IMG/VR virus record: IMGVR_UViG_3300021255_000054
Length of the DNA stretch: 64,000 bases
Strand: one strand, 5' to 3'
Origin: a virus
Lineage: Duplodnaviria > Caudoviricetes
The position numbers and the translations under genes were made by a program. The notes below the pieces were generated by a model. It saw only the letters and a list, made by a program, of their open reading frames with translations, had not been told where the DNA came from and did no database searches. Positions 1 through 64,000 of this stretch are shown here, piece after piece (within the stretch, counting starts at the first letter, position 1; each line of letters opens with the position of its first letter).

Positions 1-1
1 A

Positions 2-529
2 AAAGCCTAATAAAATTAAAGGCATATATTCTGGTTTAGAAGAAGAAGCTTGTATATGTACTAACACTTCACTACTAGTAATATCATTGCGCGCAAAATC
101 AGTACTGCGCGCCTAGTTAAATGCATTTATCGCAAAGTCAAACACAGCGTCACATTCGTCCCAACAAATGACATCTAACTCTTTTAAGAAATCCATATCT
201 TTTGCTTTAAGTAATTTAAATCCAAAACGCTGGTAACACATAATACCAATTTTATTGGGCGCCTCACCCCAAGTCTTTCCGGGCTGCCAAAATTCATCTG
301 CATCACAGCACTGCGGATATTCTGCTATAATCTAATCGCGCAATATCGTAGTAGGAACTAAAATCAGAATACGATTATATTGTTTATCGCGCGTAAAGTC
401 TATTAACCTATTTGCAGCCCAGTATGTTTTGCCAGTCCTTATGCCACAATCTAGGATATTAAATAAGCCCTTCTATAAAGTAATTTCTCCTTGTAAATAC
501 TTGTCATCTACTGTTACCATTGGTAACAT
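2..529 (-). CDS. SF2 (DExD/H) helicase, N-terminal part (runs off window); 3 in-frame TAG
   Basis: Manual translation from ATG 529 (SD GAGGTGG): motif I CGIRTGKT, motif Ia LVPTTILRD[TAG=Q], motif II WDECD. Absent from the ORF track because of TAG interruptions. Confidence 0.85.
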
Positions 530-552
530 ACTACCACCTCCAGTATATAATT

Positions 553-581
553 ATTATATTATAAATTCAAGAAAATGTCAA
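553..581 (-). promoter_or_regulatory. sigma70/sigmaA promoter for helicase gene
   Basis: Reverse strand TTGACA-17 nt-TATAAT. Confidence 0.75.
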
Positions 582-947
582 GTGTTCATTTTCTGTCACT
601 AAAATGTAAAAAGCAACTCACTCAATGAGTATATTTTCTTCACAGGTAATAAATTTTTAACTAAAATTTTTGAGCTGATTTTTGACGACACCCCCCCCCC
701 CTATAATGTAATAAAAAAAATACTCACTTTTTATAATAAAAAATTCCCTTATATAATTAATAAATGGGATGCGGAGCGCCGAAGGCGCGGAGCGTGCCAT
801 TTATTAATTAGGCGACGCGCAGCGGCGCCCAACAAATAATTTTAAATAAATTATCAAATTTCATTTTTAATTTTAAAATAATAAAATAAATTAAAATTTA
901 TTATTTAACTTGCCCGAAAACAACCCCTATTTTATTATGTCAAATAC

Positions 948-977
948 TTGACTTGAAGTAATTTTGTATGATATAAT
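948..977 (+). promoter_or_regulatory. sigmaA-type promoter
   Basis: TTGACT-18 nt-TATAAT, divergent from the helicase promoter. Confidence 0.6.
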
Positions 978-1242
978 AAGATAGAAAAAGAAAATCCTAT
1001 GTTTTTAACTTATACGTGAATGTTTGACAAAAGTAGCAAATTTGGCACGTACCCATATTATCCCTCTCTCCACCCGCAATTTCGTATCTCCCCTCAATCC
1101 GTCTATCTCCCACACCCTCCCTTCTACGCCAACCCCTATTCTACCCCTATCCTTTCCTTCTTTTTAACTATGTCTCGATGTTCCATTTTGTTTAAATGGA
1201 ATTTTGTTTTTAACCATAAATTCACCACTGAGGTGATTCAAT

Positions 1243-1533
1243 TTGAATTTAAAATCCCAATTGAAATATTTAACGGACGAAGACGGTCCAAATATACCAT
1301 TACGTACCCTCGCACTCTATTGCGCGGTTTCGCATACCACGCTAAGTAAATGGTTAAATGATAAGATTAATGTGAGTGAGGAACTATAGTAGTAGATATA
1401 GGATGGTATTAAGGATTTCGTACTAGATGTATGCGGAGTGATGGATGACAATGACAGGTTTTATTATAGATACCTACAACCCGAGGAGTATGAGAGATAG
1501 AAATTGCGCGATAAGTACGTTCTAGGTAAATAA
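1243..1533 (+). CDS. XRE/Cro-like HTH DNA-binding protein with TAG-TAG-TAG-ATA-TAG run
   Basis: SD GAGGTG, TTG start; MNLKSQLKYLTDEDGPNIPLRTLALYCAVSHTTLSKWLNDKINVSEEL(QQQ)I(Q)DGI...; ends TAA. Confidence 0.7.
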
Positions 1534-1681
1534 GAGTTAGTATGCAATTAAAGAAGTAGAAATTGGATTGGATGGATTGCCGCAAATCGACTAGGTAATT
1601 GGGCAAGAGTTCCCATTAAGTATTTTTAAAGTGTACAACAGTGTCGAAGAGGCAATGGAGTATGTAAGGAAGGTGAGATAA
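1451..1681 (+). CDS. hypothetical protein (3 TAG=Gln)
   Basis: Open frame under code 15, ends TAA directly before the next ATG. Confidence 0.5.
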
Positions 1682-2389
1682 ATGGCAACTACTAAAACTT
1701 TTTCTTATAGATATAATTTTACAAATAAACCCGCTACTTTTAATTTGCCTACTCCTTTAAATTCATTACGAATGAGTAACTATTTTAGTGTAATTTCTAA
1801 TTATACAGTTAGTTGGAATATAAATGTTTCAATTCATAATAGTGGTAGTAATGTATCTTCTAGTGTTTGGCTACTATTTGGTTCATCTTAGCCATAGCCT
1901 ATAAGTTCTGGTACATATAAAGCATCATTTTCAAACTTAGCAGGTAATAGTACGACTACTCTTAATATTACAGGAACTATGGGTTCAAAACCTTCAATTA
2001 CTGATTTTTATAATTTAAATTATACAATAGGATTTGGAAAAGCATCGTCATATATAACTATAAATAGTGCATCAGGCTATATAATATGGTCTTTTACTAT
2101 TAATAACTTTCCAGCTAAAGGAGAAATTATTTCTTCTTCTGAATTAGATGCATATAATAGACTAGTTACTATAAGTGATCATGATTTTAATCATACTGGA
2201 GTTATTACTACTGCGCATGGAAAAGCTCCATATAATAATACTAATACGACAAATGGTGCAGGAACATTTTATTTAACTTCTGGTTCATCATCTGGAGGTT
2301 TAGGTTCAGATTCAGTTTCTGATCCTATTTCAGTTACTCCATTAAATAATTTAATTAATATAATACCAACCCCGCGTGTTTTTACGTAA
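1682..2389 (+). CDS. Ser/Thr/Asn-rich hypothetical (virion-like) protein
   Basis: Track ORFs 1682-1891 and 1979-2389 are in frame and joined through TAG codons. Confidence 0.7.
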
Positions 2390-2404
2390 AAGGAGAATTT
2401 CATT

Positions 2405-2845
2405 ATGGAAATGAATGTTTGGAAGCTTCATAAATGCAGGATGAGATATTATATAAAGCATCCCCTATATATATTTAAGCAAATTAGTAAAAAGTTAAAG
2501 TACTGCTGGCAGCGTATTACCAAAGGATACTGTGATGTTGATATATGGAATTGGGATGAGTGGTTGCTTGAGCTAATGCCGCAAATGCTTGATGAACTTG
2601 CGACAGTTACTGATGCGTATCCGGATATTATTGTTGGATCGCTAGATGAATGGAAGAAATATTTGCGCGGTCTTGCGGCAAACCTGCGTTTGTATAAGGA
2701 TATGGATAATACTATAGATATAGAACAGTATGATACTTGGGCCGAATTTAATAAAGCAGCAACCCAAGTACGCGAAGAGCAAGAAGCTATTTTGGAAGAA
2801 ACATTTATTGAAATTGCTAAAAATTTAAGACGGATGTGGTGGTAA
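2405..2845 (+). CDS. hypothetical phage protein
   Basis: ORF with SD AGGAG. Confidence 0.75.
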   Translation: MEMNVWKLHKCRMRYYIKHPLYIFKQISKKLKYCWQRITKGYCDVDIWNWDEWLLELMPQMLDELATVTDAYPDIIVGSLDEWKKYLRGLAANLRLYKDMDNTIDIEQYDTWAEFNKAATQVREEQEAILEETFIEIAKNLRRMWW

Positions 2846-3012
2846 TGGTTGCTAATTTGATTTTAAGATAGGGAAGGTATATATGCGGCGAATGTTTAAT
2901 GCGGCAAGCCGATAAACTTACCCCCTATTGTAGATTTTGCGGCGCTTCATTCTCTAACTACGAAGATATGGTTATTTAGAAGTATCTAGATTTGGAGGAT
3001 GAAGAATGTTAA
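2845..3012 (+). CDS. small Zn-ribbon protein (CxxC..CxxC)
   Basis: MVANLILR(Q)GRYICGECLM...YCRFCG; 2 TAG; overlapping start/stop. Confidence 0.6.
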
Positions 3013-3251
3013 CTGCGCGCGAAGCATTAGCAACTGCGAATTTAAAAACACCGCAAGACTTCTCACTACATAAGCATTTGGAAGTAAGAATATGGGATAC
3101 AATTGCTAATGGGGGTACCCATATTCTATATGGCGGCGAATTGCCGCAAAATGTTAAAGCCGCATTGGTTGCACTTGGATATACATTGACATTTTACTAG
3201 AGTGATAATGGTAAAGATTTAGTTAGAATAAGTTGGGAGAATGTTAGATGA
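3006..3251 (+). CDS. hypothetical protein (paralog-like to 5129 and 16144)
   Basis: Reads through TAG 3198 to a TGA overlapping the next ATG. Confidence 0.7.
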
Positions 3252-3496
3252 AGATTTTAGTATTTGCTAATAGGGAACAGTTTAGGAAGATAAATGGCGG
3301 TGTTTGCGCGAGAGACGAAGTTATATTAGAGGATGGCGCGAACACCGTTATTTTATGTAGAGATAGGAATATGCGCGAAAAGGTTAAGTTTTGGCATCCT
3401 AATAGGGTATATGTACCGCTAAATAAAATGCGCGAAGCTATTTTAACATTAAGTGTAGGTACTGTACTATATCCAACTGAGGTATTTGACTTTTGA
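3248..3496 (+). CDS. hypothetical protein
   Basis: ORF track, ATGA overlap. Confidence 0.65.
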   Translation: MKILVFANREQFRKINGGVCARDEVILEDGANTVILCRDRNMREKVKFWHPNRVYVPLNKMREAILTLSVGTVLYPTEVFDF

Positions 3497-3514
3497 TTTA
3501 ATTTAAATTATAAT
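3486..3514 (+). promoter_or_regulatory. sigmaA promoter
   Basis: TTGACT-17-TATAAT followed by AGAAAGGAG SD. Confidence 0.75.
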
Positions 3515-3536
3515 ATAAGTAAGAAAGGAGAATAGT

Positions 3537-3851
3537 ATGATTTGGAATTTTATTATTGCTACTGAGCATTATAAGGAAGACTGTAATATATTAGACTAGG
3601 CATTTGGTAAGGGTAGAAGAACTAGTGAGATTGCTGAATATTATACTGAATGGATAACTATTACAGTAATTAATTGGGAAGGACATTCTATAAATTAGTT
3701 TCGTGGTAGGCGCGCGGATGTATTATACGTACCTTTTAGCGCGTTTAATAATGATGAATTATATTATACTATCTTGCAGCCAATCACTGCTACAATTCGT
3801 ACTACGGAATCAATGATGGAACGTATTAAGTATTATTTGACTAAAAAATAA
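3537..3851 (+). CDS. hypothetical protein (2 TAG=Gln)
   Basis: SD AAGGAG, ATG 3537, TAA 3849-3851. Confidence 0.7.
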
Positions 3852-3865
3852 AATTATATTATAAT
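3837..3865 (+). promoter_or_regulatory. sigmaA promoter
   Basis: TTGACT-17-TATAAT followed by AGAAAGGAG SD. Confidence 0.75.
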
Positions 3866-3886
3866 ATAAATAGAAAGGAGAATAGT

Positions 3887-4243
3887 ATGTTTAATATAAG
3901 AATTGGTACATTTGAAACTAATTCATCTAGTGTGCATACGCTTGTTATGTGCAATGATAAGCAATGGAAAGATTTTAACTTTGGTAACTTGGTGCTAATG
4001 AATAATAGCGAATTACTAACGTTAGATGAATTTATACAGAAAATCAAGGATGACTGTAATGAAGACCTAAGCGGCAAATCCTTTGATGAACTTCAGGAAT
4101 GGTGTGAAGAAGAAGGTTATGATACAATAGATAACCTAGATACATTCCTCGATAATGAACGTTTCGAAACATACCACGATAGTTATACGACTGACAAAGG
4201 CGATGTAGTACACGCCTTTGGGGTTTATGGGCAGGATTATTAA
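3887..4243 (+). CDS. acidic protein with N-terminal RxGxFETNSSSxH motif
   Basis: Motif RIGTFETNSSSVH; directly upstream of the radical SAM gene. Confidence 0.8.
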   Translation: MFNIRIGTFETNSSSVHTLVMCNDKQWKDFNFGNLVLMNNSELLTLDEFIQKIKDDCNEDLSGKSFDELQEWCEEEGYDTIDNLDTFLDNERFETYHDSYTTDKGDVVHAFGVYGQDY

Positions 4244-4245
4244 AG

Positions 4246-5139
4246 ATGACAAAGATATTAGGTGCTTATAATAATGGTAATTATACTGTTGTAATATTTG
4301 AAGATGGAACTAAGATTCGCGTTAATAGAGAAGATAAACTAGTCGCGCGCTTTCCTGAATCAATTGATATGAAGATTAGTGATAAATGCGATAGAGGATG
4401 TCCTATGTGTCACGAGTGTAGCACACCCGACGGTGAGCTCGCACCTTTTCTATTGATTCATCCGCTATTTGAAAGCTTACATCCATATACGGAGTTGGCG
4501 CTCGGTGGTGGCAATATATTCGAACATCCAGATTTATTCCCTTTTCTTACAAAAATGCGCGATCAGCATATTATATGTAACATTACTGTACATCTAGACC
4601 ACTTTATGGATAATATTCTGACTATTAAAAGTCTAGTAGAGAGTGGATTAGTACACGGAGTAGGTATTAGTATCTCGCGTCCTGTTACTAATTATGAACT
4701 ACTTATGATTGAGTCTGTGCCTAATGCAGTTGTACATATAATTGCAGGTATTGTTGATTTTGATACATTAGATTCATTATCTAATGAGAATATTAAATTA
4801 CTTATTCTTGGATACAAGGACTATGGGCGCGGTACTAAGTATCTCTCAGCTCACCCTGAGGTAGATGAAAATATTCAGAAGTTAGAAGATGCGTTACCAC
4901 TACTCCGAGATAAATTCTTCTCAATTAGTTTCGACAATCTCGCACTTGAACAGTTACATATGAAAAAGCATATGACTAAAGAAGAGTGGGATGAGAGCTA
5001 TATGGGTGATGATGGACAATTTACTATGTATATTGATATGGTAAAACTAGAATACGCTAAGTCCTCAACCTCGATGCGACGTCCACTTACACATAATAAT
5101 ATTGAAGTTTTATTTGAGGATATAAAAGATGGATTTTAA
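4246..5139 (+). CDS. radical SAM domain protein
   Basis: CxxxCxxC (CDRGCPMC) and GGG motif (LALGGGN). Confidence 0.9.
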   Translation: MTKILGAYNNGNYTVVIFEDGTKIRVNREDKLVARFPESIDMKISDKCDRGCPMCHECSTPDGELAPFLLIHPLFESLHPYTELALGGGNIFEHPDLFPFLTKMRDQHIICNITVHLDHFMDNILTIKSLVESGLVHGVGISISRPVTNYELLMIESVPNAVVHIIAGIVDFDTLDSLSNENIKLLILGYKDYGRGTKYLSAHPEVDENIQKLEDALPLLRDKFFSISFDNLALEQLHMKKHMTKEEWDESYMGDDGQFTMYIDMVKLEYAKSSTSMRRPLTHNNIEVLFEDIKDGF

Positions 5140-5419
5140 TGCATATAATATGAAAATGCTTGCCGAAGAAACGCGCAATTCACAAAATCAAGAAAAATAT
5201 AAAGATATTATGAAAGCAATAATCGAAGCGGCGCACGCGGGTAAAAACTTTATTGATGTAAAAGAACTTACTTATCAATGTGCACAATGGCTAACGCAAT
5301 TAGATTTTGCTATTTATAAAAGACGGTTAGATAATCGTTGGACTGTTGTAGATGATGGTGATTGGTGTGGTTATCCGTCTATGTATGAAGTAGAAAATAT
5401 ATATCAAATTAGATGGTAA
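5129..5419 (+). CDS. hypothetical protein
   Basis: ORF track, coupled to neighbours. Confidence 0.7.
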   Translation: MDFNAYNMKMLAEETRNSQNQEKYKDIMKAIIEAAHAGKNFIDVKELTYQCAQWLTQLDFAIYKRRLDNRWTVVDDGDWCGYPSMYEVENIYQIRW

Positions 5420-5431
5420 AGGAGAATAAGT

Positions 5432-5632
5432 ATGCCTAAAAATTTAATCGAACTGGCGCAGATGATTAGTAAGAGAGACGGAATTTCCTTTAATGAAGCA
5501 ATGACATGCGTGGATGAATGCGCGGCCGAGATGGAATCAGCCTTTATGCGCGGGAGCCTTAATGCCGCAGAGGACGCGCTTCGTGACTGCTTAGGTTTGG
5601 AATTGGATTATCTGGATCTCTTTATTAATTAA
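5432..5632 (+). CDS. hypothetical protein
   Basis: SD AAGGAG. Confidence 0.7.
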   Translation: MPKNLIELAQMISKRDGISFNEAMTCVDECAAEMESAFMRGSLNAAEDALRDCLGLELDYLDLFIN

Positions 5633-5646
5633 TAAAAGGAGTAATA

Positions 5647-5853
5647 ATGATAGTAAAGATTGATAGAAAAAAGGAAACGTATGGTTATCTAGAAGGCGGT
5701 GATGTCTTCTTTGATGAAGAGCAGCCATTTGTTTATTATATGGTAATTAAGAATGGAAATGGTGAATGCGTGCGATTAGATAATGGCGCACGTGATTCAT
5801 TTGAGTATTTACATAAAGTATACCCAGTTGAAGCAACATTAATTGTAAAGTAA
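5647..5853 (+). CDS. hypothetical protein
   Basis: SD AAGGAG. Confidence 0.7.
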   Translation: MIVKIDRKKETYGYLEGGDVFFDEEQPFVYYMVIKNGNGECVRLDNGARDSFEYLHKVYPVEATLIVK

Positions 5854-5862
5854 GGAGTAAGT

Positions 5863-6177
5863 ATGGAAGTTTTAAATTATACTAAAGATGTCCCGGCCAT
5901 TGTATTAATTCCTCTACTATTCATTATACTAGGTGCTTGCGCGCTTATAGGTGCTTTTATATGGGCCTATACAGAAAGTGAGTGGGATGGCACAACTATT
6001 GCTACTGCAATTATTTCTTGTATAGTATTAGTTTGCGGCATAATTTGGATTAGTACGATCAAAGAGAATGTCTATGTATTCGCGCGAATGACTGATGAAA
6101 AGTCATTTACTGAAATGGTAAAGGATTATGATTTCATTGAGGAAGTCGCAGGAATTTATAAGTTGCGGCTAAAGTAA
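5863..6177 (+). CDS. small membrane protein (2 TM)
   Basis: Two hydrophobic segments; SD AAGGAG. Confidence 0.7.
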   Translation: MEVLNYTKDVPAIVLIPLLFIILGACALIGAFIWAYTESEWDGTTIATAIISCIVLVCGIIWISTIKENVYVFARMTDEKSFTEMVKDYDFIEEVAGIYKLRLK

Positions 6178-6178
6178 C

Positions 6179-6207
6179 TTGACAATTAAATAAAAGTATG
6201 GTATAAT
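6179..6207 (+). promoter_or_regulatory. sigmaA promoter (consensus, extended -10)
   Basis: TTGACA-17-TATAAT with TGn. Confidence 0.8.
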
Positions 6208-6329
6208 AAGGATAGACAGGATAGGTCTATCCTATTTTTATATGTTTTAAAATAAAAAAACTTTAAAAAGAAAAAGAAAATATATTAAATACTATTTAGT
6301 TAAAAAACAATTAATATGGAGGTGAAAGA

Positions 6330-6530
6330 ATGAAAGAAGTTGAAATGCTTCGTGCATTAAAAGAATATGGTATTAGTATTGCTTTATTGGCGCGCGAATG
6401 TAATTGCGCACGACCAACAATTATAAATTATATTAATGGCGCGAGCCTACCTACTGGCACGAAGTAGATATTGATAAGAGATGGATTAAAGAATTTTTTA
6501 AATAAATTAACAGAAATTATAGAGGAGTGA
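6330..6530 (+). CDS. Cro/XRE-like HTH protein (1 TAG)
   Basis: MKEVEMLRALKEYGISIALLARECNCARPTIINYINGASLP...; SD GGAGGTG. Confidence 0.75.
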
Positions 6531-6535
6531 CTTAA

Positions 6536-6703
6536 ATGACACTATTCCCAATATTCTCGCGGCGAATTGCACTTGAACTAGAAAAACACGGGTTTGACAT
6601 TGTTAAAATGGCACCTAATCGTAATAAACCAGAACTTCAAGTGTATTATTTTGAAGAGACAGAAGCATTACATAAAGCCGCCCAAGAGCTTATAAGAAAA
6701 TAA
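6536..6703 (+). CDS. small hypothetical protein (DUF5659-like by recollection)
   Basis: MTLFPIFSRRIALELEKHGF...PNRNKPELQVYYFE; SD GAGGAG. Confidence 0.65.
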   Translation: MTLFPIFSRRIALELEKHGFDIVKMAPNRNKPELQVYYFEETEALHKAAQELIRK

Positions 6704-6744
6704 TCTTGGATTCTATACATTCTAATTATTCGGAGTTGATATTT

Positions 6745-7134
6745 ATGGCAAATTATAAAAACCAAAATGTAATTACTAATATATCAGTAGAGAAAATACA
6801 ACATAATGAAAAAGTACAAGAATCTTGGATGCGTCCATTTCAATGGGATAAGATGAAACAGATGATGTATTTACTTTCTGGTAATGAATATAAATTTTAT
6901 ATGTATCTATTTAGTTGGGCAGGTAAAACAGAATATGAATTTTCTCCTGCCGACTTGGTTAAACGTTTAGATTTTGGAGAAGATACCGCGCGAAAAATAT
7001 TTAAACATTTTATTGAGTTAGGTTTTTTAGTACAACAAAGTAATCATAGATATATATTCGATGCTTACCCATCAAAAGCGGTAGAAGCATATAATCTTAA
7101 ATGGACACAACAAAATGGCGGCGAAGTTGTATGA
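6745..7134 (+). CDS. winged-HTH protein, putative replication initiator
   Basis: LSGNEYKFYMYL...FSPADLVKRLDFGEDTARKIFKHFIELGFL; directly followed by a repeat array. Confidence 0.65.
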   Translation: MANYKNQNVITNISVEKIQHNEKVQESWMRPFQWDKMKQMMYLLSGNEYKFYMYLFSWAGKTEYEFSPADLVKRLDFGEDTARKIFKHFIELGFLVQQSNHRYIFDAYPSKAVEAYNLKWTQQNGGEVV

Positions 7135-7330
7135 TTTTTTCATACAACTTTTTGCCTATTTTTTTCATACATAAACTTGTACGATTTTTTCATACAAGTT
7201 ATTGCCCGATTTTTTCATACTAGTTTTAAGAAAGTTGTATGATTTTTTCATACAACATTGCCGATTTTTTCATACAACTTTTTAAAGTTGTATGATTTTT
7301 TCAGACAGGTTGTATGATTTTTTCATACAG
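7124..7330. repeat. iteron-like array, 8 copies of (G)ATTTTTTCATAC, several inside the palindrome GTTGTATGA-TTTTT-TCATACAAC
   Basis: Copies near 7133, 7157, 7183, 7208, 7241, 7263, 7294, 7316; followed by a very AT-rich tract 7330-7387. Confidence 0.85.
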
Positions 7331-7537
7331 AAATATAAATAATAGAAATATATATAATAAGAATATAATAAAAATAAAATAAAAATATGGCGCATTCGCG
7401 CGCAAATTGTCCCGAAAAATGGGTTATTGAATGCGGTAAAAATTACCGCATAAATTTTCAAAAAATATATACTGAATTTCATTAAACCTTATTACATACC
7501 TATGATGAAAATAACAGTATATAAGGGGTGAAGTTTA

Positions 7538-7987
7538 ATGAAAAAATGCTGCCCTCAGACCCTGCAGAACGCAGTTTTATGTAGAATTTATCCTTGGAGT
7601 AACTATAATCTAAATCTAATAATGCACTGGCTTTATGAACAGGCGCAAAAAACTGGCTTTACTGGCACCTTTGAAGATTTCTCATCACGTTATGGTTAGT
7701 ATCTAGAAGATCTAGCACCAGCCTATGAAGGCGAATATCACATCACACCACTTTCTGTAGAACAAATACTTGATACTAAAAATAAAATACTTAGTGAAAA
7801 TATCATAATAGATCCAATCCCTTCATATGAAGAATTTACGGGCCAGTATAGAATCACACCTATGGCAAATGTTGATTAGATTTTGCGCACAAGTGGCCGC
7901 ATTACAACAGATGATATTATAGTTGAACAAATTCCATACTACGAAACAAGTAACGATGCTGGTGGATATACTGTAATAATAGGATAA
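7538..7987 (+). CDS. virion/tail-associated protein (2 TAG); paralog-like to 38364
   Basis: Code-15 translation; C-terminal IPYYETSNDAGGYTVIIG. Confidence 0.75.
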
Positions 7988-8000
7988 GGAGGAAAAGCGC

Positions 8001-8606
8001 ATGGCGAATCAATTTAAAAATAAAGTCATCTATGGCGGCGATGTGTTAATTGACTTAACCCAAGATGATGTTACTGCGGCAGACGTAGCAGCAGGCAAAA
8101 AGTTTCACTTACCTTCTGGCGCGATTGGTGTTGGTACTAGCACTTACGATGCTGATACTTCTGGCGCAACAGTTGTTGCTGCAGAAATTTTAAGCGGCAA
8201 AACCGCCTACAAAAATGGTGAAGAAATCATTGGTACAATGCCTAACCGTGGCGCGCAAAGCGGCTCTATTACCACAAAAGAAGGTACAGTTGTAATTTAG
8301 CAAGGCTATCACGATGGTTCTGGCACAGTTGGTATTGACAGCACTGAATAGGCAAAAATAATTGCTTCAAATATTCGTGAAGGTATTACTATTTTAGGTG
8401 TTACGGGCGAAATGAATGGTTCTGAAGATATGTAGGCTACTGCCGCAACCATTACACCCTACACTACCGCACAAACAATTACGCCTACTGATCTAGGCAA
8501 TTACAATGCAATTAGCCAAATTAATGTCGCGCCAATTGCATACGTAGAAACAGATAATGCAGCTGGAGGCGTAACTGTTACGATTGGCACTGTCGCTCCC
8601 AGCTAA
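8001..8606 (+). CDS. tail-associated protein (3 TAG)
   Basis: ...I(Q)QGYHDGSGTVGIDSTE(Q)AKIIASNIREGITILGV; ends TAA. Confidence 0.85.
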
Positions 8607-8619
8607 GAGGTGAGCGCAA

Positions 8620-9132
8620 ATGATTAACAAGGTTATATACGGAGATTAGGTTTTAATGGATATTACCGACACTACCGCAGCCGCGAATAATGTAGTACAA
8701 GGTAATGTCTTCTATGGCGCCAATGGCGCCCGCACCGTAGGCACTCTTGGCCTTGTAACCACTACAACCGATGGGTTAATGAGTGCATTAGATAAAGTAA
8801 AATTAGATGGTATTAATATTAAATATCGCACTACCGCAGAATGGAATAATGATAGAAATTATGTTCCTGCTCGCGGCGAGATATGTATATACTCTGACCA
8901 CGGTACTTTAAATGGTGCCGTGGTCCCTGGTGTAAAAATTGGAGATGGAAACGCTTATTGTATTGATTTACCATTTGCTAAAGATGATGTAATTGCGCGC
9001 GTAGAATCTCTAATCACAACTCATATCAATAATACAACAATTCATACTTCACCTGAGGAAAAGGCACTATGGAATAGCAAAATAACTTGTTCCATCTCAG
9101 ATGAAAACTTAATATTTGAAACCGGAGAGTGA
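8620..9132 (+). CDS. tail fibre-type protein (PxxGE...KIGDG motif)
   Basis: ATG 8620 in frame with track ORF 8656 via one TAG. Confidence 0.8.
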
Positions 9133-9137
9133 ATTAA

Positions 9138-10097
9138 ATGGCAGAAATTAGTAAAATTACGTTGCCTTCTGGTCAAACGTATGACATAAAAGACGCAACC
9201 GCGCGTGCTGCTATCGCAGGTGGCACCTCATTCTTAGGCGTAACTACTACTGAACTTACCAATGGCGCCGAGACCGCTACTATTACTGTGGGCGGAAAAA
9301 GCATATCAGCAGTAAATGGCGGCATGGTTATCTATGGTAATAAAGAATTTGTATATTCTACTTCTGATAACTAGTGGCATGAATTCGGTGATTTATCTGA
9401 TCTAGGTGACTTGGCTCACAAGGATTCCGCAAGCGGCAACTTTACTCCCGCTGGTACTGTAAGCCAGCCAACCTTCACAGGCACATCTCTAACCTCAACT
9501 GGCTCTGTAACCGCGGAAGGCTCCGTGTCTCAGCCAAGCTTTACTGGTACTGCTAAGGATGTGTCTGTAAGTGGTACTCCTTCAGGCACAATTGGCGTTG
9601 GTACTGGCACCGCAAACTATACACCAGCAGGTAGCGTAAGCGCGCCAACTATTACTGTAACTCCTGCGACCGCGACTAAGTATGTTGCTGCTAGCGCAAC
9701 TGGCGGTGGCACTGTAACTGCAGGTACTGCGGCTTCTTGCACTATGCCTGTACTAGAGACAACTGTTAACGAAGAGAACTTAGTTCTAAACTGGACGGAC
9801 GGTAGCTTCACAACTAATACACCAACCGCGGTTACATTACCTAGCTTTGCAAGTCAGACAATTGTATCTGGTATTACTAGCGCATCTGCAACAGCTCCTG
9901 AATTTACAGGTACTGGTGCTTAGTTAACATTTACCGGTAGCACAATGACTTCTACTGGTTCTTATACACCAGCGGGTACTGTTAGTAAGCCTAACTTTAC
10001 TGGTAGCGCGGTCGAAGTATCCGTTAGCGGCACTCCAGCAGGTACTGTTTCTAAGCCTACATTTACAGGTACTCAGGGTACGGTTACAGTATCCTAA
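9138..10097 (+). CDS. tail fibre protein with TPAGTVSxPTFTG repeats
   Basis: Track ORFs 9138 and 9411 in frame; 2 TAG; ends TAA. Confidence 0.85.
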
Positions 10098-10121
10098 TTT
10101 TTCCTACAAGGAGGGTCTTAA

Positions 10122-10649
10122 ATGGCTGATATTTCAAAAATAACCCTTCTAAATGGGAATTAGTATGATCTAAAAGACACTACAGCAAGGCGAAGCGTTA
10201 TAGGATACGTTGCATCAAGTTCAGAAGTTATAGCGCCGTATTAGACGGATGCAGATTATAAAACAGGTTTTATAGTATGGAATTATACTAATAGAAATTT
10301 AAATGCTGCAGTTGCTATTTATGATGCTTCTAATCATAGACGAATTGCTACAAGTGCAACCGTGAGAGTTTATAATATAAACTCATATAGAGTATGGAAT
10401 ACTGATATTATCACTAATCGCTCATTAACTCGTGGCATATACTTATGCGAATTATATGATGATATCATTACTTTTTATTTATTAACTCCAGAATTTCCTA
10501 AGTATGTAATTGATTAGTTAAAAAGTATACAACCTGAAACTATGGAAAATGTTAAAACCATACTATCTAAGTACGGTCTTGATACAACAACAGTTTACAC
10601 AGAACCGACCGCAGATACAGCTACGGCCGATGGAACTATAGTACAATAA
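10122..10649 (+). CDS. tail-associated protein (MADISKITL N-terminus like 9138)
   Basis: Code-15 ORF; N-terminus matches MAEISKITLPSGQTYDIKD. Confidence 0.75.
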
Positions 10650-10664
10650 GGAGGTACATTATAA

Positions 10665-10907
10665 ATGGCATATACTCCTACAACTTGGAGCGCTGGTGAT
10701 ACAATCACTAGCGCCAAATTAAATAAAATTGAATAGGGCATTGTAAATGCTGGCGAAAGTGCTGGCGTACTGATGGTTGATATTTTACATGAGGAAGTTA
10801 GCAACGGTACTAGATATTATACTAGTAAAACTTATAATGAGATCAAAGAAGCTTTTCTAAGTGGAAAAACGGTTATTATAAGAGAAGAAGTAGAAGAAGG
10901 GGAATAA
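10665..10907 (+). CDS. small tail-associated protein (WxxGDxIT..KLNKIEQG motif)
   Basis: MAYTPTTWSAGDTITSAKLNKIE(Q)GI; SD AGGAGG. Confidence 0.75.
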
Positions 10908-10913
10908 AAATAA

Positions 10914-11334
10914 ATGTATTACTATGGAACTGTATGGGAAATAAGTGATAACGGCGTATCTGGTAGGTTGGAGGATCCATTTTCAGGGAATGCAATGATA
11001 TCAAATGATTTAAATAGCCCATGCGAATATATAAAATATGTGGCTGATGATTAAAAATGATAATGTACTATATATTAGATGCTAACTATATATTAAATAA
11101 TCATCCATACTACGAGATTTATACAGGGAAAGTATTAGAGGCCGATCCTAATAATCCCGATTTGCCATATGAATTCATTCAAGGGGAGGTGTCTGAATGA
11201 TAATATATTATACGAAATTATCATTTATGTCAACTTCAAGTGAAAGTGTAACAATTCCAGCAAAAGTAGCAGGCTTCTTGCAATATGTATCCGATGATTC
11301 CCCACTTGAATATATTTACAGAGAAGAGCTTTAA
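10914..11334 (+). CDS. three tandem ~46-aa ORFs (10914-11054, 11057-11200, 11197-11334)
   Basis: Each begins M(xx)YY and ends ...PxE(Y/F)I; tightly packed. Confidence 0.5.
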
Positions 11335-11349
11335 TAGAGGTGATCTTAT

Positions 11350-12909
11350 ATGAGTAATTACATCACCCTTGAGCACTTAGATCAAACCGTTTGGTCCATT
11401 GTACAGAAAATCAACCAAGTAAAAGATTCTATTGCAGAAAGTGATCCAGTATTCGCGGCAAGCCCGGCCGCAGGGATTACTTAGAATTAGATTAATAATT
11501 GGAATAATAATATGTTTTCTTTAAATGCGCCAGAAAATGGCATAAGCTACTTATTATTGGGCGCAAATTCACAAAATGATCATTACGCATCTATATTACC
11601 AGTACACACATATGTTGATGATTCTACTGTAACCGTTTCGATCGGCGCTGATAATAAATCAGCATCTCTAGCATTTAGTACATATAATCAATATCGGTTA
11701 AATTTCACGCAGTCAAATATCACGAGCGATAGAACATATTATTTACCTGATAAAACAGGTACTATTGCACTTGATTCTGATATACCTACGCTCACATCAC
11801 TCGGGGCCGCGGCGAGTATTCATACTCATGGTAATATAACTAATGCTGGTGATATTACTACGAATGTAGCAATTGCAAGTGGCGATAGACTAGTTATTAA
11901 TGATGAAAGTCAAGCTGAATTAAATAATTCTAGTATTACGTTTGGTACTGATACTACTCAATATTTATCTAATAATGGCACTTGGCAGACCATTCCATCA
12001 TGGGCTTTAGCTTCAACTAAACCTACATATACAGCGAGTGAAGTCAATGCAGTACCTTACTTCGTCGAGGCTGGCCAAGGTGCGAGTACAGGTAAAATTA
12101 TTAATACAGCATCTTCTATTAAATTATTACAGTCTAAAGACTAGGCTGGAAATTCATCAATAACTATGCAAGGTTCTTCAGTAGAAGTATTAAGTTCAGC
12201 AACAAATGCTGCTTCTACATAGACCGCATCTATAATTTTATCAACACAAGCATATCACACAGCTAACGCAATACAAAATATTGTTTTATCTGATGGTACG
12301 ACTACTATTAATGGCGTAATAACTCCTACTTCTGACTCAATGGCGGCCAATAAAAAATATGTCGATGACGCAGTAGCATCTATTGATGCAGCAGCAAGTA
12401 GCCATACTCATGGTAATATTACTAATACAGGTGATATTACAACCATTGCAGCTATCGCTTCTGGTGATAGATTAGTTATTAATGATGAATCTGAAAGTAA
12501 ATTAAATAATTCAAGTATTACATTTGGTACGAAGACTACTTAGTATTTAGCTAATAATGGTACGTGGCAGAATTTAACACAATTATATAAGTATGCAGGC
12601 AGTGGAGATGGAAAAGTATCAGTAAATAGCAATCAAGTAACATTAGAAGCAAGCACGGAATCTCCTACATTTACACAAAATACATTAACCTTAACTGGTA
12701 CAGCAACTACTATTAAAAAAGTTGTAACTCCAACTGAAGATGGAGATGCTGCCAATAAGAAATATGTAGACGATACAGTAGCATCTGTCGCCGCATCTGG
12801 TGGAGTCTCTATTACCAATACACTGTCATCCGGCACACTAATTGCCACTATAAACGGAACTAATATATACGCGCCAGCTTATACTGATGCAGATGGGGTG
12901 AGTTACTAA
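11350..12909 (+). CDS. tail fibre protein with duplicated HTHGNITN domain
   Basis: Track ORFs 11512 and 12340 in frame; internal ~60-aa repeat; ends TAA. Confidence 0.85.
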
Positions 12910-13688
12910 TGGCAAAAGTTTTAGTAAGTGACCAATACTTAACTCAAATTGCTACTGCAATTCGTACCCTTAAGGGAGTAACTGATACATATACTCCCGC
13001 GCAAATGGCGCCAGCTATTAATGCTATTACCAAAAGAAGTAGTACTGACTTGACTATAAGCGGCGCAGCAGTAACTGCGCCAGCAGGCTATTATTCAGCT
13101 GATGCTTCTAAATCAGTCTCTACTATGACATTACCCACTGCGGCCGCATCATCCGCCACATCTGGCTTTACTTCAAAAGCAACAATAGGTCGTAGTACTT
13201 CTAATCAATATATAAATATCCCAGTAGGGTACAATAGCACTGGCGGATACTATACAATAAGCGCAACTCCAAATGGTACCGCAACTGCGCCCGCTTCTAT
13301 ATCAGGCACAGCCGCTACCGTATCTACTGGAACTAACACATTAACCTTAACTAAGTCTGTATCAGTTACTCCTTCGGTAACAGCAGGATATATAAGCGCC
13401 GGTACAGCCGGGAACTCCAACGTTACCTTAACCGCGAATGTTACTACAAAAGCCGCCGCAACCATAACTCCAGGCACTTCAAGCCAAACAATTGCGGCAG
13501 GTACTTATCTAACTGGCACGCAAACCATTACTGGTGATGCAGACTTAGTTGCTTCTAATATAATAAGCACTGCGAATATATTCGGTGTATAGGGAAGTGT
13601 AGTTGTGAATCATTATTATACAGGCACAACTGCGCCTGCCTCTTCTTTAGGATCTAATGGAGATATTTATTTACAAACAGGAGAGTGA
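12909..13688 (+). CDS. Thr/Ala/Ser-rich tail fibre protein
   Basis: Reads through TAG 13590 to TGA; C-terminal GSNGDIYLQ. Confidence 0.85.
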
Positions 13689-13692
13689 TTAA

Positions 13693-16071
13693 ATGCCTAA
13701 ACAAAGTAGTATAACGAATTCAATCACTTTCCATCCATCTGGATATGATAGTTCCCATTCATCCTATTCAAGCATAAGTAGCAGCTATCCTATCACCAAT
13801 GCATATGATAGCGCGTCTTCAACTAACTATGCATATATTACCTGTAACACAGGTTCATATGCATCTACATATGTATCCTTTACATTTGACGTATCAAATG
13901 TTCCATCTGAAGCTACAATAGATTCTGTAGAATGTACAGCAAAAGTGCGCGTAAGTTCTACATCATATATTAGTACGGCAGTACTTCAATTATATAATGG
14001 CGGCACTGCAAAAGGTTCTTCTACAAATGCGCGAACAACAACAGCAACAGAGTATAACTTAACTCCAGGTACTTGGACGCGTTCTGAATTAGATAATATT
14101 GAAGTAAGATATACAGGTACTCGTGGCTCAAGCAATAACACAAGGGCAGCCTATATATATTTCTATGGCGCCGATTTAGTAATTAATTATAGTGTCGATG
14201 GTATTTTGTATACAGTTACCGCAACAAGTACAGTTCAAGAAGTTACAGTTTCTCCTGCAACATAGGATATCCTACCAAATGGCACTGCCACTGTCATTAT
14301 AAATGCTAATGATATTAGTGATTATAATGTTACAGATAATGATGTAGATATTATAAATGAATTAGTTAGAGAATCTAATACACAATCAGGTACATTAAAT
14401 ACTAATTTAGGTGAATATACCTTAGTTAGTGGTAGTTTTAATAGCAACGCTACTTACTTTGCTAATATTGTAGGTAATGGTGAAGATGCAGCAACAACTT
14501 CTACAAGTGTATATTCTAGTGGTTCTGGAACAATTGCTGTCTTTACCTATGAAATGGGAATGACAGTACCATCAAATGCTATTATTAATCGCGTATGGTG
14601 TAACGTTAGCGCGCACGCGGAATCAACATCGAATGCTAATGAATATATGTGCGCCCAACTTATTAGCGGCAACACCGAGTTAAGTGAAGAACATAACTGG
14701 AAAGAAACTGGTACTACCAACACTACATACACCTTAGAAGCAACAACATTGCCAACAGCTTCACAACTTGCTTCAATGAAATTACAATGTCGTGTTGGTT
14801 ATTATGGCGGTGCGATCAATGGCGCGACCGCGTATGTTCAATATGAAATTCCAGGTACTGGCTATCATTATGTATATACAATTACTGACATTGCCGCGGA
14901 TCACGTAATCTTAGTTGATCTTGCGACCGCGTATATTCCGCCTGAAGAAGATCCGACATACACATACTGGCCTATAACAATATCCAGTATTAATGCGGAT
15001 ACCAATCCAGGTACAGGTACTACACGTGTCATAGAAGGTACTAATCAAACTATTACTATTACACCTACCGACCCATAGCTTACACTAGCTTTAGATAATG
15101 GTGTAGATATTACTTCTCAATTAGTTGGCGGCGTTCCTAATAACACTTATACAGTTACTACTCCTGCTTCAGCAGACTACGGTTTTAATTTAAATTCAAG
15201 TACTGGCTATTATGTTTCAACTAATGATGGCATTAATAAAAGTGCATCCATAGCCCGGGTTAACTTAGATTTAGAAAGTGACTGCTTGGTTACATTCACA
15301 TATATTAACTATGCAGAAGCCGGCTATGACTATGGTATGTTTGGTAAATTAGATACCCAAATTGCTTATGATGGCTTAACAGCTTCAAGCGGCTCTTCAG
15401 TTCCATCAGATAGTACATCTAATTATCAATATATATGTAGTAGTTCAAGTGACAATGTTAATAGTACGCGCACATTAACATATGAAGTATCTGCGGGTAC
15501 ACACTTTATAGAAGTAAAGTATGGTAAAGATGATGCTTCCAATAGCGGCAATGACTCATTACAGTGGAAGGTAGAATTAGAGGCTACTTCTGCTGGCGGC
15601 GAATATACATATACATTAACTAATATTACATAGAAACATAGCTTAATATTCGTATTTGGTAATGTTAGTTATTACTTTGTTACTTCAACTGGTACTGGTT
15701 GCCGCTTATTCCCTGATGGTTAGCAAGTTAAACTTGAGGGTCAAGGCTATATAATTAATATAGTACCCGATGATATTGCTTATAAAGTATCAATCACAGA
15801 TAACAATGTTGATAAAACATCAGAACTCGCGCGATTAGATGGCGTAGATAAAAATAATAATGCAGTTGTTAGTTATAGTTATGCGTTAACAAACATTACA
15901 GCAACACATAATTTAAACATTATATGCGAACCATCGAATGAGTTATTCTGGAAATCAAATGGCGCTTGGATTAAAGTAACAAAAATATATTATAAAGAGA
16001 ATGGAGATTGGCGCGAAAAAGACATTACTTTCTTGAGTGATCAAAATCTTCAAAATTTTGTATAGGGATGA
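13693..16071 (+). CDS. large beta-rich virion/adhesin-like protein (~792 aa)
   Basis: Track ORFs 13693, 14554 and 15286 share a frame; the gaps contain only TAG. Confidence 0.85.
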
Positions 16072-16092
16072 TGAAAATCATCCCTCTTTTTT
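16064..16092 (+). terminator. rho-independent terminator
   Basis: AGGGATGAT-GAAA-ATCATCCCT followed by a T-tract. Confidence 0.75.
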
Positions 16093-16094
16093 AT

Positions 16095-16122
16095 TTGACT
16101 TTCTTTAATTTTATGGTATAAT
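16095..16122 (+). promoter_or_regulatory. sigmaA promoter
   Basis: TTGACT-16-TATAAT with TGn, then AGAAAGGAG. Confidence 0.65.
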
Positions 16123-16143
16123 TAAATTAAGAAAGGAGATAGA

Positions 16144-16401
16144 ATGATGGATTATACACCAGAGCAATTAAGAATAATCACGCGAATTCATAAGAATGAT
16201 TGGGTTGAAGAAGAATGGCAAGATATTCAAAAGAAACTACATCGTCAAGCACAAGATGGTGAATATAGGGCAGTTATTGGGCATATATGTCCAGAAAATA
16301 TTGAAAAGTTGCGTGCCGCAGGCTTTTCAGTAAATAGTTATCCTGGTAGTGTAGTAAATTGTCATACATATGAAATAGATTGGAGTGAAGATAATGGATA
16401 A
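16144..16401 (+). CDS. hypothetical protein
   Basis: ORF with strong SD. Confidence 0.75.
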   Translation: MMDYTPEQLRIITRIHKNDWVEEEWQDIQKKLHRQAQDGEYRAVIGHICPENIEKLRAAGFSVNSYPGSVVNCHTYEIDWSEDNG

Positions 16402-17170
16402 TACTAGTCTTGGAGATAGAATGAAAACTTATGAAGGAGTTGAGCGCAGATACCTAACTCGGCGCGAACCCCTTATTGTTCGTATTGATGGCGTACATTT
16501 TCATAGCTTTACAAAAGGATTCGAGCGCCCATTTGATGAGGTATTTCTTACCTGTATGCGTAATACTATGCTTGAGTTATGTAGAAATATTCAGGGCGCG
16601 CGACTTGGATATACCCAATCTGACGAAATCTCACTTCTTCTACTTGATGATGACACTATTGAAACTGAGCCTTGGTTTAAGAAGAACATTCAAAAGATTG
16701 TAAGTGTTTCCGCCGCAATGGCTACTTTCTTCTTTAATAAAGAATTTGATTTGGCGTGTGCTACTTCGCAAGCATCTAGTGGTATGATGGACGCCTATAT
16801 TAAAAATAAGATGGCAATCTTTGACGCTCGCGCATTCATCCTTCCTCGTGAAGAAGTTATGAATTATTTTGTTTGGCGCCAGCAGGATTGTACGCGCAAT
16901 TCTATTCAGTCTGTCGGTCAGACTTACTTCTCTCATAATCAGCTTTTCGGCAAGTCTTGTAATGATATTCAGAATATGCTTCTAACAGAGCATAATATCA
17001 ATTGGAATGATTATGAAATTGCTCTAAAGCGTGGTGTTTGCGCGCGAAGGGTTAAGAAAAATCTGCTTCATACAACTTGGGAACTTGATATGAGTATTCC
17101 TATCTTTAATCAGCAACCTGATTATGTTGAGGATATTGTATATCATAGAGGAGACTATGGGGTTATTTAA
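16394..17170 (+). CDS. thg1: tRNA-His guanylyltransferase / Thg1-like protein (3'-5' polymerase)
   Basis: LGDRMKxYE, VRIDGxxFHxFT, GYTQSDEISL, FDAR, YFxWRQxDCxRNS motifs; no TAG. Confidence 0.92.
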   Translation: MDNTSLGDRMKTYEGVERRYLTRREPLIVRIDGVHFHSFTKGFERPFDEVFLTCMRNTMLELCRNIQGARLGYTQSDEISLLLLDDDTIETEPWFKKNIQKIVSVSAAMATFFFNKEFDLACATSQASSGMMDAYIKNKMAIFDARAFILPREEVMNYFVWRQQDCTRNSIQSVGQTYFSHNQLFGKSCNDIQNMLLTEHNINWNDYEIALKRGVCARRVKKNLLHTTWELDMSIPIFNQQPDYVEDIVYHRGDYGVI

Positions 17171-17615
17171 AAGAAAGAAGAAGGAACCAGAACTCGCGCC
17201 CGAACCAGAACCAGTGAAAACCCCGTGTGAAATTTTTGGGCATATGTGGCAGGATTTTCCCTGGTTTATTGTATCTAAATATGACGCGGATAAGGTGTGC
17301 CCTTCTCAAATTCTAGTAAAAGAAATATATGTATGCCGTATTTGTCACGAAACGAAAGAAGTCACTCTTTCAGAATATGTTTCTGATTGTAAGCATAGGG
17401 AACACGTGGACAGAGTAGAAGCAATAAAAGAAGAATTAAAAGACCATATTAAACCGCAAGAAGTAGTAATGGATATGGTTCATGATACTATTTTAGTTGA
17501 TAGAGAAAAATTAAAGTATTGGGAGCAGCTTCACGCGCCCAAGGAGAATAAAAATGAAACCACTAATAGATCAAGCGAAACTACTACAGACCTTGGTTAC
17601 GTCGTACGACGTTGA
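17157..17615 (+). CDS. hypothetical protein (CxxFGHxW...CxxC)
   Basis: ORF track, ATG 17157. Confidence 0.7.
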   Translation: MGLFKRKKKEPELAPEPEPVKTPCEIFGHMWQDFPWFIVSKYDADKVCPSQILVKEIYVCRICHETKEVTLSEYVSDCKHREHVDRVEAIKEELKDHIKPQEVVMDMVHDTILVDREKLKYWEQLHAPKENKNETTNRSSETTTDLGYVVRR

Positions 17616-17868
17616 AGCGGGCGAGAAGGTCTCAGTAGCTAAGATATATAATATGATATTAAGCGCGCCACTTGAATATCATAGTGAAGGATATTGGTAT
17701 CCAGCAATGGATGGAAATGGGTGGCGCTGCTCTATTTGCGGCCACGATATTTGTTATAATACATTCGAAGGCGATGATGAATGTTATTGTAAATCTTGTG
17801 GCTCATATATGGTTAATCATAATGAGTTTATGTTAGATAATAAAAAAAGGGAATTTGGATTAGTATGA
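17554..17868 (+). CDS. Zn-ribbon phage protein
   Basis: CSICG...YCKSCG. Confidence 0.7.
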   Translation: MKPLIDQAKLLQTLVTSYDVEAGEKVSVAKIYNMILSAPLEYHSEGYWYPAMDGNGWRCSICGHDICYNTFEGDDECYCKSCGSYMVNHNEFMLDNKKREFGLV

Positions 17869-18200
17869 GTAATTATATTTGTCCGCGTTGCGGGAAATCT
17901 GATTATTATGAATTATATAGGACGAGCACACTAATAGGATGGCAGCCGCACTATGTTAATGGGGAACTTGTAAATGAAGATCCTAATTATCATAATGTAG
18001 TATGCTGTTGTATTCAATGCGGTAAGCAGTTTTCTGCGCGCGAAGAACCAAAATTTTCGCGCACTCCAAGGCGTGATATCAAGGCCGATAGGGCTAAGTA
18101 TGTTCAGGAAGTAATGACAAAGCATCAGTGTCCAGTATGCGGATACTTATACTTCGCATTTACCGATGATGCAGAATGTCCTAATTGTAAGGGAGAATAA
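17865..18200 (+). CDS. multi-Zn-finger protein
   Basis: Four CxxC pairs. Confidence 0.75.
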   Translation: MSNYICPRCGKSDYYELYRTSTLIGWQPHYVNGELVNEDPNYHNVVCCCIQCGKQFSAREEPKFSRTPRRDIKADRAKYVQEVMTKHQCPVCGYLYFAFTDDAECPNCKGE

Positions 18201-18202
18201 TA

Positions 18203-18334
18203 ATGAAAGAGATATTGTGTCGAGTATTAAATCGCCATAAATGGCAAGCATTAGGTACTTCTCGTGACGGTTTATATCGGCGCTATACTTGTACTAGATG
18301 CGGAATGGAAAAATGGCGAAGAATTTTTTCTTGA
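18203..18334 (+). CDS. small Cys/His protein (LCxxxxxHKW...CxRCG)
   Basis: Manual translation, 43 aa. Confidence 0.55.
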   Translation: MKEILCRVLNRHKWQALGTSRDGLYRRYTCTRCGMEKWRRIFS

Positions 18335-18359
18335 CTTTTATTTAAATTTATATTATAAT
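18331..18359 (+). promoter_or_regulatory. sigmaA promoter
   Basis: TTGACT-17-TATAAT. Confidence 0.75.
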
Positions 18360-18380
18360 TTAATTGAAAGGAGCGAGAAG

Positions 18381-18554
18381 ATGAAAATTTTTAAACGTTT
18401 CGAAGAGGAAGATTTGCGGCAGTTAGTAGCAGAGAAGTTACATATTGATATTAATAAGGTAACTGCCAACTACACTGAAGAATGGGAAGATGAGCATTAT
18501 GAGCCGGTCTTCTATATTGAGGTGGAAGAAGATGGAAGAAGACCGGATTGTTGA
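18381..18554 (+). CDS. small acidic protein
   Basis: SD AAAGGAG, ATG 18381. Confidence 0.7.
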   Translation: MKIFKRFEEEDLRQLVAEKLHIDINKVTANYTEEWEDEHYEPVFYIEVEEDGRRPDC

Positions 18555-18726
18555 TATATTAGTAACGCTTGCCATATTACTTATCCTCATTCTTAAACTT
18601 TGTGGCGTTATTAAATTGTCTTGGTTTTGGATTTTATCACCGATTTGGATTGTACTTTCATTTGGTTTATTGTTGGCGTTAGCTTTTATGATTGTTATGA
18701 TAATAGAAGGAGTATATTGGAAATGA
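18532..18726 (+). CDS. small membrane protein (LKLxGxIxxSWxWxxSPIW)
   Basis: Hydrophobic; motif typical of small phage TM proteins. Confidence 0.7.
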   Translation: MEEDRIVDILVTLAILLILILKLCGVIKLSWFWILSPIWIVLSFGLLLALAFMIVMIIEGVYWK

Positions 18727-19151
18727 CTTTTGGTATTAATAAGGATATGTGTCAGTTTTTTGTTAAAGAAGAGGAACGAACTATTGTATGTAAGATTCCG
18801 AATACTACATACAAACTAATTGAATACCTTGATGAGAGGTTTGATTGGGATGATATTATGTTTGATTGTACTGAGAAGGTATTCGATGAACTAAAGATGC
18901 CTGGTTGGTTTATTGGCAAGGCTGTATGCGCTGATAACGATGAATGGGATGAAGAACTAGGCAAGGATATTGCTTTTATGCGCGCGAAGGATAAGTTCTA
19001 TAAGTGTTTCTTTAAGCGCGCACAGCAGTATGTGAATAGGATTGAACTGCGGCTGACTGAGCTATGTGATGAATTTAATAATATTGGTGAGAAAGTTAGC
19101 ACTAAGATGAGTGATAAAAAGCGCTCCATTGATGAACGACTGGGAGATTAA
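18723..19151 (+). CDS. hypothetical phage protein (GxAxCxxxDxWDxExGxxIA motif)
   Basis: ORF track. Confidence 0.75.
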   Translation: MTFGINKDMCQFFVKEEERTIVCKIPNTTYKLIEYLDERFDWDDIMFDCTEKVFDELKMPGWFIGKAVCADNDEWDEELGKDIAFMRAKDKFYKCFFKRAQQYVNRIELRLTELCDEFNNIGEKVSTKMSDKKRSIDERLGD

Positions 19152-19153
19152 GT

Positions 19154-19579
19154 GTGAATATACGATATTTTAAATTTGCCAAGCAAGCTTCTTTGAAGGC
19201 TACTTATCAAGGTTCTAATAATTTCGCGCCAGCTATTGGCGCTATTGCGGTCTATAAAGGAAGTATTGTAGCAGAGGCTTGGAACTCAGATAAGACTTCA
19301 CCTTTGCAGGCAAAATATAATATATATCGTTTTCGCGCGAATACCCCAGATAAAACTCATTGTGAAACCCAATTGGTACAGAAGCTCCGGTGGAAGTTTG
19401 GAGACAGTATTGATTGGGGTAAAGTACATATTTATTTGTATCGAGCACATAAAGATGGCTCACTTGCACTTGCTCGTCCTTGTGCTTCTTGTATCGCAAT
19501 GTTTTTGGATTTTAAAATTAAACATATCTACTATACAACTGAAAATGGATATGCAGAAGAATATTTGAGCGGCAATTAA
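19154..19579 (+). CDS. Zn-dependent cytidine/dCMP deaminase-like protein
   Basis: HxE (HCE) and PCxxC (PCASC) motifs. Confidence 0.85.
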   Translation: MNIRYFKFAKQASLKATYQGSNNFAPAIGAIAVYKGSIVAEAWNSDKTSPLQAKYNIYRFRANTPDKTHCETQLVQKLRWKFGDSIDWGKVHIYLYRAHKDGSLALARPCASCIAMFLDFKIKHIYYTTENGYAEEYLSGN

Positions 19580-19596
19580 GCCGCTTATTTTTTTTA
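19567..19596 (+). terminator. rho-independent terminator
   Basis: AGCGGC-AATTAA-GCCGCT followed by a T-tract. Confidence 0.7.
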
Positions 19597-19696
19597 TTTA
19601 TTGGGAAAAAGAAAGAGTTGTTTTGTACTTTTGGAAATACAAAAATATAGAGAAAAGTCATTGTACTTTTCAATTTGAGAAAAAGGAGGTAATGGT

Positions 19697-22600
19697 ATGG
19701 CGTATGAAAAATTCAATCCTACGACTTATAGTAATTCTACTTGGTCTACTGGAGACCCAATTACGTAGGAACGAATGAATAAAATTGAGACGGGTATAAA
19801 TCAAGTTACGCAAGATGTTATTAAAGTTGATTCTAATGCTGATGCTTTATATGATAGTATTGCCGAAATAGATACTATAGCACGTAATGCGGGTACTACA
19901 GCGAGTAATGCTTAGACATTAGCTTAGTCAGTATCAAATGAACTGCCTGCAATAGATTAGAAGGCATCACATGGTGAATCTGCTTATAGTGCATTATCTG
20001 CAGGTATAACTGAATTTAATGCCCCGAGTATGGGTTTGCTGATGAATACTATTAAAACTTATATCAACACTGAGAATAGTACATAGAATAGTACAATCAG
20101 TTCTCATACTACAGATATAGGCGCTTTACAAGGCGTTATTCAAAACGCTATCATTGCAACACGTAATAATGCAGTTGTAGCAAGTTCTCCAATAGAAACT
20201 CTCGCGGCTCGTATCTTAAATCTTTATGATACTATTAGAGCAGTAGATGATAGAGTTACAACTATTGGTCAAAATACTAATGACACTGCCGGTATGATTC
20301 GTGATGAAAAATATTCTAGCCGTTTAGATGCGTTAGATGGCGGAAAAGAAACTGTTTATTCTGGTAAAACTGTACCTGAAATTAATTAGGAATTAAATGA
20401 TGCTCATACTTCTACTGCTATTAAAACTAATAATAAAGATACTGTTTATAATAGTTTAGATGAACGTTTGGAAGCATCAGAAAATAAGTTAGTAACAGTA
20501 GAAAATGAAGTTGTAACTGCTCGTGGTTCTAGTGCAAGTTTAAATGTTCGTTTAAGTCAAATTGATGGTTCAGGCGCAAATACTCAGGCTACTAGAATTA
20601 GTAATCTTGAAAATGAGGTTACTACTGCGCGTGGTGAAAGCGATAATTTAAATGCTAGATTAAATACTATGCTTACTACTAATGATGTTAAAAATAATTT
20701 ATAGTATGTAAGTACTGGTGCTGATGATCGCTCTGTATTACATGCGGCGTAGGGTAAAGCATTAAATGATAGATTAACATTAGCTGAGCAAGAAATTGCA
20801 AATGCGCATCGTGAATTAGGTACTGATCCAGAGACTGGAAACGCTATTGTTGATACATTAGATAAGCGTTTCGATGAATTAGAAGAAAGCGTTGCTGGTA
20901 TTGATAATATATTAGATGGCGCATTAGTTTCTTCCATCGTGCGTACTCCCGGTGAGAATGACGGAGATCCAGATACTGATACTACATATGCTAATTTGGA
21001 TGCACGTTTAGAAGCAATTGAATCTCACGCAGCCGCAGTTCGTACCGATGTTAATGCTATGGCGGAAGAATTAGATATGCTTGATGGTACTGCTATTAAA
21101 AATACTAATACTAGAATTGATAGTATTGAGGGCGAGATTGATGCAGCTCATCGTACTGATGATGATACATTAAGTGCTCGTTTTAGTGCGGTTGAATCAG
21201 GCGTTTCTGGTTTAAATTCTACTATTACTAATGCAGAAACTGGTCTTGCTAAGACAAAAGAAATTGCTGATGAAGCTTTAGATAAAGCAAATAAAGCGGC
21301 AGTGGCTACTGAGGTTACTAGTGCATTAGCGGGTAAGGCTTCTACTTAGAGTGTAAGTGACTTATCTGATAGAGTGACTACACTAGAAGAATCAGGGACT
21401 GTTGTAATAGATAATGTTACTTATGATAATGATGGTAATCCTAGTAATATAGGAACTACACCATCTCCAGATGTAGATTATTTATTAAAGAAAGGTGACA
21501 AATATTATTATTGGAAATATATTCCAAATAATACAGTTCCAGTAACATATACATGGGCTTTAATCAGTGGTGGTTCTAGTGAAGGTGGCGGCGGAACCTC
21601 ATCTGCATAGATTGTAGCTACTTTACCCGCGGCTGAAGCAGCTGATATAAATACTGATTATTATGTAGGAAATAATAATGATGGATACTTACATTATCGT
21701 TATATTGAACAGAGTGGAAGTTCTACATTATTACCAATATTAATTGGCGTTGATCCTGCTAAGTTAAAAACATATAATATGATTAAGACTACTGGTGGTA
21801 CTGAATCAGAGCCTATTAATTATTTGGATCTATATGAATTTAATTATGGTGAAAGTAATACTTTAAGAGACGACGATTTGCCTTCAGATACTAAACGTAT
21901 CGCTCATATTGTACTTCCACAAGGTGGCGGCGGTAGTGCTACTACAGCTAATACCAAGTTAGTACGTATTGCGCCAACTTCAATTACTACTATCTTTAAT
22001 AAGCAAGGCATCTTTTTAAGATTCTTTTATTCTTGCTATGACAACAGTGGAGAGTCTCATGAAGGTACCTATTCATTACGTAATAGTAATAATATTGAAC
22101 TATTAACAGGTAAAATTAATAGTGGTGCAATTGATGCTACAGTAAATGGATGGCCCGAGGGACGTGCGGATGGAATTACATATGATGATGGATATGTTTC
22201 TCTTAATGTAGAATCATTCTGTAGATTAGGTATGAATACTTTTAATTTAGTAATGACTACCGGTACAAATGAAACTCTTTATCGTCAATATACAGTTGAT
22301 ATTAAAGAATTACGTTTGGAATCTAATGCACCAGAAACATTAATCACTGATTTAAATTCTACTGCTGAATTAGTCTATACACCTTTTGGCGCACTAGAAA
22401 AATATTTACATGTATCTGTTGATGACAATGAAATTGATACAGTACTTTTACGCGCGAATAATACTGGTAATGAATTAACATATAATATTCCTGCTTAGGC
22501 GCAAGGGCATCATAAAATACAATTTTATCTTTCTACTGAACTTAATGGTAAGACAATCAATACTGATCCACCAATCACTAGAGATTATATTTGGCGTGAT

Positions 22601-25600
22601 AGTACAGCAGAAGATATTACAATATTGGCTTCTTCATACCGTGATAGTATTAAAGAAGTTACTTAGTATGATGAAGTAGAAATTCCTTATACTCTTTATT
22701 CTACTGATTCTTCTGTATTAGTAGAATATTATTATGATTATAATCCAGAACAAGAGAATACACCTTTCTCTTCTGCAATATTAACTAATACCAATAGCGG
22801 TATTTTACGTTATAGTGCTAATGAAGCAGGCGATCATACATTAACTATTAAAGCTAATGATGCTATGATTACTATTGGTTTAGATGTAACAGATCTACCA
22901 ATTGACATTGCTCCCGTGGGCGGCGCAATTATTGACTTTAATCCTGCTTTATTAACTAATACTTCAGTTGGGCGTGAGCCTGAATGGGTTGTTAATAAGG
23001 GATTAGCTAATGAAAAAACATATAAATTATCTGTATCTGATAACTTTAACTGGTCCACTAATGCAGAAGATAGTGGTGGTGGCTATCGTGATGATGTTGA
23101 TGGCAAATGTTTTGTCATTCGTGCTGGAGACTATGCTACTTTAAATTATAAAATGTTTACTCAAAACAATGTAGGAACTGGCGGTATTACTAAAACTACT
23201 AGTAAAGTTTTTGATCAGGGCGTAGAAATGAAAATTATTTTTAAAGTTTCTGCTGTTCGTGATGCTAAAGCAGTTTGGCTAACAAATATGGGTAAATATG
23301 TTGCTACAGATGATAAGCAAGTAGGTATTGAACTTAGCGCACATAGCGGTAGATTAATGACTGATAAAGCCACTTCAACTGCAACCAAAGTTACAGAAGA
23401 AGATATTATTGAATAGGGCTATGCATTATGGGAGGCTAATCATACTTATACTCCTGGCGATATTGTAGTAGTTAAAAAGAAAACTATTTATGAATGTATT
23501 ACAGAAACCATTAATTCAGTCTTTGATGATGATGAAGAAAAGAAATGGCGTAAAATTGGTCAGCTTGAAACTGAAGTCAGTGCAACAAATAGTTACCTAT
23601 ATTTCCCTTATTCTGAAGATGATAAGATTGAGTTAGACATTAATATTAATAAGACTGGTAATGGCGAAGACTTTATTATGTCTTATGAAGATGGCGTTCC
23701 TAGCAAAGCATATCCTTATGATTACGCCGCGGGCGGCGATATCTTATATCAAATAATCGGACAGGAATCTGATATTCGTATTGGTTCTCCTGACTGTGAC
23801 GTTTATATTTATCATATTAAAATTTATGACAATGCTCTTCAAACTAATCAAATTTTAAAGAACTTTATTGCAGATGGTAAGGATATTAATGAACGTGTTA
23901 ATAGATATAATCGTAATAGTATCTATTATAATAGTTCTACTGGTGAATTTACTCCATATGCTAGCTCTAGTGCTATATTAGATCCTATTCAGCTTGCAAA
24001 ACAATTACCTGATGTTAAAATATTAATGTTAGAGACTCCTCGTTTTACTACTGGTAAAAAGGACTTTGTACGCGGGACTCTACGTTGTATTCAAGCAAAG
24101 GGCGGGAAAGTTTATCCTGCGACTGATGAAGATAACTGGTTCTTCTTTAATGGCTATCATGCGGGGCAAGGAACTACATCTGATAACTATGGTCAATCTG
24201 CACGTAATGTTGACTTCTTATTTGAATGTGATGGGGTACATTATCCAACTAAGAAAAAGAATTTGACTGACTTTGAAAAGAATTGGCGGTCTGCAGTTAT
24301 TCATGGGAATGAAGGTTCGGTTTATCGTGATTTACGTGACCCAGCAAACCCTGCTGATAATCAAGTTATACGTGGACAATGGGAAGCCGCTTAGGGCGCG
24401 ACTATTGATGAATGTATTTATGATGAAAATCATGGAGGATGGATGGGTGCAGAATGTAAAGTATCATTAACCCATGATGCAGATAGCGGTGAAGATACAT
24501 CAATTCCTAACAATTACTTCAATTTAAAAGTTAATGTTGCTTCTTCTGAGAATGTAAATAACGCTCTATTCCAGAAGAGATATAATGATTTCTTACCATA
24601 TACTTCTCCCGCAAAACAGCGTGATAGTCGTATTAAAAATGGTATGGAATTTGTACCTGCAATTCTATTTATTCGTGAGACTGGTACAGGATCTCATAGT
24701 GAATTTAAGGATAATAACTGGCACTTCTATGCATTAGGAAATATTGGTGACTCTAAAAAGTCAGACTATACTCGTGCGTATGATCCAGAAGATATGAATG
24801 AATTCACTATTGAAATTTCTGATAATAATACCGCAAACTCTCAGTTCCAGTCTGGCGTTTATAAAAATGCTTCAACTAATAATGTTGAAACTATTGAGAC
24901 TAGCGCAACCGAAACTGATCCAATGGATTATGTATATCCAATTAGCTCTGAATAGTGGAATACGAAAGACGAACAGGGACAATATATTAATTATCGTCAT
25001 AAAACACTTTCTACAGAAGATTTTGATGGAGACCATTCATTTGAATTCCGTTATGCTTGCTGTGGTGATTATCGTGATGGCGATTTAATTAATGACACAC
25101 ATGGTGATAGTACAGTACCAAATCCTGATCCCGAAGAAGCAAATGATAAACCATATCTTACTAAAGATGATGTACAGTTTGATTTAAATCGTGGAATATG
25201 GGAAGCATTCTATGAATGGGTTGTCACAGCAGATGAAACACAATTCAGAAATGAAGCTTCTTTATGGATCGTGCCCGAAGCTATGGAATTCTTCTATGCA
25301 TTTACTCATTATTATACAATGATGGATAATCGCGCAAAAAATACATTCTGGCATTTTGCTAAAACTAATGTATGGAAAAAAGTTCCTATTGGACGTGCTG
25401 TTCCTGCATTATTCCATATATATGAAATAGATGATGGTAACGGTGGGCATAGACCAATTGAAGCAACAGAAACTTTTGATAATACAAAACAATATTGGAC
25501 ACAATATGCTTTTGATCTCTGGATATATGATACTGATACAGCTTGTGGTATTGATAACAACGGTGAATTAGTATTTCCATATGGTAAAGAAGACTTAGAT

Positions 25601-28600
25601 TATCGTGAAGCTAATGACCCGAACTCTGGTTGGGCATTTAATGGTTCTGGCTCTATCTTCTGGCGTCGTTTGAGTACTACATTTGCAGATGGAGTTACCA
25701 CAATAATGCGGCAATCTCCAGTCGAATGTTTCAGTGATGCTCAGAATTTAATTAATCAATTTGATAAATTCCAAGAGTGCTATCCAGAAGAGATTTGGCG
25801 CTTAGATATTCAGAGAAAGTATATTCGTACTTTCACTGGTAAGTCCTATGATAATTCTATTACTACTGGTAAACAAAATATTCGTTTCTTGAAAGCAATG
25901 ATGCAAGGACGTAAAAAGTATCAGCGTAGACAATGGGTTCGTGATTAGAGCATTTATTTTGGAAGTAAATATTTCCTTAATAATGTAGGCACGGATACTC
26001 ATACTATTGAATTTAATACTTATACACCTACTGCAGATGGAATTACTTCCCTCGCAGTTCCCGTTGATCGCGAACATGTAGTAGTTATTCCTTATCAAGA
26101 TATGTATATTAACGTTGCAGTAGGTAATAGTACAACCAATATAGCAGATCGTATTATTACTGATCAATATGCTAAGCGCGCGAAAGCGGGCGATCGTGTA
26201 ACTATTGATTGCCGTAGTGGTGGCTCTGCACAAGAAACTCGTGTATATATTTATGGCGCAGAACATATTGCCGCCATAGAAAACTTAGCACCAGCTTATA
26301 CTTATTCTGGCTCATTTGGCTAGGGCGTACGTCTAAAGCGCTTGGACTTAGGTTCAGATAATCCTGATTATAACAATCCAAGATTTACAAGTTTGAGCAT
26401 TAATGCGCGTATGCCAATTCTTGAATCTTTTAGTGTAAAGAATTGTAATATGCTCGGTGGTACTATTAATTTAAGTCAGAGTAATAACTTACGTGTCTTT
26501 GAAGCAGAAGGTAGTGCTATTACTGGTGTTTCATTACCAAATTATACACATATTCAATAGTTACATTTACCTTCTACTGTTACTAATCTTACTTTAACTT
26601 CTGCTCATGACTTATCTGATTTCTATATTCATGATGCTGATGGAGAAGAAAATTATGCCTCTTTAATTAGTTTAAATATTGATGATAGTGATTATTCTAG
26701 TAATATTAACTGGTTAGATGTTGCTAAGAGTGCCTTGAATGGAAGCTTAGATACATTATACTTACGACGCTTATCACATGCAAGTATTAATAATATTACT
26801 GAATTAGAGCCATTTGCAGTTAGAAAGAGATAGACAGAAGTAAATTATGATTCTGAAAACAACTTAATTCAAAAGATTGTATTGACTGGTATTTTAAATG
26901 TTACCGGTAATTGGTCTAATGTTGAAGTTCAACAATATGGTAAGCCTAATGGTATATGGCCTAATCTTGAATTTAATACTGACCCCGCGAATGAAAAAGT
27001 TAAATGTGAAGTTAGATATTATCACAGTGGCTATCTGGGACATGAGACACCAGAATATATTACTAATAGATTTATAGATGTCGAAACCGGAATTATTCCT
27101 GATATTTATCAAGGTATGTCTGGTGATGATCTACCTTCAAGAGAGCCAACTGCAGCAGAAGTATTCAGCTTTGGTTCTTATAATGAAGATGGATATATTC
27201 CATATTCTGGATGGACTACAGGTACTGACTCTAGCGCGCAATCTCTTATGGACTTAGGATATTCAGTAAATAGTCCATATTCTCCAGCTGCGGGTTAGAC
27301 GTTAATTAATCTATATACTTATTATTATGCCGAAGCGCATAAATACACTGTATAGTGGAAAGTAGGAGACAGAGTAGTAAAAGAAATTACCAATCAGGAT
27401 TATGGTGGCGGTTATACTCTAAAAGCACCAACTATTGCGGAAATGCGTAGTGCTGGTATAACAACTACAAAAGTAACACCTAATGCTAATGGTACATATA
27501 CTTATAGCATTCTTACTGGTTGGGAAAAATTACCTACTAATATCGCGCCAATTAATGATACGGAAAAGAATAGCAGTATATGCGTAATTAATGCTGTTTG
27601 GAGTGATGAAGTAACTGCAACCTTAGATGAAATCTTTGCAGATACTACTGAATTAACTCCAGAACAATTGTTAGTCTTCTCTAGAATAAGCGCCAGTACT
27701 TCTTCTATTAGTAGTATCGCGCAATAGCGTAGATTTAATTATCAAATGGGCTACTCTGGAATGAAAGAAGGCACTACATTAGTTGATAAAAATAATGTAA
27801 AGCGTATTAGTTCTAGTACCTTACCAATTAATATTAATAGTACAGTATTACCATTCTCTAAAAATGATGGATTTACATTAGCTATTGACTATCAATTTGG
27901 CGCGCAAGGGAACTCTACATTACCTGAAGTATTAGTAGGGTGCTATGATAGAACTGGAGATAGCGTCACAGGCTTTGCTTTATACCGTGGATTTAATGAC
28001 AATAATGGTGGCACTGGTACATTTGTATGCTATGGTCAAGCGCCATACTCCTATGATTCTACTAAACGTAGAAAGGTTGGTGACGCAGAACATAGAAATA
28101 TAATCGTATTACGTCATGAAAAGAATAGCTCAATCTTACATATATATAGTAGTAAAGCGGCAAATACAAGTTCAAATTTAAATACTACTATTGATGAAGG
28201 ACCAAGCACTATAATTGATATTTCTACTTAGAACTTAAGCGACAACGCACAAATTTGTATTGGTAATTTGCGCGCGGACTTAACAACTAATAGTAATTTT
28301 AGCGATGAATTAAATAATACTCGTGGCTCACAAGGCAGTGTTTATTGGATGAAGTATTGGAATGAAGACTTAGGTGCAGGAGAATGCTTATAGTTAGCAT
28401 CTTGGCCTCATGAAGATATGACTGCTATTATTACTGCTATTACTGGCGCTGCTACTGATTCTACTATGACAAGACCAAAGTTATATTTTACTAATTTAAA
28501 TTGTTCAAGTCATATTACTTTAACTAATAGTACATTAGTAGAAGGAAATGCCAATGAATAGGAAACTAAATCCGGTGGTTGGGCTGATTCTAATACAAAA

Positions 28601-29446
28601 ATCATATGTGATAATCGTATTTGGCAAGGTTTGCCGCCTATTCTATAGGCAATTATTGGTAAACCTACTATTGGTTATTATAATCATGATTTCCGCATCG
28701 TAGGCAGCGAATCAACACATAGTTTAAGTACATTAAAATTTGCAAATAATTCTTATGTATATGCGCCTTCTGTTAGTAGCTTAGATAATAGCTATGCCGG
28801 AACAGATACTAATAATTATGGCTTTGAATCTATTTATGAATTAACTGGTAAAACAGATAGCACGACTTCTGTAATTACTCCTTATGCTTGGCTTAAAGCG
28901 GGCACTAGCATGATTAGTGCTAAAGAATATCAAGGATCAAGTGCAGAAGTTAAATGGCGTGATATATCAAGTCCTAAAGCATATTGGTATAATATTAGAT
29001 TTAATGAAAAACCAGTAACTTGGTCTAATTCTAATAAATTAACTATTTATAAAGTTGATTCTTCTATGATGAACAATTAGACTTTCTATGATATAATTAA
29101 TCAAGGCACGGGTATTAAGACTGGTGATATTATTATTTATACAACTACTAATAGTAGTGGAACTTCTATTGAAGGTGTATATATGTATATTAGCAGTTCT
29201 GAAGCCGCGCAAAAGGGTATTTAGACATTACCGCAAACTAATGTATGGAAGACTGGTCCAGCAAATAGCGTTGATGGCGGTTGGATTAAGAGTACTCCAT
29301 ATGTTACACGTTCTGTTACAACAGGCACTGGTAGATATCCTAACTTTATTTATATTGATCAGGAAGGTGCTATTAATTCTCCTTCTAACTCTAACGATCA
29401 AGCCGGAACAGGCGAATTAAACATTGACTTTGCATTTACAATTTAA
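19697..29446 (+). CDS. giant (~3250 aa) virion-associated protein: coiled coil, LamG-like, CotH-kinase-like, LRR-like and DUF6273-like regions
   Basis: Thirteen track ORFs (20468 to 27746) all in one frame and each ending in TAG; SD AGGAGG; motifs [39 protein letters not shown]; TAA 29444-29446. Confidence 0.85.
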
Positions 29447-29450
29447 TTAA

Positions 29451-29480
29451 TGGAGGGATAGCTTGCTATCCCTCCTTTTT
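29451..29480 (+). terminator. rho-independent terminator
   Basis: GGAGGGATAGC-TT-GCTATCCCTCC followed by TTTTT. Confidence 0.7.
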
Positions 29481-29492
29481 GGAGGATTTAAA

Positions 29493-30251
29493 ATGAAATA
29501 TTATAAAATAGTAGAACAAGATAATATTGTAGGAGTAATTACTTCTAATGATTTTATTAAGTATTCTCCAATTACTGATTGTTATGATGCAACAACAGAT
29601 GTTTATGGAGAATACGCTTCTTATTAGAATACTTTATATAGAAGTAGTTGGATGCAACCAACCAAGACTACAGAAGAATATAAATCAGCTTTAATTATTA
29701 CAATTAGTAAATCTGAATATGATGCGTTTATTGAAGCGTTAAAAGCGCAAGAAGAAATTGAGAATGTAGAAACAGAGGAAGAAGCGCGCGAAAGAGAAAT
29801 AGAAGAGCAGACAAACATAGATCCAATTGATTAGTTATCTATTGAATTTATTCGCTCTTCTAAAATTAGCGCTATGTCCTACGCTTGCCGCAAAGCAATA
29901 GAGCAAGGTTTCGATTTGATATTACGCGGCGAATCTCATCATTTTTCATTAACTACTCAAGATCAATTGAATTTAATGAATATAGATACTACATAGGAAT
30001 TAATTCCTTATCACGCAGATGGAGAATCATATACCTACTATACTGCAGATGAAATAAAGCAAATTATTAACTCCGCAAATGACCATAAAGTATATCATAC
30101 TGCATATTATAATTCTTTAAAAGAATATATCAATACTTTAGAAACAATTGAAGATATCGCGGCGATTACTTATGGAACTCCAATTCCAGATAAATACAAG
30201 TCTGAAGTTTTAAAAGTATTTGAAGAATATACTCAACCCTTCCATAGCTAA
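29493..30251 (+). CDS. putative tail-fibre assembly chaperone (DUF4376-like)
   Basis: HFSLTTQDQLNL...PYHADGE motif; 3 TAG. Confidence 0.7.
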
Positions 30252-30291
30252 ATGCTATGGAAGAGTTGATTTATAAATGGAGGAAAATATT

Positions 30292-30747
30292 ATGGAAAAT
30301 AAATTTTTTGTACATCGTATTTATAGAACAGGAGAAATTTATACTAAAGGTATTGAAGTGCATGACACTGCAGATAATGCTATTCGTTCTTTTCATAGTG
30401 TAATGAAGATGGGTTATAATAATCCTTCTTATCCTGATATAAACTTTATTTCCTGTATGGTTACTAATGAGAACGATGAAATCTTACCAGGGTATAATGA
30501 AACTTGGAGTACAGAAAGTATTAATGATTTTTTTGTTCATTACATTAGACATGATGGCGATACATATACAAAAGGCATAGATGTATGCAATAATTTTGCA
30601 GATGCGCTTCGTTCTTTCCATACATATATGGAATTTGGACATAACAATCCTAAATTCCCAAATATTACTATGGTTTCCAGTAAAGTTACTGGTAATAAGA
30701 ATGCAGTTTATAAGAAGGAATCTTGGGTCACTGAAGTAACAGAATAA
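30292..30747 (+). CDS. two-repeat hypothetical protein
   Basis: FFVHxI...YTKGIxV...AxRSFH...GxNNP occurs twice. Confidence 0.75.
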   Translation: MENKFFVHRIYRTGEIYTKGIEVHDTADNAIRSFHSVMKMGYNNPSYPDINFISCMVTNENDEILPGYNETWSTESINDFFVHYIRHDGDTYTKGIDVCNNFADALRSFHTYMEFGHNNPKFPNITMVSSKVTGNKNAVYKKESWVTEVTE

Positions 30748-30767
30748 GTTTAAATGGAGGCGATATT

Positions 30768-31106
30768 ATGGCGAAGAAAGTTGCGGCGGCCGCATTATAG
30801 TATAGTAAATGGCTAAGCCGCTTTATTTGTTGGGTTTGGGCAATATATCGCTTTACTGTTATTATTTTAGCTACGATATAGCCTTCCGCGGCGGAAGCAT
30901 TAGTATCAACCATAGCGGGCATTGATACTATTATGTTAGTTAATGAAGGCACATATTTAGTTAATAGTCTTGGCGAAAAATGGATTTATAGTGATAAATT
31001 CGTTTTTAAATGGCTAGATAAAGGCGGATTTAAACATTTAATTAATAAAGTTATTAATGAAGAAGTAGAGGAGGTGGAGATAGATGGCGACGATACAAAC
31101 GGCTGA
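30768..31106 (+). CDS. putative holin/membrane protein (2 TAG)
   Basis: Hydrophobic segments; overlaps the endolysin start. Confidence 0.6.
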
Positions 31107-31866
31107 TTTAATTGCTAAGTTTTAGTATGCATTAGATAATAAGTGGGGATATATTTTAAAAACATGGCATACTCTTTGGACTAAGGAACTACAAGATGAA
31201 AAAGTTCGCTTTATGAATAAGAATTATGGCGAAAAATGGATTGATAATGAGAAAGCAAAAGAGAGTAGCAGCTATACTGCCGCGCGTTATGGCGAAAAAT
31301 GGATAGGACACTGGGTAACTGACTGTTCTGGCTTATTCTATTGGGCCTTTAAAGAGCTTGGGGGCTATATGTATCATGGCTCCAATACAATGTGGAATAA
31401 GTATTGCGTTTCTAAAGGCAAGTTAAGTAAGGGAAAAAGAACTGATGGACAAGAACTTAAGCCTGGTACTGCAGTATTCGTTCTAAAGAATGGTGACGAT
31501 CGTTCCCACGTAGGTTTATATATAGGTAATGGCCTCGTCATTGAAGCCTCTGGTACTTAGAGTGGCGTAATTACCACTAAAATTACAAATTCAAAATGGT
31601 GTGAATGGGGAGAATTAAAGGGCGTAAAATATGCATCTACACCAGCTAAAAAGGAGGAGAATAAAGTGAGTGAATTAGTTGTTGGTAGTGCTGTTGTTAA
31701 TGCAGAAAAAGTAGCACTACGTAAAGATCCTTCCACGCAAGCAAGCGTGCTCACACGTGTTAATAAAGGCGAACGTGTATAGGTATTACCTAATACAGAT
31801 GAATGGCTACGTGTATCTTATCAGGGAAGAGTAGGATACATGATGAAGAAATTTTTAACTCAGTAA
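31084..31866 (+). CDS. endolysin: NlpC/P60 peptidase plus SH3b (3 TAG)
   Basis: DCSGL, HVGLY, VIEA catalytic motifs; C-terminal LRxxPST...GERVQV...W.RVSY.G..GY. Confidence 0.88.
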
Positions 31867-31878
31867 GGAGGTAAGCAT

Positions 31879-33780
31879 ATGGATATTATTGATATCTTAC
31901 TAGCTAAGAAAATGACTTCTCAAGGCCAAGTTGATACTTACGCGGCAAAAGCCAAAGCCGCCGCAGAAGATGCTTTGGCCGCGAGAAATGATGCAGATGC
32001 GGCGGTGCAGACTGTTACTGATGCGACAGACACAATTACTGCTACCTAGACAAGAGCAGACGCGGTATTAGATTAGGCTAATAGTACAATTGCAGATCTT
32101 AATGCCGCAATTGAAGCTATGGAAGATTAGGGATTAGATGTAGATGCGGTTGATAATGAAATTAAGAGAGTACAGCTTACTAAAGAATCCGATAATACTT
32201 CTAGCGCAGTAACTACTAATTTAAAATTAAAATATCCTGATAATTCTACCGCTAACATTAGCGCAGTAGATAAGAATTATAAATCTACAGGTACTAACGA
32301 AGATGGCGGTATGACTTAGAAAGCAATTACTGAAGCTCTTGCGGCAAAAGCTAATAGTGCAGATGTAGCTACTAAATCATATGTTGATAGCGCTATCGCC
32401 GCAATTCCAACTACTGGCGGCACTACTGACTTAGGTGGTAATAATGCTGGCAGTATCGTAGTAATTGGTGAAGATGGCAATATTAAACCTGGCGAAGTAT
32501 CTGAAGACGCAATCATTGAGGCCCTAATTAAAGCGGGCACATATGATATTGAGAATGCAATTGGATTAGAAATTGATTATGCTAATTCAGCATTTAAACG
32601 CACATAGGAAGCCGAAGGTAAAACTAAGGGCGCAGACTTCAATGCTTATGTAATGTATAGCGGCAGAATGCGTTGTAATGTATCTGATAATGGCGAAATT
32701 ACTGCTTTCTATGGAGATTCCAACTATAAAGATGATGGTTCTAATGGTCAAGTTATGATTTATCAACCTAAATTCTATTATCAGCGTACTCCAATTAAAA
32801 CTGAAACGACTAGTTTTGGTAAAGCAATTCGCAAAGAAGCACTAATCATTTCTACCAAAAAGCAGACTGGATTTAAATGTCATCCAATCTTTATGGATGG
32901 AGATACAGAATTAGACTATGTATTATTACCAGCATATGAAGCTAGCGTAGATGAAAATAATAAGCTAAGTTCTGTTGCCGGAGTCAAGCCGATATCTTAT
33001 ATCTCCATTGATTAGGCCGAAGCGTACGCACAAGCACGTGGCATAGGTTGGCATATTACTAATCTCGCGGCCGAATCTGCTAATTAGATGTTAGAGATGG
33101 TTGAATTTGGTACTTTAAATTCTTAGGCAGCATTAGAAGCAGGTATTACTAGTATTAGTTCTACTGCAGGTACAAGTTGTGCTTCTTTAACTGGCTCTAC
33201 TGCTAGTTTGGGTAATAGTACAGGTGCGGCTTCCGCTACTACTAATGAAATTAATGGTAACACCGTATCATATAGTTCTGCTGGTACTCGCGCGATTAGC
33301 TATCGTGGTATGGAGAATCCTTGGGGTAATTTATGGAAGTTTATTGGTGGCTTTAATATTGCGCGTAGTGAAAGTACGAATGGCGGCGTACCGCAAGTAT
33401 GTACCAGTCTAGACTATGCCAATGGTACTTATGAACAGTTAGGATTTAAACTACCAACATCTTGGGGTTGGGTTTCTGCTATGGGGCAATGTGATACTAA
33501 ATATGACTGGGTATTCTTACCAATTGAATGTAATGGTACTAGCGCATTACCTGTTGGTGATATTCTATATGTCAATACTTCTGCTATTGGTACTTTAATT
33601 GGTACATTAGGTGGTGCTTGGAGCTTCCAAGAACGTGCGGGCGCATTTGCTTATGCTTGCGACCATTTAAAGACTGATAGTACGCAGTATCAATATGGTG
33701 CGCGTTTAATGTTTAAACCCACTAAGAATGCAGTCTATAACGCAAATGTAAATAAGTGGATACAGAAAGTAGGAGGTTGA
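31879..33780 (+). CDS. tail fibre/receptor-binding protein with C-terminal C-type-lectin (FGE/Mtd-like) fold
   Basis: Track ORFs 32653 and 33208 in frame; YRGMENPWGNLW, GGAW...AGAF...GARL. Confidence 0.8.
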
Positions 33781-33784
33781 TAAT

Positions 33785-34030
33785 ATGGTAGACTATGGTA
33801 AAGTATTAAGTAGGGAGAAGCCATAGGAAGTTACTATTACTGCTTCTTCTGTATTTGTTGCTAGTGATATTCAACCTTTTACAAAAGAGATTGAAGGTTA
33901 TATTGAAGAAGGATATGAATATAATTTAAAAGAGTATAGCACAAGTGAGTATTTACTTCATCAGGATGAAAAGGTGACTTCTTTAGAAGAAGAACTCAAG
34001 GCCGCAAAAATTCTATTAGGAGTTGATTAA
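33785..34030 (+). CDS. small tail-fibre accessory protein
   Basis: Code-15 ORF, 1 TAG. Confidence 0.65.
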
Positions 34031-34032
34031 GT

Positions 34033-34440
34033 ATGACATTAATTGAATTAGCGCAAAAATTGCGTCCCTATATAGAGAAAGCCGCAACTTCATTATCTGA
34101 TGAAGATGCGCTTGAGGCTACTAACTTATTTCCTAATTGGCATCCCAATTAGCCATATAAGAAAGATGAAAGAGTGCGCGATGAGGGCATTTTATATAAA
34201 TGCCTTCAGCCGCATACTTCATAGGATACTTGGGCGCCAAGTGTGGCGCCAAGCCTATGGGCGAAAGTATTGATTCCAGATCCAGATGTTATTCCTGAAT
34301 GGGAGCAACCCGACAGCACTAATCCTTATATGATTGGTGATAGAGTTATGTTTAACGGATTGGTATATGAAAGTGTAATTGATAATAATATCTGGAGCCC
34401 AGCAGCTTATCCCGCTGGATGGAAGCAAGTAAATACTTGA
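34033..34440 (+). CDS. CBM5/12 (chitin-binding type 3)-like protein
   Basis: LYKCLQPHTS(Q)DTWAP..APSLW and YMIGDRV...NIWSP; 2 TAG. Confidence 0.8.
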
Positions 34441-34492
34441 CATCATATTATCCGATATGATATAATAAAAGAAAAAGGGAGGTAATATTACA

Positions 34493-34846
34493 GTGAATAT
34501 TACTCAAATTTTACTTGGTATTATTATTCTAATTGGTGGTCTAATTAGTTTATTTGTAGTACCATATATTAAGACACACGTATCTGCTGAGTAGCTTGCG
34601 ATTTTAGGTGGAATCGCGCAGACAGTTGTATATGCAGCAGAGAAGATTTTTGGCGCGAAAATGGGTAAAGATAAGTTAGCTTACGCTTTAAATCTTGCTC
34701 AGAAATTATTAGCTTCTAAAGGTTTATCCTTTGATGAAGACGTTATTCGCGCGGCAATTGAATCTCAAGTATAGCAATTAAGTATTGAGAAATCAACTGC
34801 TGAAACTCCATTAGTAACATTGACAGCGCCAGCAGCAGAGGGGTAA
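34493..34846 (+). CDS. holin, LL-H family-like (2 TAG)
   Basis: N-terminal TM; VYAAE..FG..G.DK, IRAAIE motifs; upstream TTGACA-18-TATAAT at 34437. Confidence 0.8.
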
Positions 34847-34848
34847 TA

Positions 34849-35028
34849 ATGGAAGAATTTGGATGTCCATATTGTTGGGACGCGCGCAAGCGCAAAGAAA
34901 AAGATATTTTATGGTTCTTTGATGCAGCAAATAATTTAAGAGAGTGTGATTACTGTCCTAAATGCGGCAGAAAGTATGGGGAGGAACCAGTGAATGAATA
35001 GTTGGAATCAGAATTAGAATCAGAATAA
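34849..35028 (+). CDS. small Zn-ribbon protein
   Basis: CPYC...YCPKCG. Confidence 0.6.
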
Positions 35029-35425
35029 TATGATGGTAGGATAGGCACAATTTAATCCTTATAATTCATGGGGTGTATAGCCTCGTATGTTTAACTCACC
35101 ATTACCAACATATCGTGCTGACCCGATTCAAGGAGAAAATGCCGCGTGGCAATTCCCTATGGGGCCCAATAGCGAAATTTATTTGCCAGATAATGATAAG
35201 GATATTATTTGGTGGATTAAGACAGATCAAAATGGTAATCGAATAGTAACACCTTTTGATGTTAAATTACATCAAAAAGAGCAACCAGTTGATACACAAG
35301 ATTTAGCCGCGAGACTCGCCGCTGTGGAGGAATGGATAAATGCCAAGTCTAATAAGTCAAATGCGAAACGGACAAATGCAGCCGCAAATGCCGCCGCAAC
35401 AACAGCTACCGATACAATAGGTTAA
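34994..35425 (+). CDS. Gln/Asn-rich hypothetical protein
   Basis: Extends track ORF 35087 upstream through 3 TAG. Confidence 0.7.
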
Positions 35426-35621
35426 GGGTATGATGCAATAGTTGAAAAATGCATCTAATCCTTAGCAAGTACTTATGTCTATGATTCAAAACAATCCTTA
35501 GTTTGCGCAAATCACGCAAATGATGAAAGGTGCGGGTGGCTTAGAGCCATTAGCAAGACAAATGGCGCAATAGAAAGGAATTAATTTGGATAATTTAATA
35601 TAGGAATTAATTGGAGGATAA
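35340..35621 (+). CDS. Gln/Met-rich small protein (NPQQ motif; 6 TAG)
   Basis: Manual translation; SD GGAGG. Confidence 0.75.
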
Positions 35622-35625
35622 TAAT

Positions 35626-35913
35626 ATGAATACAATTATCTTTAATGATACTGTTAGTCTCGGTGTCAATAGTTTTAATAAGTCTGCAAATTTTATGGGC
35701 GATGAAGTAAATTAGAGTGGTTATGCTAATGTTAATACCGATTCTACCGATGCACTATATGAATTAGCAGAAACTGGTATTTCCAGCATTAAAATTTTAC
35801 ACGATGAGACTCAGATTTATGAAAGTACTAATTTAGTAGGTCATGTAACAAGTATTTCTGAATATCTTAATGGCGATAGAATGTCAATTGACATCAATTT
35901 TTCATTTGAATAA
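35626..35913 (+). CDS. hypothetical protein
   Basis: Code-15 ORF, 1 TAG; terminator follows at 35921-35948. Confidence 0.65.
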
Positions 35914-35966
35914 TTAAATTAGAGGAAGCGCGAGCTTCCTCTTTTTTTATTTATGGAGGTTTTATT

Positions 35967-36164
35967 ATGGCTAATATTATGACTAAGAAAGGCGCGTTAG
36001 ATAATGTTGTAACTTATGAACATATATGCGATACTGCCGCGGATATGGCAAATATTGATAGTAATTATATTACTTTAGGTTCAGTATGTATTGTATTAAA
36101 TGGCGATGGCGGCTCTTTAGAAGCATATATGGCAGATAGCCAGAAGCAGTGGCATCTCCTATAA
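35967..36164 (+). CDS. small hypothetical protein
   Basis: SD GGAGG. Confidence 0.7.
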   Translation: MANIMTKKGALDNVVTYEHICDTAADMANIDSNYITLGSVCIVLNGDGGSLEAYMADSQKQWHLL

Positions 36165-36268
36165 GAAAAATTTAAGCCCGTGAAAAAAATACATTGATTT
36201 CTTCTTATTCATATTACTAAATTATTAGAGGGCTTGGCCCTAAAATGAAATATAAGGAGGAATGGACC

Positions 36269-36910
36269 ATGGGTGAAAATGGTTTAAGTGCTTCTGATGT
36301 AGCTTTAATGTCTCGTGACGGAGATGGCTTCGGCAATGGTTGGGGTGGAATGATTTGGTTATTTGCTATCCTAGCTATGATGGGCGGTGGATTCAACGGT
36401 TGGAATCGCGGTTATCAGCCACAGTATGCAACACAGGATTTCGTACAGAATGGTTTCAACTTTAACGATCTTCAGGATCAGAATAGAGACATTATGCAGG
36501 CTATTAATTATGGTGCTTCTCAGTCCATAGCAACTACTAATCAAGTATATCATGACCTAATGAATGGTCTATCTGATAAGTACAACGAATTACAGCGTGA
36601 TATCGCTGGCCTAGCTGTAGGACAGGCAAATCAGCTCGCTCGCTTCAATGAATGTTGCTGCCAGACACAGGCCGCAATCCAACAGGCAAATTATGAAGCC
36701 GCAATGCGTGATGCCGCTACTAATGCAAACTTTACTTCTCAGATTCAAGGCTTAAAGGATATGATTAAAGACGACAAGATGGATGCTATGCAGAATCGTA
36801 TCAATCAGCTTGAACTTCAGAATCAATTACAGGGCGTTGTAAGATATCCAAATGGTTGGACTTATAATGCTGGTACTTCTCCTTTCTGCGGTGGATGCGG
36901 AAATATGTAA
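36269..36910 (+). CDS. Gly-rich/TM plus coiled-coil protein with CCC motif
   Basis: GWGGMIWLFAILAMMGGG, ECCCQTQ; 23 Gln and no TAG; terminator 36951-36984. Confidence 0.8.
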   Translation: MGENGLSASDVALMSRDGDGFGNGWGGMIWLFAILAMMGGGFNGWNRGYQPQYATQDFVQNGFNFNDLQDQNRDIMQAINYGASQSIATTNQVYHDLMNGLSDKYNELQRDIAGLAVGQANQLARFNECCCQTQAAIQQANYEAAMRDAATNANFTSQIQGLKDMIKDDKMDAMQNRINQLELQNQLQGVVRYPNGWTYNAGTSPFCGGCGNM

Positions 36911-37005
36911 TGAGTGTATTTAGTACACCTTGTTGTGATTAAGATATATTAGGCGTACTATATATTAGTACGCCTTATTTTTTTATATAGTAAGGAGGTT
37001 ATATT

Positions 37006-37419
37006 ATGTTACAAGCTTATTCTAGTAATTTAGCAGTTGAAGCAAACGCCCCTTTTACTTTTAATAGTGTATATATTGATAAAGGATGCGGCGAACGTCT
37101 AGTAGGTACATCAACTATTGCCTTAGAAAAACGTGGTATTTATTTAGTTCAAGTTGATGGATTTGCTACTCCCGATGCCGCAACCGAAGTAAGTGTACAA
37201 TTATACGTAAATAATGTTCCATAGCCACAAGCAATTTCTACTTTTGTGCCAGCATCTGTAACTGATACTCGTACCTTTGGTTTTAAAACTCTTGTACGTG
37301 TAACAGAGAATAACTGTAATTGTAATTGTTTAACTAGTCCAACAACTTTACAATTCATGAATGGTGATACTGCACTTAGTGATGCACATATTAATGTAGT
37401 AACTACATTACTCAGATAA
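37006..37419 (+). CDS. BclA-CTD/C1q-like beta-sandwich protein
   Basis: FTFN...IxLxxxGIYLV...VQLYVN; 1 TAG. Confidence 0.6.
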
Positions 37420-37435
37420 ATGGAGATAATAGAAA

Positions 37436-37984
37436 ATGACAGTTGATGAAATTTTCACTAAACTCGCCGCGCATATGGTAGAAGGTATGATGATTCATGA
37501 TACTCTATCTAAAGGTTATGATTTTTTAGGTTTATATGGTTTCTCTAAATGCCATGAATATCATCATATTGAAGAAACTAAAGGTTATGAGTGTTTATTA
37601 CATTATTATTCTACCAGATATCATAAGTTATTAGAAATAAAAAATATTCCCGAACCCGAAATTATTCCAGCTAATTGGTATAAATATACCACAATGGCAG
37701 TTGATGTTGCGACAAAGCGGCAAGCTGTTAAAACAATGATGGAAAAATGGGTTGAATGGGAACGTAATACTAAAAAATTATATTAGGATATGTATAAAGA
37801 ATTATTTGAACTAGGCGAAATCGCCGCAGCAAATAAAATTAACTGCTTTATCTGTGATGTCGATGAAGAACTGAAACACGCAGAAAAGAAATTTATTAAA
37901 TTAGAAACTCTTGGATATGATATTGGCACCATTGTAAATTGGTAGTAGCCAATGTATAAGAAATATAAGAAAAAACTTAAATAA
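37436..37984 (+). CDS. ferritin-like helical protein
   Basis: His/Glu pattern (HxxE, HEYHHIEE, WExxT, EExxH); 3 TAG. Confidence 0.6.
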
Positions 37985-37999
37985 AAGTAGGTGATACCA

Positions 38000-38371
38000 A
38001 TGATTAGATTAGTTTAGCGGCGCTTAATTATACCTCGCGGCGATACGGGAAGTTTTACAATTCCCACTTTAGGTATGGTAGAAGAAGGAGATATCGCGGT
38101 TTTATCTATCTATGACCCTATGATGCGTAAAACAATATGTGAAAAGGTTATAGATGCAACTAATGAAACCTTAACATTTCATTTTAATTTTCAAGATACA
38201 ATTAACCTTGAGCCTTCTGACCGCTATCAATGGGATATTAAAATATACCATAGCCCCGAGTATGATGAAAATAATAAGCTCATTGGTGGCGCCGAAATAG
38301 ATTCTTATTATGCCGCATTTAGCATAGGAATGCCTAAATGCGTAATAAAGTAGGTGGCTTAGAATGTATGA
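38000..38371 (+). CDS. baseplate upper protein N-domain-like (RGDT motif)
   Basis: IPRGDTGSFTI...YQWDIKI; 3 TAG. Confidence 0.6.
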
Positions 38372-38840
38372 GAATAGCAGACGCCGTACTAGAGACCTTC
38401 TACTTGAATATGATAGACTTGTTATGCCGCCTAGACCTCGCGCCGCGGGTCTAAGCTTAATTTATACTTGGCTTCATGGTAATACACCTAATACGGATAC
38501 AATTTATAGTGTTCCTATTCCCGAAACCGCAGAGTTCTCTATTGTATATCCTTGGGAATCTATTGGTTTAAGTATTTTAGGAGACTAGATTTATATATTA
38601 GCTTCCCGTAGCGGCTATACCGGTACGCGCGAAGAGTTCCATAAAAACTTTGGAAAATATTTAGAAAATAATCGTTAGGAAATCCTATTTGAAGAATATG
38701 CGAATTTTCCTGAAGTTGGAAGTAAAGAAATGCTTTACTTTGATTTAAATGAAAAAATTCTATATTATTGGGATAAGGAATATATTCCAGTAAATGCTAT
38801 GCTTATTGCTTAGACAATGTTAGATGGAGGTGAGGCATAA
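38364..38840 (+). CDS. virion protein, paralog-like to 7538
   Basis: YPW...G(Y/F)TGT.E.F...G.YLE shared with 7538. Confidence 0.7.
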
Positions 38841-39568
38841 TGGCATCTAATACAGTAAAAGTTACTTTACAAATTAGACATAGTACATCTACTGATTGGA
38901 CTACGCGTAATCCAGTTCTCGCGCAAGGTGAATATGGCTTAGAAACTAATACTTTTCTAATTAAAGTAGGTGATGGTGTTAGAGATTGGGCGCACTTACC
39001 TTATCTTAACAAACTAAATGCTTCTTACTTCAAGCAAGAAACTGATGGCTCTCTCACCTTTAGCGATGAGTTTATGAATAAAATTCACGCGCTAGAAGCG
39101 GCCGCGGGCGAAGCTATTACTTAGTTAATAGTAACCGAGCCTCCCGTGAATGACACAGATGTACCAAATAAAAAGTATGTAGATGATGCGATTGCGGCCG
39201 CAGGCCATTTACATCGTGAAGTTGTTAATACCTTACCTAATACGGCAGATGCCGACCCTAATGTTTTATATATGGTTCTCGCGCCAAGTGGTGACCATTA
39301 CGAAGAATATATGGTTATCAATGGCACGTGGGATATGGTCGGTAGTACCGGAGACGGCGGTAGTAGCGGTTTCGCGCTCGAAGTTGCTACCAATGCGCGT
39401 TTAGGTGGTGTCAAGTCGGCGCCATTAGATGGTTAGGGTAATGTAATGACTGATAAGGATTATATAGTAGTAGATAGTTCAGGTTTTATGACATTTAATC
39501 AAGTTTCAACCTCCAAGTTATATGTACCAACTGGTGATACACTTGTTATATATGGAGGTACAGCATAA
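38840..39568 (+). CDS. tail fibre protein (hyaluronidase-N-like W..NPVLAxGE..KVGDG)
   Basis: Track ORFs 38840 and 39146 in frame. Confidence 0.8.
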
Positions 39569-39584
39569 TAGGAGGTGAATCATA

Positions 39585-41339
39585 GTGGCGGAAAATGTTT
39601 TAGAAACTAGAATATAGTTAAGATATGGGACATATTCCGAGTGGATGAATAGTGGAGTTATATTAAAACGTGGCGAAGCCGCAATATGTTCATTCCCTTC
39701 TGAAAGGGTAATAGACCAATTATCTAACACAACTCCTATATATACGCCTCCCGCAATTGGTATTAAAATAGGTGATGGCGAACGTTACTTCTATGAACTT
39801 CCTTGGGTATAGGCGATTGCCGCAGATGTTTATAATTGGGCGAAATCTTCTACTAAACCTACTTATACCGCATCTGAAATTTCCGGCTTACAAAGTTTTA
39901 TAGAAGACAACTTTCATATTAGCGGCGATGTTACAATTGCTCCGCGTATCTATCAACTAGTACAAGGTACTGGTGATAATCAATATAAATACTATTTAAG
40001 ATACAAAGAAAATAATAAAGACGCGCAATGGGTAACTGATACTAATCAAGCAATTGACTTAACTCCTTACTAGGAAATAAAAGATTGGATTGGTTCATAT
40101 GCAATAGATAACTACTTCACAATAGGTGACTTTATTGGTTATTTAGCATCGCGGCGTATTAGCAATTTAAACTTTACTGATACTGCAGTTACTCATAAAT
40201 TCATTACCTCGGTATCAGAGAATGCGGGTATTATTTCAGTTGAAAGAGTATAGCCTACATTTTCTGATATTGGCGGCACAGCCTAGGTTACTCAAGGTGG
40301 TACTGGCGCAACTTCATTTCCTTATGGAGAAGTACTTGTTGGTAATGATGCAGATACTATTCAGACTTTACCAATTACAGATGCTATTGATAATAGTAAT
40401 AACTTAGCTACTAATCGCGCGATTAAAGCTTATGTTGATTCGGCAACTGCAGGATTAACTGGCGCAATGCATTTTGTAGGTGAAGCTTCTGTAGTTATAA
40501 CACCAAACAGTAGCGTTAATCCACAAATACGTAATTATGATTTCGCGCAAGCTTTACCCGGCGATGTTATTTTATACAATTCACAAGAGTATGTTTGGGA
40601 TGGCGCGCATTGGATATTACTTGGCGATGAGAGCAGTTATGCTATCAAAGGTAGTATAGTTGATGCTGATATTAGTGATAATGCTAATATCCAGCAAAAC
40701 AAAATTGCAGGACTTACTGACGCACTTAGCTCTAAGGTAGATAAAGTTGAAGGTAAAACATTAACATCTAATGATTTTACAGATGAATTAAAATAGAAAT
40801 TAGAAGATATTGGCACTAATGCTGAGACTAATGTCATAGAGCACATAATGGTTAATGACGTTGAAGTGCGCCCGACCACTTTTAATAATGTAGATAAAGT
40901 GGTTAATCTTCAAATTTCTGAATTTGATTCACTTTCAAGAGAAAAGTTAGCTTCAATTGAAGCTAACGCGCAAGTTAATAAAATAGAAAAAATTATATTT
41001 GATGGATAGGAAGTTATACCTGAAAATTAGATAGTTACAATTACATCTAATCCTCATAAAGAGCACGAAAATGTAATTGAATCAATTACAATCAATGGTA
41101 CGGAGTATCCACCAAATCAAAATAAATAGGTTAATATTACAATAGATTAGGCCGCACTTAATCTAAATGTACTTGAAGGCGCGCAAATTCCTACTGGCGG
41201 CTCCCCATAGGAAGTTGAGTAGATAAATAAAAAATTATAGCTCGCGCGCATTGCGGCAACAGGAGACGTAAAAGACTTGTTATAGTCTAATGATGAATAT
41301 GTTACATTGTATTGCGGGAGCAGTACAGATGTTATTTAA
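39585..41339 (+). CDS. tail fibre protein
   Basis: GTG start, ETRI(Q)LRY, KIGDG, MHFxG domain; many TAG; ends TAA. Confidence 0.8.
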
Positions 41340-41371
41340 CTTGGCTGAAATGATGTCAAGGAGGTGTCTTT

Positions 41372-41902
41372 ATGGCGACTAGTTCTAAAACCTTAAAGAC
41401 GAGAATTCAGTTGAAAAGCGATACTGAAGCTAATTGGGATAAAGCCGGACCTAAGGATGGGTCTAGAGGTTTCGTACCGCTATTGGGTGAGTTGATCGTC
41501 TATAATGCAGACGCAACTCACCCTTTTTCTCGTTTAAAGGTGGGTGATGGGATTACTAATGTAGTAAATTTACCTTTCATAGATTCAGGTACCTTAAACG
41601 GGAATGAGACTGAGATTGTTAAAAAAGAAAATTACGCATCGTTCCCTTCTGTGGGATCTCCAGATAAATTATATGTTGATTTAACAAACAAAGCTATTTA
41701 TCACTATGATGCTTTAAGTGGATATACATAGTTATCCCATTTTCAATTTGATATAAAGAAATTATCCGTTTCATAGATTAATGAATGGAAGCCAGGTGTG
41801 TCAACAAAAGCAACTATAAAAGACAATACATTATAGATCAATGATGGCGTATTACCTACACTTTCATACATTAACGCAGATGTCGTTTAGGATATAAAAT
41901 AA
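41372..41902 (+). CDS. tail fibre protein (KVGDG family)
   Basis: KTRIQLK...LKVGDG...LPF; 4 TAG. Confidence 0.8.
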
Positions 41903-41919
41903 TTTAAGGAGTGATGAAT

Positions 41920-43107
41920 ATGGCAGGATATGTTGGACAAGTACATATTAATGAAGAAACATCATTAGTTGGCTCAACATTATATGGTATATGTAATAGT
42001 TCCGCCGCAGCCACTGCAAAAACGGTATTGCCTGCTGATTTAACAGGAGCTAATATTAATAATACTACGGATTATATTAATAATCATTTTAATGGGCTAA
42101 TGAAAGGTATTACTATACATGTTAAATTTATACAAGGTAATACCGCAACTAATAATGTAACTTTATAGGTAGGACAAATTACAACTGCGCAACAGGTGTT
42201 AGGTAATTTTACATGTGCTGCTGGCGCAGTAATTAGTTTTACATTAGATGAAAATGATAAATGGAATGTAAATGATAATGTAGATAATGATACGACATAC
42301 ACATTTGCAACTGGCGCGAGCAATGGTACAATTAGTGTCACTCCATTAGGCGGCTAGGCGCAAGAAGTAAGTGTTTATGGACTATAGGGTAGTGCCTATA
42401 AGGGTGTAGTAACCGATATCGGCGCGAATACTTCTAGCGCAGACTTACCTACCGCCGCAGCGGTTGCCTCTTATGTATAGGCACAAACCGGCGGTTTGTC
42501 AGGACTAACTGGCGCGATGCACTTCCGTGGCGTATCAACTGTAGCTATTACAGATGGAGGTACATAGAATCCTACTATTGATGGTTATACATTTAATAGT
42601 AATGGAGATAACGCAGGTGACGTTGTATTATGGAATTCGCAGGAATATGTTTGGACTGGCGCTGCTTGGGAGCTATTGGGTGATGAAGGAAGTTATGCTT
42701 TAAAGAGTAGTACTGATACTATTACAGAAGTAGCAAGCTTTACAGCTAATACACTACCAACATTAACTCCCGTGCCAACTAGCGCTTCCAGTGTTAGTGT
42801 TACTGATGGCACCGCAGCGGATCTAGAAACTCATGATGTTTCTATTCCAAATGTAACAAGTGCAGGTACTATGACTACTGCTTCTGTATCTGGTGGGATA
42901 TTAAATATTACATTAGGTACTGCGCCTACTATCGCGGCAACTCCTATTACTGTTAAAGAAGTAAAGACATTTACAGCTAATACGCCAACTGCAGTAACCG
43001 CCACTCCGGTAAATTTTGATGCAGTAAGTAATTGGAATGCGGGAACATAGGCAGCATTGAATACACATGATACAACGGTTGTTGTACCTGTTGCCCCAAA
43101 TCCATAA
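41920..43107 (+). CDS. tail fibre protein
   Basis: Track ORFs 41911 and 42676 in frame; GxTIHVKF and MHFRG domains. Confidence 0.8.
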
Positions 43108-43121
43108 GGTAGGTGATTTAA

Positions 43122-44555
43122 ATGGCGATGAATAATGGAGCCGTTGGCTTAATTGAACAAATAAATGCTAGTAGTAATTTATATAATGTAGCATCTACAG
43201 CATATGGTGAATGTCTTACCGACGGTGATAAAGCTGATAAAGTAGTTAGTATAGAAGGATTTAAATATATTGAGGGCGTAACTATTCATGTAAAATTTAA
43301 AAATGCTAATAGCGCTGCTAATCCTACTTTAAATGTAAGTAGTGAAGGTAAAAAACCAATTGTTTTAAGCGGTGCTACTGCAAATGGAGTTACTGCTGTT
43401 GCAGCAGGTAATGATGATGAAACTACTGGCTGGCCTGCAGGGGCGGTAGTAAGTTTTACATACGATGGAACTAATTGGGTTCGTGATAGAGGATATAATA
43501 CTAATACAACTTATACATTTGATGGTACTTATAATTCAAGTACAAATAAAGTAGCAACTGTTTCTACAGTTACAAATGCTATTAATGCATTAGATGTAGA
43601 TAATGCTACTAGTGGTAGTGGAACCCATATTACTGGTTTTGGCAAGGGTAAAACTTTAGCAACTTTAACATAGACAAATGGTAAAATTGGAGCAACTTTC
43701 CAAGATATTTAGATAACAGAAAGTCAAGTTACTAATTTGACTACACATTTAGGAGAAAAAGCTCCTATTGCTTCTCCAACATTTACAGGTACAGTAACAT
43801 TACCGGGCGCACCCACATCTGATTTACATGCTGCTACTAAAAAATATGTTGATGATAAAACTGCAGCATTAAGTGGCGCAATGCACTTTAAAGGTACAAC
43901 AACAACATAGATGACTGATGGCCGTACTACTGCTGCTGTAACTATCAATAACGCTTCATATACCCCTAGTGCTGGTGATGTAGTTATTTATAATGATAGT
44001 GAATTTGTATGGACTGGTAGTGCTTGGGAACGTTTGGGCAGAGATAGTTCTTGGGCGTTAGATAGTGCGGTAATTAAAAAAAGTGAATTTACAGCTGTAG
44101 GACAATTAATATATGGTACTGGTAGCGGAACTTATAATTTCTTATCTGGAAATATTGATGCTACTGAAAAAGTATTATTAATGAAAGGCGATGGAACCAC
44201 CGCAGCCGCACCCTCATGGAGTACATTAGGAATTAATCCTTCTAAAACCAAAGCAGTTACAGCTGTATCATATGCTTCTGGTACAACAGCTTCAGGGACA
44301 GGAACTTGGCCTACAGTAAATAAGGGCAGTGGAGTATCAATTACAGGAATTGATTCCGTTGGTTCTGCCGCTTCAGCTTCCGTAACTAATGCAGTATTAA
44401 CTATTACTGATGGTACTGCGCCAACAAAAGCAACTGCAGTAACAGTACCAAAATTAAATGACATTTCTATAAATACAACTAGTGCTAAATGGCCAGAATT
44501 AAGCATAACTAAGAATACAGACTTTTTAACTGGAGCATCTATTACGTATACATAA
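43122..44555 (+). CDS. tail fibre protein
   Basis: Track ORFs 43122 and 43911 in frame. Confidence 0.85.
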
Positions 44556-44570
44556 TAAGGCGGTGATTAA

Positions 44571-47561
44571 ATGGCGAGTAAAGTAAGCGGTTTGATTGAA
44601 CAAATCCAACCTGGCGGCAGTAGCGGTACAAAATATGCAATAGCTTCAACCGCTTATGGAGTCTGTGAATCCACCGCGAGTGATAATCCAAAAATAGTAG
44701 AAATAACAGGATTTAAATTAATAGACGGAGTTACTATACATGTTAAATTTACTGCTAATAATAGTGCTTCTAATCCAACATTACAAATAAAATATGGTAC
44801 AGGTACCAATGATAAAACTACTAATATTCCAATAGTTCAATATGGAGACACTGCCGCTGGAACTGCCGAAGAAACCGATGGCTGGTACGCCGGGGCAATT
44901 CTTACTTTAACCTATGATGGAACCAGCTGGGTAAGAGATTAGGGATTTAATACTAATGATATTCCAAATTCTATTTTAAAATGGCAAACTACTACGGCAG
45001 CTAGTACTGAATTATATGATTTCGGTATATATGTAAATTAGAATCATGCCGCAAGTAGTTCTATGAATGGTGGTAATTATTTTAATATATTAAATGTTCC
45101 ATATAGAAAAGCCTCTGGTAATACTAAAGCAGATTGGGGATGGCAATTGGGTAATACTACAGCAAATGACGGCCGGTTATGGTATCGTACCGCCGGAGAT
45201 AATGTATGGGGAGATTGGCAAACAATTGCCCATGCTACATAGAGTGCAAATGATACTGGAAGTACTTCTTAGCCAGTATATATGACCTCTACTGGCGTCA
45301 TAACCGCAATAACTGCCGTTGGTGCTGCATATGGTGGTACTGGTAAAACAACATTAAAAGATAGTGCTAATGCATTAATAAATGCTTTAGATACTGGTTC
45401 TTCTCCTTTAACTGCTAATGATTATGTAATTACATAGTATGTTGGGGGCGGTACAACAACTACAACATATCATCGACGTCCTGCAAGTCAAGTCGTTAAT
45501 GGGACGTTAGTCAAGGCAGCATTAGGTACAGTTAGTACTACAGCAAAGAAGTTTTTAAAGGATACTGGTGATTGGGTATAGGTTGCTTATACTGATTTAA
45601 CCGGAGTGCCAACATCATTTACTCCTGCTGCGCATACACATTATGCATTAAATACAATCGGAGATAAGCGTAATGATAATACTACGCCAAATACATATAA
45701 CAATCAGCTTATATTTTAGGGATTAAAATATAATAATAAAATTAATTCTCCCTATACAGATAATTATTCTTATTTAATTGGATTACGAGGATGGTCAAAT
45801 TCTAGCGGTGGTAATGCACATGAATTTGCTTTTTCTGCTGATGGAATCCATCGTAGATAGGGAGCAACAGACACTTGGGGAGATTGGTTACATTTATTAG
45901 ATAGCGGGAATTATAAAACTTATACAGTAAGTAGTATTGCAGGGAAACATGGCGATGTTACATTAGAAGACCTTGGTTTATCAAAGGCTATGCGTTTTAT
46001 TGGCGTAGCTACTACAGCAATTACAGATGGAGGTACTGAAGACCCGACTATTAGTGGATATAGTACAAAAACTGCAGGCGATGTTGTTATTGATAAAGAT
46101 AGCTCACGCGAATACGTATGGAGTACTACAAATAAATGGGAACTATTGGGTGGAGATAGCAGCTATAAAGTAACATAGACAGCTGTTAATTCTGCTACGG
46201 CTGAAACTACAAAAGCTACTACTTTCGTACATTCAGTTACATAGGATGAGAACGGAGTAATTACAGTAAAGACTAGGCCATTAGATACAAGTGGCACTTG
46301 GAGTGGTAATGCCGCCACATCAACTAAATTAGGTGTTGCTGCAATTTGGCTATATCCAGAAAATAATAATGAAATCAATTTTGGTGGTACTAATACTAGT
46401 ACAACATTATATGTTGGATATCGTAAAAAAGATAGCCGTGAAATACCTACTAAATTTGTTTTTGGCAGTTCTACTGGGACAGCAGATTTACAAGTAAAAA
46501 CTGTTTATCTTGGAAGTGGAACTACAAATTATATTAGTAGTACATAGTATACAGGTAATGCTGCTAGTGCTAATACAGCAAAGCATGCCTCTGCGGCGCA
46601 TTGGTATACTTAGGCTGGCTCTCCGACAGGTGTTCTAAAAGTTAAAATTAAAAAGAAACAAGGCTGGATGTTAGCATTTACAATTCGTGTGTATTAGGCT
46701 TATACTTATGACGACTATGTTATTAGTGGCTATAATTATGGCTCTAGTAAATGGTATAGTCCTGAGGCTACAATATTAGGGAGTGAATCTACTTCAAAAC
46801 ATACTGTGACATTTGGCTATGATGATGACGCCGATTCAAATGGATATAGAACATTATGGGTTTCTATTCCAGTACAACAATATACTGGTATTGATATATT
46901 TAATGTTACTAATGGCTATTCTCAAATACAAGATATGTCAAATGCTTTTGAAATTATCCATGAAACAGAATCTACTGGTACTGTATAGGCAACAGTGGAC
47001 TGTTATCGTCCTTGGTATAGAAATGAATCAATTGCTTGGACCAATATTTCTGACCGCCCAACTAATCTAAATCAATTTACAAATGGGCCTGGCTATACAA
47101 CTAATACTGGTACTGTAACCAGTGTCAAACTAATCCAAGGCGCAGGCATTACTGTTAGTAGTAGTGGAACTGCTATTACAACAACTGGTGAGCGTACTAT
47201 TAGTATTACTGGTATGGATACTACTAATGGTTCTACTACTAAATGGTTAGATTAGAAAGGAAATTGGAGTACGCCTACTGCTGTGAATGTCGGAGCACTG
47301 GCGAATAGTACTGTAGTTACTAATGTATCCATTAGCGCTGATACAACTACTAATAAAGAATACGCATTAGTATTTGGCACAACACCCTCTGATGGTACTA
47401 ACCCTACTGCTGCAAAAACAGAAGGATTACAAAAAAATATTACAAAATTTTATACTAATCCAAGTACGGGTACACTATATTCTGCTAAATTCTGTATAGA
47501 TGAAAACGTCACTCTCCAATGGAACTCTACTGATAGTTCCCTAGATTTTATTTTCGTATAA
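44571..47561 (+). CDS. long tail fibre protein (~996 aa)
   Basis: Track ORFs 44571, 45990, 46806, 46995 and 47283 share a frame; WGDW motifs. Confidence 0.82.
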
Positions 47562-47573
47562 TGGAGGCCATAT

Positions 47574-47822
47574 ATGTATAGATTAGAATTCTTAGATGGC
47601 TCATATATTGATAATGTAACACGAATTAATCCTTCCACCTTTGAGGTGGAAGGCAATAATTCGTTAGAAAGATATTTTTAGTTAAATGATGATAATTTGT
47701 CATGTGTGACTTTATATAAAGATAATGAATTGGAAGATGTACTTGTAGATTAGAAGCGGCAAAATTTTAGTTGTATTGATGGAATAATTAGGTTTAGAAT
47801 AGAAGGGAGGAAGGATACATGA
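47574..47822 (+). CDS. small hypothetical protein
   Basis: Code-15 ORF, 2 TAG, ATGA overlap. Confidence 0.65.
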
Positions 47823-49189
47823 GTTTAAAAGTATGGATTCCTCTGGATGGAGATTTACATAATTAGGGAATTAGTAATCATACAATAGCTTTAACAAATG
47901 GTAATACTTGGACATCCCCTGGTAAAATTGGAAATAATGCTTTAACTTTAACTAAATTATAGCTAATTGTACCTTCTACATCTTGTATGAGTGGGGCAAA
48001 AGAAATATCTTATGCTTATTGGATAAAAGTAAATACTGCTTGGAGCAATGACTGGTTAGATGGAATTAGATGGATTGAAACAGATGGTAGCGCAACTAGT
48101 ACCGCACGTCAAGAATTTTATACCAATTGTACTTTAATTGGTACGTGGTATAAGGGCGGTGCCATTTCTGGAAAAGCTTTTACTCCAGGTGTCTGGACGC
48201 ATCTCGCGGGAACATTTAATTATAATACAGGTGAAGCTAAATTTTATATTAATGGTGTATTAAGTGGCTCTACTACTAATATAAATACGGCATATTATTG
48301 CCGTGGAGACTTTTGTATTGGAGATAATGGTGTTAATATTTGTGAAAATGATGTTCGCATCTATGATCACTGCCTTTCCGCCGCGGAAGTGAGAGAGATT
48401 GCATAGGGATTAGTGCTACATTATAAGTTAGATGATATTACTAATGGTATTGAGGATAGTAGTGGATATAATCATTGTGCAAAAATAATTAGTGGCACTT
48501 TAACCACTAGTATTGATACTGCTCGTTATTCTTGCTGTACTACTTCATCAACTCCAGTAGAAGTAAAAAATGATACATCTGAAATTCCAATCGCTCTAAC
48601 AACACATAATTCATATTCATTCAGTATTTGGTTAAAAACTAATGTAACTACTTCACGATGGATATATTATATGGGAGATAATTCTGGCGGTTGTAGAGGA
48701 TTATGGATAACTCCTGCAGGAAAACCGCAATTTGCTTATAATGGTTCAGGCGCATTTACATCCGACATAGTAGTTAATGATAATCAATGGCATCATATAT
48801 GTTTTACAGTTAAGGATGCTATATCTAAATGCTATGTAGATGGAATTGATTATGGTGGCTCTACTTCTACAAAAACAACTGTTACCGCTTCTAATAATAT
48901 AAGATTAATTTATAATCAAAAATCAGATGAAGGAAAAATTGATAATTTATCAGATTTTCGTATTTATTGTACAACGCTTTCTTCAGATGATATATTATAG
49001 CTTTATCACACCAGTGCGAAAGTTGATAATAAACAAAAGTTACATACTTTTGAATTAGTCGAAAATCAAAATAAAATTGCTATTGATAAGCAAGGCCGCG
49101 TATTATGTAAGGAATTAACAGAAAATACTAATACAAAATTCTATAAAACTGACTAGGCTATTGATACGGAGCAGATAATAGAATTTTAA
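47819..49189 (+). CDS. double LamG/concanavalin-A-like domain protein
   Basis: MSLKVWIPLDGDLHN(Q)G; WTHLAGT..FYING..DVRIYDHCLS; WHHI..YVDG..DFRIY. Confidence 0.85.
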
Positions 49190-49192
49190 CAT

Positions 49193-49221
49193 TTGACATC
49201 TCTCACTCATTGTGATATAAT
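49193..49221 (+). promoter_or_regulatory. sigmaA promoter
   Basis: TTGACA-17-TATAAT with TGn. Confidence 0.75.
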
Positions 49222-49275
49222 ATACTTAGAAAAATAGTAGGGAGGCGTATGTCATATGAAAAGGAGGGATGACTT

Positions 49276-52200
49276 ATCGCTCAATTAAAAGATACACTCG
49301 TATAGGGGAGCTTACGAGTTACAGATACAACTTATACAGAAGATTTAGTTATATAGGGAAGTAAAACTAAAAATTAGGTATTAGCAACACCGAGTAGCGC
49401 AGATGGGGCACCAATCTTTAGAGGGCTAGTTGCCGCGGATATACCAGGTTTAGCCGCATCTAAAATTACTTCTGGTGAATTACCAATAGCCCACGGAGGT
49501 ACTGGTGCAGATACTGCCAGTGAAGCACGCGCGAATTTAGGAACTGCTCCATATAAACAAAGTATTTTTTATGGGACCTGTAGCACACCACAGGGCACAC
49601 AATTAAAATAGGTAATTCTAACTAATGGTGAAGGCTTTTCATTAGTCGCTGGTGTAACAGTTGCTGTTAAATTTACAAATGCATCTGCCGGCGCGACCAT
49701 GACACTTGCTATTAGTACTGATAATGGAACAACTTATACAGCAGCAAAAAATTTGTATTAGTACGCTACAACTACTATGTCTAGTGGCGGTAATACTAAT
49801 GGTTGGTATGCAGGTGCAGTTGTTATATTTATTTATGATGGCACTGCTTGGTTTAGATCATATTGGTATAATAATACATATGATTATGCATATGTAAATG
49901 GTGCTGGTGGAAATGGACGTAAGGCCGCGAGTGATGGCGTTGGTTTACATAGATATAGTTTACAAATGATGAAATTAGATGGCACTTGGTCATCTATAGC
50001 TTCTGATTATCCTACTGCAGCGACCACAAACGGTGCAGCAACTAATAAAACTGTAGCAACTTGTAAATTTTTAATCACTTCACCAATATTATTTTAGGAT
50101 ACAAATACCAATGCAACTCCTGGTAATTCAGTAAATGCTAATGGTTATACGTCGGCACCGCATGATTTACGTTATTCTGTATATAATAGTCAATGGACAG
50201 CTTTAACTATACAGCAACCGGTTTATTTAGTTGGTAAACCGGAGAATGATGGATTAACATTTAAATTAGATACAACTAAGTGGTATACTCAAACTTTACC
50301 CACAGAAAAAGATGATAAAATTTATATATACTTAGGATTGGCTTATTCTACTACCAATATTTATTTAACTCAAGTTCATACTATTTATTGGCATGATGGT
50401 AACTCAATATTAGTATATCATAATTTAGGAAAACATTTTTTAAATCCTACTAAATTAGCTATTAATAGCACCGATGAGCCGGATGAAAATTTATATGTTA
50501 ATGGTAGTGCAACAATTACTAGTACCACTTATATAAATGGTTCTTTATATGAAAAAAAGAGTACTCCTACTGTAATATTAGCTGATACTAATTCTTCTCG
50601 AACCGATACCACTTTTCGTATGAACTTAACTATTGCAGAAGATGGAAAATAGGGTTTATGGTCATCTGGATATTCTAATAATGATAAGACATCTTTTACA
50701 TCAAGTGCAAAATGGATTTTATATAGAGATACTGATGGAAATTCTTATTTTAAAGGCAGTGCTACTTCTCTTGAAACTGCCAGAAATTTATGGGGTAATA
50801 GTTTTAATGGTACTGCTAGTATTGATGGTACGATTAAACTAGGTGATGAAAAAGAAATTTAGTTTTTAATTAATCGCAAAAATACATCACAAACAACAGG
50901 ATGGGCTAAACCTTTTATTAAGTTTTTTGGACAAAATGAAACTGATCCTTTTGCAGTAATGGGTATTTATGGCGGGAAAAATGCATTAAATTATATATAT
51001 ATTGGCACATATAATTATGATGGAAATAATTTACGCATTAAAACAGATGGTTCTATTGAAGTGCCAAAAGATACCGACTCTACTAGTACTACTACTGGCG
51101 CGATTGTTACTGGTGGTGGTATTGGGGTTGCAAAATCAATTAAAGTGGGTACTCAAATTAAATTTACTTCTACCGATGCTATAAAACATATTGAATTTAG
51201 TAGAACTGGTAGTCCAAACTATATATGTTACCCGAGTAATGGACAATTAGCAATTGGATTTGGTACAGGACTTGATTATAGCATTGCTGTATTTGATACC
51301 AATACAGCACTAAAGCCAGGTAAAAATAATACATATACATTGGGTCAAAGTAGCTTTAGATGGAAAGATTTTTATACTGTAAATGGTAATTATAGTGGCA
51401 CTATTACTGCTCTTAATTTACGATTAACTAGTACTACAGATGCTTCTGGCACTGCAGATAATGGCCCCGCTCTTATTATAGGATCACGTACTGGTTAGCA
51501 TTTAGAAATTGATACTAATGAAATAATGAGCAAAAAAACTGGTACTACAGTAGATACATTATATCTAAATGCCAATGGCGGTGTTATACAACTAAATAAT
51601 GCTAGTGATAGTTATTATACACAAATATTATCTCTTAAAGATAGCAGTGCGTCCGAAGGCGCATTACGAGTAGATGGCGGTGCAAGTATTGCTAAAAAAT
51701 TACATGTTGGAGAGGATATTGTTGGACATGGAGGTATAGTATGTATAAAAATGTCTAAATCTCCTTGGCCAAATGTTCGATTTGATACTGAAGCAGGGGT
51801 TAGTGCAGAAGATGGAAACCATTATACATATGAAACTGTTACTGTAGATGGATGGTGCTATTTATATGCATAGGTTCCTGCTAAGCGTACATTAACTACT
51901 GATAATAGTACTTTTTATTATGGTAGTCGTTTCTTGTTTAGAGTCTATAGTAAATAGGCAAATACTTTAACAAAATTAAATTTTTATGAAAATTATTATT
52001 TACCAACAGTTAATGATGATAGAACTAACAATGCATCATATAACATATTAACTGATAAGGCTACGGTAACGGTTGCACAAGGCGGCACTGGTAATACTAG
52101 TTATACTGCAAATACCTTAGTATTTGCAGAATCTGCTTCTAAATTATCATCTAGAGCCGCTCTAACGGTTGGTACCAATCAATTAACATTAACAGGTCCA

Positions 52201-53757
52201 GCGGGAGCAGATACTGCTATTAAGGTTACAGGTTCTTAGAATAGTATTAGTTTAATGGTTGGTTCTGGAAATGTTAATAGAGGTATATATGACCATACAA
52301 ATAATAAATGGATAATTTATGCCGATGCTAATAATCAAATTAATATTAATTCTAATTCATATATTAATGGCAAATTAACACTTTTAGGTAACTAGTATGA
52401 TGGACCAGATGGCAATGTCGGTCTCGATGCTGCTAATTCTGACATTATAAGAGTTAATGGTATATATACTAGTGATAAAGCAGAACTATTTAGTGAAGGA
52501 TATTTAGCCTATAGATCTGATACAACTTGGGATGCTATGGCTGCGAAAGACGGTGTATTTTATTTTGGTTCAAATGTAGCGAGAGATGCCGCGCTCGCGG
52601 GAAGCGCTACATTAGAAGCAGGTGAAATTATTTCTCGAAAAGCTAGTGGAGAAGGAATGGTAATGGCTACTAATGGTGACAACCATAAACTATATTTATA
52701 TTGTAATTCTGATGGCCGTAGTGGTATGTATGGTTATACTACAGCCGGTACTGGCTATAGTGTATTTGCTACTGCCGCAGACGCTACTAGTAGTACTTTT
52801 TACGGCAATGTAACTGGTTCTTCGGCTTCATGTACAGGTAACGCTGCAACAGCTACTCGTTTACAAGGCAATTTAGCTGCAAATACCGCTAATGCTAGTT
52901 GTAATATATGGGTTTCTTCTAATGGTAATCCTGCAGCAGTCGGTACATATGTATCTGGATTTTATATTAATCCTTCTACTAAAGAGTTAACGGTTCCAGG
53001 CTTAATTAAAGGTAATATTTCTGGCCGCTCTACAGGTTTATATACTGGTAGTTCTGATAATACAACATCTACTTATAGTATGGATTAGCGTATTCAGGCA
53101 GCAATTCAATCTTGGTTTAATACAAATAAAAGTACAGTAGGCCGTAATATAGCCATTAATTTATATCTTGGTATTGGCAATGGAGTATCTGCGACCGGGT
53201 ATTTTTTAAATGGTTACGATAGTAATCCTTATGGAGGTTTTTTTGTTGCACATTATGGAACACCAAGGTATTGTGGTATTATGAATGGTACTTTTTCTTG
53301 CGCACGAATATGGAAAGAAGGTGACGCAGTTACTGGTGCTGTTTGGAATGACTATGCAGAATATCGTCGCTCTCACTGTGAAGAACCTGGATATGTAGTA
53401 TATGAAAATGGTGATGATACATTATCAAAAACTACATAGCGACTATAGCATTTCGCAGGTATTGTATCAGATACTTGGGGCTTCTGTCAGGGCGAAACAG
53501 ACAAAGCTAAAACGCCAATAGCAGTATCTGGTAGAGTACTTGCTTATACATATAAAGATAGAAACTTATATCAACCTGGTGATTGCGTATGCGCAGCGCC
53601 TGATGGTACAGTCGATATAATGACTGAACAAGAAATTAAAGATCATCCAGATCGTATCGTAGGAACTGTCTCTTGTGTACCTGATTATGAAGAGTGGGGA
53701 AGCGGAGATAGACCAGCTGTTAAAGTAAATAATCGTATTTGGATTAAAGTTCATTAA
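49276..53757 (+). CDS. tail spike/fibre (~1490 aa) with C-terminal autoproteolytic intramolecular chaperone (peptidase G2-like); start uncertain (ATC)
   Basis: Five track ORFs share one frame; C-terminal GAVWNDYAE...GIVSD...PIAVSGRV. Confidence 0.8.
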
Positions 53758-53765
53758 CTTAATAT

Positions 53766-53794
53766 TTGACTTTCTATAAATTTTATTGTATAAT
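53766..53794 (+). promoter_or_regulatory. sigmaA promoter upstream of the suppressor tRNA region
   Basis: TTGACT-17-TATAAT. Confidence 0.75.
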
Positions 53795-53867
53795 ATTTAC
53801 AGAAGGTAAGGAAAGGAACTTATCTTCTGTAAATTATTTTTTTCATTACATAAGGAGGTAATGAGAT

Positions 53868-54212
53868 ATGGCTATTCGTGTATATAGCGACAAGACACAG
53901 CAGTTTTATAACACTGTGGAAGAAGCCAATAGGGCTGAATTTGAACTGAAAGAACAGGAAAATCGTGAGAAGATTCGTAAAGAGCGGGAAGCCGCCGAAG
54001 CAAAGGCTAAGAAGGAAAAGGAAACCGCTGAACGTAAGGTTGCTGCCGATAAGGTAGAAGCCGCACATAAGGCTATGGTAGAAGCCCAGAATGCTTATAA
54101 GAAGGAGCTCGAAGCCTTCTGTAAGAAATATGGTGCTTATCATTTTTCTTTAAATAATCTCGAAGATATTCCTCATCTTTTGGATGTTCTCAATGATGTA
54201 TTTAGTTGGTAA
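53868..54212 (+). CDS. charged coiled-coil protein
   Basis: SD AAGGAGG; E/K/A-rich. Confidence 0.8.
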   Translation: MAIRVYSDKTQQFYNTVEEANRAEFELKEQENREKIRKEREAAEAKAKKEKETAERKVAADKVEAAHKAMVEAQNAYKKELEAFCKKYGAYHFSLNNLEDIPHLLDVLNDVFSW

Positions 54213-54256
54213 TTGAGCGGCTTATGGGTTGTGCCGCGAAACAACCCGATTCTCGG

Positions 54257-54341
54257 TGCCCTGCGGTCCGTGGCGGACAGACGGTCTCTAAAACCGTGGC
54301 CTCTGAAGCAAACGAAGTTGGTTCGATTCCAACCAGGGCAG
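54257..54341 (+). tRNA. amber suppressor tRNA (anticodon CUA), probably Gln-charged
   Basis: Acceptor TGCCCTG/CAGGGCA plus G73; anticodon arm ACGGT-CTCTAAA-ACCGT; T arm GTTGG-TTCGATT-CCAAC; 19-nt variable region. Confidence 0.9.
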
Positions 54342-54632
54342 TTGCGGTATGTGCTTAATGAGTACGTACTTTGTAAAGGAAAATGTAGTTCAGCGGGATG
54401 CTGGCTTATACTAGTTGACATTTTTTTTAATACAATCTCCAGTAAGAGCAAAAAACTGCCACGGGCTGGGTGAAATGCCCCGGGTCCACCTTCCTTGCCT
54501 ACGGTGAGTGTCCGTTCAAGGCAGAAAACATGCGGTCCGGCCGGACGCGACGATGGCTAGTTTGGGGTTTTACGCCACGCTCTTTAGGCAGCGCAACCCG
54601 CTATGACGAGATCTTAGCACGCTTGCCTATAT

Positions 54633-54703
54633 GCACCATTGGTGTAGCGGTAACATCTTTGCCTTCCAAGCAAATGTGGCCAGTTCGAATCTGGTATGGT
54701 GCT
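54633..54703 (+). tRNA. tRNA-Gly(TCC)
   Basis: Cloverleaf, loop CTTCCAA. Confidence 0.9.
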
Positions 54704-55067
54704 CTAGCTGGGAAGCTCAGAACCCAGGAAACTTCTCGCCTGAAATCGCGAGCAAAGGAGAAGTAGGTAAGTAAGCGACCCAAATAACTGCTGCCGTGAG
54801 CCATAACCACGTAAGCTTATCCTAGGTGAGCAGATTTGGGTGCCAGTACTAAACACCAAAAATATATAGTGCCAAGTCAGATGCTCTTGATACAGCATCC
54901 ACCAATTCTTGCGGTGTAATAAAGAGACGTAAGGCGACACGTTATATCGTCAGCGCAAATAGGAGTTGCGAACCTACGCGCGCGAACTCTATGTTATTGA
55001 ACACCTAACGCAATTAGGCTAGTAAATGATATAGAGTTTTTTATTTTCTAAAAAGGAGGTAATTCAT

Positions 55068-55709
55068 ATGAAAATTAGTATTAATGCAGCTTATGGTGTA
55101 GTTACTGTATTCTCTTAGATTAAATCCAATAAGAGATTAAAGTTAAAAGTATCTTGTGGAGATAAAACAATATTCCATGATATTACAGATTAGATAACTG
55201 TGCCTTTAACATTTGGTAGTGGAACTTATTCATTTACTTTATATGAGCAAACCACTAGTAAAAACTATAAACAAAAAGCAGTATATAAAAAGAAGATAGT
55301 ATTAGATGCTAATGCTTATACATATACAGCAAACTCATATGTTAATTTTAATGAAAAATCTCATTTTTATTAGCTCGCGCGCGAACTAGGAAATTTAGAT
55401 AATATATATGAATATTTCATTACCAACTTCTATTATGATTATATTGGCGCGATTTCGTCTGCGAATAAGTCTTTTTCTATATTAGATTTAAATGAATGCT
55501 TTGATAGCAAGAAAGGAACTTGTTATTCATTATCTGCGCTATTCACAGCAATGCTACGTATTTGTAAAATACCGGCAAAATTAGTTATTGGAACTGCTAA
55601 CTCCTAGCCGCACGCTTGGGTTGAATCTGATAATAAAATTTATGATATTGCTAATTATTTAACAAAATCAAATTCTAATGTTCAATATAAATCAGAAAGA
55701 TTTTATTAA
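55068..55709 (+). CDS. transglutaminase-like cysteine protease domain protein (4 TAG)
   Basis: GTC...AMLR..IPAKLV.G...HAWVE...YD triad; absent from the ORF track. Confidence 0.85.
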
Positions 55710-55877
55710 TTGACTTTTAATAAAAATTATATTGTAATTTTATTACAGAAAGGAGAGATAATATGTTGGATGATTTCATTATGAATTACTCTTACGATGA
55801 AGATGATTATGACTACATTGATTGGTATGATCTCGAAGCATCTATTTTAGAAGATATGGCTGTGGAGTTTGAAGTAT

Positions 55878-56138
55878 ATGAAGATTGAATATATTCCTAA
55901 ATTTTATCTTAAGGAGATCGCTGCGATAGTATTGGAGCGACGCCATAATGAGCCTTCATATTTATCTATTTATGAAGAACTACATAATCATTTCTTTGAA
56001 GGAGATGATGTTTATGGAGTTAATTTGAATATGCCTGCTTTTATTAATTATTCTCCTAATATTGAATTAGCATATGAATTATTAATGCAAGAAGGCAAGC
56101 TATCTGTTGGTGATGAATTTGAAATTTGCGCAGATTAA
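55878..56138 (+). CDS. hypothetical protein
   Basis: ORF track; resembles the next gene. Confidence 0.65.
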   Translation: MKIEYIPKFYLKEIAAIVLERRHNEPSYLSIYEELHNHFFEGDDVYGVNLNMPAFINYSPNIELAYELLMQEGKLSVGDEFEICAD

Positions 56139-56195
56139 TATTTGACCTAAAATAAAAATTATGATATAATAATTATGTTGAAAGGGGATAAGAGA

Positions 56196-56453
56196 ATGAT
56201 TCATAAGATGCCAACTATCAACTTGTTTGAAGCGGCAAAAGCAGTTGCGAAGGAACTTCGACTAAATCGGTTTGCAGTATTTGAATTTTTTACTGAACAT
56301 TTTTATGGTGAAGAATCTGAATCTTCTATTAAAATGGATTTTATCCCTAAAGACCTTACAGAATATGAAATTGAATTGGAATGCTTTTATAAGCTTCTAA
56401 TGAAAGAAGGCTTGAAGCCTATGGATTCATTTATTATCTTTTATGGATGTTAA
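56196..56453 (+). CDS. hypothetical protein
   Basis: Downstream of promoter 56142-56170 (TTGACC-17-TATAAT). Confidence 0.65.
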   Translation: MIHKMPTINLFEAAKAVAKELRLNRFAVFEFFTEHFYGEESESSIKMDFIPKDLTEYEIELECFYKLLMKEGLKPMDSFIIFYGC

Positions 56454-56455
56454 TT

Positions 56456-56529
56456 CGGGCACTAGCTCAGTCGGTGAGAGCAGTGGTCTTATAAACCAAA
56501 GATGCTTGGTTCAAATCCAAGGTGCCCGA
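56456..56529 (+). tRNA. tRNA-Ile(TAT)
   Basis: Cloverleaf, loop CTTATAA. Confidence 0.85.
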
Positions 56530-56532
56530 CAT

Positions 56533-56561
56533 TTGACTTATATCAAAATTTTTGATATAAT
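56533..56561 (+). promoter_or_regulatory. sigmaA promoter directly upstream of CAGCAA element 1
   Basis: TTGACT-17-TATAAT with TGn. Confidence 0.8.
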
Positions 56562-56572
56562 AAATATGAACA

Positions 56573-56681
56573 AAGGCTCCTGCAGCAAATTTTCTTTGGA
56601 CTGTAAATCCCCGTGTCATTGGTTCGATTCCAATCCCGAATAGGGTAGCTCAGCTAGGTAGAGCAGGTAATTAGGAGTCTT
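56573..56681 (+). ncRNA. CAGCAA element 1: circularly permuted tRNA-Tyr(GTA)-like RNA
   Basis: Stem AAGGCTCC/GGAGTCTT; order is anticodon loop, T arm, CCC-GAATA-GGG, D arm. Confidence 0.8.
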
Positions 56682-57002
56682 GTAACTCAAACTGCGGCAA
56701 TAAGCCGAATCCTTAGCCGTTGTGCGTGCTACTCGTATAGTAACACAATAGTCAGCGGTTAGTTGGAGACCGTAGTGCGGCAACGGTATACAAAAACGCA
56801 CCGTGTGGTAGAGATTGCCCGTTAGGTTCCTCACTACTAGCAACGATAGGGCATAAATAAAGAAGTCTCCTAACTCTAATATGCTCCTGAACAAGAGCCG
56901 GTGGATCTTACGGTGAAAACCCGTAGTAAAGAACGACAAAACTGCTCACTTGCGCAAGGGGTTTATGGTTATCCTCGCTTTGGCGAAAAACCTTATCAAT
57001 AT

Positions 57003-57073
57003 CGCACGATAGTGTAAAGGTAAAACCTCTGGCTCATAACCAGAAGATCTGGGTTCGATTCCCAGTCGTGCTA
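57003..57073 (+). tRNA. tRNA-Met(CAT), initiator-like 1:72 mismatch
   Basis: Cloverleaf, loop CTCATAA, C1/T72. Confidence 0.85.
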
Positions 57074-57498
57074 CGACGCGATGCTAGTAGCGTAAGAAAA
57101 GACTAGCCGTGGCTAAGCGCAGAATCGTATTGGCGCTAGAGTTCTTGGACGCAAGATAGCTCGCACTTCTGAATGGCCAATCAGAAGTCATTAAATTGGG
57201 CCGAAAAACAGGAAGGCTGAGGAAAATGGATTGGAAGTCCTGGGCAGCTCTTAGGGTCGCGCCCTAAACTGGAAAACCAAAGCAGCTTCATCTACTGCTC
57301 CTGTCACAATGTGTAGGCCGAATTATTTCACTCGCAAGGCGCGTGAAGCCAGCGCAAATCTGGCTGAGTGGCTCCGCGGAGATAACCGCGGCGTAAGGTA
57401 ACTGAAATGCAAACCAGCGCAGATACATGACCTGCGCAGTAGAAATTAAAGGTGCCGCGCTGATAGACCGCAAGTTCGCAATAGTCTATTATTTATAT

Positions 57499-57576
57499 CA
57501 TCTATGTAGCTCAGAGATAGTAGAGTGCTCCCGCAGTAATGGGAGAGGTCGAAGGTGCGAATCCTTTCATAGATGA
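57499..57576 (+). tRNA. atypical tRNA with 8-nt anticodon loop (GCAGTAAT)
   Basis: Good acceptor, D and T arms; CTCCC/GGGAG stem; no U33. Confidence 0.6.
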
Positions 57577-57632
57577 CTTGTGTAGACATCACACATCGGT
57601 GCCATACTGCCGAAATAATGAAGTATGGGCGC

Positions 57633-57703
57633 GCGATTATAGTGTAGTGGTAACATAGGTGCTTGCCATGCACCTGTCATGGGTTCGAATCCCATTAGTC
57701 GCT
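57633..57703 (+). tRNA. tRNA-Gly(GCC)
   Basis: Cloverleaf, loop TTGCCAT. Confidence 0.9.
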
Positions 57704-57706
57704 CTT

Positions 57707-57822
57707 TAGACATATCAGCAATCATTCTTGCTAGAGGAGCCCGTTCAGTGTTGGTTTAAATCCAACCCACCCGACCATCGGGTGGTCGCTCAATTGTTAG
57801 AAGCACGGTAAAAGTATGTCTA
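57707..57822 (+). ncRNA. CAGCAA element 2: permuted tRNA-like RNA with internal CCA
   Basis: Stem TAGACATA/TATGTCTA; T arm, CCACCCGA-CCA-TCGGGTGG, D arm. Confidence 0.78.
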
Positions 57823-57828
57823 GTTTTT

Positions 57829-57900
57829 GGCCTTATGGTATAGTGGTAATTACGTAGCCCTGTCACGGCTAAGACCGCAGTTCAATTCTGCGTAAGGTCG
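57829..57900 (+). tRNA. tRNA-Asp(GTC)
   Basis: Cloverleaf, loop CTGTCAC. Confidence 0.9.
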
Positions 57901-58258
57901 CATAGGTTGATTTTGAAGTCCTTTCCTAAATTGGATGGAGGGAACCCAAGCTAGCAAAAAACACGTCCTACAGTGGTGTGCCCGGGTTAGCACACATTAA
58001 AACTGTCGCCACGGTTAATGGTTCAAATTCTGCCGGCAATAGCGAAACAATAGAAGTCCCGCAAGGTGAAAGCGTTCCAATAGGATGTTCGGCGGCAAGT
58101 TTTTTATGGTACATAAGTCAGCCCGTTAGACTTTAAATGGCGGGACACTGTCCGACCAAGAGTTTGTATTTGTCGCAAATTATGTCGTTAAACTGTCCCC
58201 AAAAATACTCATTCACCTTAGTATTTTTGGGTTACTCATCACAAAATATTAAGGAGGA

Positions 58259-58756
58259 ATGAAAATGAGTAATCTAAAAACTAGACAAATTACAGGTATC
58301 GCTATCTTAACTGCGCTTTATTGTGTATTAAGCGCAATGATGAAGATCCCATTTATAGGTGCAATTTCTCTTGATTTGGGGTATATTGCACTTACAGTAG
58401 GATGCACGCTATTTGGCCCTTGGGCCGCTGTTATTGGTGCTGTAGGATGTGGACTTGAAAGTATTCTTTTTTCGCCATATGGCTTCAGTATCAGTTGGTT
58501 CGTAGCAAATTTAATTATCGGCCTTGGATGCGGAATCGTGTTCAAGAAAACCGAGAATATTTGGCTACGAATTGCCGCAATAGTAGGATTCGTTGCGGTA
58601 GGTATGCTTGGCGCGAAAACTGGTATTGAGTGCTACTTGTATCATATTCCATTTGCAGTTAAGATTGTAAAAAATGCAGTAGCATTTGGCGTTGATACTA
58701 TTACAATGCTGATTGGTTTAAGTATTAGTAATAGAGTAGTAAAATATTGGAAATAA
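58259..58756 (+). CDS. ECF transporter S component (substrate-binding membrane protein)
   Basis: Multiple TM helices, AxxxA in TM1, IP...LFGP..A..G pattern. Confidence 0.8.
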   Translation: MKMSNLKTRQITGIAILTALYCVLSAMMKIPFIGAISLDLGYIALTVGCTLFGPWAAVIGAVGCGLESILFSPYGFSISWFVANLIIGLGCGIVFKKTENIWLRIAAIVGFVAVGMLGAKTGIECYLYHIPFAVKIVKNAVAFGVDTITMLIGLSISNRVVKYWK

Positions 58757-58828
58757 AAATATTTGACTTAAAATTAAATTTGATATATAATTATTATATA
58801 AAAGAGAGATAATTTTTCTCTCTCAAAT

Positions 58829-58902
58829 GGCCCGGTAGCTCAGCCCAGCAGAGCGGCTGCCTGTTAAGCAGCATGTCCCAGGAGCAAAGCCTGGTCGGGC
58901 CG
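58829..58902 (+). tRNA. tRNA-Asn(GTT), atypical T loop
   Basis: Loop CTGTTAA; T loop AGCAAAG; promoter at 58763-58791. Confidence 0.8.
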
Positions 58903-59053
58903 CATCCCATCTAACGGGAAATAATTTAGGTTAGATGCTTATAGGTAAGCTATACGGGTTTCGGCGCTCGTAAGCCAATAGTGCAAGCCGCTTCGAAAGA
59001 CGTGACGGTCATTCGATACTTTTCAGCAGGGCCGGAACCTCCCTGCTGCTTAT

Positions 59054-59127
59054 GCCCGATTGGTGTAATAGGTTAGCACAGCACCCTTTCAAGGTGCAGA
59101 CGTAGGGTTCAAATCCCTCATCGGGTA
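59054..59127 (+). tRNA. tRNA-Glu(TTC)
   Basis: Cloverleaf, loop CTTTCAA. Confidence 0.9.
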
Positions 59128-59132
59128 CTATA

Positions 59133-59208
59133 TAGGCGCGAGCAGCATGATATTTATAAGAATTATTTATTTGATGAACTTCTTATTGGTTTTTGTTATT
59201 TGCGCCTA
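59133..59208 (+). ncRNA. CAGCAA element 3 (CAGCAT variant, AU-rich hairpin cargo)
   Basis: Stem TAGGCGCG/TGCGCCTA. Confidence 0.55.
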
Positions 59209-59319
59209 GCGACCGCTAACATGGATTTTGCAGAGGTAAACTACCACCGACTTATTAGGTATGTGGCACAGTGGAATGCGGTATAGAAAAAAGCAAAGTA
59301 ACCTCTGTTCCATAGCCGC

Positions 59320-59393
59320 AGACACGTCAGCAACTATCTTTTAATGCATCAAGAATTAAGCACCGGGTCGGCTCCGGGAAGATAAGCGTGTCT
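59320..59393 (+). ncRNA. CAGCAA element 4 (D-like and T-like hairpins)
   Basis: Stem AGACACG/CGTGTCT; inner TATCTT/AAGATA; CCGG-GTCGGCT-CCGG. Confidence 0.65.
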
Positions 59394-59455
59394 AGTATTT
59401 GATTTTAATTAAAATTATGTTATAATTATTATAGTAACAGGAAAGGAAGTAAGAA

Positions 59456-59668
59456 ATGCGTAATCCGAAGCGAATCAAACCTTATTGTGATGTACTTGCT
59501 ACTTTATGGCAGACTGTACCTGATCTTCGTTTAACTCAGTTTATGTATACTCTGATGAATGGTTGGAAAGAAAAACATGGTTCTGATGCTTTTTATGTAG
59601 AAGATGAAGCATTTCTTGCTTTTTGTCTTGAATATTTGAATGAAATTACTGGAGATAGTAATGAATAA
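59456..59668 (+). CDS. small phage protein (MRxPxRI...W..PDLR.Q motif)
   Basis: ORF track; promoter upstream. Confidence 0.75.
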   Translation: MRNPKRIKPYCDVLATLWQTVPDLRLTQFMYTLMNGWKEKHGSDAFYVEDEAFLAFCLEYLNEITGDSNE

Positions 59669-59885
59669 TCCGGGTAAACCTGTAGCTCAATTAAAAGGTA
59701 AAAAAATAGTACATATTTATAGTTCTGCTTACGCCGCGGCAAGACATACTGGATTGTCATATAGTCATATACAAGATACTTGTCATAATAGGCGATGTGG
59801 TGTAGGTGGTTATAAGTGGCGCTATGCAACAGAATTAGAAGCAAAATATGCTCATTTATATAATGATAATACAGAATCCACTTGA
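59661..59885 (+). CDS. stand-alone NUMOD1-like DNA-binding domain
   Basis: KPVxQ...YxSxxxAAR...I...C...GGYKWRY. Confidence 0.7.
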   Translation: MNNPGKPVAQLKGKKIVHIYSSAYAAARHTGLSYSHIQDTCHNRRCGVGGYKWRYATELEAKYAHLYNDNTEST

Positions 59886-60294
59886 TATGGGAGTGACTAG
59901 TGGTTCAAGTCCACGCAGGCCGCAGGATACAGGGTATAGAACAACGTGAACTATACTTATGCGGCAGTGCAATCGGAGCGAGCACTTGGGAGTCGTGATC
60001 TACCATTTAAATAAAAACCAAATTGAGAAACAGTGAAAAGGAGAAATTAATATGACGCCGGTGTATATTGTCCCATCACCAAGAACGATAGCTGAGTCAT
60101 GGTGTGTACTTGGAATTATGTTTCTTTTACTTGTTGGGGTAGCAGTGTATTATTTAATCGAAAAAAGAAAAATAGAAAAAATAATTAAGCATCCGAGACT
60201 TAAAAACGTAAGAACTAAGTGATAAGATAGATAGTGCGGTGGCCGGATAGGCAAGAAAATAATATGTAGGGTGCAAATCCCCACCTGTATTTAT

Positions 60295-60371
60295 CGAGCA
60301 TTGGCACAATTGGTTAGCGCACAGAGCTGATAACTCTGAGGTTCTTGGTTCAATTCCAAGATGCTCGACCA
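60295..60371 (+). tRNA. tRNA-Ile(GAT), CCA encoded
   Basis: Cloverleaf, loop CTGATAA. Confidence 0.92.
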
Positions 60372-60478
60372 CCTAGAAGCGAAACTAGGCAAATCTCGTG
60401 TGGTGAGCGAGACATTAACACACAGTTCACCAGCTGTTCCGGACAGCCAACGCAGCTATGCGACAAATAGTCACGTGT

Positions 60479-60549
60479 AGGGGAGTAAGATAATGGTAGT
60501 CGCGCGGTCCCCAAAACCGCTCGTGTTGGTTCGAATCCAGCCTCCCCTG
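60479..60549 (+). tRNA. tRNA-Trp(CCA) with C33
   Basis: Cloverleaf, loop CCCCAAA. Confidence 0.8.
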
Positions 60550-60553
60550 CTTA

Positions 60554-60615
60554 AAGACTCGTCAGCAACTTTTCAAGCATTGGACTTTTAATCTAACTAG
60601 CTATAAACGAGTCTT
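60554..60615 (+). ncRNA. CAGCAA element 5 carrying a tRNA-Lys(TTT) anticodon stem-loop
   Basis: Stem AAGACTCG/CGAGTCTT; TTGGA-CTTTTAA-TCTAA. Confidence 0.72.
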
Positions 60616-60622
60616 GTTTTAT

Positions 60623-60696
60623 GCCCTACTACCCCAATTGGCAGAGGGAACTGACTCAAAATCAGTACAGTCTGGGTTCGAATCCCAGGTTGGGCA
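60623..60696 (+). tRNA. tRNA-Leu(CAA), short variable arm
   Basis: Loop CTCAAAA. Confidence 0.88.
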
Positions 60697-60802
60697 CTAT
60701 AGTTTTGGTAGTATAAGCCATTGCGCAAATATTGCCTGCAATATTTTCGTTCTACTATATGAAATGGCGCTTATTTAGATAAAATTTGGAGGTACCTATT
60801 AT

Positions 60803-61342
60803 ATGAATGAACCCCGTTTAAAGATTTTACCCCCATGGACTATTGCGATTCGTAAATTTGAAGCATTATTTGATGGTGATCCGCAGATTGCATGTAATTG
60901 TAATTTTGGTGGCGATGCGCCTTCTATTGTATTGGCTTGTAATAACGGAGATAAAGTTGCCGCACTTCAGAAGATTCTTCCAGAAGAGATTAGCTTTGGT
61001 GGCGTCAAGTTGAAGGTTGCGGTAGATGGTACTCCTTCTAATCGTGCTTTTACAAGTAAGGTTGATCTTTTTAATGCTGCTTTTGAAAAGAATCCTGCAT
61101 ATGCATATTCTGTATGTCCTGCTGAGGAAGGTTATCAGTGGATTAGTATGACATATGTTGTGTTTAATAACTGTGTTGTGCAGTTTGCCGCAGATAATCT
61201 TAATGACTGCCATGGTGTAATCAGTACTCTTTATGAGACTATTGCGAATGAACTTTTGACTGGCCCCGTTTGTGATAATGTTTGTTTCAATACGAATGTC
61301 GAGCGCGCTGGACTTGGTAAGCCATTAGGTGAATGGCCGTAA
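60803..61342 (+). CDS. hypothetical phage protein
   Basis: SD GGAGG; terminator at 61354-61379. Confidence 0.8.
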   Translation: MNEPRLKILPPWTIAIRKFEALFDGDPQIACNCNFGGDAPSIVLACNNGDKVAALQKILPEEISFGGVKLKVAVDGTPSNRAFTSKVDLFNAAFEKNPAYAYSVCPAEEGYQWISMTYVVFNNCVVQFAADNLNDCHGVISTLYETIANELLTGPVCDNVCFNTNVERAGLGKPLGEWP

Positions 61343-61381
61343 TTTGAATATTATAGGAAAGATATAAACTTTCCTATTTAT

Positions 61382-61465
61382 GCGGATATGGCGTAATAGG
61401 CAGCCGCCTCAGACTTAAAATCTGATGTCTGTATAGACGTGCCGGTTCGAGTCCGGCTATCCGCA
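61382..61465 (+). tRNA. tRNA-Leu(TAA)
   Basis: Loop CTTAAAA, long variable arm. Confidence 0.92.
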
Positions 61466-61490
61466 CTATCTTATTATAGAGGTACTTTAA

Positions 61491-61907
61491 ATGAAAACAC
61501 TTATTTTTACCCTAATTTTCTTAATTTGTACATTAATTCCGACTAACGCTGAAGCGCCTAGTTCCCGTGAATTATCCAATTCAATTGTAATTACTCCAAC
61601 CATTGAGTATTAGCTTGTTGAAGAAAGCCCCTATTGGGATGAAGTAATTACAAGTTTAGCGCAAATTCAGGATGAATTAGAAGGATATGTAGTATTAGAA
61701 GCTTTACATTTATCTCCAGAACAAGATTATGAAGATGTAACTTTTAAATTACTACGTCCACTAACTACTGAAGATGAACCTATTGTAATTTTTATTGAAC
61801 CTGAAATTGTTACAGTAGAAGAAATTGGATTTGATGAGGATGGCAATCCACACCTAAATTTATACAAAGGTGATTATTTTATATGCTTTTGTATAAGAGG
61901 TGAATAA
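61491..61907 (+). CDS. putative exported acidic protein (1 TAG)
   Basis: Signal-peptide-like N-terminus MKTLIFTLIFLICTLIPTNA. Confidence 0.65.
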
Positions 61908-62073
61908 AGATGGAAGCTATATTTGGCGCCTTAAGTGACACTGAACTAGGAATGGTCATTTTAGGCGTTTTTCTTATTATTGCATTTTTAATTGAATTTT
62001 TCACAGATAAATAATTGACTATAATAAAAATTTTTGTTATAATATATACAGAAAGAGAGAGGAGAGGTAAAAA

Positions 62074-62256
62074 ATGATGGAAATGATTAAGATGGTGTAT
62101 CAGTTCACAGATGACAATGGTGATAAGCATACTGTAATGTGTGATAGGAACCGTGAAGATGGTTTTAAAGATTCTGAAGTATGCGAAATGTTTGAACAGT
62201 TTATGAACTCTATTGGCTTCAGTGAAAGTAATGTATATAAGTACTTCAATGAATGA
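62074..62256 (+). CDS. small hypothetical protein
   Basis: Promoter 62015-62043 and SD GAGG. Confidence 0.7.
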   Translation: MMEMIKMVYQFTDDNGDKHTVMCDRNREDGFKDSEVCEMFEQFMNSIGFSESNVYKYFNE

Positions 62257-62257
62257 T

Positions 62258-62328
62258 GGGCTTATAGTTTAATGGTAAAACAGCCGCCTTGCAAGCGGCA
62301 AATGAGGTTTCGATTACCTCTAGGTCCA
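62258..62328 (+). tRNA. tRNA-Ala(TGC)
   Basis: Loop CTTGCAA, G3:U70. Confidence 0.92.
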
Positions 62329-62665
62329 CTTACCAACGGACAAGGCTTAGGCGCATGACTACTTAGGCGATGAGGGAGTGCGTGAATAACGTGACAGTGA
62401 CCTCTAACCGAGTGGAACAGGGCGGTGGGACGCGAGTGGTTGGTAATTTATAGCAGAAGGCACGGCAGTACAGCGCCCCGAAAGGACAAAACCATTACAA
62501 TATTCTGCTTATTATATGGAACTAATCTATCCAGAGTTCCTGCGGTTCAAGGATGGGGTTTGCGGCACCTTAGACCGCTATTATATGGGTAGCATTAGGG
62601 TAGCTCCCTAATGAGATTAAGGTACTCTCCTACCGGCCATAATTATTATCAGGAGAGTGATAAAA

Positions 62666-63598
62666 ATGGAGAATACAAATTGTGGAATTTATAAAATTAC
62701 TAATAATATAAATGGTCATAGTTATATTGGTAAAAGTACGAATATATCGCACAGATGGATTGAACATAAATGTCATTCAAAAACAGATGATTGTGCTTTA
62801 TATCGAGCCATGCGTAAGTATGGAATTGAAAATTTCTCATTTGAAGTTATTTAGTATGCTTTACCAGATGAATTAGAAGAATTAGAACAATATTATATTG
62901 AATTATATAATACTTATCATAGCCGGGAAGGTTATAATGAAACTGCGGGAGGAGATGGCCGATTAAAACATGATTATAATAAAATTGTAGAATTATGGAA
63001 TCAAGGCTATCTATGTTAGGATATTGAAATTATATTAGGATGCTGTGATAAAGTAATAAATAATGCGTTACATAGTTACGGGATAACAGATGAAGAAATT
63101 TCTAAGCAAGCGCGAGCTAAAAAAGCTATTTCAATTACTGCTTATGACCCTAAAACAAAAAAGCCATTAAAAATATTTCATTCATTATATGCTATCAATA
63201 AATTCTTTAAAGATGAACACGCAGGTTCAAGAATTTTAAATTCACTTAATGAACCTTTATATCATCGACATGTAGGATTTAGATGGGCTTATACTAAAGA
63301 TGAAGATTATAAATTACCTATATTATCAGATGAAGAATTTCTTTCTCATCAAAAGAAATGTAAAATTGCTCCAATGAGTGAAGAGGCAAGAACACGCTTA
63401 AGTCAAGAACGTAGAACTGTTGAACGACCGTCTCGTGATGAACTAAAACAAATGATTCGTACTATGCCATTTACTCATATTGGAGATAAATATAATTTAT
63501 GTGATAATAGTATTAGAAAATGGTGTATAGCTTATAATTTACCGAAAACAAAAAAAGAAATTAACAAATATACAGACGAAGAATGGGAGAAGATTTAA
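62666..63598 (+). CDS. free-standing GIY-YIG homing endonuclease (2 TAG)
   Basis: GIYKITN..YIGKS..RW.EH; GYN.T.GG; track ORFs 62657 and 63374 in frame. Confidence 0.88.
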
Positions 63599-63608
63599 TC
63601 TCCCTTAC

Positions 63609-63695
63609 GCCAGAGTATAGGGAATCAGCAAACCCACCGCACTGTAAATGCGGCGCTCTTAAGCATAGCTGGGGCGGCACCAGCCTCTGGCACCA
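63609..63695 (+). tRNA. tRNA-Tyr(GTA), atypical D/T loops, CCA encoded
   Basis: CCGCA-CTGTAAA-TGCGG; long variable arm. Confidence 0.8.
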
Positions 63696-63825
63696 AGTCC
63701 TGGGATCTCACAATGCAGGGACTATAATGAACAAGCGTGAGCGTTTGCACCGATGATGAAAGGGCCAGGCGATTATACTTTGAAGCCTGTTAGATAGGTG
63801 CTGCAGAGCCTAACAAAGTATGTAT

Positions 63826-63899
63826 GCCTCCCTAATCCAATTGGCAGAGATAATACGCTTAGAACGTATGTAGTGTGAGTTCGAATCTCACGAGAGGTA
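63826..63899 (+). tRNA. tRNA-Leu(TAG), short variable arm
   Basis: ATACG-CTTAGAA-CGTAT. Confidence 0.85.
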
Positions 63900-64000
63900 C
63901 GATTGTTGTTCAGCTGACAACCCAGTGGATGGATTTGACGCATCCCGTGCTACTACTGCGAGAGGGTACACGCTTAGGCTTTGCATGCGGACCACGGCCC

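Follow-up and report, generated by a model that had tools for sequence, protein, structure and literature searches.

RNA elements in the tRNA region

The window analyzed here is a 64,000-nucleotide stretch of a Caudoviricetes genome (IMG/VR record IMGVR_UViG_3300021255_000054). Five small elements lie between its tRNAs, all on the + strand, and the complete phage genome of 189.6 kb carries eight elements with a common handle. The first-pass annotation of this DNA had located five such elements at 56573, 57707, 59133, 59320, and 60554, all of which were recovered at those positions (the start of E4 is placed here at 59319). Its count is right for the window and too low for the genome, as three more copies lie just outside. 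The features are as follows, with coordinates outside the window given on L001.

56533..56561, + strand: sigma-70-type promoter before E1 (TTGACT, 17 nt, TG-TATAAT), predicted transcription start a few bases before E1
56573-56683, + strand: E1, handle AAGGCUC/GAGUCUU, spacer CUG, CAGCAA at 56583-56588, 3' GU
E1 cargo: tRNA-Tyr-like body with anticodon arm 56598-56612 (loop CUGUAAA), T arm 56618-56634, sealed 3-bp acceptor 56635-56645, and D arm 56648-56664
57707-57824, + strand: E2, handle UAGACAU/AUGUCUA, spacer AU, CAGCAA at 57716-57721, 3' GU
E2 cargo: permuted tRNA-like body with T arm 57750-57766, 7-bp acceptor hairpin 57767-57785 (loop A-CCA-U), D-like arm 57788-57804, and a 4-bp stem CCGU/ACGG connecting to the handle
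59133-59210, + strand: E3, handle UAGGCGC/GCGCCUA, spacer GAG, variant core CAGCAU at 59143-59148, 3' GC; cargo, an AU-rich hairpin
59319-59396, + strand: E4, handle AGACAC/GUGUCU with an outer C-A mismatch, spacer GU, CAGCAA at 59328-59333, 3' GU; cargo, two hairpins (UUAAU..AUUAA and CCGGG..UCCGG)
60554-60617, + strand: E5, handle AAGACUC/GAGUCUU, spacer GU, CAGCAA at 60563-60568, 3' GU; cargo, a Lys(UUU) anticodon-arm look-alike at 60580-60596 (UUGGA-CUUUUAA-UCUAA)
L001 1612-1679, 3587-3681, and 3685-3805: the three further copies
L001 3546-3574: promoter before E6, equal to the E1 promoter

Both promoters are predicted from consensus matches, that of E1 having 11 of 12 consensus matches plus an extended -10. 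The handle of all eight elements follows the consensus 5'-W-AGRC-N-C-(N)NA-CAGCAA ... G-N-GYCU-W-GU-3', and in 162 elements the register W-A-G-R-C-N-C-N-N-A-CAGCAA is fixed. Immediately 3' of the stem stands a G in 144 of 164 elements; each of E1 to E5 has this G, and behind many 3' strands it is followed by a U-rich run. The terminal stem had been described as covarying over 7 to 8 bp; covariation was indeed found, in the inner 3 to 4 pairs, while the helix spans 7 to 10 bp and its outer AGRC/GYCU is conserved. Likewise, the CAGCA(A/T) motif and the G after the 3' strand are present in each element as described, but the spacer between stem and motif measures 2 to 3 nt (counting a 7-bp stem) rather than 1 to 2. 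The covariation count is not independent evidence, because the elements had been selected for pairing beforehand.

Chance is a poor source of such sites. Seven to eight handle sites were found, compared with 0.34 expected from whole-genome shuffles (both strands together), and the real sites occupy a single strand, all within the tRNA region. Furthermore, a covariance model (R1) built from other phages only, without this genome, recovered E6, E5 (30.0 bits, E = 1.6e-4), E8, and E3 (22.0 bits, E = 0.013), with no other matches across the 189 kb at E < 0.1. At the gathering score, Rfam 15 did not detect the CAGCAA family, and the literature searched did not contain it. The expression signal consists of metatranscriptome contigs, which cannot show RNA ends and may include DNA carry-over.

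Cargo of the elements

The cargos had been described as two permuted tRNAs, a bare Lys anticodon arm, D/T-like hairpins, and an AU-rich hairpin, and these descriptions hold in E1 to E5. T and D arms with a closed acceptor, the tRNA-like module of YrlA type, occur in E1 and E2 and are absent from E3 to E5; z was -4.4 for the entire E2 element and -4.8 for E3. Outside the window, E7 holds a tRNA-like body that is nearly complete and has UUA as its anticodon (Rfam tRNA, 43 bits). The E5 ortholog in a related phage (L002 12271-12334) has the loop CUGUUAA, corresponding to an Asn anticodon. Across the set of 164 elements, 38 carried a T arm versus 2.3 in shuffles, and 51 carried an anticodon arm versus 13 in shuffles; 94 cargos had no tRNA arm under the criteria of this analysis.

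A DUF2828 gene and its predicted Ro60-like product

No partner gene had been seen in the window, in agreement with the position of the candidate, a DUF2828+DUF7788 gene at L001 8349-9950, 9 kb past the window end (Pfam scores, 95.8 bits for DUF2828 and 150 bits for DUF7788). DUF2828-like and RNA ligase genes had been named as co-occurring genes to look for, and both are present in the genome. The neighbors of the DUF2828 gene form an RNA-repair cluster of an AAA_33/KTI12 kinase, a Metallophos phosphatase, and an RlaP nucleotidyltransferase. The RNAs lie on the same strand as the gene at a distance of 5 to 16 kb, not adjoining it.

In its AlphaFold model (pLDDT 91.5), the DUF2828+DUF7788 protein takes the form of a Ro60-type ring of HEAT repeats, after which comes a vWA domain bearing a MIDAS motif. 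The best 12 PDB matches in Foldseek were all Ro60 over the full length (TM 0.43 to 0.58), among them 1yvr (E = 5e-9, TM 0.56), 2nvo, and the phage structures 9l5y and 9kop, and were followed by vWA/MIDAS domains. The DxSxS (MIDAS) motif is invariant in 69 homologs. At the sequence level, a PDB search with the protein gave no match, and the TROVE profile (PF05731) matched nowhere in the genome, the partner protein matching DUF2828 and DUF7788 only. DUF2828 itself is a large group, which comprises over 6,000 clusters at 50% identity and is represented in 706 GenBank phage records.

Linkage of the handle to DUF2828 across phages

In 80 IMG/VR DUF2828 loci, called unrelated (protein identity, 37 to 77%), 168 handles were located on the gene strand compared with 14 on the opposite strand, while scrambled control hexamers gave 4 to 28 in the same loci. 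Upstream of the gene, the counts per successive kilobase were 45, 28, 13, 10, and 4, peaking at 0 to 1 kb, and most copies fell within 0 to 3 kb. On 14 further loci, all 10 of the R1 matches were on the gene strand. Arrays of two to four handles adjoin the gene in Escherichia coli phage EC6, Listeria phage WIL-1, Mycobacterium phage Faith1, Staphylococcus phage 6ec, Campylobacter phage CP8, and Enterococcus phage 113, and a handle adjoins a DUF2828 gene in two further metagenomic contigs. In the Felixounavirus EC6, four CAGCAA elements lie among tRNAs, and the elements of the rumen phage are likewise interspersed among its tRNA genes. Since the handle adjoins the gene of a Ro60-shaped protein in phages of very different bacteria, the elements are most likely the partner RNAs of that protein. 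We consider it probable that the five elements of the window, like all eight of the genome, are small noncoding RNA genes whose products partner the phage Ro60-like DUF2828+DUF7788/vWA protein in the role of Y RNAs.

The handle could instead be a processing signal in split or permuted tRNA precursors, excised before the ends are sealed by phage kinase, phosphatase, and RNA ligase to yield working tRNAs (Tyr, or a UUA-reading suppressor from E7). This would suit E1 and E2, in which a permuted tRNA body has its opening within the anticodon stem or loop, with an A-CCA in the acceptor hairpin of E2, as well as the near-complete body of E7. Additionally, genes for a polynucleotide-kinase-like protein, a phosphatase, and an RNA ligase occur in the genome, and ARAGORN called no tRNA-Tyr in the window or L001. 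However, most cargos are not complete tRNAs: a tRNA body is lacking in E3 and E4, E5 consists of an anticodon arm alone, and 94 of the 164 elements show no tRNA arm by the criteria used; moreover, the acceptor of E1 is a sealed 3-bp hairpin. In Faith1 and 6ec, the handle sits beside the DUF2828 gene even though there are few or no tRNAs or ligase genes nearby, and the similar Class I RNAs of Dictyostelium keep their handle in the mature form, which accumulates at ~60 nt. We therefore regard processing as very unlikely.

Similarly improbable are cis-acting signals, either leaders through which the DUF2828 mRNA is autoregulated or punctuation of tRNA operons (processing or termination), in place of free RNAs acting in trans. 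Many copies are directly upstream of the gene on its strand, a G and U-rich run stands behind many 3' strands, and the window elements lie between tRNAs, all of which such signals would explain. Nevertheless, the elements of this genome are several kilobases from the gene and two have strong promoters of their own, as judged by consensus matches; in EC6, Faith1, and 6ec, elements are found downstream of the gene. A search for the short hairpin of terminator type at the elements found none, and it is not obvious what purpose a variable tRNA-like cargo would serve in a leader.

Comparison with Ro60 and Y RNA systems

Ro60 and its Y RNAs form a classic particle, the bacterial role of which is only partly understood. 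Y RNAs are encoded beside Ro60 and carry tRNA-like modules (PMC4201824), and the Ro60 of Thermus phage phiLo binds two upstream Y-like RNAs, Yrl1 and Yrl2 (PMC12135203). The system described here resembles Ro60/YrlA (RF02553; PMC4201824) and phiLo in its modeled ring-plus-vWA protein with a Ro60 fold match, and in having RNAs near the gene on the same strand within an RNA-repair gene context. As in YrlA, the two RNA ends pair into a helix, next to which the 5' strand carries a conserved motif, and a tRNA-like domain with a sealed acceptor serves as cargo in E1, where the YrlA model aligns to 56610-56671 over model positions 23 to 88 of 114 (36.5 bits).

On the other hand, the phage motif NNA-CAGCAA (within W-AGRC-N-C-NNA-CAGCAA in 162 elements) is neither the GNCGAAN0-1G of YrlA (PMC4201824) nor CGAA, a difference that the first-pass annotation had already pointed out. 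The phage RNAs also differ in having 2 to 8 copies per genome with interchangeable cargo, including bare anticodon arms, and in being linked to DUF2828 rather than TROVE. None of E1 to E5 reaches the gathering threshold of RF02553 (69 bits); the full-length alignment to E2 is weak (16.3 bits), and E3 to E5 gave no match. The Y-RNA-like modular system with tRNA mimics that had been proposed from the window is supported by the DUF2828 gene, the Ro60 fold, and the linkage across phages, and the whole is best read as a Y-RNA-like particle from a divergent Ro60 branch, in which the protein would grip the handle.

A Ro60-like protein, gp130 of the Felixounavirus Bas63, counters the Ppl defense (PhageMaP preprint, PMC11482910). 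Its gene lies directly upstream of the Felixounavirus tRNA stretch, and the genus and this position suggest that gp130 is a DUF2828 ortholog. The authors of that study guessed that some "tRNAs" near gp130 are Y RNAs, although the RNA family was not defined there (PMC11482910). Because gp130 alone, in T7 or on a plasmid, restores plating on Ppl (PMC11482910), at least the anti-Ppl activity needs no CAGCAA RNA.

This independence would also fit an arrangement in which another host or phage protein (e.g., RRM-type or Hfq-like) binds the handle, and the DUF2828 linkage reflects shared regulation or a shared pathway instead of direct contact. The RRM protein Rnp1A is, moreover, the sole direct binder reported for a Dictyostelium Class I RNA. 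We give such a binder little probability: DUF2828 is the only gene common to all linked loci, which come from phages of Firmicutes, Proteobacteria, Actinobacteria, and Campylobacterota, and an end-joining helix with a conserved 5' strand is exactly the type of RNA that Ro60 proteins bind (PMC4201824, PMC12135203).

Proposed role of the particle

For the preferred Ro60-type particle, the putative protein-binding site would be the 7-bp helix that joins the two RNA ends and has C-G as its closing pair, with NNA-CAGCAA and a G-poor single strand on the 5' side and an unpaired G(U) on the 3' side. The variable cargo would display parts of tRNA, namely, the T/D-arm elbow, an anticodon arm, or a nearly whole, nonchargeable tRNA body, through which the particle may engage tRNA-recognizing proteins. 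As a decoy, the RNA could be directed at anticodon nucleases of the host; as an adaptor, it could serve the repair enzymes that the phage itself encodes (kinase, phosphatase, RlaP, and ligase). Both roles would belong to a conflict over tRNA integrity, a function that we put forward tentatively, at slightly below even chances.

A second, much larger Ro60 branch comes into view here, with its own RNA handle and swappable cargo of tRNA parts, and it would account for many unannotated gaps in phage tRNA arrays. Model phages that are simple to work with carry the system (Felix O1-type coliphages, Listeria P100-type phages, staphylococcal phages, and cluster L mycobacteriophages), and thus binding, structure, and the effect on tRNA-targeting defenses are directly testable.

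Likeness to Dictyostelium Class I RNAs

The phage elements also resemble the Class I RNAs of Dictyostelium (RF01414; PMC7919456, pattern in PMC5054030), which are ~60 nt long and multicopy, with a covarying end-joining helix of 6 to 7 bp, an AAG start, a CU(N)GU end, and a variable remainder; the phage counterparts of the ends (AAG and CUGU) are a WAG start and a CUWGU end. In both, an unpaired motif ending CUUACAGCAA stands at the same distance from the helix. Within the 11-nt motif of Class I RNAs, where C6, C9, A10, and A11 are invariant, the phage consensus N-C-W-Y-A-C-A-G-C-A-A agrees at 6, 9, 10, and 11. RF01414 aligned at full length to two elements of Staphylococcus phage 6ec (22.4 bits, E = 0.04; gathering threshold, 41.5), while it gave no match to E5 at E up to 10 and none in the Rfam scan of the window. 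Differences lie in the stem letters (WAGRCNC in phages versus GUUGRC in Class I) and in the setting, as Class I RNAs are eukaryotic, have a DUSE promoter rather than the sigma-70-type promoters of the phage elements, and are reported to be unique to Dictyostelia.

A wider and rather doubtful extension is that the CAGCAA handle is an ancient RNA-protein module of phages, giant viruses, and eukaryotes. Amoebal Class I RNAs would then be the Y-like RNAs of a eukaryotic DUF2828 protein, and the interchangeable phage cargos, comprising tRNA elbows and anticodon arms of the Lys, Tyr, Asn, Cys, and Ser types, would be programmable decoys or adaptors against tRNA-cutting host defenses. Such a module would supply a concrete hypothesis for the Class I RNAs, the function of which has been open since 2004. 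The likeness to these amoebal RNAs is an observation additional to those of the first-pass annotation.

The RNA elements and their genomic setting

The five small RNA elements of the window (E1 to E5) belong to a widespread and apparently undescribed group of RNAs that resemble Y RNAs and are tied to a divergent branch of Ro60. The window covers positions 111290-175289 of a phage genome that is complete at 189,572 bp and has direct terminal repeats. In the right part of the window, tRNA genes, small ORFs and structured RNAs form an array on the + strand. This phage is likely to have a Firmicutes host, since the ATPase neighboring the elements resembles Bacillus phage proteins of the GenBank collection (~42% identity).

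Features of the array
53797-53864, Rfam cow-rumen-4 RNA, beside the suppressor tRNA (63.7 bits)
54257-54341, + strand, suppressor tRNA with anticodon CUA (called Pyl by ARAGORN)
54346-54490, Rfam cow-rumen-3 RNA, beside the suppressor tRNA (100.6 bits)
56573-56683, + strand, element E1
57500-57575, tRNA-like gene with an 8-nt anticodon loop (Rfam only, 43.1 bits; no ARAGORN call)
57707-57824, + strand, element E2
58259-58756, ECF-transporter S-component gene inside the tRNA/RNA array (PF07155, 55 bits)
59133-59210, + strand, element E3
59319-59396, + strand, element E4
60554-60617, + strand, element E5
56690-57000, 57075-57495 and 57905-58200, large non-coding stretches between tRNAs, no Rfam match

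Some apparent in-frame TAG codons were spotted by eye in ORFs to the right of the window (4141-5230 of L001, the same genome beyond the window end), which suggests that TAG is recoded in some of its genes.

The first-pass annotation had described five RNAs with a shared terminal stem, and all five were found at its positions, each with an end-joining helix, two to three unpaired bases, CAGCAA and, following the 3' strand, a G (together, the handle); the core of E3 is CAGCAT, that of the other window elements CAGCAA. Among the window elements the outer helix AGRC/GYCU is conserved, and the inner pairs vary among copies yet remain complementary. A whole-genome scan added two copies past the window end, and a third, mismatched, was found by reading the sequence, giving eight elements on a single strand within 11 kb; the base-shuffled genome gave 0.34 such sites. 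Sigma-70-type promoters of strong consensus precede E1 and the out-of-window copy E6, ending 11-12 bases ahead of each. A mobile, MITE-like element was considered and rejected, as the inner stem letters vary and covary, the terminal repeats are non-uniform among copies and no transposon-type ends were seen.

The cargo enclosed by the handle differs between copies. In E1 it is a tRNA-Tyr-like body with anticodon loop CUGUAAA, T arm, D arm and an acceptor shortened to a sealed hairpin of 3 bp; its anticodon stem is where the handle is grafted in. E2 encloses a T arm, a 7-bp acceptor hairpin with loop A-CCA-U and a D-like arm, E5 a Lys(UUU) anticodon arm only, and E3 and E4 other hairpins. The tRNA-like body enclosed by the out-of-window E7 (L001 3685-3805) is nearly complete (43 bits with the Rfam tRNA model at 3727-3798); it has a poor acceptor stem and an anticodon loop, UUUUAGA, that would read UAA; in a related phage, L002, ARAGORN called a comparable odd tRNA at 14743-14814. 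The displayed anticodon appears to have switched between E5 (loop CUUUUAA, Lys; 60580-60596) and its orthologue at L002 12271-12334 (CUGUUAA, Asn), with the same handle and flanks. Across the family, T-arm-like hairpins occur in 38/164 elements versus 2.3 in shuffled cargo, and anticodon-arm-like hairpins in 51/164 versus 13; the commonest anticodons are Lys UUU, Tyr GUA and Cys GCA.

A Ro60-like candidate partner

The first-pass annotation had seen no partner in the window and had listed DUF2828-like, TROVE, RtcB and RNA ligase genes as ones to look for. A DUF2828+DUF7788 gene is present outside the window (L001 8349-9950), flanked by genes for a polynucleotide-kinase-like protein, a phosphatase and an RlaP nucleotidyltransferase, and an RNA ligase is encoded near the genome start; TROVE (PF05731) and RtcB (PF01139) are both absent from the genome. 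The gene was reached through relatives of a 179-aa array ORF, which led to related phage contigs carrying this family of RNAs along with a DUF2828+DUF7788 gene; the neighboring AAA ATPase as query found no relatives in viral contigs. The Pfam TROVE model did not detect the DUF2828 protein, and a PDB sequence search with it returned chance matches only. Its structure model, built on 69 diverse homologs (pLDDT 91.5), had Ro60 proteins, matched over the full length, as all of its top twelve PDB structural matches; phage Ro60 accounts for two of these entries, and vWA domains rank next.

The DUF2828 gene occurs in 706 GenBank phage records, where its product is named RNA-binding protein, Ro-like RNA binding protein or DUF2828. 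In 80 viral loci retrieved via the protein alone, scanning for a stem of 7 bp or more, a spacer of 0-3 nt and CAGCAA gave 168 handle sites on the gene strand versus 14 on the opposite strand, while eight scrambled hexamers used as controls in the same loci gave 4-28 sites. The handle sites concentrate just upstream of the gene. Arrays of 2-4 handles adjoin it in E. coli phage EC6, Listeria WIL-1, Mycobacterium Faith1, Staphylococcus 6ec, Campylobacter CP8 and Enterococcus 113, and two distant homologs (38-39% identity) also have handles in the adjoining intergenic space. In WIL-1, a ROOL RNA match (L096 5308-5859; 87 bits, threshold 99) lies ~650 nt upstream of three CAGCAA elements and the DUF2828 gene, with RtcB-type and Rnl-type ligase genes downstream. 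The pairing may extend beyond phages, because an AT-rich contig (L011 3943-4499) without tRNAs or evident phage genes has a DUF2828 gene with two divergently transcribed CAGCAA elements just upstream.

With the register fixed from the CAGCAA anchor, the 5' consensus is W-A-G-R-C-N-C-N-N-A-CAGCAA, then a G-poor tract, and the 3' side reads G-N-G-Y-C-U-W-G-U, the post-stem G being present in 144/164 elements; the eighth base pair is not conserved (29/53 cells unpaired). A covariance model (R1) trained on 66 short elements taken from other phages matched E6, E5, E8 and E3 in the window's genome at E < 0.1 and nothing else there, missing E1, E2, E4 and E7, whose long cargo incurs insertion penalties. 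In 14 further loci it gave ten matches, all on the gene strand. Stem covariation is strong but was measured in elements pre-chosen for pairing, and consequently the case rests on the strand and control counts.

Relation to known RNAs and proposed role

Rfam 15 has no family that takes the elements at threshold, in the window or in cultured-phage loci. The YrlA model reached 36.5 bits against E1 over the T-acceptor-D part (threshold 69), and at E <= 10 in the window region and E <= 1 in four cultured-phage loci nothing beyond sub-threshold YrlA and Class I covered the elements. Alignments of twister-sister, hammerhead and tRNA models to E2 and E5 were noise (10-16 bits). For the Class I RNAs of Dictyostelium, the pattern published for D. 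discoideum is GTTGRCCTTACAGCAA ... GTCAACTG; the family is described as having a 6-bp end-joining stem and an 11-nt motif, with an AAG start and a CUGU end. The model of this family (RF01414) aligned full length to two elements from a Staphylococcus phage (22.4 bits, threshold 41.5) and did not match E5. The likeness between Class I RNAs and phage elements is real in the handle, at scores below the family threshold.

Y RNAs adjoin Ro60 genes and frequently bear a tRNA-like domain; they bind by means of a helix that joins their two ends and whose 5' strand is conserved (PMC4201824). The Ro60 of a Thermus phage binds two Y-like RNAs that lie upstream and have a CGAA motif (PMC12135203). According to a preprint (PMC11482910), the Ro60-like gp130 of Felixounavirus Bas63 counters Ppl defence, the effect transfers to T7 with the protein alone, and nearby tRNA genes were guessed to be possible Y RNAs. 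Our literature search found no paper on the CAGCAA family together with DUF2828. The DUF2828 Ro60-like protein is quite probably the partner of the elements and would bind them. A role in tRNA conflict is proposed tentatively, at slightly less than an even chance.

Metatranscriptome signal

Contigs from four metatranscriptome libraries (sheep and other gut) cover the element region, though such contigs show neither ends, strand nor true expression. Contig depth, which is not proof of expression, was far higher for the large intergenic RNAs than for E1-E5. The large non-coding stretches had depths of 100-750 versus ~9 for nearby ORFs in these assemblies and are possibly abundant structured RNAs. 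Within them, two short cores (57448-57489 and 58006-58039) turn up again in contigs whose sequences differ to either side of the core.

What the first reader, a model, noticed from the sequence alone, without database searches (positions are those of the whole stretch)
56573..56681. Circularly permuted tRNA-Tyr with a loop-sealed, truncated acceptor stem and its own promoter
Seen: 5'-GGA-CTGTAAA-TCC-CC-GTGTC-[T arm ATTGG-TTCGATT-CCAAT]-CCC-GAATA-GGG-TA-[D arm GCTC-AGCTAGGTA-GAGC]-A-GG-3'. Joining the terminal GG to the leading GGA rebuilds a perfect 5-bp anticodon stem GGGGA/TCCCC, so the permutation point is inside the anticodon stem and the carrier stem is grafted there. The acceptor is only 3 bp and closed by a loop, so it cannot be aminoacylated. 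A consensus sigmaA promoter ends 12 nt upstream. Inference: an intact Tyr anticodon and elbow without a CCA end fit a decoy for tRNA-Tyr-cleaving defences (retron Ec78 PtuAB targets tRNA-Tyr) or a ligand for TyrRS/T-box elements.
Basis: partly seen in the sequence, partly recalled or inferred. Interest (0 to 1): 0.85.

Follow-up and report, generated by a model that had tools for sequence, protein, structure and literature searches.

The report
Phage Y-like RNA mimicking tRNA-Tyr
The "permuted tRNA-Tyr" is real, but it is best read as one of seven small RNA genes in this phage that share a conserved "handle" and most likely partner the phage's own Ro60-like protein, so it is a new variant of the known Ro60/Y-RNA particle whose tRNA look-alike still carries a complete anticodon arm.

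Summary
Window 56598-56667 holds a tRNA body in the order anticodon hairpin, variable loop, T arm, loop-closed 3-bp acceptor, D arm. Its terminal GG completes a nicked 5-bp anticodon stem (GGGGA/TCCCC). ARAGORN calls tRNA-Tyr(GUA) on the circularised sequence. A near-consensus promoter ends 12 nt upstream.

It is not a decoding tRNA. It is one of 7 same-strand elements in this 189.6-kb TAG-recoded phage that share a covarying closing stem followed directly by CAGCAA.

- **RNA family:** Related phages hold 71 more such elements, and a pattern scan found over 120 further viral contigs. In 51 of 65 tRNA-like members the hairpin and the distal pairs add up to exactly 5 bp; shuffles give about 5.
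- **Known family:** Rfam sees only the YrlA tRNA-like core (36.5 bits, cut-off 69). The canonical Ro-binding motif and a TROVE gene are absent.
- **Protein partner:** The phage encodes a DUF2828 protein whose model (pLDDT 92.5) matches Ro60 structures over its full length. It sits among RNA-repair genes.
- **Linkage:** DUF2828 occurs in 21 of 25 CAGCAA-RNA phages against 1 of 32 others. The handles cluster on its strand within 9 kb (49 against 6).

Verdict: a Y-RNA-like tRNA mimic of a Ro60-like particle, and a new variant of a known kind. The decoy idea is neither shown nor excluded. This scan has noted the same handle/DUF2828 pairing on other DNA.

The parts
56533..56561 (+). Promoter-like site: TTGACT (56533-56538), 17-nt spacer, TG-extended TATAAT (56556-56561)
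   Evidence: 11 of 12 matches with TG before the second hexamer. The cassette 56531-56576 recurs in related phages, in L173 directly ahead of another handle RNA. Function as a promoter is inferred, not shown.
56573..56582 (+). 5' strand of the closing (carrier) stem, AAGGCTCCTG
   Evidence: Pairs with 56672-56681. The stem covaries across 31 relatives: 6 of 9 pairs show changes on both sides. Its G-U pairs are valid only on the + strand.
56583..56588 (+). CAGCAA motif, the conserved single-stranded part of the handle and the candidate protein-binding site
   Evidence: CAGCA is invariant in alignment A1. The motif is present in all 7 elements of this genome and in 71 unique elements of related phages. 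Binding is inferred from co-occurrence and linkage with DUF2828.
56589..56597 (+). U-rich linker ATTTTCTTT
   Evidence: A U-rich stretch occupies this position in most aligned family members.
56598..56610 (+). Anticodon-like hairpin GGA-CTGTAAA-TCC: 3 bp and a 7-nt loop with GUA in the anticodon position
   Evidence: The same hairpin occurs in L136:8997-9114 and L145:2399-2515. Across 41 distinct family loops, position 32 is a pyrimidine in 30, position 33 is U in 33, position 37 is a purine in 38 and position 38 is A in 36.
56611..56612 (+). CC, which pairs with GG 56666-56667 and completes the nicked 5-bp anticodon stem
   Evidence: One search gives the configuration as 3 hairpin pairs plus 2 distal pairs. 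By eye, the distal helix covaries in relatives: CC/GG, CG/CG, AA/TT, CCG/CGG, ACG/CGT, CGG/CCG, CGC/GCG, CATT/AATG (sequences).
56613..56617 (+). 5-nt variable loop GTGTC, with C48 as the partner of G15
   Evidence: Read directly from the sequence. The stretch 56598-56631 is 91% identical over 34 nt to enterobacterial tRNA-Phe genes.
56618..56634 (+). T arm ATTGG-TTCGATT-CCAAT
   Evidence: Rfam YrlA and tRNA alignments. Covariation: 4 of 5 pairs show changes on both sides.
56635..56645 (+). Loop-closed acceptor-like stem CCC-GAATA-GGG, 3 bp, the shortest in the aligned family
   Evidence: Most other aligned members have 6-7 bp here, one has 4, and all 7 aligned pairs covary.
56646..56665 (+). 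U8 A9, D arm GCTC-AGCTAGGTA-GAGC, and A26
   Evidence: Rfam YrlA alignment. D stem covariation is shown.
56666..56667 (+). GG, the 5' strand of the distal two pairs of the anticodon stem
56668..56671 (+). A/U-rich 3' linker TAAT
   Evidence: A TAA-rich linker precedes the 3' strand in most family members.
56672..56682 (+). 3' strand of the closing stem, TAGGAGTCTT, plus the conserved unpaired G
   Evidence: The 3' end G(T/C)CT(A/T)G is conserved across the family.
57706..57823 (+). Sister element E2: same handle, with a tRNA-like cargo whose 8-bp acceptor is closed by a CCA loop. It fills the gap between tRNA-Gly and tRNA-Asp.
   Evidence: Weak full-length Rfam YrlA match, 16.3 bits.
59133..59208 (+). 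Sister element E3: same handle with CAGCAT, and an A/U-rich cargo
59320..59393 (+). Sister element E4: same handle, with a cargo ending in a conserved CCGGG hairpin
   Evidence: Orthologues are listed.
60554..60615 (+). Sister element E5: same handle carrying only an anticodon-like arm with loop CTTTTAA (UUU)
   Evidence: Near-identical scaffolds in relatives carry GUU, GAU or GUA instead.

Best explanation
E1 (window about 56570-56682, + strand) is a small non-coding RNA gene with two modules.

[quoted passage not shown] All 7 such RNAs of this phage and a large phage RNA family share this handle. It is most likely the binding site of the phage's own Ro60-like protein. That protein is DUF2828 plus DUF7788, encoded at about 183.7-185.2 kb of the genome, 16 kb downstream on the same strand.

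**Module 2, the tRNA mimic in permuted order.** It has an elbow made of the T and D arms, a sealed 3-bp acceptor, and an anticodon arm. The 5-bp stem of that arm is assembled from a 3-bp hairpin stacked on 2 distal pairs, so the RNA chain enters and leaves through a nick in the stem. The 7-nt loop stays intact and shows GUA.

**Proposed working.** By analogy with Ro60 and YrlA, the protein ring holds the handle. The tRNA-shaped module then presents a non-chargeable tRNA surface to tRNA-recognising factors. It could act as a tether, or as a substrate, decoy or sensor for enzymes that act on anticodon loops. This would be part of the phage's RNA quality-control and repair kit (kinase, phosphoesterase, RlaP, RNA ligase).

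**Shown here:** the anatomy, the covariation, the family, the protein fold, the co-occurrence and the genomic linkage.

**Inferred:** physical binding, expression and processing, and which factor the tRNA module engages.
For: **Anatomy.**

**Family in this genome.** 7 same-strand elements lie in the tRNA region.

**Family elsewhere.**
- 71 unique elements occur in 60 related loci, with a strand bias of 127 to 19 under a loose filter.

**Structure.**
- 99.7% of cells are paired, 20 of 25 pairs are compensatory, 0 of 500 shuffles reach this, and slid controls pair at about 40%.
- The composite 5-bp anticodon stem is perfect in 51 of 65 elements, against 5.3 expected. The nick falls at different places: 2+3 in 21 elements, 3+2 in 18, 4+1 in 4 and 0+5 in 8.

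**Protein.**
- PF11443 scores 95.8 bits and PF25043 150 bits.
- The MIDAS motif DxSxS is invariant.
- The AlphaFold2 model has pLDDT 92.5 and pTM 0.92.
- The 12 best Foldseek matches in the PDB are all Ro60/TROVE proteins over the full length. The best is 1yvr, E 1.9e-9, TM 0.57. They include phage phiLo Ro60 and Deinococcus Rsr.

**Association.**
- DUF2828 is present in 21 of 25 CAGCAA-RNA phage records, against 1 of 32 records with canonical YrlA-type RNAs or plain tandem tRNAs (Fisher 1.2e-10).
- TROVE shows the mirror image: 15 of 17 against 1 of 25.

**Linkage.** Within 9 kb of DUF2828 in 20 genomes there are 49 same-strand handles against 6 on the opposite strand. Shuffles give about 3.6. 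Handles are present at 19 of 20 loci, and several lie directly upstream of the gene.

**Gene context.** A P-loop kinase (AAA_33/KTI12), a metallophosphoesterase, RlaP (PF10127), an RNA ligase (PF09414) and NADAR lie around the Ro-like gene.

**Precedent.** Ro60 binds Y RNAs through a terminal stem plus a conserved motif, and bacterial and phage YrlA RNAs carry a tRNA-like module with a sealed acceptor (PMC4201824; bioRxiv 10.1101/312249; PMC12135203).
Against: - No binding, expression or processing data exist for any of these RNAs.
- The handle lacks the canonical Ro-binding motif (GNCGAAN0-1G, or CGAA).
- Rfam YrlA matches only the tRNA-like core, below its cut-off.
- E1 lies 16 kb from the DUF2828 gene, not beside it.
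- The co-occurrence statistics treat phage records as independent. Many may be relatives, so part of the signal could be shared ancestry.
- 4 of the 25 CAGCAA-type records show no DUF2828 match. At least two of those four have doubtful stems.
- The minimum-free-energy fold of the single sequence does not recover the tRNA-like fold and is no better than shuffles. This is also common for real tRNAs.
Confidence: 0.7

Rival explanations
1. E1 is a free-standing decoy or competitive ligand. It soaks up a host anticodon nuclease aimed at tRNA-Tyr, or it occupies a T-box or TyrRS. The carrier stem only stabilises the RNA, and no Ro-like protein is involved.
For: - The anticodon loop and elbow are intact and there is no acceptor end.
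- Sister elements show bare anticodon arms. In near-identical scaffolds the triplet differs between phages: UUU, GUU, GAU, GUA.
- The phage carries 25 tRNAs and RNA-repair genes, which fits pressure from tRNA-cutting defences.
- Phage tRNAs are known to counter anticodon nucleases (PMC11555353, PMC11464382).
Against: - This reading does not explain why an invariant CAGCAA handle is kept across very different cargoes.
- It does not explain why that handle tracks the DUF2828 gene in presence, strand and distance.
- The displayed triplets across the family cover many amino acids, not only known nuclease targets.
- The two readings are not exclusive. A decoy or sensor role could be what the particle does.
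Confidence: 0.15
2. E1 is a canonical YrlA Y RNA that works with a host TROVE-type Ro60 (Rsr), not with the phage DUF2828 protein.
For: - The best Rfam match is YrlA: 36.5 bits, E 5e-6 to 7e-7, model positions 23-88.
- The arm order and the sealed acceptor are those of YrlA (PMC4201824).
Against: - The score is far below the gathering score of 69.
- The Rsr-binding half of the model is unmatched, and there is no GNCGAA motif.
- The phage has no TROVE gene.
- In phage records, TROVE goes with a different flank type (TTACTT...TACGT) and almost never with CAGCAA: 1 of 25.
- The host is unknown, so a host Rsr cannot be excluded.
Confidence: 0.08
3. E1 is a dead by-product of recombination between neighbouring tRNA genes, made of the 3' part of one and the 5' part of the next, and has no function.
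For: - YrlA-type RNAs have been proposed to descend from dimeric tRNA transcripts (bioRxiv 10.1101/312249).
- E1 has the shortest acceptor of the aligned family.
- No orthologue above 82% identity was found in the 60 related loci.
Against: - It has its own strong promoter.
- It has an intact handle.
- All tertiary-contact bases are kept.
- The same GGA-CTGTAAA-TCC hairpin is retained in two diverged phages.
- Covariation across the family shows selection on the fold.
Confidence: 0.04
4. E1 is a true circularly permuted tRNA-Tyr gene, of the kind known in the red alga Cyanidioschyzon (recalled from established knowledge, not checked in a paper here). In this reading it is processed into a decoding tRNA, filling the phage's missing tRNA-Tyr.
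For: - ARAGORN calls tRNA-Tyr on the circularised sequence.
- The phage has no ordinary tRNA-Tyr among its 25 tRNAs.
Against: - Only 3 acceptor pairs exist, and they are closed by a 5-nt loop.
- There are no bases from which a 7-bp acceptor, a discriminator and a CCA end could be made.
- ARAGORN's acceptor reuses loop bases, with two mismatches.
- Bacteria and phages lack the splicing endonuclease route used for permuted tRNA genes (established knowledge).
Confidence: 0.02

Closest known systems
YrlA-type bacterial and phage Y RNAs with Ro60/Rsr (Rfam RF02553; Chen et al. 2014, PMC4201824; structure in bioRxiv 10.1101/312249; phage phiLo Ro60 with Yrl1 and Yrl2, PMC12135203)
   Same: - Two-module design: a stem joining the 5' and 3' ends with a conserved motif beside it, plus a tRNA-like module in the order T arm, loop-closed acceptor, D arm, with the tRNA tertiary bases kept.
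- Encoded by a genome that also encodes a Ro60-fold ring protein with a vWA/MIDAS domain.
- The gene neighbourhood has RNA-repair enzymes.
   Different: - The motif is CAGCAA directly after the stem, not GNCGAAN0-1G or CGAA.
- The protein is Pfam DUF2828 plus DUF7788, not TROVE. Sequence searches do not connect them; only the fold does.
- Salmonella YrlA lacks an anticodon loop. E1 has a complete 7-nt loop on a 5-bp stem that is nicked by the chain.
- The E1 acceptor is only 3 bp.
- E1 sits in a tRNA array with its own promoter, 16 kb from the protein gene.
Dictyostelium Class I RNAs (PMC7919456; published search pattern GTTGRCCTTACAGCAA ... GTCAACTG in PMC5054030)
   Same: - A short stem joins the 5' and 3' ends.
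- A conserved motif ending in CAGCAA lies next to the 5' strand.
- The 3' strand is followed by an unpaired G, directly in E1 and after one base (TG, AG) in Class I RNAs and most sister elements.
- The rest of the RNA is variable.
   Different: - Class I RNAs are eukaryotic, 42-65 nt long, and not reported to have tRNA-like cargo.
- Their known binder is an RRM protein, Rnp1A.
- Four bases (CTTA) separate the stem from CAGCAA.
- No Rfam family of this kind scored on the sister elements E3 to E5 or on the E1 and E2 regions.
- Homology is untested here.
Phage tRNAs that counter anticodon nucleases (T5 tRNAs against retron Eco7 and PARIS: PMC11555353, PMC11464382)
   Same: Both are phage-encoded RNAs with the anticodon arm of a tRNA species that defence nucleases are known to target (Tyr, Lys), and both lie in a large phage tRNA array.
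   Different: Those are complete, chargeable tRNAs that replace cut host tRNAs. E1 cannot be charged and carries a protein-binding handle.
Circularly permuted tRNA genes of algae and archaea
   Same: The 3' half of the tRNA is encoded before the 5' half.
   Different: Those genes keep a full acceptor stem, and their linker is cut away to give a working tRNA. Here the acceptor is sealed and cut down to 3 bp, and the break is in the anticodon stem.

Membership tests
YrlA / bacterial Y RNA (Rfam RF02553) | tRNA-like module in the order T arm, loop-closed acceptor stem, D arm, with the tRNA tertiary bases | tested here: met
   The Rfam alignment covers model positions 23-88. Covariation of the three helices in 31 relatives is shown.
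YrlA / bacterial Y RNA (Rfam RF02553) | Score at or above Rfam's gathering score (69 bits) over the whole model | tested here: not met
   36.5 bits, core only. E2 scores 16.3 bits over the full length.
YrlA / bacterial Y RNA (Rfam RF02553) | Ro-binding module: terminal stem with a GNCGAAN0-1G (CGAA) motif near the 5' end (PMC4201824, PMC12135203) | tested here: not met
   A terminal stem is present, but the motif beside it is CAGCAA. No GNCGAA occurs in 56570-56600.
YrlA / bacterial Y RNA (Rfam RF02553) | Encoded near a TROVE-domain Ro60 gene on the same strand | tested here: not met
   PF05731 gives no match in the complete phage genome. A Ro60-fold protein of another Pfam family is present instead.
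CAGCAA-handle RNAs linked to DUF2828 (unnamed; not found in Rfam or in the papers searched) | Closing stem of 7-10 bp joining the ends, with CAGCA(A/T) 0-2 nt after the 5' strand | tested here: met
   56573-56582 pairs with 56672-56681, and CAGCAA lies at 56583-56588. CAGCA is invariant in alignment A1.
CAGCAA-handle RNAs linked to DUF2828 (unnamed; not found in Rfam or in the papers searched) | Conserved ends: 5' (A/T)AG(A/G)C and 3' G(T/C)CT(A/T) followed by an unpaired G | tested here: met
   E1 reads AAGGC ... GTCTT G.
CAGCAA-handle RNAs linked to DUF2828 (unnamed; not found in Rfam or in the papers searched) | The same genome encodes a DUF2828 (Ro60-fold) protein on the same strand | tested here: met
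   The family-wide association is shown.
CAGCAA-handle RNAs linked to DUF2828 (unnamed; not found in Rfam or in the papers searched) | The RNA is bound by the DUF2828 protein | not testable with these tools
   The complex predictor offered here takes no RNA chain. A binding assay is needed.
Functional tRNA, including permuted tRNA genes | 7-bp acceptor stem with a free 5' end and a 3' discriminator plus CCA after processing | tested here: not met
   Only CCC/GGG is present, closed by GAATA. ARAGORN's call on the circularised sequence borrows loop bases.
Functional tRNA, including permuted tRNA genes | Cloverleaf arms and anticodon loop of standard geometry | tested here: met
Dictyostelium Class I RNA | Short terminal stem plus a conserved motif ending in CAGCAA beside the 5' strand | tested here: inconclusive
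   E1's architecture fits the published pattern (PMC5054030). The spacing differs, and no Rfam model scored on the E1 and E2 regions or on the sister elements E3 to E5. Homology was not tested.

The most novel reading that the evidence does not exclude
Phages with a DUF2828 Ro60-like ring carry sets of interchangeable handle RNAs. Their cargo is a chosen tRNA's anticodon arm, alone or mounted on a tRNA elbow. In this reading the particle is a programmable bait or sensor for host enzymes that cut or modify particular anticodon loops, and it is coupled to the phage's kinase, phosphoesterase and ligase repair kit. E1 would be the Tyr-specific bait. If the CAGCAA handle is homologous to that of the Dictyostelium Class I RNAs, it would also give those orphan RNAs a candidate protein partner.
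Probability: 0.2. Interest if true: 0.85.

Novelty: new variant of a known kind. Interest (0 to 1): 0.62.

Why it matters
Ro60 and its Y RNAs are a conserved RNA quality-control particle, and the job of the tRNA-like module in bacterial Y RNAs is still unknown.

This finding points to a large, unannotated sister branch with three features:
- a Ro60-fold protein that sequence models file under a "domain of unknown function";
- a distinct RNA handle (stem plus CAGCAA) found in neither Rfam nor the papers searched;
- tRNA mimics that keep a full anticodon arm whose triplet changes between phages.

That variation offers a direct experimental route to what the tRNA module is for: test which anticodon-loop enzymes see these RNAs.

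It also explains part of the "spacer" DNA in the tRNA arrays of large phages as RNA genes.

Tried and rejected
- **Single-sequence folding.** Folding E1 alone and with its downstream 320 nt gave no tRNA-like minimum-energy fold and no signal over shuffles (z -0.37 and -0.10). I relied on comparative evidence instead.
- **Similarity search in annotated phages.** It returned only short matches to tRNA-Phe genes.
- **blastn of E1 against 60 related loci.** It found no close orthologue. The best hit was 82% identical over 65 nt.
- **Retron-like reading.** I considered a closing stem followed by an AGC with a branching G. I dropped it because the phage has no reverse transcriptase (PF00078) and the elements are too many and too small.
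- **Queuosine idea.** I considered that the GUN anticodons mark substrates of the queuosine enzyme Tgt. I dropped it because the family shows many other triplets.
- **Variability of the triplet.** My attempt to show that it is the most variable site within near-identical scaffolds failed technically. The hairpin labelling was wrong in several clusters. That point rests on inspection only.
- **PDB sequence and profile searches with the DUF2828 protein.** They gave nothing significant. The only profile hits were TROVE proteins at E 0.94.
- **Rfam at relaxed thresholds.** It found no family for the sister elements E3 to E5.
- **Literature.** Searches for DUF2828, phage anticodon decoys and permuted tRNAs in phages found no description of this RNA family.
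Full report
**What is there**

The window is part of a complete 189,572-bp phage genome with direct terminal repeats. The phage reads TAG as a sense codon: long frames open only when TAG is read through. It carries 25 tRNA genes by ARAGORN, none of them tRNA-Tyr.

The finding lies in the tRNA array, after tRNA-Ile(UAU) and before tRNA-Met.

After a promoter-like site (TTGACT, 17 nt, TG-extended TATAAT, 56533-56561; 11 of 12 matches), the parts follow in this order:
- a stem strand AAGGCTCCTG (56573-56582);
- CAGCAA (56583-56588);
- a U-rich linker;
- a hairpin GGA-CTGTAAA-TCC;
- CC;
- a 5-nt variable loop GTGTC;
- a T arm;
- a 3-bp stem CCC/GGG closed by GAATA;
- TA;
- a D arm;
- A, then GG;
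- a short linker;
- the other stem strand TAGGAGTCTT (56672-56681).

GG plus GGA pairs with TCCCC. So a 5-bp anticodon stem is rebuilt from a 3-bp hairpin and 2 distal pairs, with the chain entering and leaving at the nick.

Every base that makes a standard tRNA tertiary contact is in place, as the sequence shows directly. ARAGORN sees nothing in the linear sequence. It calls tRNA-Tyr(GUA) once the sequence is doubled or circularised.

**It is not alone**

A note from the first stage (e1-5687357) pointed to four more elements in the window with the same terminal stem and CAGCAA. A script confirmed seven in the genome. All are on the + strand and all lie in the tRNA region. They share:
- a 5' strand (A/T)AG(A/G)C plus 3-5 variable bases;
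- CAGCA(A/T) directly after it;
- a 3' strand ending G(T/C)CT(A/T);
- then an unpaired G.

Two of them exactly fill the gap between neighbouring tRNAs. They would therefore be freed by ordinary tRNA end processing, which is an inference.

Proteins encoded inside the array gave 60 loci from related phages with 66-91% protein identity. These hold 71 further unique elements with the same handle, nearly all on the gene strand.

The cargo varies:
- a bare 5-bp hairpin with a 7-nt anticodon-like loop;
- such a hairpin plus a T arm;
- a tRNA body in normal order without acceptor ends;
- a tRNA body in permuted order, like E1.

Two phages carry E1-like RNAs with the identical GGA-CTGTAAA-TCC hairpin but diverged arms and a 6-bp acceptor (L136:8997-9114, L145:2399-2515).

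**The fold is under selection**

I aligned 31 permuted-order elements. RNAalifold recovers the closing stem, the T arm, the closed acceptor and the D stem. Of its 25 pairs, 20 show compensatory changes.

A pair count gives 99.7% of cells paired, and none of 500 shuffles reaches any of the five measures. Partners slid by one to three columns pair at about 40%. One caveat applies: the closing stem was part of how I picked the elements. The other three helices were not.

The distal helix next to the hairpin also covaries, by inspection: CC/GG, CG/CG, AA/TT, CCG/CGG, ACG/CGT, CGG/CCG, CGC/GCG, CATT/AATG.

Across 77 unique permuted-order elements from all loci, 65 could be evaluated.
- 51 of the 65 have a perfect composite 5-bp stem. 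After shuffling the partner strands the mean is 5.3 and the maximum is 11.
- The nick falls at different places (2+3, 3+2, 4+1, 0+5), but the sum stays five.
- The loops follow the anticodon-loop rule: pyrimidine 32, U33, three free positions, purine 37, A38.

E1's 3-bp acceptor is the shortest of the aligned set.

**What the databases say**

Rfam at its own cut-offs finds nothing at E1. At relaxed thresholds the only match is YrlA, the bacterial Y RNA. It scores 36.5 bits against a cut-off of 69, and only for model positions 23-88, the tRNA-like core.

YrlA RNAs bind the Ro60 orthologue Rsr through a terminal stem with a GNCGAAN0-1G motif. They carry a tRNA-like domain with a loop-closed acceptor (PMC4201824). 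The Salmonella structure shows a tRNA L-shape that lacks an anticodon loop (bioRxiv 10.1101/312249).

E1 has the same arm order and a terminal stem. It differs in having CAGCAA instead of that motif and in having a complete anticodon loop. The phage has no TROVE gene.

**The protein partner**

Two first-stage notes on other windows of this genome (e1-5687315, e1-5687310) named a "Ro60-like DUF2828" gene. I checked this.

- PF11443 matches a single frame of 533 codons, probably 503 residues from the ATG that its relatives use.
- Pfam adds DUF7788 at the C-terminus.
- An alignment of 92 diverse relatives has an invariant DxSxS motif, as in vWA/MIDAS domains.
- Sequence and profile searches of the PDB give nothing significant.
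- The AlphaFold2 model is confident (pLDDT 92.5, pTM 0.92).
- Its 12 best Foldseek matches are all Ro60/TROVE proteins aligned over the full length: Xenopus Ro 1yvr (E 1.9e-9, TM 0.57), human Ro60, Thermus phage phiLo Ro60 and Deinococcus Rsr. Only isolated vWA domains follow.

The neighbouring genes are a P-loop kinase (AAA_33/KTI12), a metallophosphoesterase, RlaP (the "RNA repair pathway" nucleotidyltransferase), an RNA ligase and NADAR. This is the kind of company Ro60 keeps in bacterial rsr-rtcB operons and in jumbo phages (PMC7790460, PMC7824862).

**Does the handle go with the protein?**

Of 122 matches, 79 have a closing stem right beside CAGCAA, for example TAGGATACnn ... nnGTATCCTG.

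An earlier, handle-blind pattern had found two other sets. One was phage RNAs of the canonical YrlA type, with flanks TTACTT ... TACGT. The other was plain tandem tRNAs.

I searched the records behind these three sets for both protein families.

| Record set | Records | With DUF2828 | With TROVE |
|---|---|---|---|
| CAGCAA-type RNAs | 25 | 21 | 1 |
| Canonical YrlA-type RNAs | 17 | 1 | 15 |
| Tandem tRNAs only | 15 | 0 | 2 |

- Fisher's test gives 1.2e-10 for DUF2828 (CAGCAA-type against the other two sets).
- It gives 2.1e-8 for TROVE (canonical YrlA-type against CAGCAA-type).
- At least two of the four CAGCAA-type records without DUF2828 had doubtful stems. One of these, the record of L196, is the single record with TROVE.

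Within 9 kb of the DUF2828 gene in 20 genomes there are 49 handles on the gene's strand and 6 on the other. Shuffled sequence gives about 3.6. Handles are present at 19 of 20 loci, and several lie directly upstream of the gene.

The phage records are not phylogenetically independent, so the p-values overstate the case. Even so, presence, strand and distance all point the same way. The parallel with Rsr and YrlA, which lie within 4 kb on the same strand (PMC4201824), is close.

**Reading**

E1 is best explained as a Y-RNA-like partner of the phage's Ro60-like protein. The handle binds the ring. The permuted tRNA body is the effector module.

What that module does is not known, even for YrlA. 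Three points here are suggestive:
- the module keeps a true anticodon arm;
- sister RNAs carry only that arm;
- in nearly identical scaffolds the triplet changes between phages (UUU, GUU, GAU, GUA, by inspection).

That pattern fits a surface offered to enzymes that read anticodon loops, such as nucleases, modification enzymes or the repair enzymes encoded next to the ring protein. No tool here could test it.

Faithful mimicry of bacterial tRNA-Tyr is unlikely. That tRNA has a long variable arm (established knowledge), whereas E1 has a 5-nt variable loop and a body nearest to tRNA-Phe genes.

**Comparison and novelty**

The closest known system is Ro60/Rsr with YrlA-type Y RNAs, including the phage phiLo pair (PMC12135203). 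E1 fails three of the four defining tests for YrlA membership: score, motif and TROVE linkage. It does share the design.

The handle also fits the published pattern of Dictyostelium Class I RNAs: a short stem, then a motif ending in CAGCAA, and a 3' strand followed by TG (PMC5054030, PMC7919456). Two earlier notes of this scan raised this lead. I could confirm the pattern, not the homology.

I found the CAGCAA RNA family neither in Rfam nor in the papers searched.

Other agents of this scan have reached the same handle/DUF2828 pairing on other genomes. That is not independent evidence, but it means the system has been seen before in this scan. What this finding adds is the anatomy of the tRNA module, namely the nicked but complete anticodon arm.

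I rate it a new variant of a known kind.

Noticed in passing
window 53797-53864 and 54346-54490: Rfam motifs cow-rumen-4 (63.7 bits) and cow-rumen-3 (100.6 bits), both of unknown function, flank the amber-suppressor tRNA (anticodon CUA, 54257-54341). cow-rumen-3 starts 5 nt after that tRNA.
   Followed up: no
window 57500-57575: A tRNA-like gene scored by Rfam (43.1 bits) but not called by ARAGORN. Its anticodon loop has 8 bases where the model has 7.
   Followed up: no
window 57075-57490: A GC-rich stretch of about 400 nt between tRNA-Met and the odd tRNA, with no credible reading frame and no Rfam match. Parts of it are conserved in related phages: 57203-57316 at 82-91%, and 57320-57487 at 77% in L136.
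   Followed up: partly
window 56708-56994: The 290 nt between E1 and tRNA-Met align at 69% with L174:9681-9965, which lies about 550 nt downstream of another handle RNA in that phage. There is no Rfam match. It may be a further non-coding RNA.
   Followed up: no
window 58259-58756: A gene inside the tRNA array encodes an ECF-transporter S component (PF07155, 55.4 bits). This is an unusual cargo for a phage and hints at a Firmicutes-type host.
   Followed up: no
window 56134-56186 and 56531-56576: Two copies of one promoter cassette (TTGAC-17-TATAAT plus about 15 nt downstream). The same cassette recurs many times in related phages, in L173 directly ahead of another handle RNA.
   Followed up: partly
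loci L039, L059, L078, L102 and others: Phage RNAs of the canonical, TROVE-linked YrlA type also carry a complete 5-bp hairpin with a 7-nt anticodon-like loop (CTGTTAA, CTTGTAA, CTGTGGA and others), followed by a 5-nt AGGTC-type variable loop before the T arm. The published 'V' stem-loop of YrlA may therefore be an anticodon arm (PMC4201824).
   Followed up: partly
window 19697-29446 and other long frames: Under TAG=Q a 3,249-residue frame and many other long frames open. The RNA-repair genes and the Ro-like gene contain no TAG, as expected for genes expressed before the code switch.
   Followed up: no
L302:659-792 (genome 175658-175791, just past the window): Between tRNA-Arg and tRNA-Val lies a T arm (GAGGTTCGAATCCTC) followed by further hairpins, with no CAGCAA handle. 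It is another tRNA-derived RNA of a different build.
   Followed up: no
window 62657-63598: A GIY-YIG homing endonuclease gene (PF01541; phrog_314) sits inside the tRNA array.
   Followed up: no

What the first reader, a model, noticed from the sequence alone, without database searches (positions are those of the whole stretch)
57707..57822. Second permuted tRNA keeping its 3'-CCA joined to its own 5' end
Seen: T arm GTTGG-TTTAAAT-CCAAC, then CCACCCG-A-CCA-T-CGGGTGG, then a D-arm-like GCTCAATTGTTAGAAGC and ACGG pairing with upstream CCGT. The 7-bp acceptor (C1:G72, A73, as in tRNA-Pro or this phage's Ile tRNAs) plus CCA is complete but forms an internal hairpin loop. Inference: the element arose from a circularised mature tRNA or a tandem duplication. 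One cut after CCA would free a chargeable end, so it could be a latent tRNA mimic activated by processing.
Basis: partly seen in the sequence, partly recalled or inferred. Interest (0 to 1): 0.78.

Follow-up and report, generated by a model that had tools for sequence, protein, structure and literature searches.

The report
Phage tRNA-mimic Y-like RNA
The "back-to-front tRNA" is real, but it is not a decoding tRNA: it is a small phage RNA built like the tRNA-shaped Y RNAs of bacteria, carried on a conserved "handle" that travels with a Ro60-shaped phage protein, and its internal CCA is a recurrent rather than a fixed feature.

Summary
Observation confirmed. Window 57705-57828 (+) lies exactly between tRNA-Gly and tRNA-Asp and folds as T arm, 7-bp acceptor helix capped by the loop ACCAU, then D arm, all enclosed by a short stem and a 9-bp terminal helix. 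In 19 distinct homologs 96% of cells pair and 23 of 32 pairs show changes on both sides.

It has no anticodon arm, so it is not a decoding permuted tRNA. Its topology is that of the tRNA-like domain of YrlA Y RNAs. It fails YrlA membership: 16 bits against a cut-off of 69, no GNCGAA motif, no TROVE gene.

The terminal helix plus CAGCAA is a handle shared by at least 8 RNAs of this phage. It occurs 137 times on the gene strand and never on the other strand in 1.6 Mb around DUF2828 genes. In 1.0 Mb of control phage DNA it occurs 0 and 1 times. The phage's DUF2828 protein models as a Ro60 ring (Z 14.4 to phage Ro60) inside an RNA-repair island.

R-CCA caps 6 of 33 distinct homologs and R-C-Y caps 19. 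That fits opening by RNase P, as shown for M. smegmatis YrlA, but this is untested here.

Earlier notes of this scan already describe this handle/DUF2828 pairing in other genomes. I found it in neither Rfam nor the papers I could search.

The parts
57705..57828 (+). Whole RNA unit (about 124 nt) between tRNA-Gly(GCC) 57633-57704 and tRNA-Asp(GUC) 57829-57901
   Evidence: Model R1 hit at 148.3 bits. The flanking tRNAs touch it at 0 nt on both sides.
57706..57714 (+). Handle, 5' strand of the terminal helix (UUAGACAUA). The outer pairs WAGRC are conserved and the inner 4 pairs covary.
   Evidence: Helix 1 has 7 of 8 pairs with changes on both sides. Eight paralogues share the same head.
57716..57721 (+). 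Invariant CAGCAA motif of the handle, one base after the helix
   Evidence: It is invariant across homologs and paralogues. It defines the signature that is enriched upstream of DUF2828 genes.
57717..57732 (+). Possible small hairpin AGCAA-UCAUUC-UUGCU, formed by part of CAGCAA; uncertain
   Evidence: Predicted, but 4 of 5 pairs never vary and none covaries. Distant members lack the UUGCU partner.
57733..57740 (+). Purine-rich linker AGAGGAGC (GGAGC is conserved in the close subfamily)
   Evidence: Alignment. RNAfold offers an alternative pairing of GAGC with the D-stem strand GCUC, but D-stem covariation argues against it.
57741..57744 (+). Inner stem, 5' strand (CCGU). It stands where the 3' strand of a tRNA anticodon stem would be and pairs with 57805-57808.
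   Evidence: Helix 3 has 3 of 4 pairs with changes on both sides.
57745..57749 (+). Variable-region equivalent (UCAGU). Its last base pairs with position 15 (Levitt pair).
   Evidence: Position 15/48 is A/U in 17 sequences and G/C in the paralogue.
57750..57766 (+). T arm (GUUGG-UUUAAAU-CCAAC)
   Evidence: Helix 4 is 100% paired, with 4 of 5 pairs changed on both sides. The T loop is TTCRANT in most homologs.
57767..57785 (+). Closed 7-bp acceptor-like helix (CCACCCG / CGGGUGG) capped by the loop ACCAU at 57774-57778. The CCA is at 57775-57777.
   Evidence: All 7 pairs change on both sides. The stem has 6-7 of 7 pairs in 33 of 36 relatives. The loop starts R-C-Y in 19 of these 33 and R-CCA in 6.
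57786..57804 (+). U8-N9 equivalent (UC) and D arm (GCUC-AAUUGUUA-GAAGC)
   Evidence: U8 and A14 are invariant. The D stem switches between GCUC/GAGC and GUUU/AAAC.
57805..57808 (+). Inner stem, 3' strand (ACGG)
   Evidence: helix 3.
57809..57814 (+). A-rich 3' linker (UAAAAG)
   Evidence: It is A-rich in all homologs.
57815..57828 (+). Handle, 3' strand (UAUGUCUA), then the invariant G at 57823 and a U tail at 57824-57828 that ends where tRNA-Asp begins
56569..56687 (+). It has the same handle and module order, but a 3-bp acceptor stem.
   Evidence: R1 scores 26.8 bits over the full length. Rfam YrlA scores 36.5 bits.

Best explanation
The element is a gene for a small non-coding RNA of about 124 nt with two parts.

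(1) A handle. This is an 8-9 bp terminal helix whose outer pairs are fixed (5'-WAGRC ... GYCUW-3'). The motif CAGCAA follows the 5' strand directly, and an invariant G follows the 3' strand.

(2) A cargo. This is a tRNA body without an anticodon arm, wired in the order T arm, 7-bp acceptor helix closed by a short loop, D arm. That is the topology of the tRNA-like domain of bacterial YrlA Y RNAs.

Most likely course of events (inferred unless marked shown):
- The RNA is transcribed with the neighbouring tRNAs. The enzymes that trim them set it free: RNase P cutting at tRNA-Asp makes its 3' end, and 3' processing of tRNA-Gly makes its 5' end.
- The phage's own Ro60-shaped protein (DUF2828/DUF7788, 503 aa, 14.7 kb downstream on the same strand) binds the handle, as Ro60 binds the stem of Y RNAs.
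- The particle then displays a tRNA-shaped module to enzymes that recognise tRNA. It acts within the phage's tRNA supply and RNA-repair island (kinase, phosphoesterase, RlaP nucleotidyltransferase, Rnl2-type ligase).
- A further, less certain step: host RNase P opens the capping loop 5' of C57779. This would leave a two-piece RNA with a tRNA-like R-CCA end, already encoded in this copy.

Shown here: the structure and its covariation, the shared handle, its co-occurrence with DUF2828, the Ro60-like fold of a predicted model, and the RNA-repair gene context.
Inferred: binding, processing and biological role.
For: Structure:
- 19 distinct homologs, 96% paired, 23 of 32 pairs changed on both sides.
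- De novo consensus fold agrees.
- U8, A14 and the 15/48 pair behave as in tRNA.
- The re-joined halves are called a cloverleaf.

Likeness to YrlA:
- YrlA is the only non-tRNA Rfam family that keeps matching these elements: 16.3, 36.5, 38.6, 35.9 and 34.6 bits.

Handle:
- Seven RNAs of this genome with a 9-bp WAGRC..CAGCAW..GYCUW-G signature, plus an eighth at genome 176.9 kb, all on the + strand inside the tRNA region.
- 82 copies on the gene strand and 0 on the other in 907 kb around 80 DUF2828 genes, all upstream of the gene.
- 55 and 0 in 687 kb around 59 further DUF2828 genes.
- 0 and 1 in 1.03 Mb of control phage loci.
- Complete relatives with DUF2828 carry 6/0 and 10/0 5' half-handle motif matches (WAGRC N4-6 CAGCAW). 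The complete relative without DUF2828 has 1/1.

Protein:
- Pfam DUF2828 plus DUF7788.
- AlphaFold model with pLDDT 75.5.
- The top 13 Foldseek hits (E <= 0.001) and the top 10 VIA-align hits are all Ro60/TROVE: 9KOP at E 2.6e-6 and Z 14.4 over 412 residues, human Ro60 at Z 12.9, Rsr at Z 12.5. The next hits are vWA-only at Z 7.9 or less.

Context:
- AAA_33 kinase, metallophosphoesterase and an RlaP-family nucleotidyltransferase flank the gene. An Rnl2-type ligase lies at genome 1.2 kb.

Biogenesis:
- A tRNA ends 0 or 1 nt before the element in 13 of 19 distinct homologs and starts within 2 nt after it in 10. The flanking tRNAs differ between phages.

RNase P step:
- The acceptor helix is exactly 7 bp and the loop starts R-C-Y in 19 of 33 and R-CCA in 6 of 33.
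- M. smegmatis YrlA with a 7-bp stem is cut by RNase P and gains CCA (PMC4201824).
- A phage Ro60 binds phage Y-like RNAs and host PNPase (PMC12135203).
Against: - There is no transcript, end-mapping or binding datum.
- The DUF2828 gene is 14.7 kb from this element, not adjacent.
- All the loci used for the association are relatives of this phage (39-100% protein identity to one of the two query proteins; 48-89% to this phage's protein in the first set). Shared gene order in one large lineage could therefore produce much of the signal.
- The Ro60 likeness rests on a predicted model with TM about 0.5 and no sequence-level match to PDB Ro60.
- The known Ro60-binding motif GNCGAAN0-1G is absent, and the terminal helix is a perfect duplex without the bulges that Ro60 reads in Y RNAs.
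- CAGCAA may be partly paired in this subfamily.
- The window copy has lost the G19-C56 elbow pair (D loop GU, T loop UUU), which might weaken recognition by RNase P.
Confidence: 0.6

Rival explanations
1. It is a true circularly permuted tRNA gene, as in Cyanidioschyzon. The transcript would be circularised and then cut at the acceptor junction, giving a decoding, chargeable tRNA.
For: The 3' half precedes the 5' half. The acceptor is 7 bp with a purine and CCA. The phage has an RNA ligase. ARAGORN accepts the re-joined halves if a loop is supplied.
Against: There is no anticodon arm. The would-be anticodon stem is 3-4 bp and opens into linkers, a CAGCAA motif and a conserved 9-bp perfect helix. 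Joining the ends would give loops of differing length and sequence in different homologs. The Rfam tRNA model and ARAGORN do not call the element. No bulge-helix-bulge motif is present. Paralogues with the same handle carry non-tRNA cargo.
Confidence: 0.03
2. It is a tRNA decoy or a processing 'punctuation' element that works without a dedicated protein. It would soak up or recruit host tRNA enzymes (RNase P, RNase Z, CCA-adding enzyme, tRNA-targeting toxins), or merely space and fold the tRNA array. On this view the link to DUF2828 is only shared gene order.
For: The element abuts tRNAs on both sides in most homologs. It has a tRNA-like elbow and a 12-bp acceptor/T stack. The association data come from one phage lineage.
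Against: A spacer or decoy does not explain the sequence-specific conservation of the handle (WAGRC/GYCUW, CAGCAA, the trailing G) across RNAs whose cargo differs completely. Nor does it explain the strict strand and position bias relative to DUF2828, or the near absence of handles in the complete relative without DUF2828.
Confidence: 0.2
3. It is a Y-like RNA whose partner is not the phage DUF2828 protein. The partner could be a host Ro60/Rsr or another phage protein, for example the DUF7873 family that earlier notes of this scan pair with other permuted tRNA mimics.
For: YrlA-like topology. Some gut Bacteroidota carry TROVE proteins (control line). Earlier notes report tRNA mimics paired with DUF7873.
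Against: The YrlA Ro60-binding motif is absent. The handle follows DUF2828. The RNAs paired with DUF7873 in those notes are 360-650 nt two-headed RNAs lying right after their gene, which is unlike this unit. I did not search this genome for DUF7873, and the host is unknown.
Confidence: 0.1
4. It is a decaying remnant of a tandem tRNA duplication (3' half of copy 1 plus 5' half of copy 2) with no function.
For: Junctions of adjacent tRNAs give weak YrlA-like hits elsewhere in this genome. Chen et al. warn of this artefact.
Against: The two acceptor strands pair with each other and covary at all 7 positions. Structure is conserved in 36 distinct relatives and in several paralogues. The handle is conserved. 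No parent tRNA is found.
Confidence: 0.02

Closest known systems
YrlA, the tRNA-like Y RNA of Salmonella, Mycobacterium and Ro60-encoding phages (Rfam RF02553; Chen et al. 2014, PMC4201824; Wang et al. 2018, bioRxiv 10.1101/312249)
   Same: The 5' and 3' ends pair in a terminal stem. The body is a tRNA-like module in the order T arm, loop-closed acceptor-like stem, D arm. There is no anticodon loop. The M. smegmatis member has a 7-bp acceptor stem, is cut there by RNase P and receives CCA. A conserved motif sits on the 5' strand at the inner end of the terminal stem.
   Different: Rfam scores are far below the cut-off (16-39 bits against 69). The motif is CAGCAA after a perfect helix, not GNCGAAN0-1G in a bulged helix. 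No TROVE-family Ro60 gene is present. The candidate partner is a DUF2828/DUF7788 protein that resembles Ro60 only in fold. The gene sits inside a tRNA array and touches tRNAs at both ends, rather than lying beside rsr.
Thermus phage phiLo Ro60 with Yrl1 and Yrl2 (Hu et al. 2025, PMC12135203; PDB 9KOP, 9L5Y)
   Same: A phage-encoded Ro60-type ring protein with phage-encoded small RNAs upstream of its gene. It is the best structural match of this phage's DUF2828 model (Z 14.4). In vitro it forms complexes with host PNPase.
   Different: phiLo Ro60 was identified there as a Ro60 homolog by a UniProt search, and its RNAs carry the CGAA motif in a stem-bulge-stem. Here sequence identity is about 15%, the motif differs, and the cargo is a tRNA body.
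Circularly permuted tRNA genes of Cyanidioschyzon merolae (recalled from my own knowledge; they are mentioned in reviews listed, which I did not read)
   Same: The 3' half of the tRNA is encoded before the 5' half, and the acceptor strands are joined by a short linker.
   Different: Those genes encode a full anticodon arm and end in a bulge-helix-bulge motif for circularisation. This element has neither, and it carries a protein-type handle instead.
CAGCAA-handle RNAs with a DUF2828 protein, described only in earlier notes of this scan on other genomes
   Same: The same handle, the same protein family, tRNA-piece cargo, and placement in tRNA and RNA-repair islands.
   Different: Those are unpublished AI notes. 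What is specific here is the cargo (a complete YrlA-type tRNA body with a strict 7-bp acceptor and an R-C-Y/R-CCA cap) and the flush placement between tRNAs.

Membership tests
YrlA / bacterial Y RNA (RF02553) | tRNA-like module in the order T arm, closed acceptor-like stem-loop, D arm, enclosed by a stem formed further out | tested here: met
   The cmscan alignment to RF02553 covers positions 1-114 with this layout. Covariation supports it, as does the de novo fold.
YrlA / bacterial Y RNA (RF02553) | Score at or above the Rfam gathering threshold (69 bits) | tested here: not met
   This element scores 16.3 bits, E 0.34. The paralogue scores 36.5. Homologs score 38.6, 35.9, 34.6 and 24.8.
YrlA / bacterial Y RNA (RF02553) | Ro60-binding motif GNCGAAN0-1G on the 5' strand of the terminal stem (PMC4201824) | tested here: not met
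   The 5' strand reads UAGACAUA-U-CAGCAA. GACGAAU occurs in one homolog only, as part of the covarying helix.
YrlA / bacterial Y RNA (RF02553) | Encoded next to a Ro60/Rsr (TROVE, PF05731) gene | tested here: not met
   There is no PF05731 match in this complete genome or in four relatives. A protein with a Ro60-like fold (DUF2828) lies 14.7 kb downstream.
YrlA / bacterial Y RNA (RF02553) | Bound by Ro60; carries tRNA modifications; in M. smegmatis cut by RNase P | not testable with these tools
   This needs RIP, EMSA, modification mapping and an RNase P assay.
Circularly permuted tRNA gene | 3' half upstream of 5' half, with complementary acceptor strands | tested here: met
Circularly permuted tRNA gene | Complete anticodon arm restored when the ends are joined, with a processing motif at the ends | tested here: not met
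   The inner stem is 3-4 bp. It is followed by linkers, CAGCAA and a 9-bp perfect helix. ARAGORN calls it only after an artificial loop is added.
Canonical tRNA (RF00005) | Matches the tRNA covariance model or ARAGORN | tested here: not met
   No tRNA hit at E up to 10 within 57700-57830. ARAGORN makes no call.
CAGCAA-handle RNAs (family defined within this scan) | 8-9 bp terminal helix WAGRC../..GYCUW, then 0-2 nt, then CAGCAW, with G after the 3' strand | tested here: met
   57706-57714 / 57716-57721 / 57815-57823.
CAGCAA-handle RNAs (family defined within this scan) | Co-occurs with a DUF2828 gene, on the same strand and upstream of it | tested here: met
   Own genome. Relatives G001, G002, G003 and G009 have both; G008 has neither. 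Counts are 137 on the gene strand and 0 on the other near DUF2828 genes, against 0 and 1 in controls.
CAGCAA-handle RNAs (family defined within this scan) | Handle bound by the DUF2828 protein | not testable with these tools
   The complex predictor takes no RNA. This needs EMSA or RIP.
Ro60/TROVE proteins (for the candidate partner) | HEAT-repeat ring plus C-terminal vWA domain | tested here: met
   The full-length model matches Ro60 structures only: Foldseek E 2.6e-6 to 7e-4, VIA Z 9.1-14.4 over 387-412 residues.
Ro60/TROVE proteins (for the candidate partner) | Sequence membership in Pfam TROVE (PF05731) | tested here: not met
   Only DUF2828 and DUF7788 match, and there is no PDB Ro60 hit by sequence.

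The most novel reading that the evidence does not exclude
The closed acceptor is a pro-form. Host RNase P reads the 7-bp acceptor/T stack and the R-C-Y (here R-CCA) cap and opens the loop. This would turn the Ro60-like particle's RNA into a two-piece molecule with a genuine tRNA-type CCA end. Such an end could be extended, charged, or attacked like a tRNA end. The phage could use it as bait or sensor for host defences that target tRNA, or to recruit repair enzymes to damaged tRNAs.
Probability: 0.25. Interest if true: 0.85.

Novelty: new variant of a known kind. Interest (0 to 1): 0.62.

Why it matters
Y RNAs with a tRNA-like domain are known only as partners of canonical Ro60. If this reading holds, a large group of uncultured phages uses a second, sequence-divergent Ro60-like protein. 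Its RNAs would share one handle and display different pieces of tRNA: here a whole tRNA body, elsewhere in the window a lysine anticodon arm.

These RNAs are made as by-products of tRNA-array processing. They sit in an island that supplies and repairs tRNAs. That makes them good candidates for players in the conflict between phages and host nucleases that attack tRNA.

It also gives an easy test of whether RNase P routinely opens closed-acceptor tRNA mimics. So far that has been seen in one mycobacterial RNA only.

Tried and rejected
- blastn of the region against deposited phage genomes found nothing. An exact 24-mer of the T arm and acceptor found nothing in IMG/VR.
- A loose pattern (ATCAGCA..TGCT..GGAGCC) returned over 120 mostly chance loci. 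I re-used these as a control set.
- Other weak YrlA hits in the genome (176249, 176708, 176786) are only junctions of neighbouring tRNAs. The two partial R1 hits in L270 and L265 are the same artefact.
- cmscan proposed an alternative closing helix, GCUAGA with UCUAGU. It is not conserved in homologs.
- RNAfold proposed pairing upstream GAGC with the D-stem strand GCUC. I rejected it because the local D stem covaries (GCUC/GAGC to GUUU/AAAC) and distant members lack GGAGC.
- The small CAGCAA hairpin is left open, because it shows no covariation.
- TROVE (PF05731) and RtcB (PF01139) are absent from the genome.
- No parent tRNA is recognisable. The best is tRNA-Ile(UAU), with only generic similarity.
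- The weak Twister-sister hit (16.2 bits, E 0.3) was disregarded.
- The literature library holds no paper linking DUF2828 to Ro60 or Y RNA, and none on permuted tRNAs in phages.
- I did not search for the DUF7873 protein named in earlier notes, because I did not know its accession.

Full report
WHERE IT IS. The window is bases 111290-175289 of a complete 189,572-bp IMG/VR phage record with direct terminal repeats. The phage carries 25 ARAGORN tRNAs. The flagged stretch lies in the tRNA array. tRNA-Gly(GCC) ends at 57704 and tRNA-Asp(GUC) begins at 57829, so the unit is 57705-57828 on the + strand.

- a T arm at 57750-57766;
- a perfect 7-bp helix CCACCCG/CGGGUGG capped by ACCAU at 57767-57785;
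- a D arm at 57788-57804;
- ACGG at 57805-57808 pairing with CCGU at 57741-57744.

UUAGACAUA at 57706-57714 pairs with UAUGUCUAG at 57815-57823. The fold is better than shuffles (z -3.8).

HOMOLOGS AND COVARIATION. I found relatives through the neighbouring ECF-transporter gene, through two pattern scans and with a covariance model, R1.
- In 19 distinct sequences, 96.1% of cells pair and 23 of 32 pairs change on both sides. No shuffle of 500 does as well. Sliding the partners drops pairing to 35-46%.
- All seven acceptor pairs covary: CCACCCG, CCUCCCA, CUUGGGC, AUCCCUG, UAGUACC and others.
- RNAalifold on an independent MAFFT alignment recovers the same helices except the weak D stem.
- tRNA tertiary marks are kept. 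U8 and A14 are invariant, and the 15/48 pair is A/U in 17 sequences but G/C in the paralogue.
- When the two halves are re-joined around an artificial 7-nt loop, ARAGORN (relaxed -ps thresholds) draws a cloverleaf.
- G-U pairs fix the + strand.

WHAT IT IS NOT.
- It is not a decoding tRNA. There is no anticodon arm. The inner stem is 3-4 bp and opens into linkers and the terminal helix. ARAGORN and the Rfam tRNA model do not call it.
- It is not a dead tandem duplicate. Covariation, conservation in 36 distinct relatives and the lack of a parent tRNA all argue against that.

WHAT IT RESEMBLES. The only Rfam family that keeps matching these elements is YrlA (RF02553). Its consensus has exactly this layout. 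Scores are 16.3 bits here, 36.5 for the paralogue at 56569-56687, and 24.8-38.6 for homologs. All are below the 69-bit cut-off.

Chen et al. 2014 (PMC4201824) define YrlA by three things: the tRNA-like module, the motif GNCGAAN0-1G, and a position beside Ro60. The motif is absent here. No TROVE gene exists in this genome or in four relatives. So the element works like a YrlA module but is not a member of that family.

THE HANDLE. Earlier notes of this scan pointed to a CAGCAA 'handle' and a DUF2828 protein. I tested both.
- At least eight RNAs in this genome carry the signature WAGRC-N4-(0-1 nt)-CAGCAW ... N4-GYCUW-G. All are on the + strand inside the tRNA region.
- Five lie in the window: 56573-56681, 57706-57823, 59133-59208, 59320-59393 and 60554-60615.
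- Three lie just beyond it, at genome coordinates 176.9, 178.9 and 179.0 kb.
- Their cargo differs. It includes whole tRNA bodies, a T arm, and a lysine-type anticodon stem-loop.
- The outer helix pairs, CAGCAA and the trailing G are fixed, while the inner helix pairs covary. That is the pattern expected of a protein-binding site.

THE CANDIDATE PARTNER. The phage encodes a 503-aa DUF2828/DUF7788 protein at about 183.7-185.2 kb.
- Its AlphaFold model (pLDDT 75.5) matches Ro60 structures over its whole length and nothing else.
- Foldseek E-values are 2.6e-6 to 7e-4 for the top 13 hits. The best is Thermus phage phiLo Ro60, 9KOP.
- VIA-align gives Z 14.4, 12.9 and 12.5 for phage, human and Deinococcus Ro60. 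Hits that match the vWA domain only reach Z 7.9 at most.
- There is no sequence-level match.
- The neighbouring genes are an AAA_33 kinase, a metallophosphoesterase and an RlaP nucleotidyltransferase. An Rnl2-type RNA ligase lies at 1.2 kb, across the repeat.
- This is the RNA-repair setting in which Iyer et al. 2021 (PMC7824862) place phage TROVE proteins 'with a tRNA-like partner'.

ASSOCIATION OF HANDLE AND PROTEIN.
- Around 80 DUF2828 genes (907 kb) the full signature occurs 82 times on the gene's strand and 0 times on the other. All copies are upstream of the gene.
- Around 59 further genes found with a 48%-identical query (687 kb) the counts are 55 and 0.
- In 1.03 Mb of unrelated phage loci the counts are 0 and 1.
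- Complete relatives with DUF2828 have 6/0 and 10/0 matches to the 5' half-handle motif. The complete relative without DUF2828 has 1/1 and no R1 hit.
- Caveat: all these phages are relatives, so shared gene order contributes to the signal.

BIOGENESIS. A tRNA ends 0-1 nt before the element in 13 of 19 distinct homologs and begins within 2 nt after it in 10. The flanking tRNAs differ between phages: Gly/Asp, Asp/Glu, Asn/Ala, Gly/Met. The RNA's ends are therefore most simply made by the tRNA-trimming enzymes. There is no room for a promoter of its own. A weak promoter-like site lies at 57464-57492, ahead of the upstream tRNAs.

THE CCA. It is not conserved, but it is not random either. I counted the 33 distinct relatives whose acceptor stem has 6-7 of 7 pairs.
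- The cap begins R-C-Y in 19 of them. About 2 would be expected by chance.
- The cap begins R-CCA in 6, in four different stem lineages. About 0.3 would be expected.
- Relatedness between sequences inflates these counts.

R-C-C is the 3' element that bacterial RNase P pairs with through its P15 loop. That is established knowledge and was not tested here. A 7-bp acceptor stem is what made M. smegmatis YrlA, alone among the YrlA RNAs tested, an RNase P substrate that then gained CCA. Only 3 of this phage's 25 tRNAs encode CCA. I give it about 0.25-0.35. In this copy the G19-C56 elbow pair is lost, which may weaken recognition.

VERDICT.
- The structure is real and functional-looking (about 0.9).
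- It is a YrlA-like tRNA mimic on a handle RNA, probably the partner of the phage's Ro60-like DUF2828 protein (about 0.6).
- It is not a permuted decoding tRNA.

Neither the handle nor the DUF2828 link is in Rfam 15 or in the papers I could search. The scan has already noted the same system on other DNA.

Noticed in passing
window 57500-57575 (+): A tRNA-like gene scores 43.1 bits with the Rfam tRNA model, but ARAGORN does not call it. By eye its anticodon stem CUCCC/GGGAG encloses an 8-nt loop, GCAGUAAU. It could be a frameshift-type or non-canonical tRNA.
   Followed up: no
window 54257-54490 and 53797-53864 (+): A tRNA with anticodon CUA (amber suppressor type; ARAGORN labels it 'Pyl') is followed at once by a full-length Rfam cow-rumen-3 RNA (100.6 bits). 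A cow-rumen-4 RNA lies 400 nt upstream. Relatives show the same trio. This suggests TAG recoding and a rumen or gut origin.
   Followed up: partly
window 60554-60615 (+): This handle RNA's cargo includes a 5-bp stem with the 7-nt loop CUUUUAA. That makes it a look-alike of a tRNA-Lys(UUU) anticodon arm, the classic target of anticodon nucleases.
   Followed up: partly
window 59133-59208 and 59320-59393 (+); genome 176.9, 178876-178968 and 178973-179095: Further CAGCAA-handle RNAs carry other cargo: a T arm only, or D, anticodon-like and T arms without an acceptor. The one at 176.9 kb ends just before a ribosome-binding site and ATG.
   Followed up: partly
window 56533-56561 (+): A near-consensus sigma-70 promoter (TTGACT-17-TATAAT with TG, 11 of 12 matches) sits directly upstream of the paralogue at 56569-56687.
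   Followed up: no
window 58259-58756 (+): A gene for an ECF-transporter S component (PF07155, E 1e-14) is embedded in the tRNA array. It is conserved at 66-90% identity in six related phage contigs. Its substrate is unknown.
   Followed up: partly
L262 (genome 175290-189572) and genome 1210-1746: An RNA-repair island: AAA_33 kinase, metallophosphoesterase, the Ro60-like DUF2828 protein, an RlaP nucleotidyltransferase, DUF5662, and an Rnl2-type RNA ligase across the terminal repeat. There is no RtcB.
   Followed up: partly
L026:6133-6245; L143:4737-4822: The tRNA arrays of related phages also hold a RAGATH-33 RNA (137.9 bits) and two tandem abiF-motif hits (37.9 bits, at the 37-bit cut-off, and 29.8 bits, below it).
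   Followed up: no

What the first reader, a model, noticed from the sequence alone, without database searches (positions are those of the whole stretch)
60554..60615. Minimal element presenting only a tRNA-Lys(UUU) anticodon stem-loop
Seen: TTGGA-CTTTTAA-TCTAA, the canonical Lys anticodon loop, inside the CAGCAA carrier. No full tRNA-Lys occurs in this window. Established: tRNA-Lys is the target of the PrrC and PARIS (AriB) anticodon nucleases. Inference: an anticodon decoy.
Basis: partly seen in the sequence, partly recalled or inferred. Interest (0 to 1): 0.7.

Follow-up and report, generated by a model that had tools for sequence, protein, structure and literature searches.

The report
Phage Y-like RNA with anticodon arm
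This is a real 62-base small-RNA gene wedged between two phage tRNA genes: a conserved "handle" that travels with the phage's Ro60-like ring protein holds out a copy of a lysine-tRNA anticodon arm, so it is most likely a new kind of Y RNA, while its proposed role as a decoy for tRNA-cutting defence enzymes stays plausible but untested.

Summary
Window 60554-60615 folds into a 9-bp terminal stem, a 5'-side CAGCAA bulge and a 5-bp/7-nt hairpin with the loop CUUUUAA. It lies 3 nt after tRNA-Trp and 7 nt before tRNA-Leu. Fourteen positional orthologs keep this fold (97.9% of cells paired, 10 pairs with compensatory changes).

It is the smallest of seven "CAGCAA-handle" RNAs in this 189.6-kb TAG-recoded phage. 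I counted 255 in related and unrelated phage loci, against 11 on the opposite strand.

No Pfam TROVE gene is present. The phage does encode a DUF2828/DUF7788 protein whose confident model matches only Ro60 structures. It sits among a kinase, a phosphoesterase and an RlaP nucleotidyltransferase. In 80 diverse phage loci the handles sit on that gene's strand and pile up just upstream of it. Four relatives without the gene have no convincing handle.

Best reading: a Y-like RNA for a Ro60-like protein that displays an anticodon-arm mimic.

Anticodon-like loops are strongly enriched in the family (36/192 clusters against 1.4 expected). The triplet switches between orthologs (UUU, GUU, GAU, GUA), and the phage has its own tRNA-Lys(UUU). 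A Lys-specific PrrC/PARIS decoy is therefore not shown.

The scan had already noted this handle family in other phage genomes. I found it neither in Rfam nor in the papers I searched.

The parts
60554..60562 (+). 5' strand of the 9-bp terminal stem (AAGACUCGU); the G-R-C core is conserved across the family
   Evidence: All 9 pairs hold in 14 orthologs and 3 of them covary. Family consensus A-G-R-C-NNN.
60563..60568 (+). CAGCAA, invariant single-stranded motif on the 5' side just inside the terminal stem (the 'handle' bulge)
   Evidence: Invariant in alignment A1. It was used as the anchor of the scans, and position 6 is A in 89% of 192 clusters.
60569..60575 (+). U-rich linker (CUUUUCA)
   Evidence: The family is U/A-rich at these positions.
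60576..60578 (+). AGC, 5' strand of a 3-bp connector helix pairing with GCU 60600-60602
   Evidence: All three pairs covary (AGC/GCU, UGU/ACA, AGU/GCU, AUC/GAU) and are 100% paired.
60580..60596 (+). Anticodon-arm mimic: stem UUGGA/UCUAA and 7-nt loop CUUUUAA (60585-60591), the tRNA-Lys(UUU) loop
   Evidence: Four of 5 stem pairs covary. The loop frame Y-U-NNN-A-A is kept while NNN varies. The loop is identical to that of the phage tRNA-Lys(UUU).
60600..60602 (+). GCU, 3' strand of the connector helix
60603..60606 (+). AUAA, A-rich 3'-side strand of the internal loop opposite CAGCAA
   Evidence: A53/A54 invariant in A1. The family is A-rich just before the 3' strand.
60607..60615 (+). 3' strand of the terminal stem (ACGAGUCUU), with the conserved G-Y-C-U
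60616..60622 (+). Trailer GUUUUAU; the G two bases after GYCU is G in 89% of family clusters; it runs straight into tRNA-Leu
60479..60550 (+). tRNA-Trp(CCA), ending 3 nt before the element; its 3' processing would make the element's 5' end
   Evidence: In the family, 86 of 255 handles start within 10 nt of a tRNA 3' end.
60623..60697 (+). tRNA-Leu(CAA), starting 7 nt after the element; RNase P cleavage would make the element's 3' end
   Evidence: In the family, 81 of 255 handles end within 12 nt of a tRNA start.
56573..56681 (+). Sibling handle RNA carrying a permuted tRNA-like body (GUA anticodon-like hairpin, T arm, closed 3-bp acceptor, D arm)
   Evidence: Rfam YrlA matches the tRNA-like part only, at 36.5 bits (gathering score 69).
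57707..57822 (+). Sibling handle RNA with a permuted tRNA-like body and a closed 7-bp acceptor stem
59133..59208 (+). Sibling handle RNA (CAGCAU variant) with AU-rich hairpin cargo
59320..59393 (+). Sibling handle RNA with two-hairpin cargo

Best explanation
Window 60554-60615 is a gene for a small non-coding RNA of about 62-72 nt, a minimal member of a large phage family of 'CAGCAA-handle' RNAs. It is transcribed with the tRNA array and probably cut out by the enzymes that trim the flanking tRNA-Trp and tRNA-Leu. It folds into two modules. The first is a handle: a terminal stem with conserved G-R-C/G-Y-C-U pairs and a 5'-side CAGCAA bulge. The second is a cargo: a connector helix topped by an anticodon stem-loop that copies the tRNA-Lys(UUU) loop. 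The handle most likely binds the phage's Ro60-fold protein (DUF2828 + vWA/DUF7788, genome 183728-185239), much as the stem-plus-bulge of Y RNAs binds Ro60. The cargo is then displayed on that ring to engage something that reads anticodon loops: a host anticodon nuclease, a modification enzyme, or the phage's own RNA-repair enzymes. Shown here: the RNA structure and its conservation, the family, the Ro60 fold of the protein as a prediction, and the genomic linkage. Inferred: expression and processing, RNA-protein binding, and what the displayed arm does.
For: 1. Structure under selection. In 14 positional orthologs 97.9% of cells pair and 10 pairs carry compensatory changes. The handle is invariant, and slid controls reach at most 44%.
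2. Family. There are 7 copies in this genome against 0.64 expected. In the loci studied there are 255 against 11 on the opposite strand, in 192 sequence clusters. G.U pairs occur in the stems, which argues for an RNA-level fold on the + strand.
3. No known RNA family explains it. At E<=10 no Rfam family matches E4. YrlA matches only the tRNA-like bodies of two siblings, below threshold.
4. Partner protein. The genome has no Pfam TROVE gene but has a DUF2828/DUF7788 gene. Its AlphaFold model (pLDDT 93.3, pTM 0.93) has Ro60, Rsr or TROVE structures as its 12 best PDB matches, including a Thermus phage Ro60 (E 7e-9 to 5e-6, TM about 0.42-0.57 over the whole length). The MIDAS residues are invariant.
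5. Linkage. In 80 diverse phage loci fetched through that protein (39-89% identity), handles number 134 on the gene's strand and 18 on the other. They occur in 58 of 80 loci and concentrate in the 2 kb upstream of the gene: 52 of the 114 handles counted with the stricter 7-bp scan lie there, and 21 loci have one within 1 kb. Among close relatives, genomes with the gene hold 0-6 strict handles (four of the five have 3-6). Four genomes without it hold none that is convincing.
6. Precedent. Y RNAs are encoded next to Ro60 genes and mimic tRNA (PMC4201824). The Thermus phage phiLo Yrl RNAs have a 5'-3' stem flanking a bulge with a short motif, lie upstream of the phage Ro60 gene and bind that protein (PMC12135203).
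7. Context. The Ro60-like gene sits between an AAA_33 kinase, a metallophosphoesterase and an RlaP nucleotidyltransferase. An Rnl2-type RNA ligase lies across the genome end. Published comparative analyses predict that such enzymes act together in phage RNA and tRNA repair (PMC7824862).
8. Cargo. Anticodon-arm hairpins are about 25-fold enriched in the family.
Against: No expression or binding data exist. The pairing of handle and protein rests on genomic association and analogy. In this genome the nearest handle is about 4.6 kb, and this element about 12 kb, upstream of the Ro60-like gene, and no handle lies directly in front of it. The motif CAGCAA differs from the GNCGAA/CGAA motif of known bacterial and phage Y RNAs. 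The protein is not detected by Pfam TROVE, and fold similarity is moderate (TM about 0.55). One relative with the gene (G017) has at most one handle. The association tests share ecosystems and partly share ancestry, so they are not fully independent. The displayed triplet is not conserved, so a specific target cannot be named.
Confidence: 0.6

Rival explanations
1. Stand-alone anticodon decoy. The free hairpin mimics tRNA-Lys(UUU) and soaks up or competitively inhibits a host anticodon nuclease such as PrrC or PARIS AriB, with no protein partner needed.
For: The loop is exactly CUUUUAA, as in the phage's tRNA-Lys(UUU). Anticodon-like loops are strongly enriched in the family. CUUUUAA is the commonest such loop, in 7 clusters. 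The phage carries an RNA-repair gene set, which suggests that tRNA cleavage is a pressure it faces (PMC7824862).
Against: Orthologs at the same site carry GUU, GAU or GUA instead of UUU on an otherwise nearly identical backbone, so a Lys-specific role is not conserved. The invariant part is the handle, not the loop, which a free decoy would not need. The phage already supplies a full tRNA-Lys(UUU) and a tRNA-Lys(CUU). From general knowledge, not tested here: PrrC-type nucleases respond to wobble-base modification and to tRNA features beyond a bare 17-nt arm. No cleavage or competition data exist.
Confidence: 0.15
2. Processing or stability punctuation. The element is a structured spacer that helps RNase P, RNase Z or exonucleases separate neighbouring tRNAs, or protects their ends, and has no trans-acting role.
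For: It fills nearly the whole 72-nt gap between two tRNAs. In the family, 134 of 255 handles abut a tRNA within 30 nt on at least one side. A U-rich tract follows the stem.
Against: Nearly half of the family is not next to a tRNA. Many copies lie directly upstream of the Ro60-like gene instead. An invariant 6-nt single-stranded motif and a maintained anticodon-like hairpin with covarying pairs are more than a spacer needs. One sibling sits just downstream of a promoter-like TTGACT...TATAAT sequence that I read by eye in the sequence, so it may be transcribed on its own. Most tRNA-tRNA junctions in this array have no such element.
Confidence: 0.1
3. Selfish tRNA-derived repeat. This would be a miniature mobile element with terminal inverted repeats (AGRC...GYCU) that spreads through tRNA arrays and picks up tRNA fragments, without a function for the phage.
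For: There are many copies per genome with interchangeable cargo and conserved termini. The order of genes and elements differs between relatives.
Against: There is a strict strand bias relative to transcription (255 against 11). Stems hold G.U pairs and covary rather than keeping a transposase-binding sequence. Positional orthologs are kept between tRNA-Trp and tRNA-Leu in several sequence types. The flanks I read show no target-site duplication. The elements are linked to one particular gene.
Confidence: 0.07

Closest known systems
YrlA/YrlB-type bacterial and mycobacteriophage Y RNAs with Rsr/Ro60 (Rfam RF02553; Chen et al. 2014, PMC4201824)
   Same: A small RNA whose 5' and 3' ends form a stem, followed by a short conserved single-stranded motif on the 5' strand. 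A second module mimics tRNA. The genes are linked to that of a Ro60-type ring protein. Two siblings of this element match the tRNA-like part of the YrlA model.
   Different: The motif is CAGCAA, not GNCGAA(N)G. The protein is DUF2828/DUF7788, which Pfam TROVE does not see. This copy has no T arm, D arm or acceptor hairpin, only an anticodon arm, a part that YrlA lacks. Scores are far below the Rfam threshold, and E4 gives no match at all.
Yrl1/Yrl2 RNAs of Thermus phage phiLo with phage Ro60 (PMC12135203; PDB 9KOP, 9L5Y)
   Same: Phage-encoded small RNAs with a 5'-3' stem that flanks a bulge holding a short motif. They lie upstream of the phage's Ro60 gene and bind that protein in experiments. 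The phiLo Ro60 is among the structural matches of the protein studied here.
   Different: They have a CGAA motif and a canonical TROVE protein. That paper reports no tRNA-derived cargo and no multi-copy family spread through a tRNA array.
Class I RNAs of dictyostelid amoebae (Rfam RF01414; PMC7919456; search pattern GTTGRCCTTACAGCAA...GTCAACTG in PMC5054030)
   Same: RNAs of about 60 nt with a short terminal stem that covaries. A conserved motif ending in (U)UACAGCAA follows the 5' strand directly, the interior is variable, and a conserved U-G follows the 3' strand. Many phage copies read UUACAGCAA.
   Different: They are eukaryotic and are reported to bind an RRM protein. The Rfam model gives no match to this element or to the two siblings tested at E<=10. 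The conserved G-R-C sits at the outer end of the phage stem but at the inner end of the amoebal one. E4 itself reads CGUCAGCAA. Homology is untested.
tRNA-Lys(UUU) anticodon arm, substrate of anticodon nucleases (PrrC, PARIS AriB; from general knowledge), and phage tRNAs that replace cleaved host tRNAs
   Same: The 7-nt loop CUUUUAA and 13 contiguous bases are identical to the phage's own tRNA-Lys(UUU) arm.
   Different: There is no D arm, T arm or acceptor stem, so it cannot be charged or decode. The triplet is not conserved in orthologs.

Membership tests
CAGCAA-handle phage RNAs (unnamed family defined in this scan) | Terminal stem of 7-9 bp with conserved G-R-C / G-Y-C-U | tested here: met
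   AAGACUCGU/ACGAGUCUU. Consensus from 192 clusters. Covariation.
CAGCAA-handle phage RNAs (unnamed family defined in this scan) | CAGCA(A) 0-2 nt after the 5' strand, an A-rich strand opposite, and W-G after the 3' strand | tested here: met
   CAGCAA at 60563-60568 after one U, AUAA at 60603-60606, and U-G at 60615-60616.
CAGCAA-handle phage RNAs (unnamed family defined in this scan) | Same strand as the tRNA array, in a phage that encodes a DUF2828 Ro60-like protein | tested here: met
   Family-wide linkage.
YrlA (Rfam RF02553) | Covariance-model score at or above the gathering score (69 bits) | tested here: not met
   E4 has no match at E<=10. Siblings score 36.5 and 16.3 bits.
YrlA (Rfam RF02553) | tRNA-like domain with T arm, D arm and a closed acceptor-like hairpin | tested here: not met
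   E4 holds only an anticodon-type hairpin. The domain is present in siblings at 56573 and 57707.
YrlA (Rfam RF02553) | GNCGAA(N)G motif near the 5' end (proposed Rsr-binding site) | tested here: not met
   The sequence reads CGUCAGCAAC. Motif as given in PMC4201824.
YrlA (Rfam RF02553) | Encoded beside a TROVE-domain Ro60/Rsr gene | tested here: not met
   The genome has no Pfam TROVE match. A Ro60-fold DUF2828 gene lies about 12 kb downstream.
Y RNA in the broad sense (partner RNA of a Ro60-type protein) | Binds a Ro60-type ring protein through a stem-plus-bulge module | not testable with these tools
   Only genomic linkage and the predicted Ro60 fold are available. No RNA-protein prediction or assay was on hand.
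tRNA-Lys | Complete cloverleaf recognised by tRNA finders | tested here: not met
   ARAGORN and the Rfam tRNA model find nothing at 60554-60615.
Dictyostelid Class I RNA (Rfam RF01414) | Match to the covariance model | tested here: not met
   No RF01414 match at E<=10 over 56400-60750, or on the two siblings outside the window.
Dictyostelid Class I RNA (Rfam RF01414) | Short terminal stem followed by an 11-nt motif ending in UUACAGCAA; RNA of about 60 nt | tested here: inconclusive
   Stem, size and CAGCAA are present. E4 reads CGUCAGCAA, whereas many family members read UUACAGCAA. Pattern from PMC5054030.
Self-cleaving ribozymes (hammerhead, twister-sister, hatchet, pistol, HDV-like) | Match to the family model or conserved catalytic core | tested here: not met
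   No Rfam match on E4. A minus-strand CUGACGA is not kept in siblings. The 16-bit twister-sister match on sibling E2 falls on its T-arm/acceptor-type hairpins and is half the gathering score.

The most novel reading that the evidence does not exclude
The Ro60-like protein and its handle RNAs form a modular display system. Each RNA mounts a different tRNA part on the ring, here a bare anticodon arm, to bait, sense or tether enzymes that attack or mend tRNA anticodon loops. The rapid switching of the displayed triplet between orthologs (UUU, GUU, GAU, GUA) would then record an arms race with host anticodon nucleases. A further possibility is that the dictyostelid Class I RNAs are the eukaryotic branch of the same handle family.
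Probability: 0.2. Interest if true: 0.85.

Novelty: new variant of a known kind. Interest (0 to 1): 0.65.

Why it matters
Ro60 and its Y RNAs are a long-studied but functionally murky particle, and the purpose of tRNA mimicry in bacterial Y RNAs is an open question. This phage family has hundreds of copies of one short handle. The cargo is swapped between whole permuted tRNAs, tRNA halves and, as here, a bare anticodon arm. The handle is linked to a protein family (DUF2828) on which I found no functional study in the papers searched. Its confident model matches Ro60 structures, and it lies next to enzymes of families predicted to act in RNA repair. The minimal copy is the simplest test object. 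A 62-nt RNA with two separable modules would allow direct tests of what the handle binds and what an anticodon arm displayed on a Ro-type ring does. One such test is whether it interferes with anticodon nucleases. It would also give DUF2828 a function and add an RNA family that is missing from Rfam.

Tried and rejected
1. Hammerhead on the minus strand. E4's reverse complement contains CUGACGA, but no GAAA or stem arrangement fits, and the siblings read CUGAUAU, CUGACGU and the like. Rejected.
2. Other self-cleaving ribozymes or any known RNA family. An Rfam scan at E<=10 over 56400-60750 gives nothing on E4. The twister-sister match on sibling E2 scores 16 bits against a gathering score of 34 and falls on its T-arm/acceptor-type hairpins.
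3. A true circularly permuted tRNA gene that is processed into a decoding tRNA. E4 has no T arm, D arm or acceptor stem. In siblings the loops closing the acceptor stem are short and not conserved: ACCAU here, ACUGA, AUUAA or AACAU in relatives. Many 'anticodon' hairpins there have 5-nt loops. Rejected.
4. A canonical Ro60 gene. Pfam TROVE is absent from the complete genome.
5. Dictyostelid Class I membership. RF01414 gives no match.
6. A handle directly in front of the DUF2828 gene in this genome. None is there, only a promoter-like site and a different small hairpin.
7. The single-sequence AlphaFold model of the protein was useless (pLDDT 41). A sequence search of the PDB found nothing relevant. 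A 126-sequence alignment was needed.
8. BLAST against GenBank phages matched tRNAs only.
9. A full-text search for DUF2828 found no functional study.
10. Enrichment for 'nuclease-targeted' anticodons. I did not compute a p-value, because the target set cannot be fixed beforehand without bias. Only the loop tally is reported.
11. Complex prediction was not used, because it does not take RNA chains.

Full report
WHAT IS THERE

The window is part of a complete 189,572-bp phage genome with direct terminal repeats (window = genome 111290-175289). The phage reads TAG as sense: it has in-frame TAGs and a tRNA with anticodon CUA at 54257-54341. From 54.2 kb to the window end runs a same-strand array of tRNA genes, small ORFs and structured non-coding stretches.

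The finding lies in the 72-nt gap between tRNA-Trp (60479-60550) and tRNA-Leu(CAA) (60623-60697).
- AAGACUCGU (60554-60562) pairs with ACGAGUCUU (60607-60615).
- CAGCAA follows the 5' strand (60563-60568).
- UUGGA-CUUUUAA-UCUAA forms a 5-bp/7-nt hairpin (60580-60596).

RNAfold gives this structure (-11.8 kcal/mol, z = -2.2). That score alone is unremarkable.

IS IT MORE THAN CHANCE?

Yes. A structure-aware scan looked for AGRC, then 3-6 nt, then CAGCA, with a 7-bp complementary closing strand. It finds seven convincing elements in the genome, all on the tRNA strand: window 56574, 57708, 59134, 59320 and 60555, plus genome 178877 and 178975. The eighth element it listed is a CAGCAC site in coding sequence. 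No hit lies on the other strand, and shuffles give 0.64.

Through a neighbouring protein I fetched 54 related IMG/VR loci (76-91% protein identity). The same strict scan gives 121 hits on the + strand against 1 on the minus strand in 907 kb.

Fourteen positional orthologs of this very element were aligned. Most have the same flanks: the tRNA-Trp end ...gcuuaaa and the tRNA-Leu start uuguuuuaugc. They fall into several sequence types.

The proposed structure has a 9-bp terminal stem, a 3-bp connector and a 5-bp arm. It is paired in 97.9% of cells, and 10 of 17 pairs carry changes on both sides. No shuffle reaches these values, and sliding the partners drops pairing to 20-44%. Stems contain G.U pairs, which would be C.A mismatches on the other strand, so the fold is an RNA-level, + strand feature.

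THE FAMILY

The shared part is a 'handle'. From 192 sequence clusters the consensus is 5'-A-G-R-C-NNN-(U)A-CAGCAA...(A)A-NNN-G-Y-C-U-W-G-3'. The three NNN pairs vary freely while keeping complementarity.

The enclosed cargo differs between copies:
- Forty-five of the distinct hits in the first set of related loci are 110-120 nt. Most carry a permuted tRNA-like body: an anticodon-like hairpin, variable region, T arm, closed acceptor hairpin and D arm.
- Some hold a tRNA body in normal order.
- Many, like this one, are about 60 nt with a single hairpin.

Rfam holds no family for the handle. At E<=10 nothing matches E4. YrlA (Y RNA-like) matches only the tRNA-like bodies of two siblings, at 36.5 and 16.3 bits against a gathering score of 69.

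About half of all handles abut a tRNA. Of 255, 86 start within 10 nt of a tRNA 3' end and 81 end within 12 nt of a tRNA start. This suggests release by the tRNA-processing enzymes. The only strong promoter-like site nearby is at 59399-59426, and no terminator-like site lies between it and E4 except one at 60269-60286. Co-transcription with the array is therefore plausible but not shown.

THE LIKELY PARTNER

Before looking at earlier notes I already suspected a Y-RNA-like layout, because of the YrlA match, but Pfam TROVE is absent from the genome. Earlier notes of this scan, made on other phages, pointed to DUF2828. I tested that lead here.

The genome encodes a 503-aa DUF2828 + DUF7788 protein (genome 183728-185239). 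Its sequence finds no solved structure, and a single-sequence model failed. With a 126-sequence alignment of 36-51% identical representatives the model is confident (pLDDT 93.3, pTM 0.93).

Its twelve best PDB matches are all Ro60-type:
- Xenopus and human Ro60.
- Deinococcus Rsr.
- The Ro60 of Thermus phage phiLo.

These have E from 7e-9 to 5e-6 and TM about 0.42-0.57 over the full length. Isolated vWA domains follow. The MIDAS residues D-x-S-x-S...T...D are invariant. The phage therefore has a divergent protein with the Ro60 fold.

Its neighbours are an AAA_33/KTI12-type kinase, a metallophosphoesterase, an RlaP nucleotidyltransferase and DUF5662. An Rnl2-type RNA ligase lies just across the genome end. 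There is no RtcB. For PF09511 (T4 Rnl1) the search rang in no control genome, so that answer is uninformative. Comparative work on jumbo phages predicts that kinases, phosphoesterases, RlaP and RNA ligases act together in repairing cleaved RNA and tRNA, and notes Ro/TROVE with a tRNA-like partner in some of them (PMC7824862).

LINKAGE, TESTED HERE

(a) Diverse phages. I fetched 80 phage loci through the DUF2828 alignment (39-89% identity, many different metagenomes). Handles number 134 on the gene's strand and 18 on the other. With the stricter 7-bp scan, 58 of 80 loci have at least one. The handles pile up just upstream of the gene: 31 in the first kb and 21 in the second, against 11 in the whole 10 kb downstream. 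In 21 loci a handle ends within 1 kb of the start codon.

(b) Close relatives. Of 24 long records, 19 have DUF2828. Whole-genome scans give these counts of strict handles:
- Five genomes with the gene: 6, 6, 5, 3 and 0-1.
- Four genomes without it: none convincing.

The few regex or covariance-model hits in the genomes without the gene lack the motif, lie on the wrong strand, or look like coding sequence.

This mirrors known biology. Y RNAs are encoded next to Ro60 genes and mimic tRNA (PMC4201824). In Thermus phage phiLo two RNAs with a 5'-3' stem flanking a CGAA-bearing bulge lie upstream of the phage Ro60 gene and bind it in vitro (PMC12135203).

In the present genome, however, the handles are 4.6-17 kb upstream of the gene, and none lies directly in front of it.

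THE ANTICODON-LOOP QUESTION

At the orthologous site the loops are:

| Loop | Sequences | Triplet |
|---|---|---|
| CUUUUAA | 7 | UUU |
| CUGUUAA | 3 | GUU |
| UUGUUAA | 2 | GUU |
| CUGAUAA | 1 | GAU |
| CUGUAAA | 1 | GUA |
| CAGUAAA | 1 | GUA |

The frame Y-U-NNN-A-A and the stem are kept, while the triplet changes between UUU, GUU, GAU and GUA, often on otherwise near-identical backbones.

Family-wide there are 255 handles in 192 clusters. Hairpins of at least 4 bp closing a CU-NNN-AA loop occur in 36 clusters, against 1.4 (max 6) in dinucleotide shuffles. YU-NNN-RN loops occur in 74 clusters against 18.

The commonest loops copy canonical tRNA loops:
- Lys CUUUUAA: 7 clusters.
- Ile CUGAUAA and UUGAUAA: 6 + 3.
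- Asn CUGUUAA: 5.
- Phe (GAA): 4.
- Cys (GCA): 3.
- Tyr (GUA): 2.
- Thr (GGU): 2.

So the loops are genuinely anticodon-like. They are not Lys-specific, though, and the set is broad and A/U-rich, as expected in AT-rich phages.

Because a large share of anticodons is the target of some described nuclease, I did not attempt an enrichment statistic for 'targeted' anticodons. Any such set would be chosen after seeing the data.

The phage also has a full tRNA-Lys(UUU) and a tRNA-Lys(CUU) just beyond the window. The arm of E4 shares 13 contiguous bases with the former.

MECHANISM

The most likely sequence of events is:
1. The element is transcribed with the array and freed by 3' processing of tRNA-Trp and 5' processing of tRNA-Leu (inferred).
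2. It folds into a handle plus a displayed arm (shown by covariation).
3. The handle binds the Ro60-fold protein (inferred from linkage and from the stem-plus-bulge precedent).
4. The arm recruits, baits or reports on a factor that reads anticodon loops, within an RNA-repair setting (inferred).

I put about 0.9 on 'a real structured RNA gene of this family', about 0.6 on 'partner of the Ro60-like protein', and about 0.2 on a bait or decoy job for the arm.

RIVALS

Three other readings are scored in the Rival explanations section: a free decoy, a processing spacer and a selfish repeat. The strongest points against them are the invariance of the handle compared with the variability of the loop, the copies that sit next to no tRNA but next to the Ro-like gene, and the strand bias with covarying, G.U-containing stems.

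COMPARISON WITH KNOWN KINDS

It works like a Y RNA but is not a member of YrlA. The model score, the GNCGAA motif, the tRNA-like T/D domain and the TROVE neighbour were each tested and not met.

The handle also resembles dictyostelid Class I RNAs. The published search pattern is GTTGRCCTTACAGCAA...GTCAACTG (PMC5054030). Those RNAs are about 60 nt, have a covarying terminal stem and have a variable interior (PMC7919456). Many phage copies read UUACAGCAA. The Rfam model for Class I RNAs does not match, however, and homology is open.

NOVELTY

I rate it a new variant of a known kind: a Y-like RNA family with a different motif, a divergent Ro60-like partner and modular tRNA-part cargo. It is absent from Rfam 15 and from the papers I could search.

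The scan itself has met the family before in several other phage genomes. This report adds the minimal, anticodon-arm-only member, its ortholog series, and independent tests of the protein fold and the linkage.

Noticed in passing
window 54257-54490: An amber-suppressor-type tRNA (anticodon CUA; ARAGORN calls it Pyl) is followed within 5 nt by a full-length match to Rfam cow-rumen-3 RNA (RF03083, 100.6 bits). A cow-rumen-4 RNA (RF02948, 63.7 bits) lies at 53797-53864 in the leader of the ORF that starts at 53868.
   Followed up: no
L062:3976-4096 (genome 178975-179095, outside the window): A handle RNA encloses a normal-order tRNA body that passes the Rfam tRNA threshold (43.1 bits). Its acceptor stem is mismatched and its anticodon loop UUUUAGA would read UAA. 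It stands in tandem with another handle RNA at genome 178877-178967.
   Followed up: partly
L062:7166-12145 (genome 182165-187144) and genome 1210-1746: Candidate RNA-repair gene set around the Ro60-like gene: AAA_33/KTI12-type kinase, metallophosphoesterase, a 129-aa ORF, DUF2828/DUF7788, RlaP nucleotidyltransferase, a 143-aa ORF and DUF5662. An Rnl2-type RNA ligase lies just past the terminal repeat.
   Followed up: partly
window 57707-57822: In this sibling the loop that closes the acceptor stem reads A-CCA-U, as if a mature 3' CCA end were joined to the 5' end. In relatives the same loop reads ACUGA, AUUAA or AACAU, so the CCA looks incidental.
   Followed up: partly
window 62330-63820: A GIY-YIG-type ORF (62657-63598, with two in-frame TAG codons) lies between GC-rich structured stretches, between tRNA-Ala and tRNA-Leu(UAG). 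It looks like an intron or a homing-endonuclease insertion, but no Rfam intron family matched at gathering score.
   Followed up: no
window 57500-57575: Rfam calls a tRNA here (43.1 bits) that ARAGORN does not report. Its anticodon region looks irregular.
   Followed up: no
window 54705-55020, 56690-57000, 57075-57490, 57905-58200, 58905-59050, 59217-59319, 59886-60050, 60372-60478: Several GC-richer stretches without ORFs lie between tRNAs and match no Rfam family. They may hold further uncatalogued structured RNAs.
   Followed up: no
window 58259-58756: A 165-aa multi-pass membrane protein without in-frame TAG is encoded inside the tRNA array. No family search was run on it.
   Followed up: no
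family-wide: The handle consensus ...UUACAGCAA after a short terminal stem, with U-G after the 3' strand, resembles the published search pattern for Dictyostelium Class I RNAs (GTTGRCCTTACAGCAA...GTCAACTG). Whether dictyostelids also have a DUF2828 protein was not checked.
   Followed up: partly
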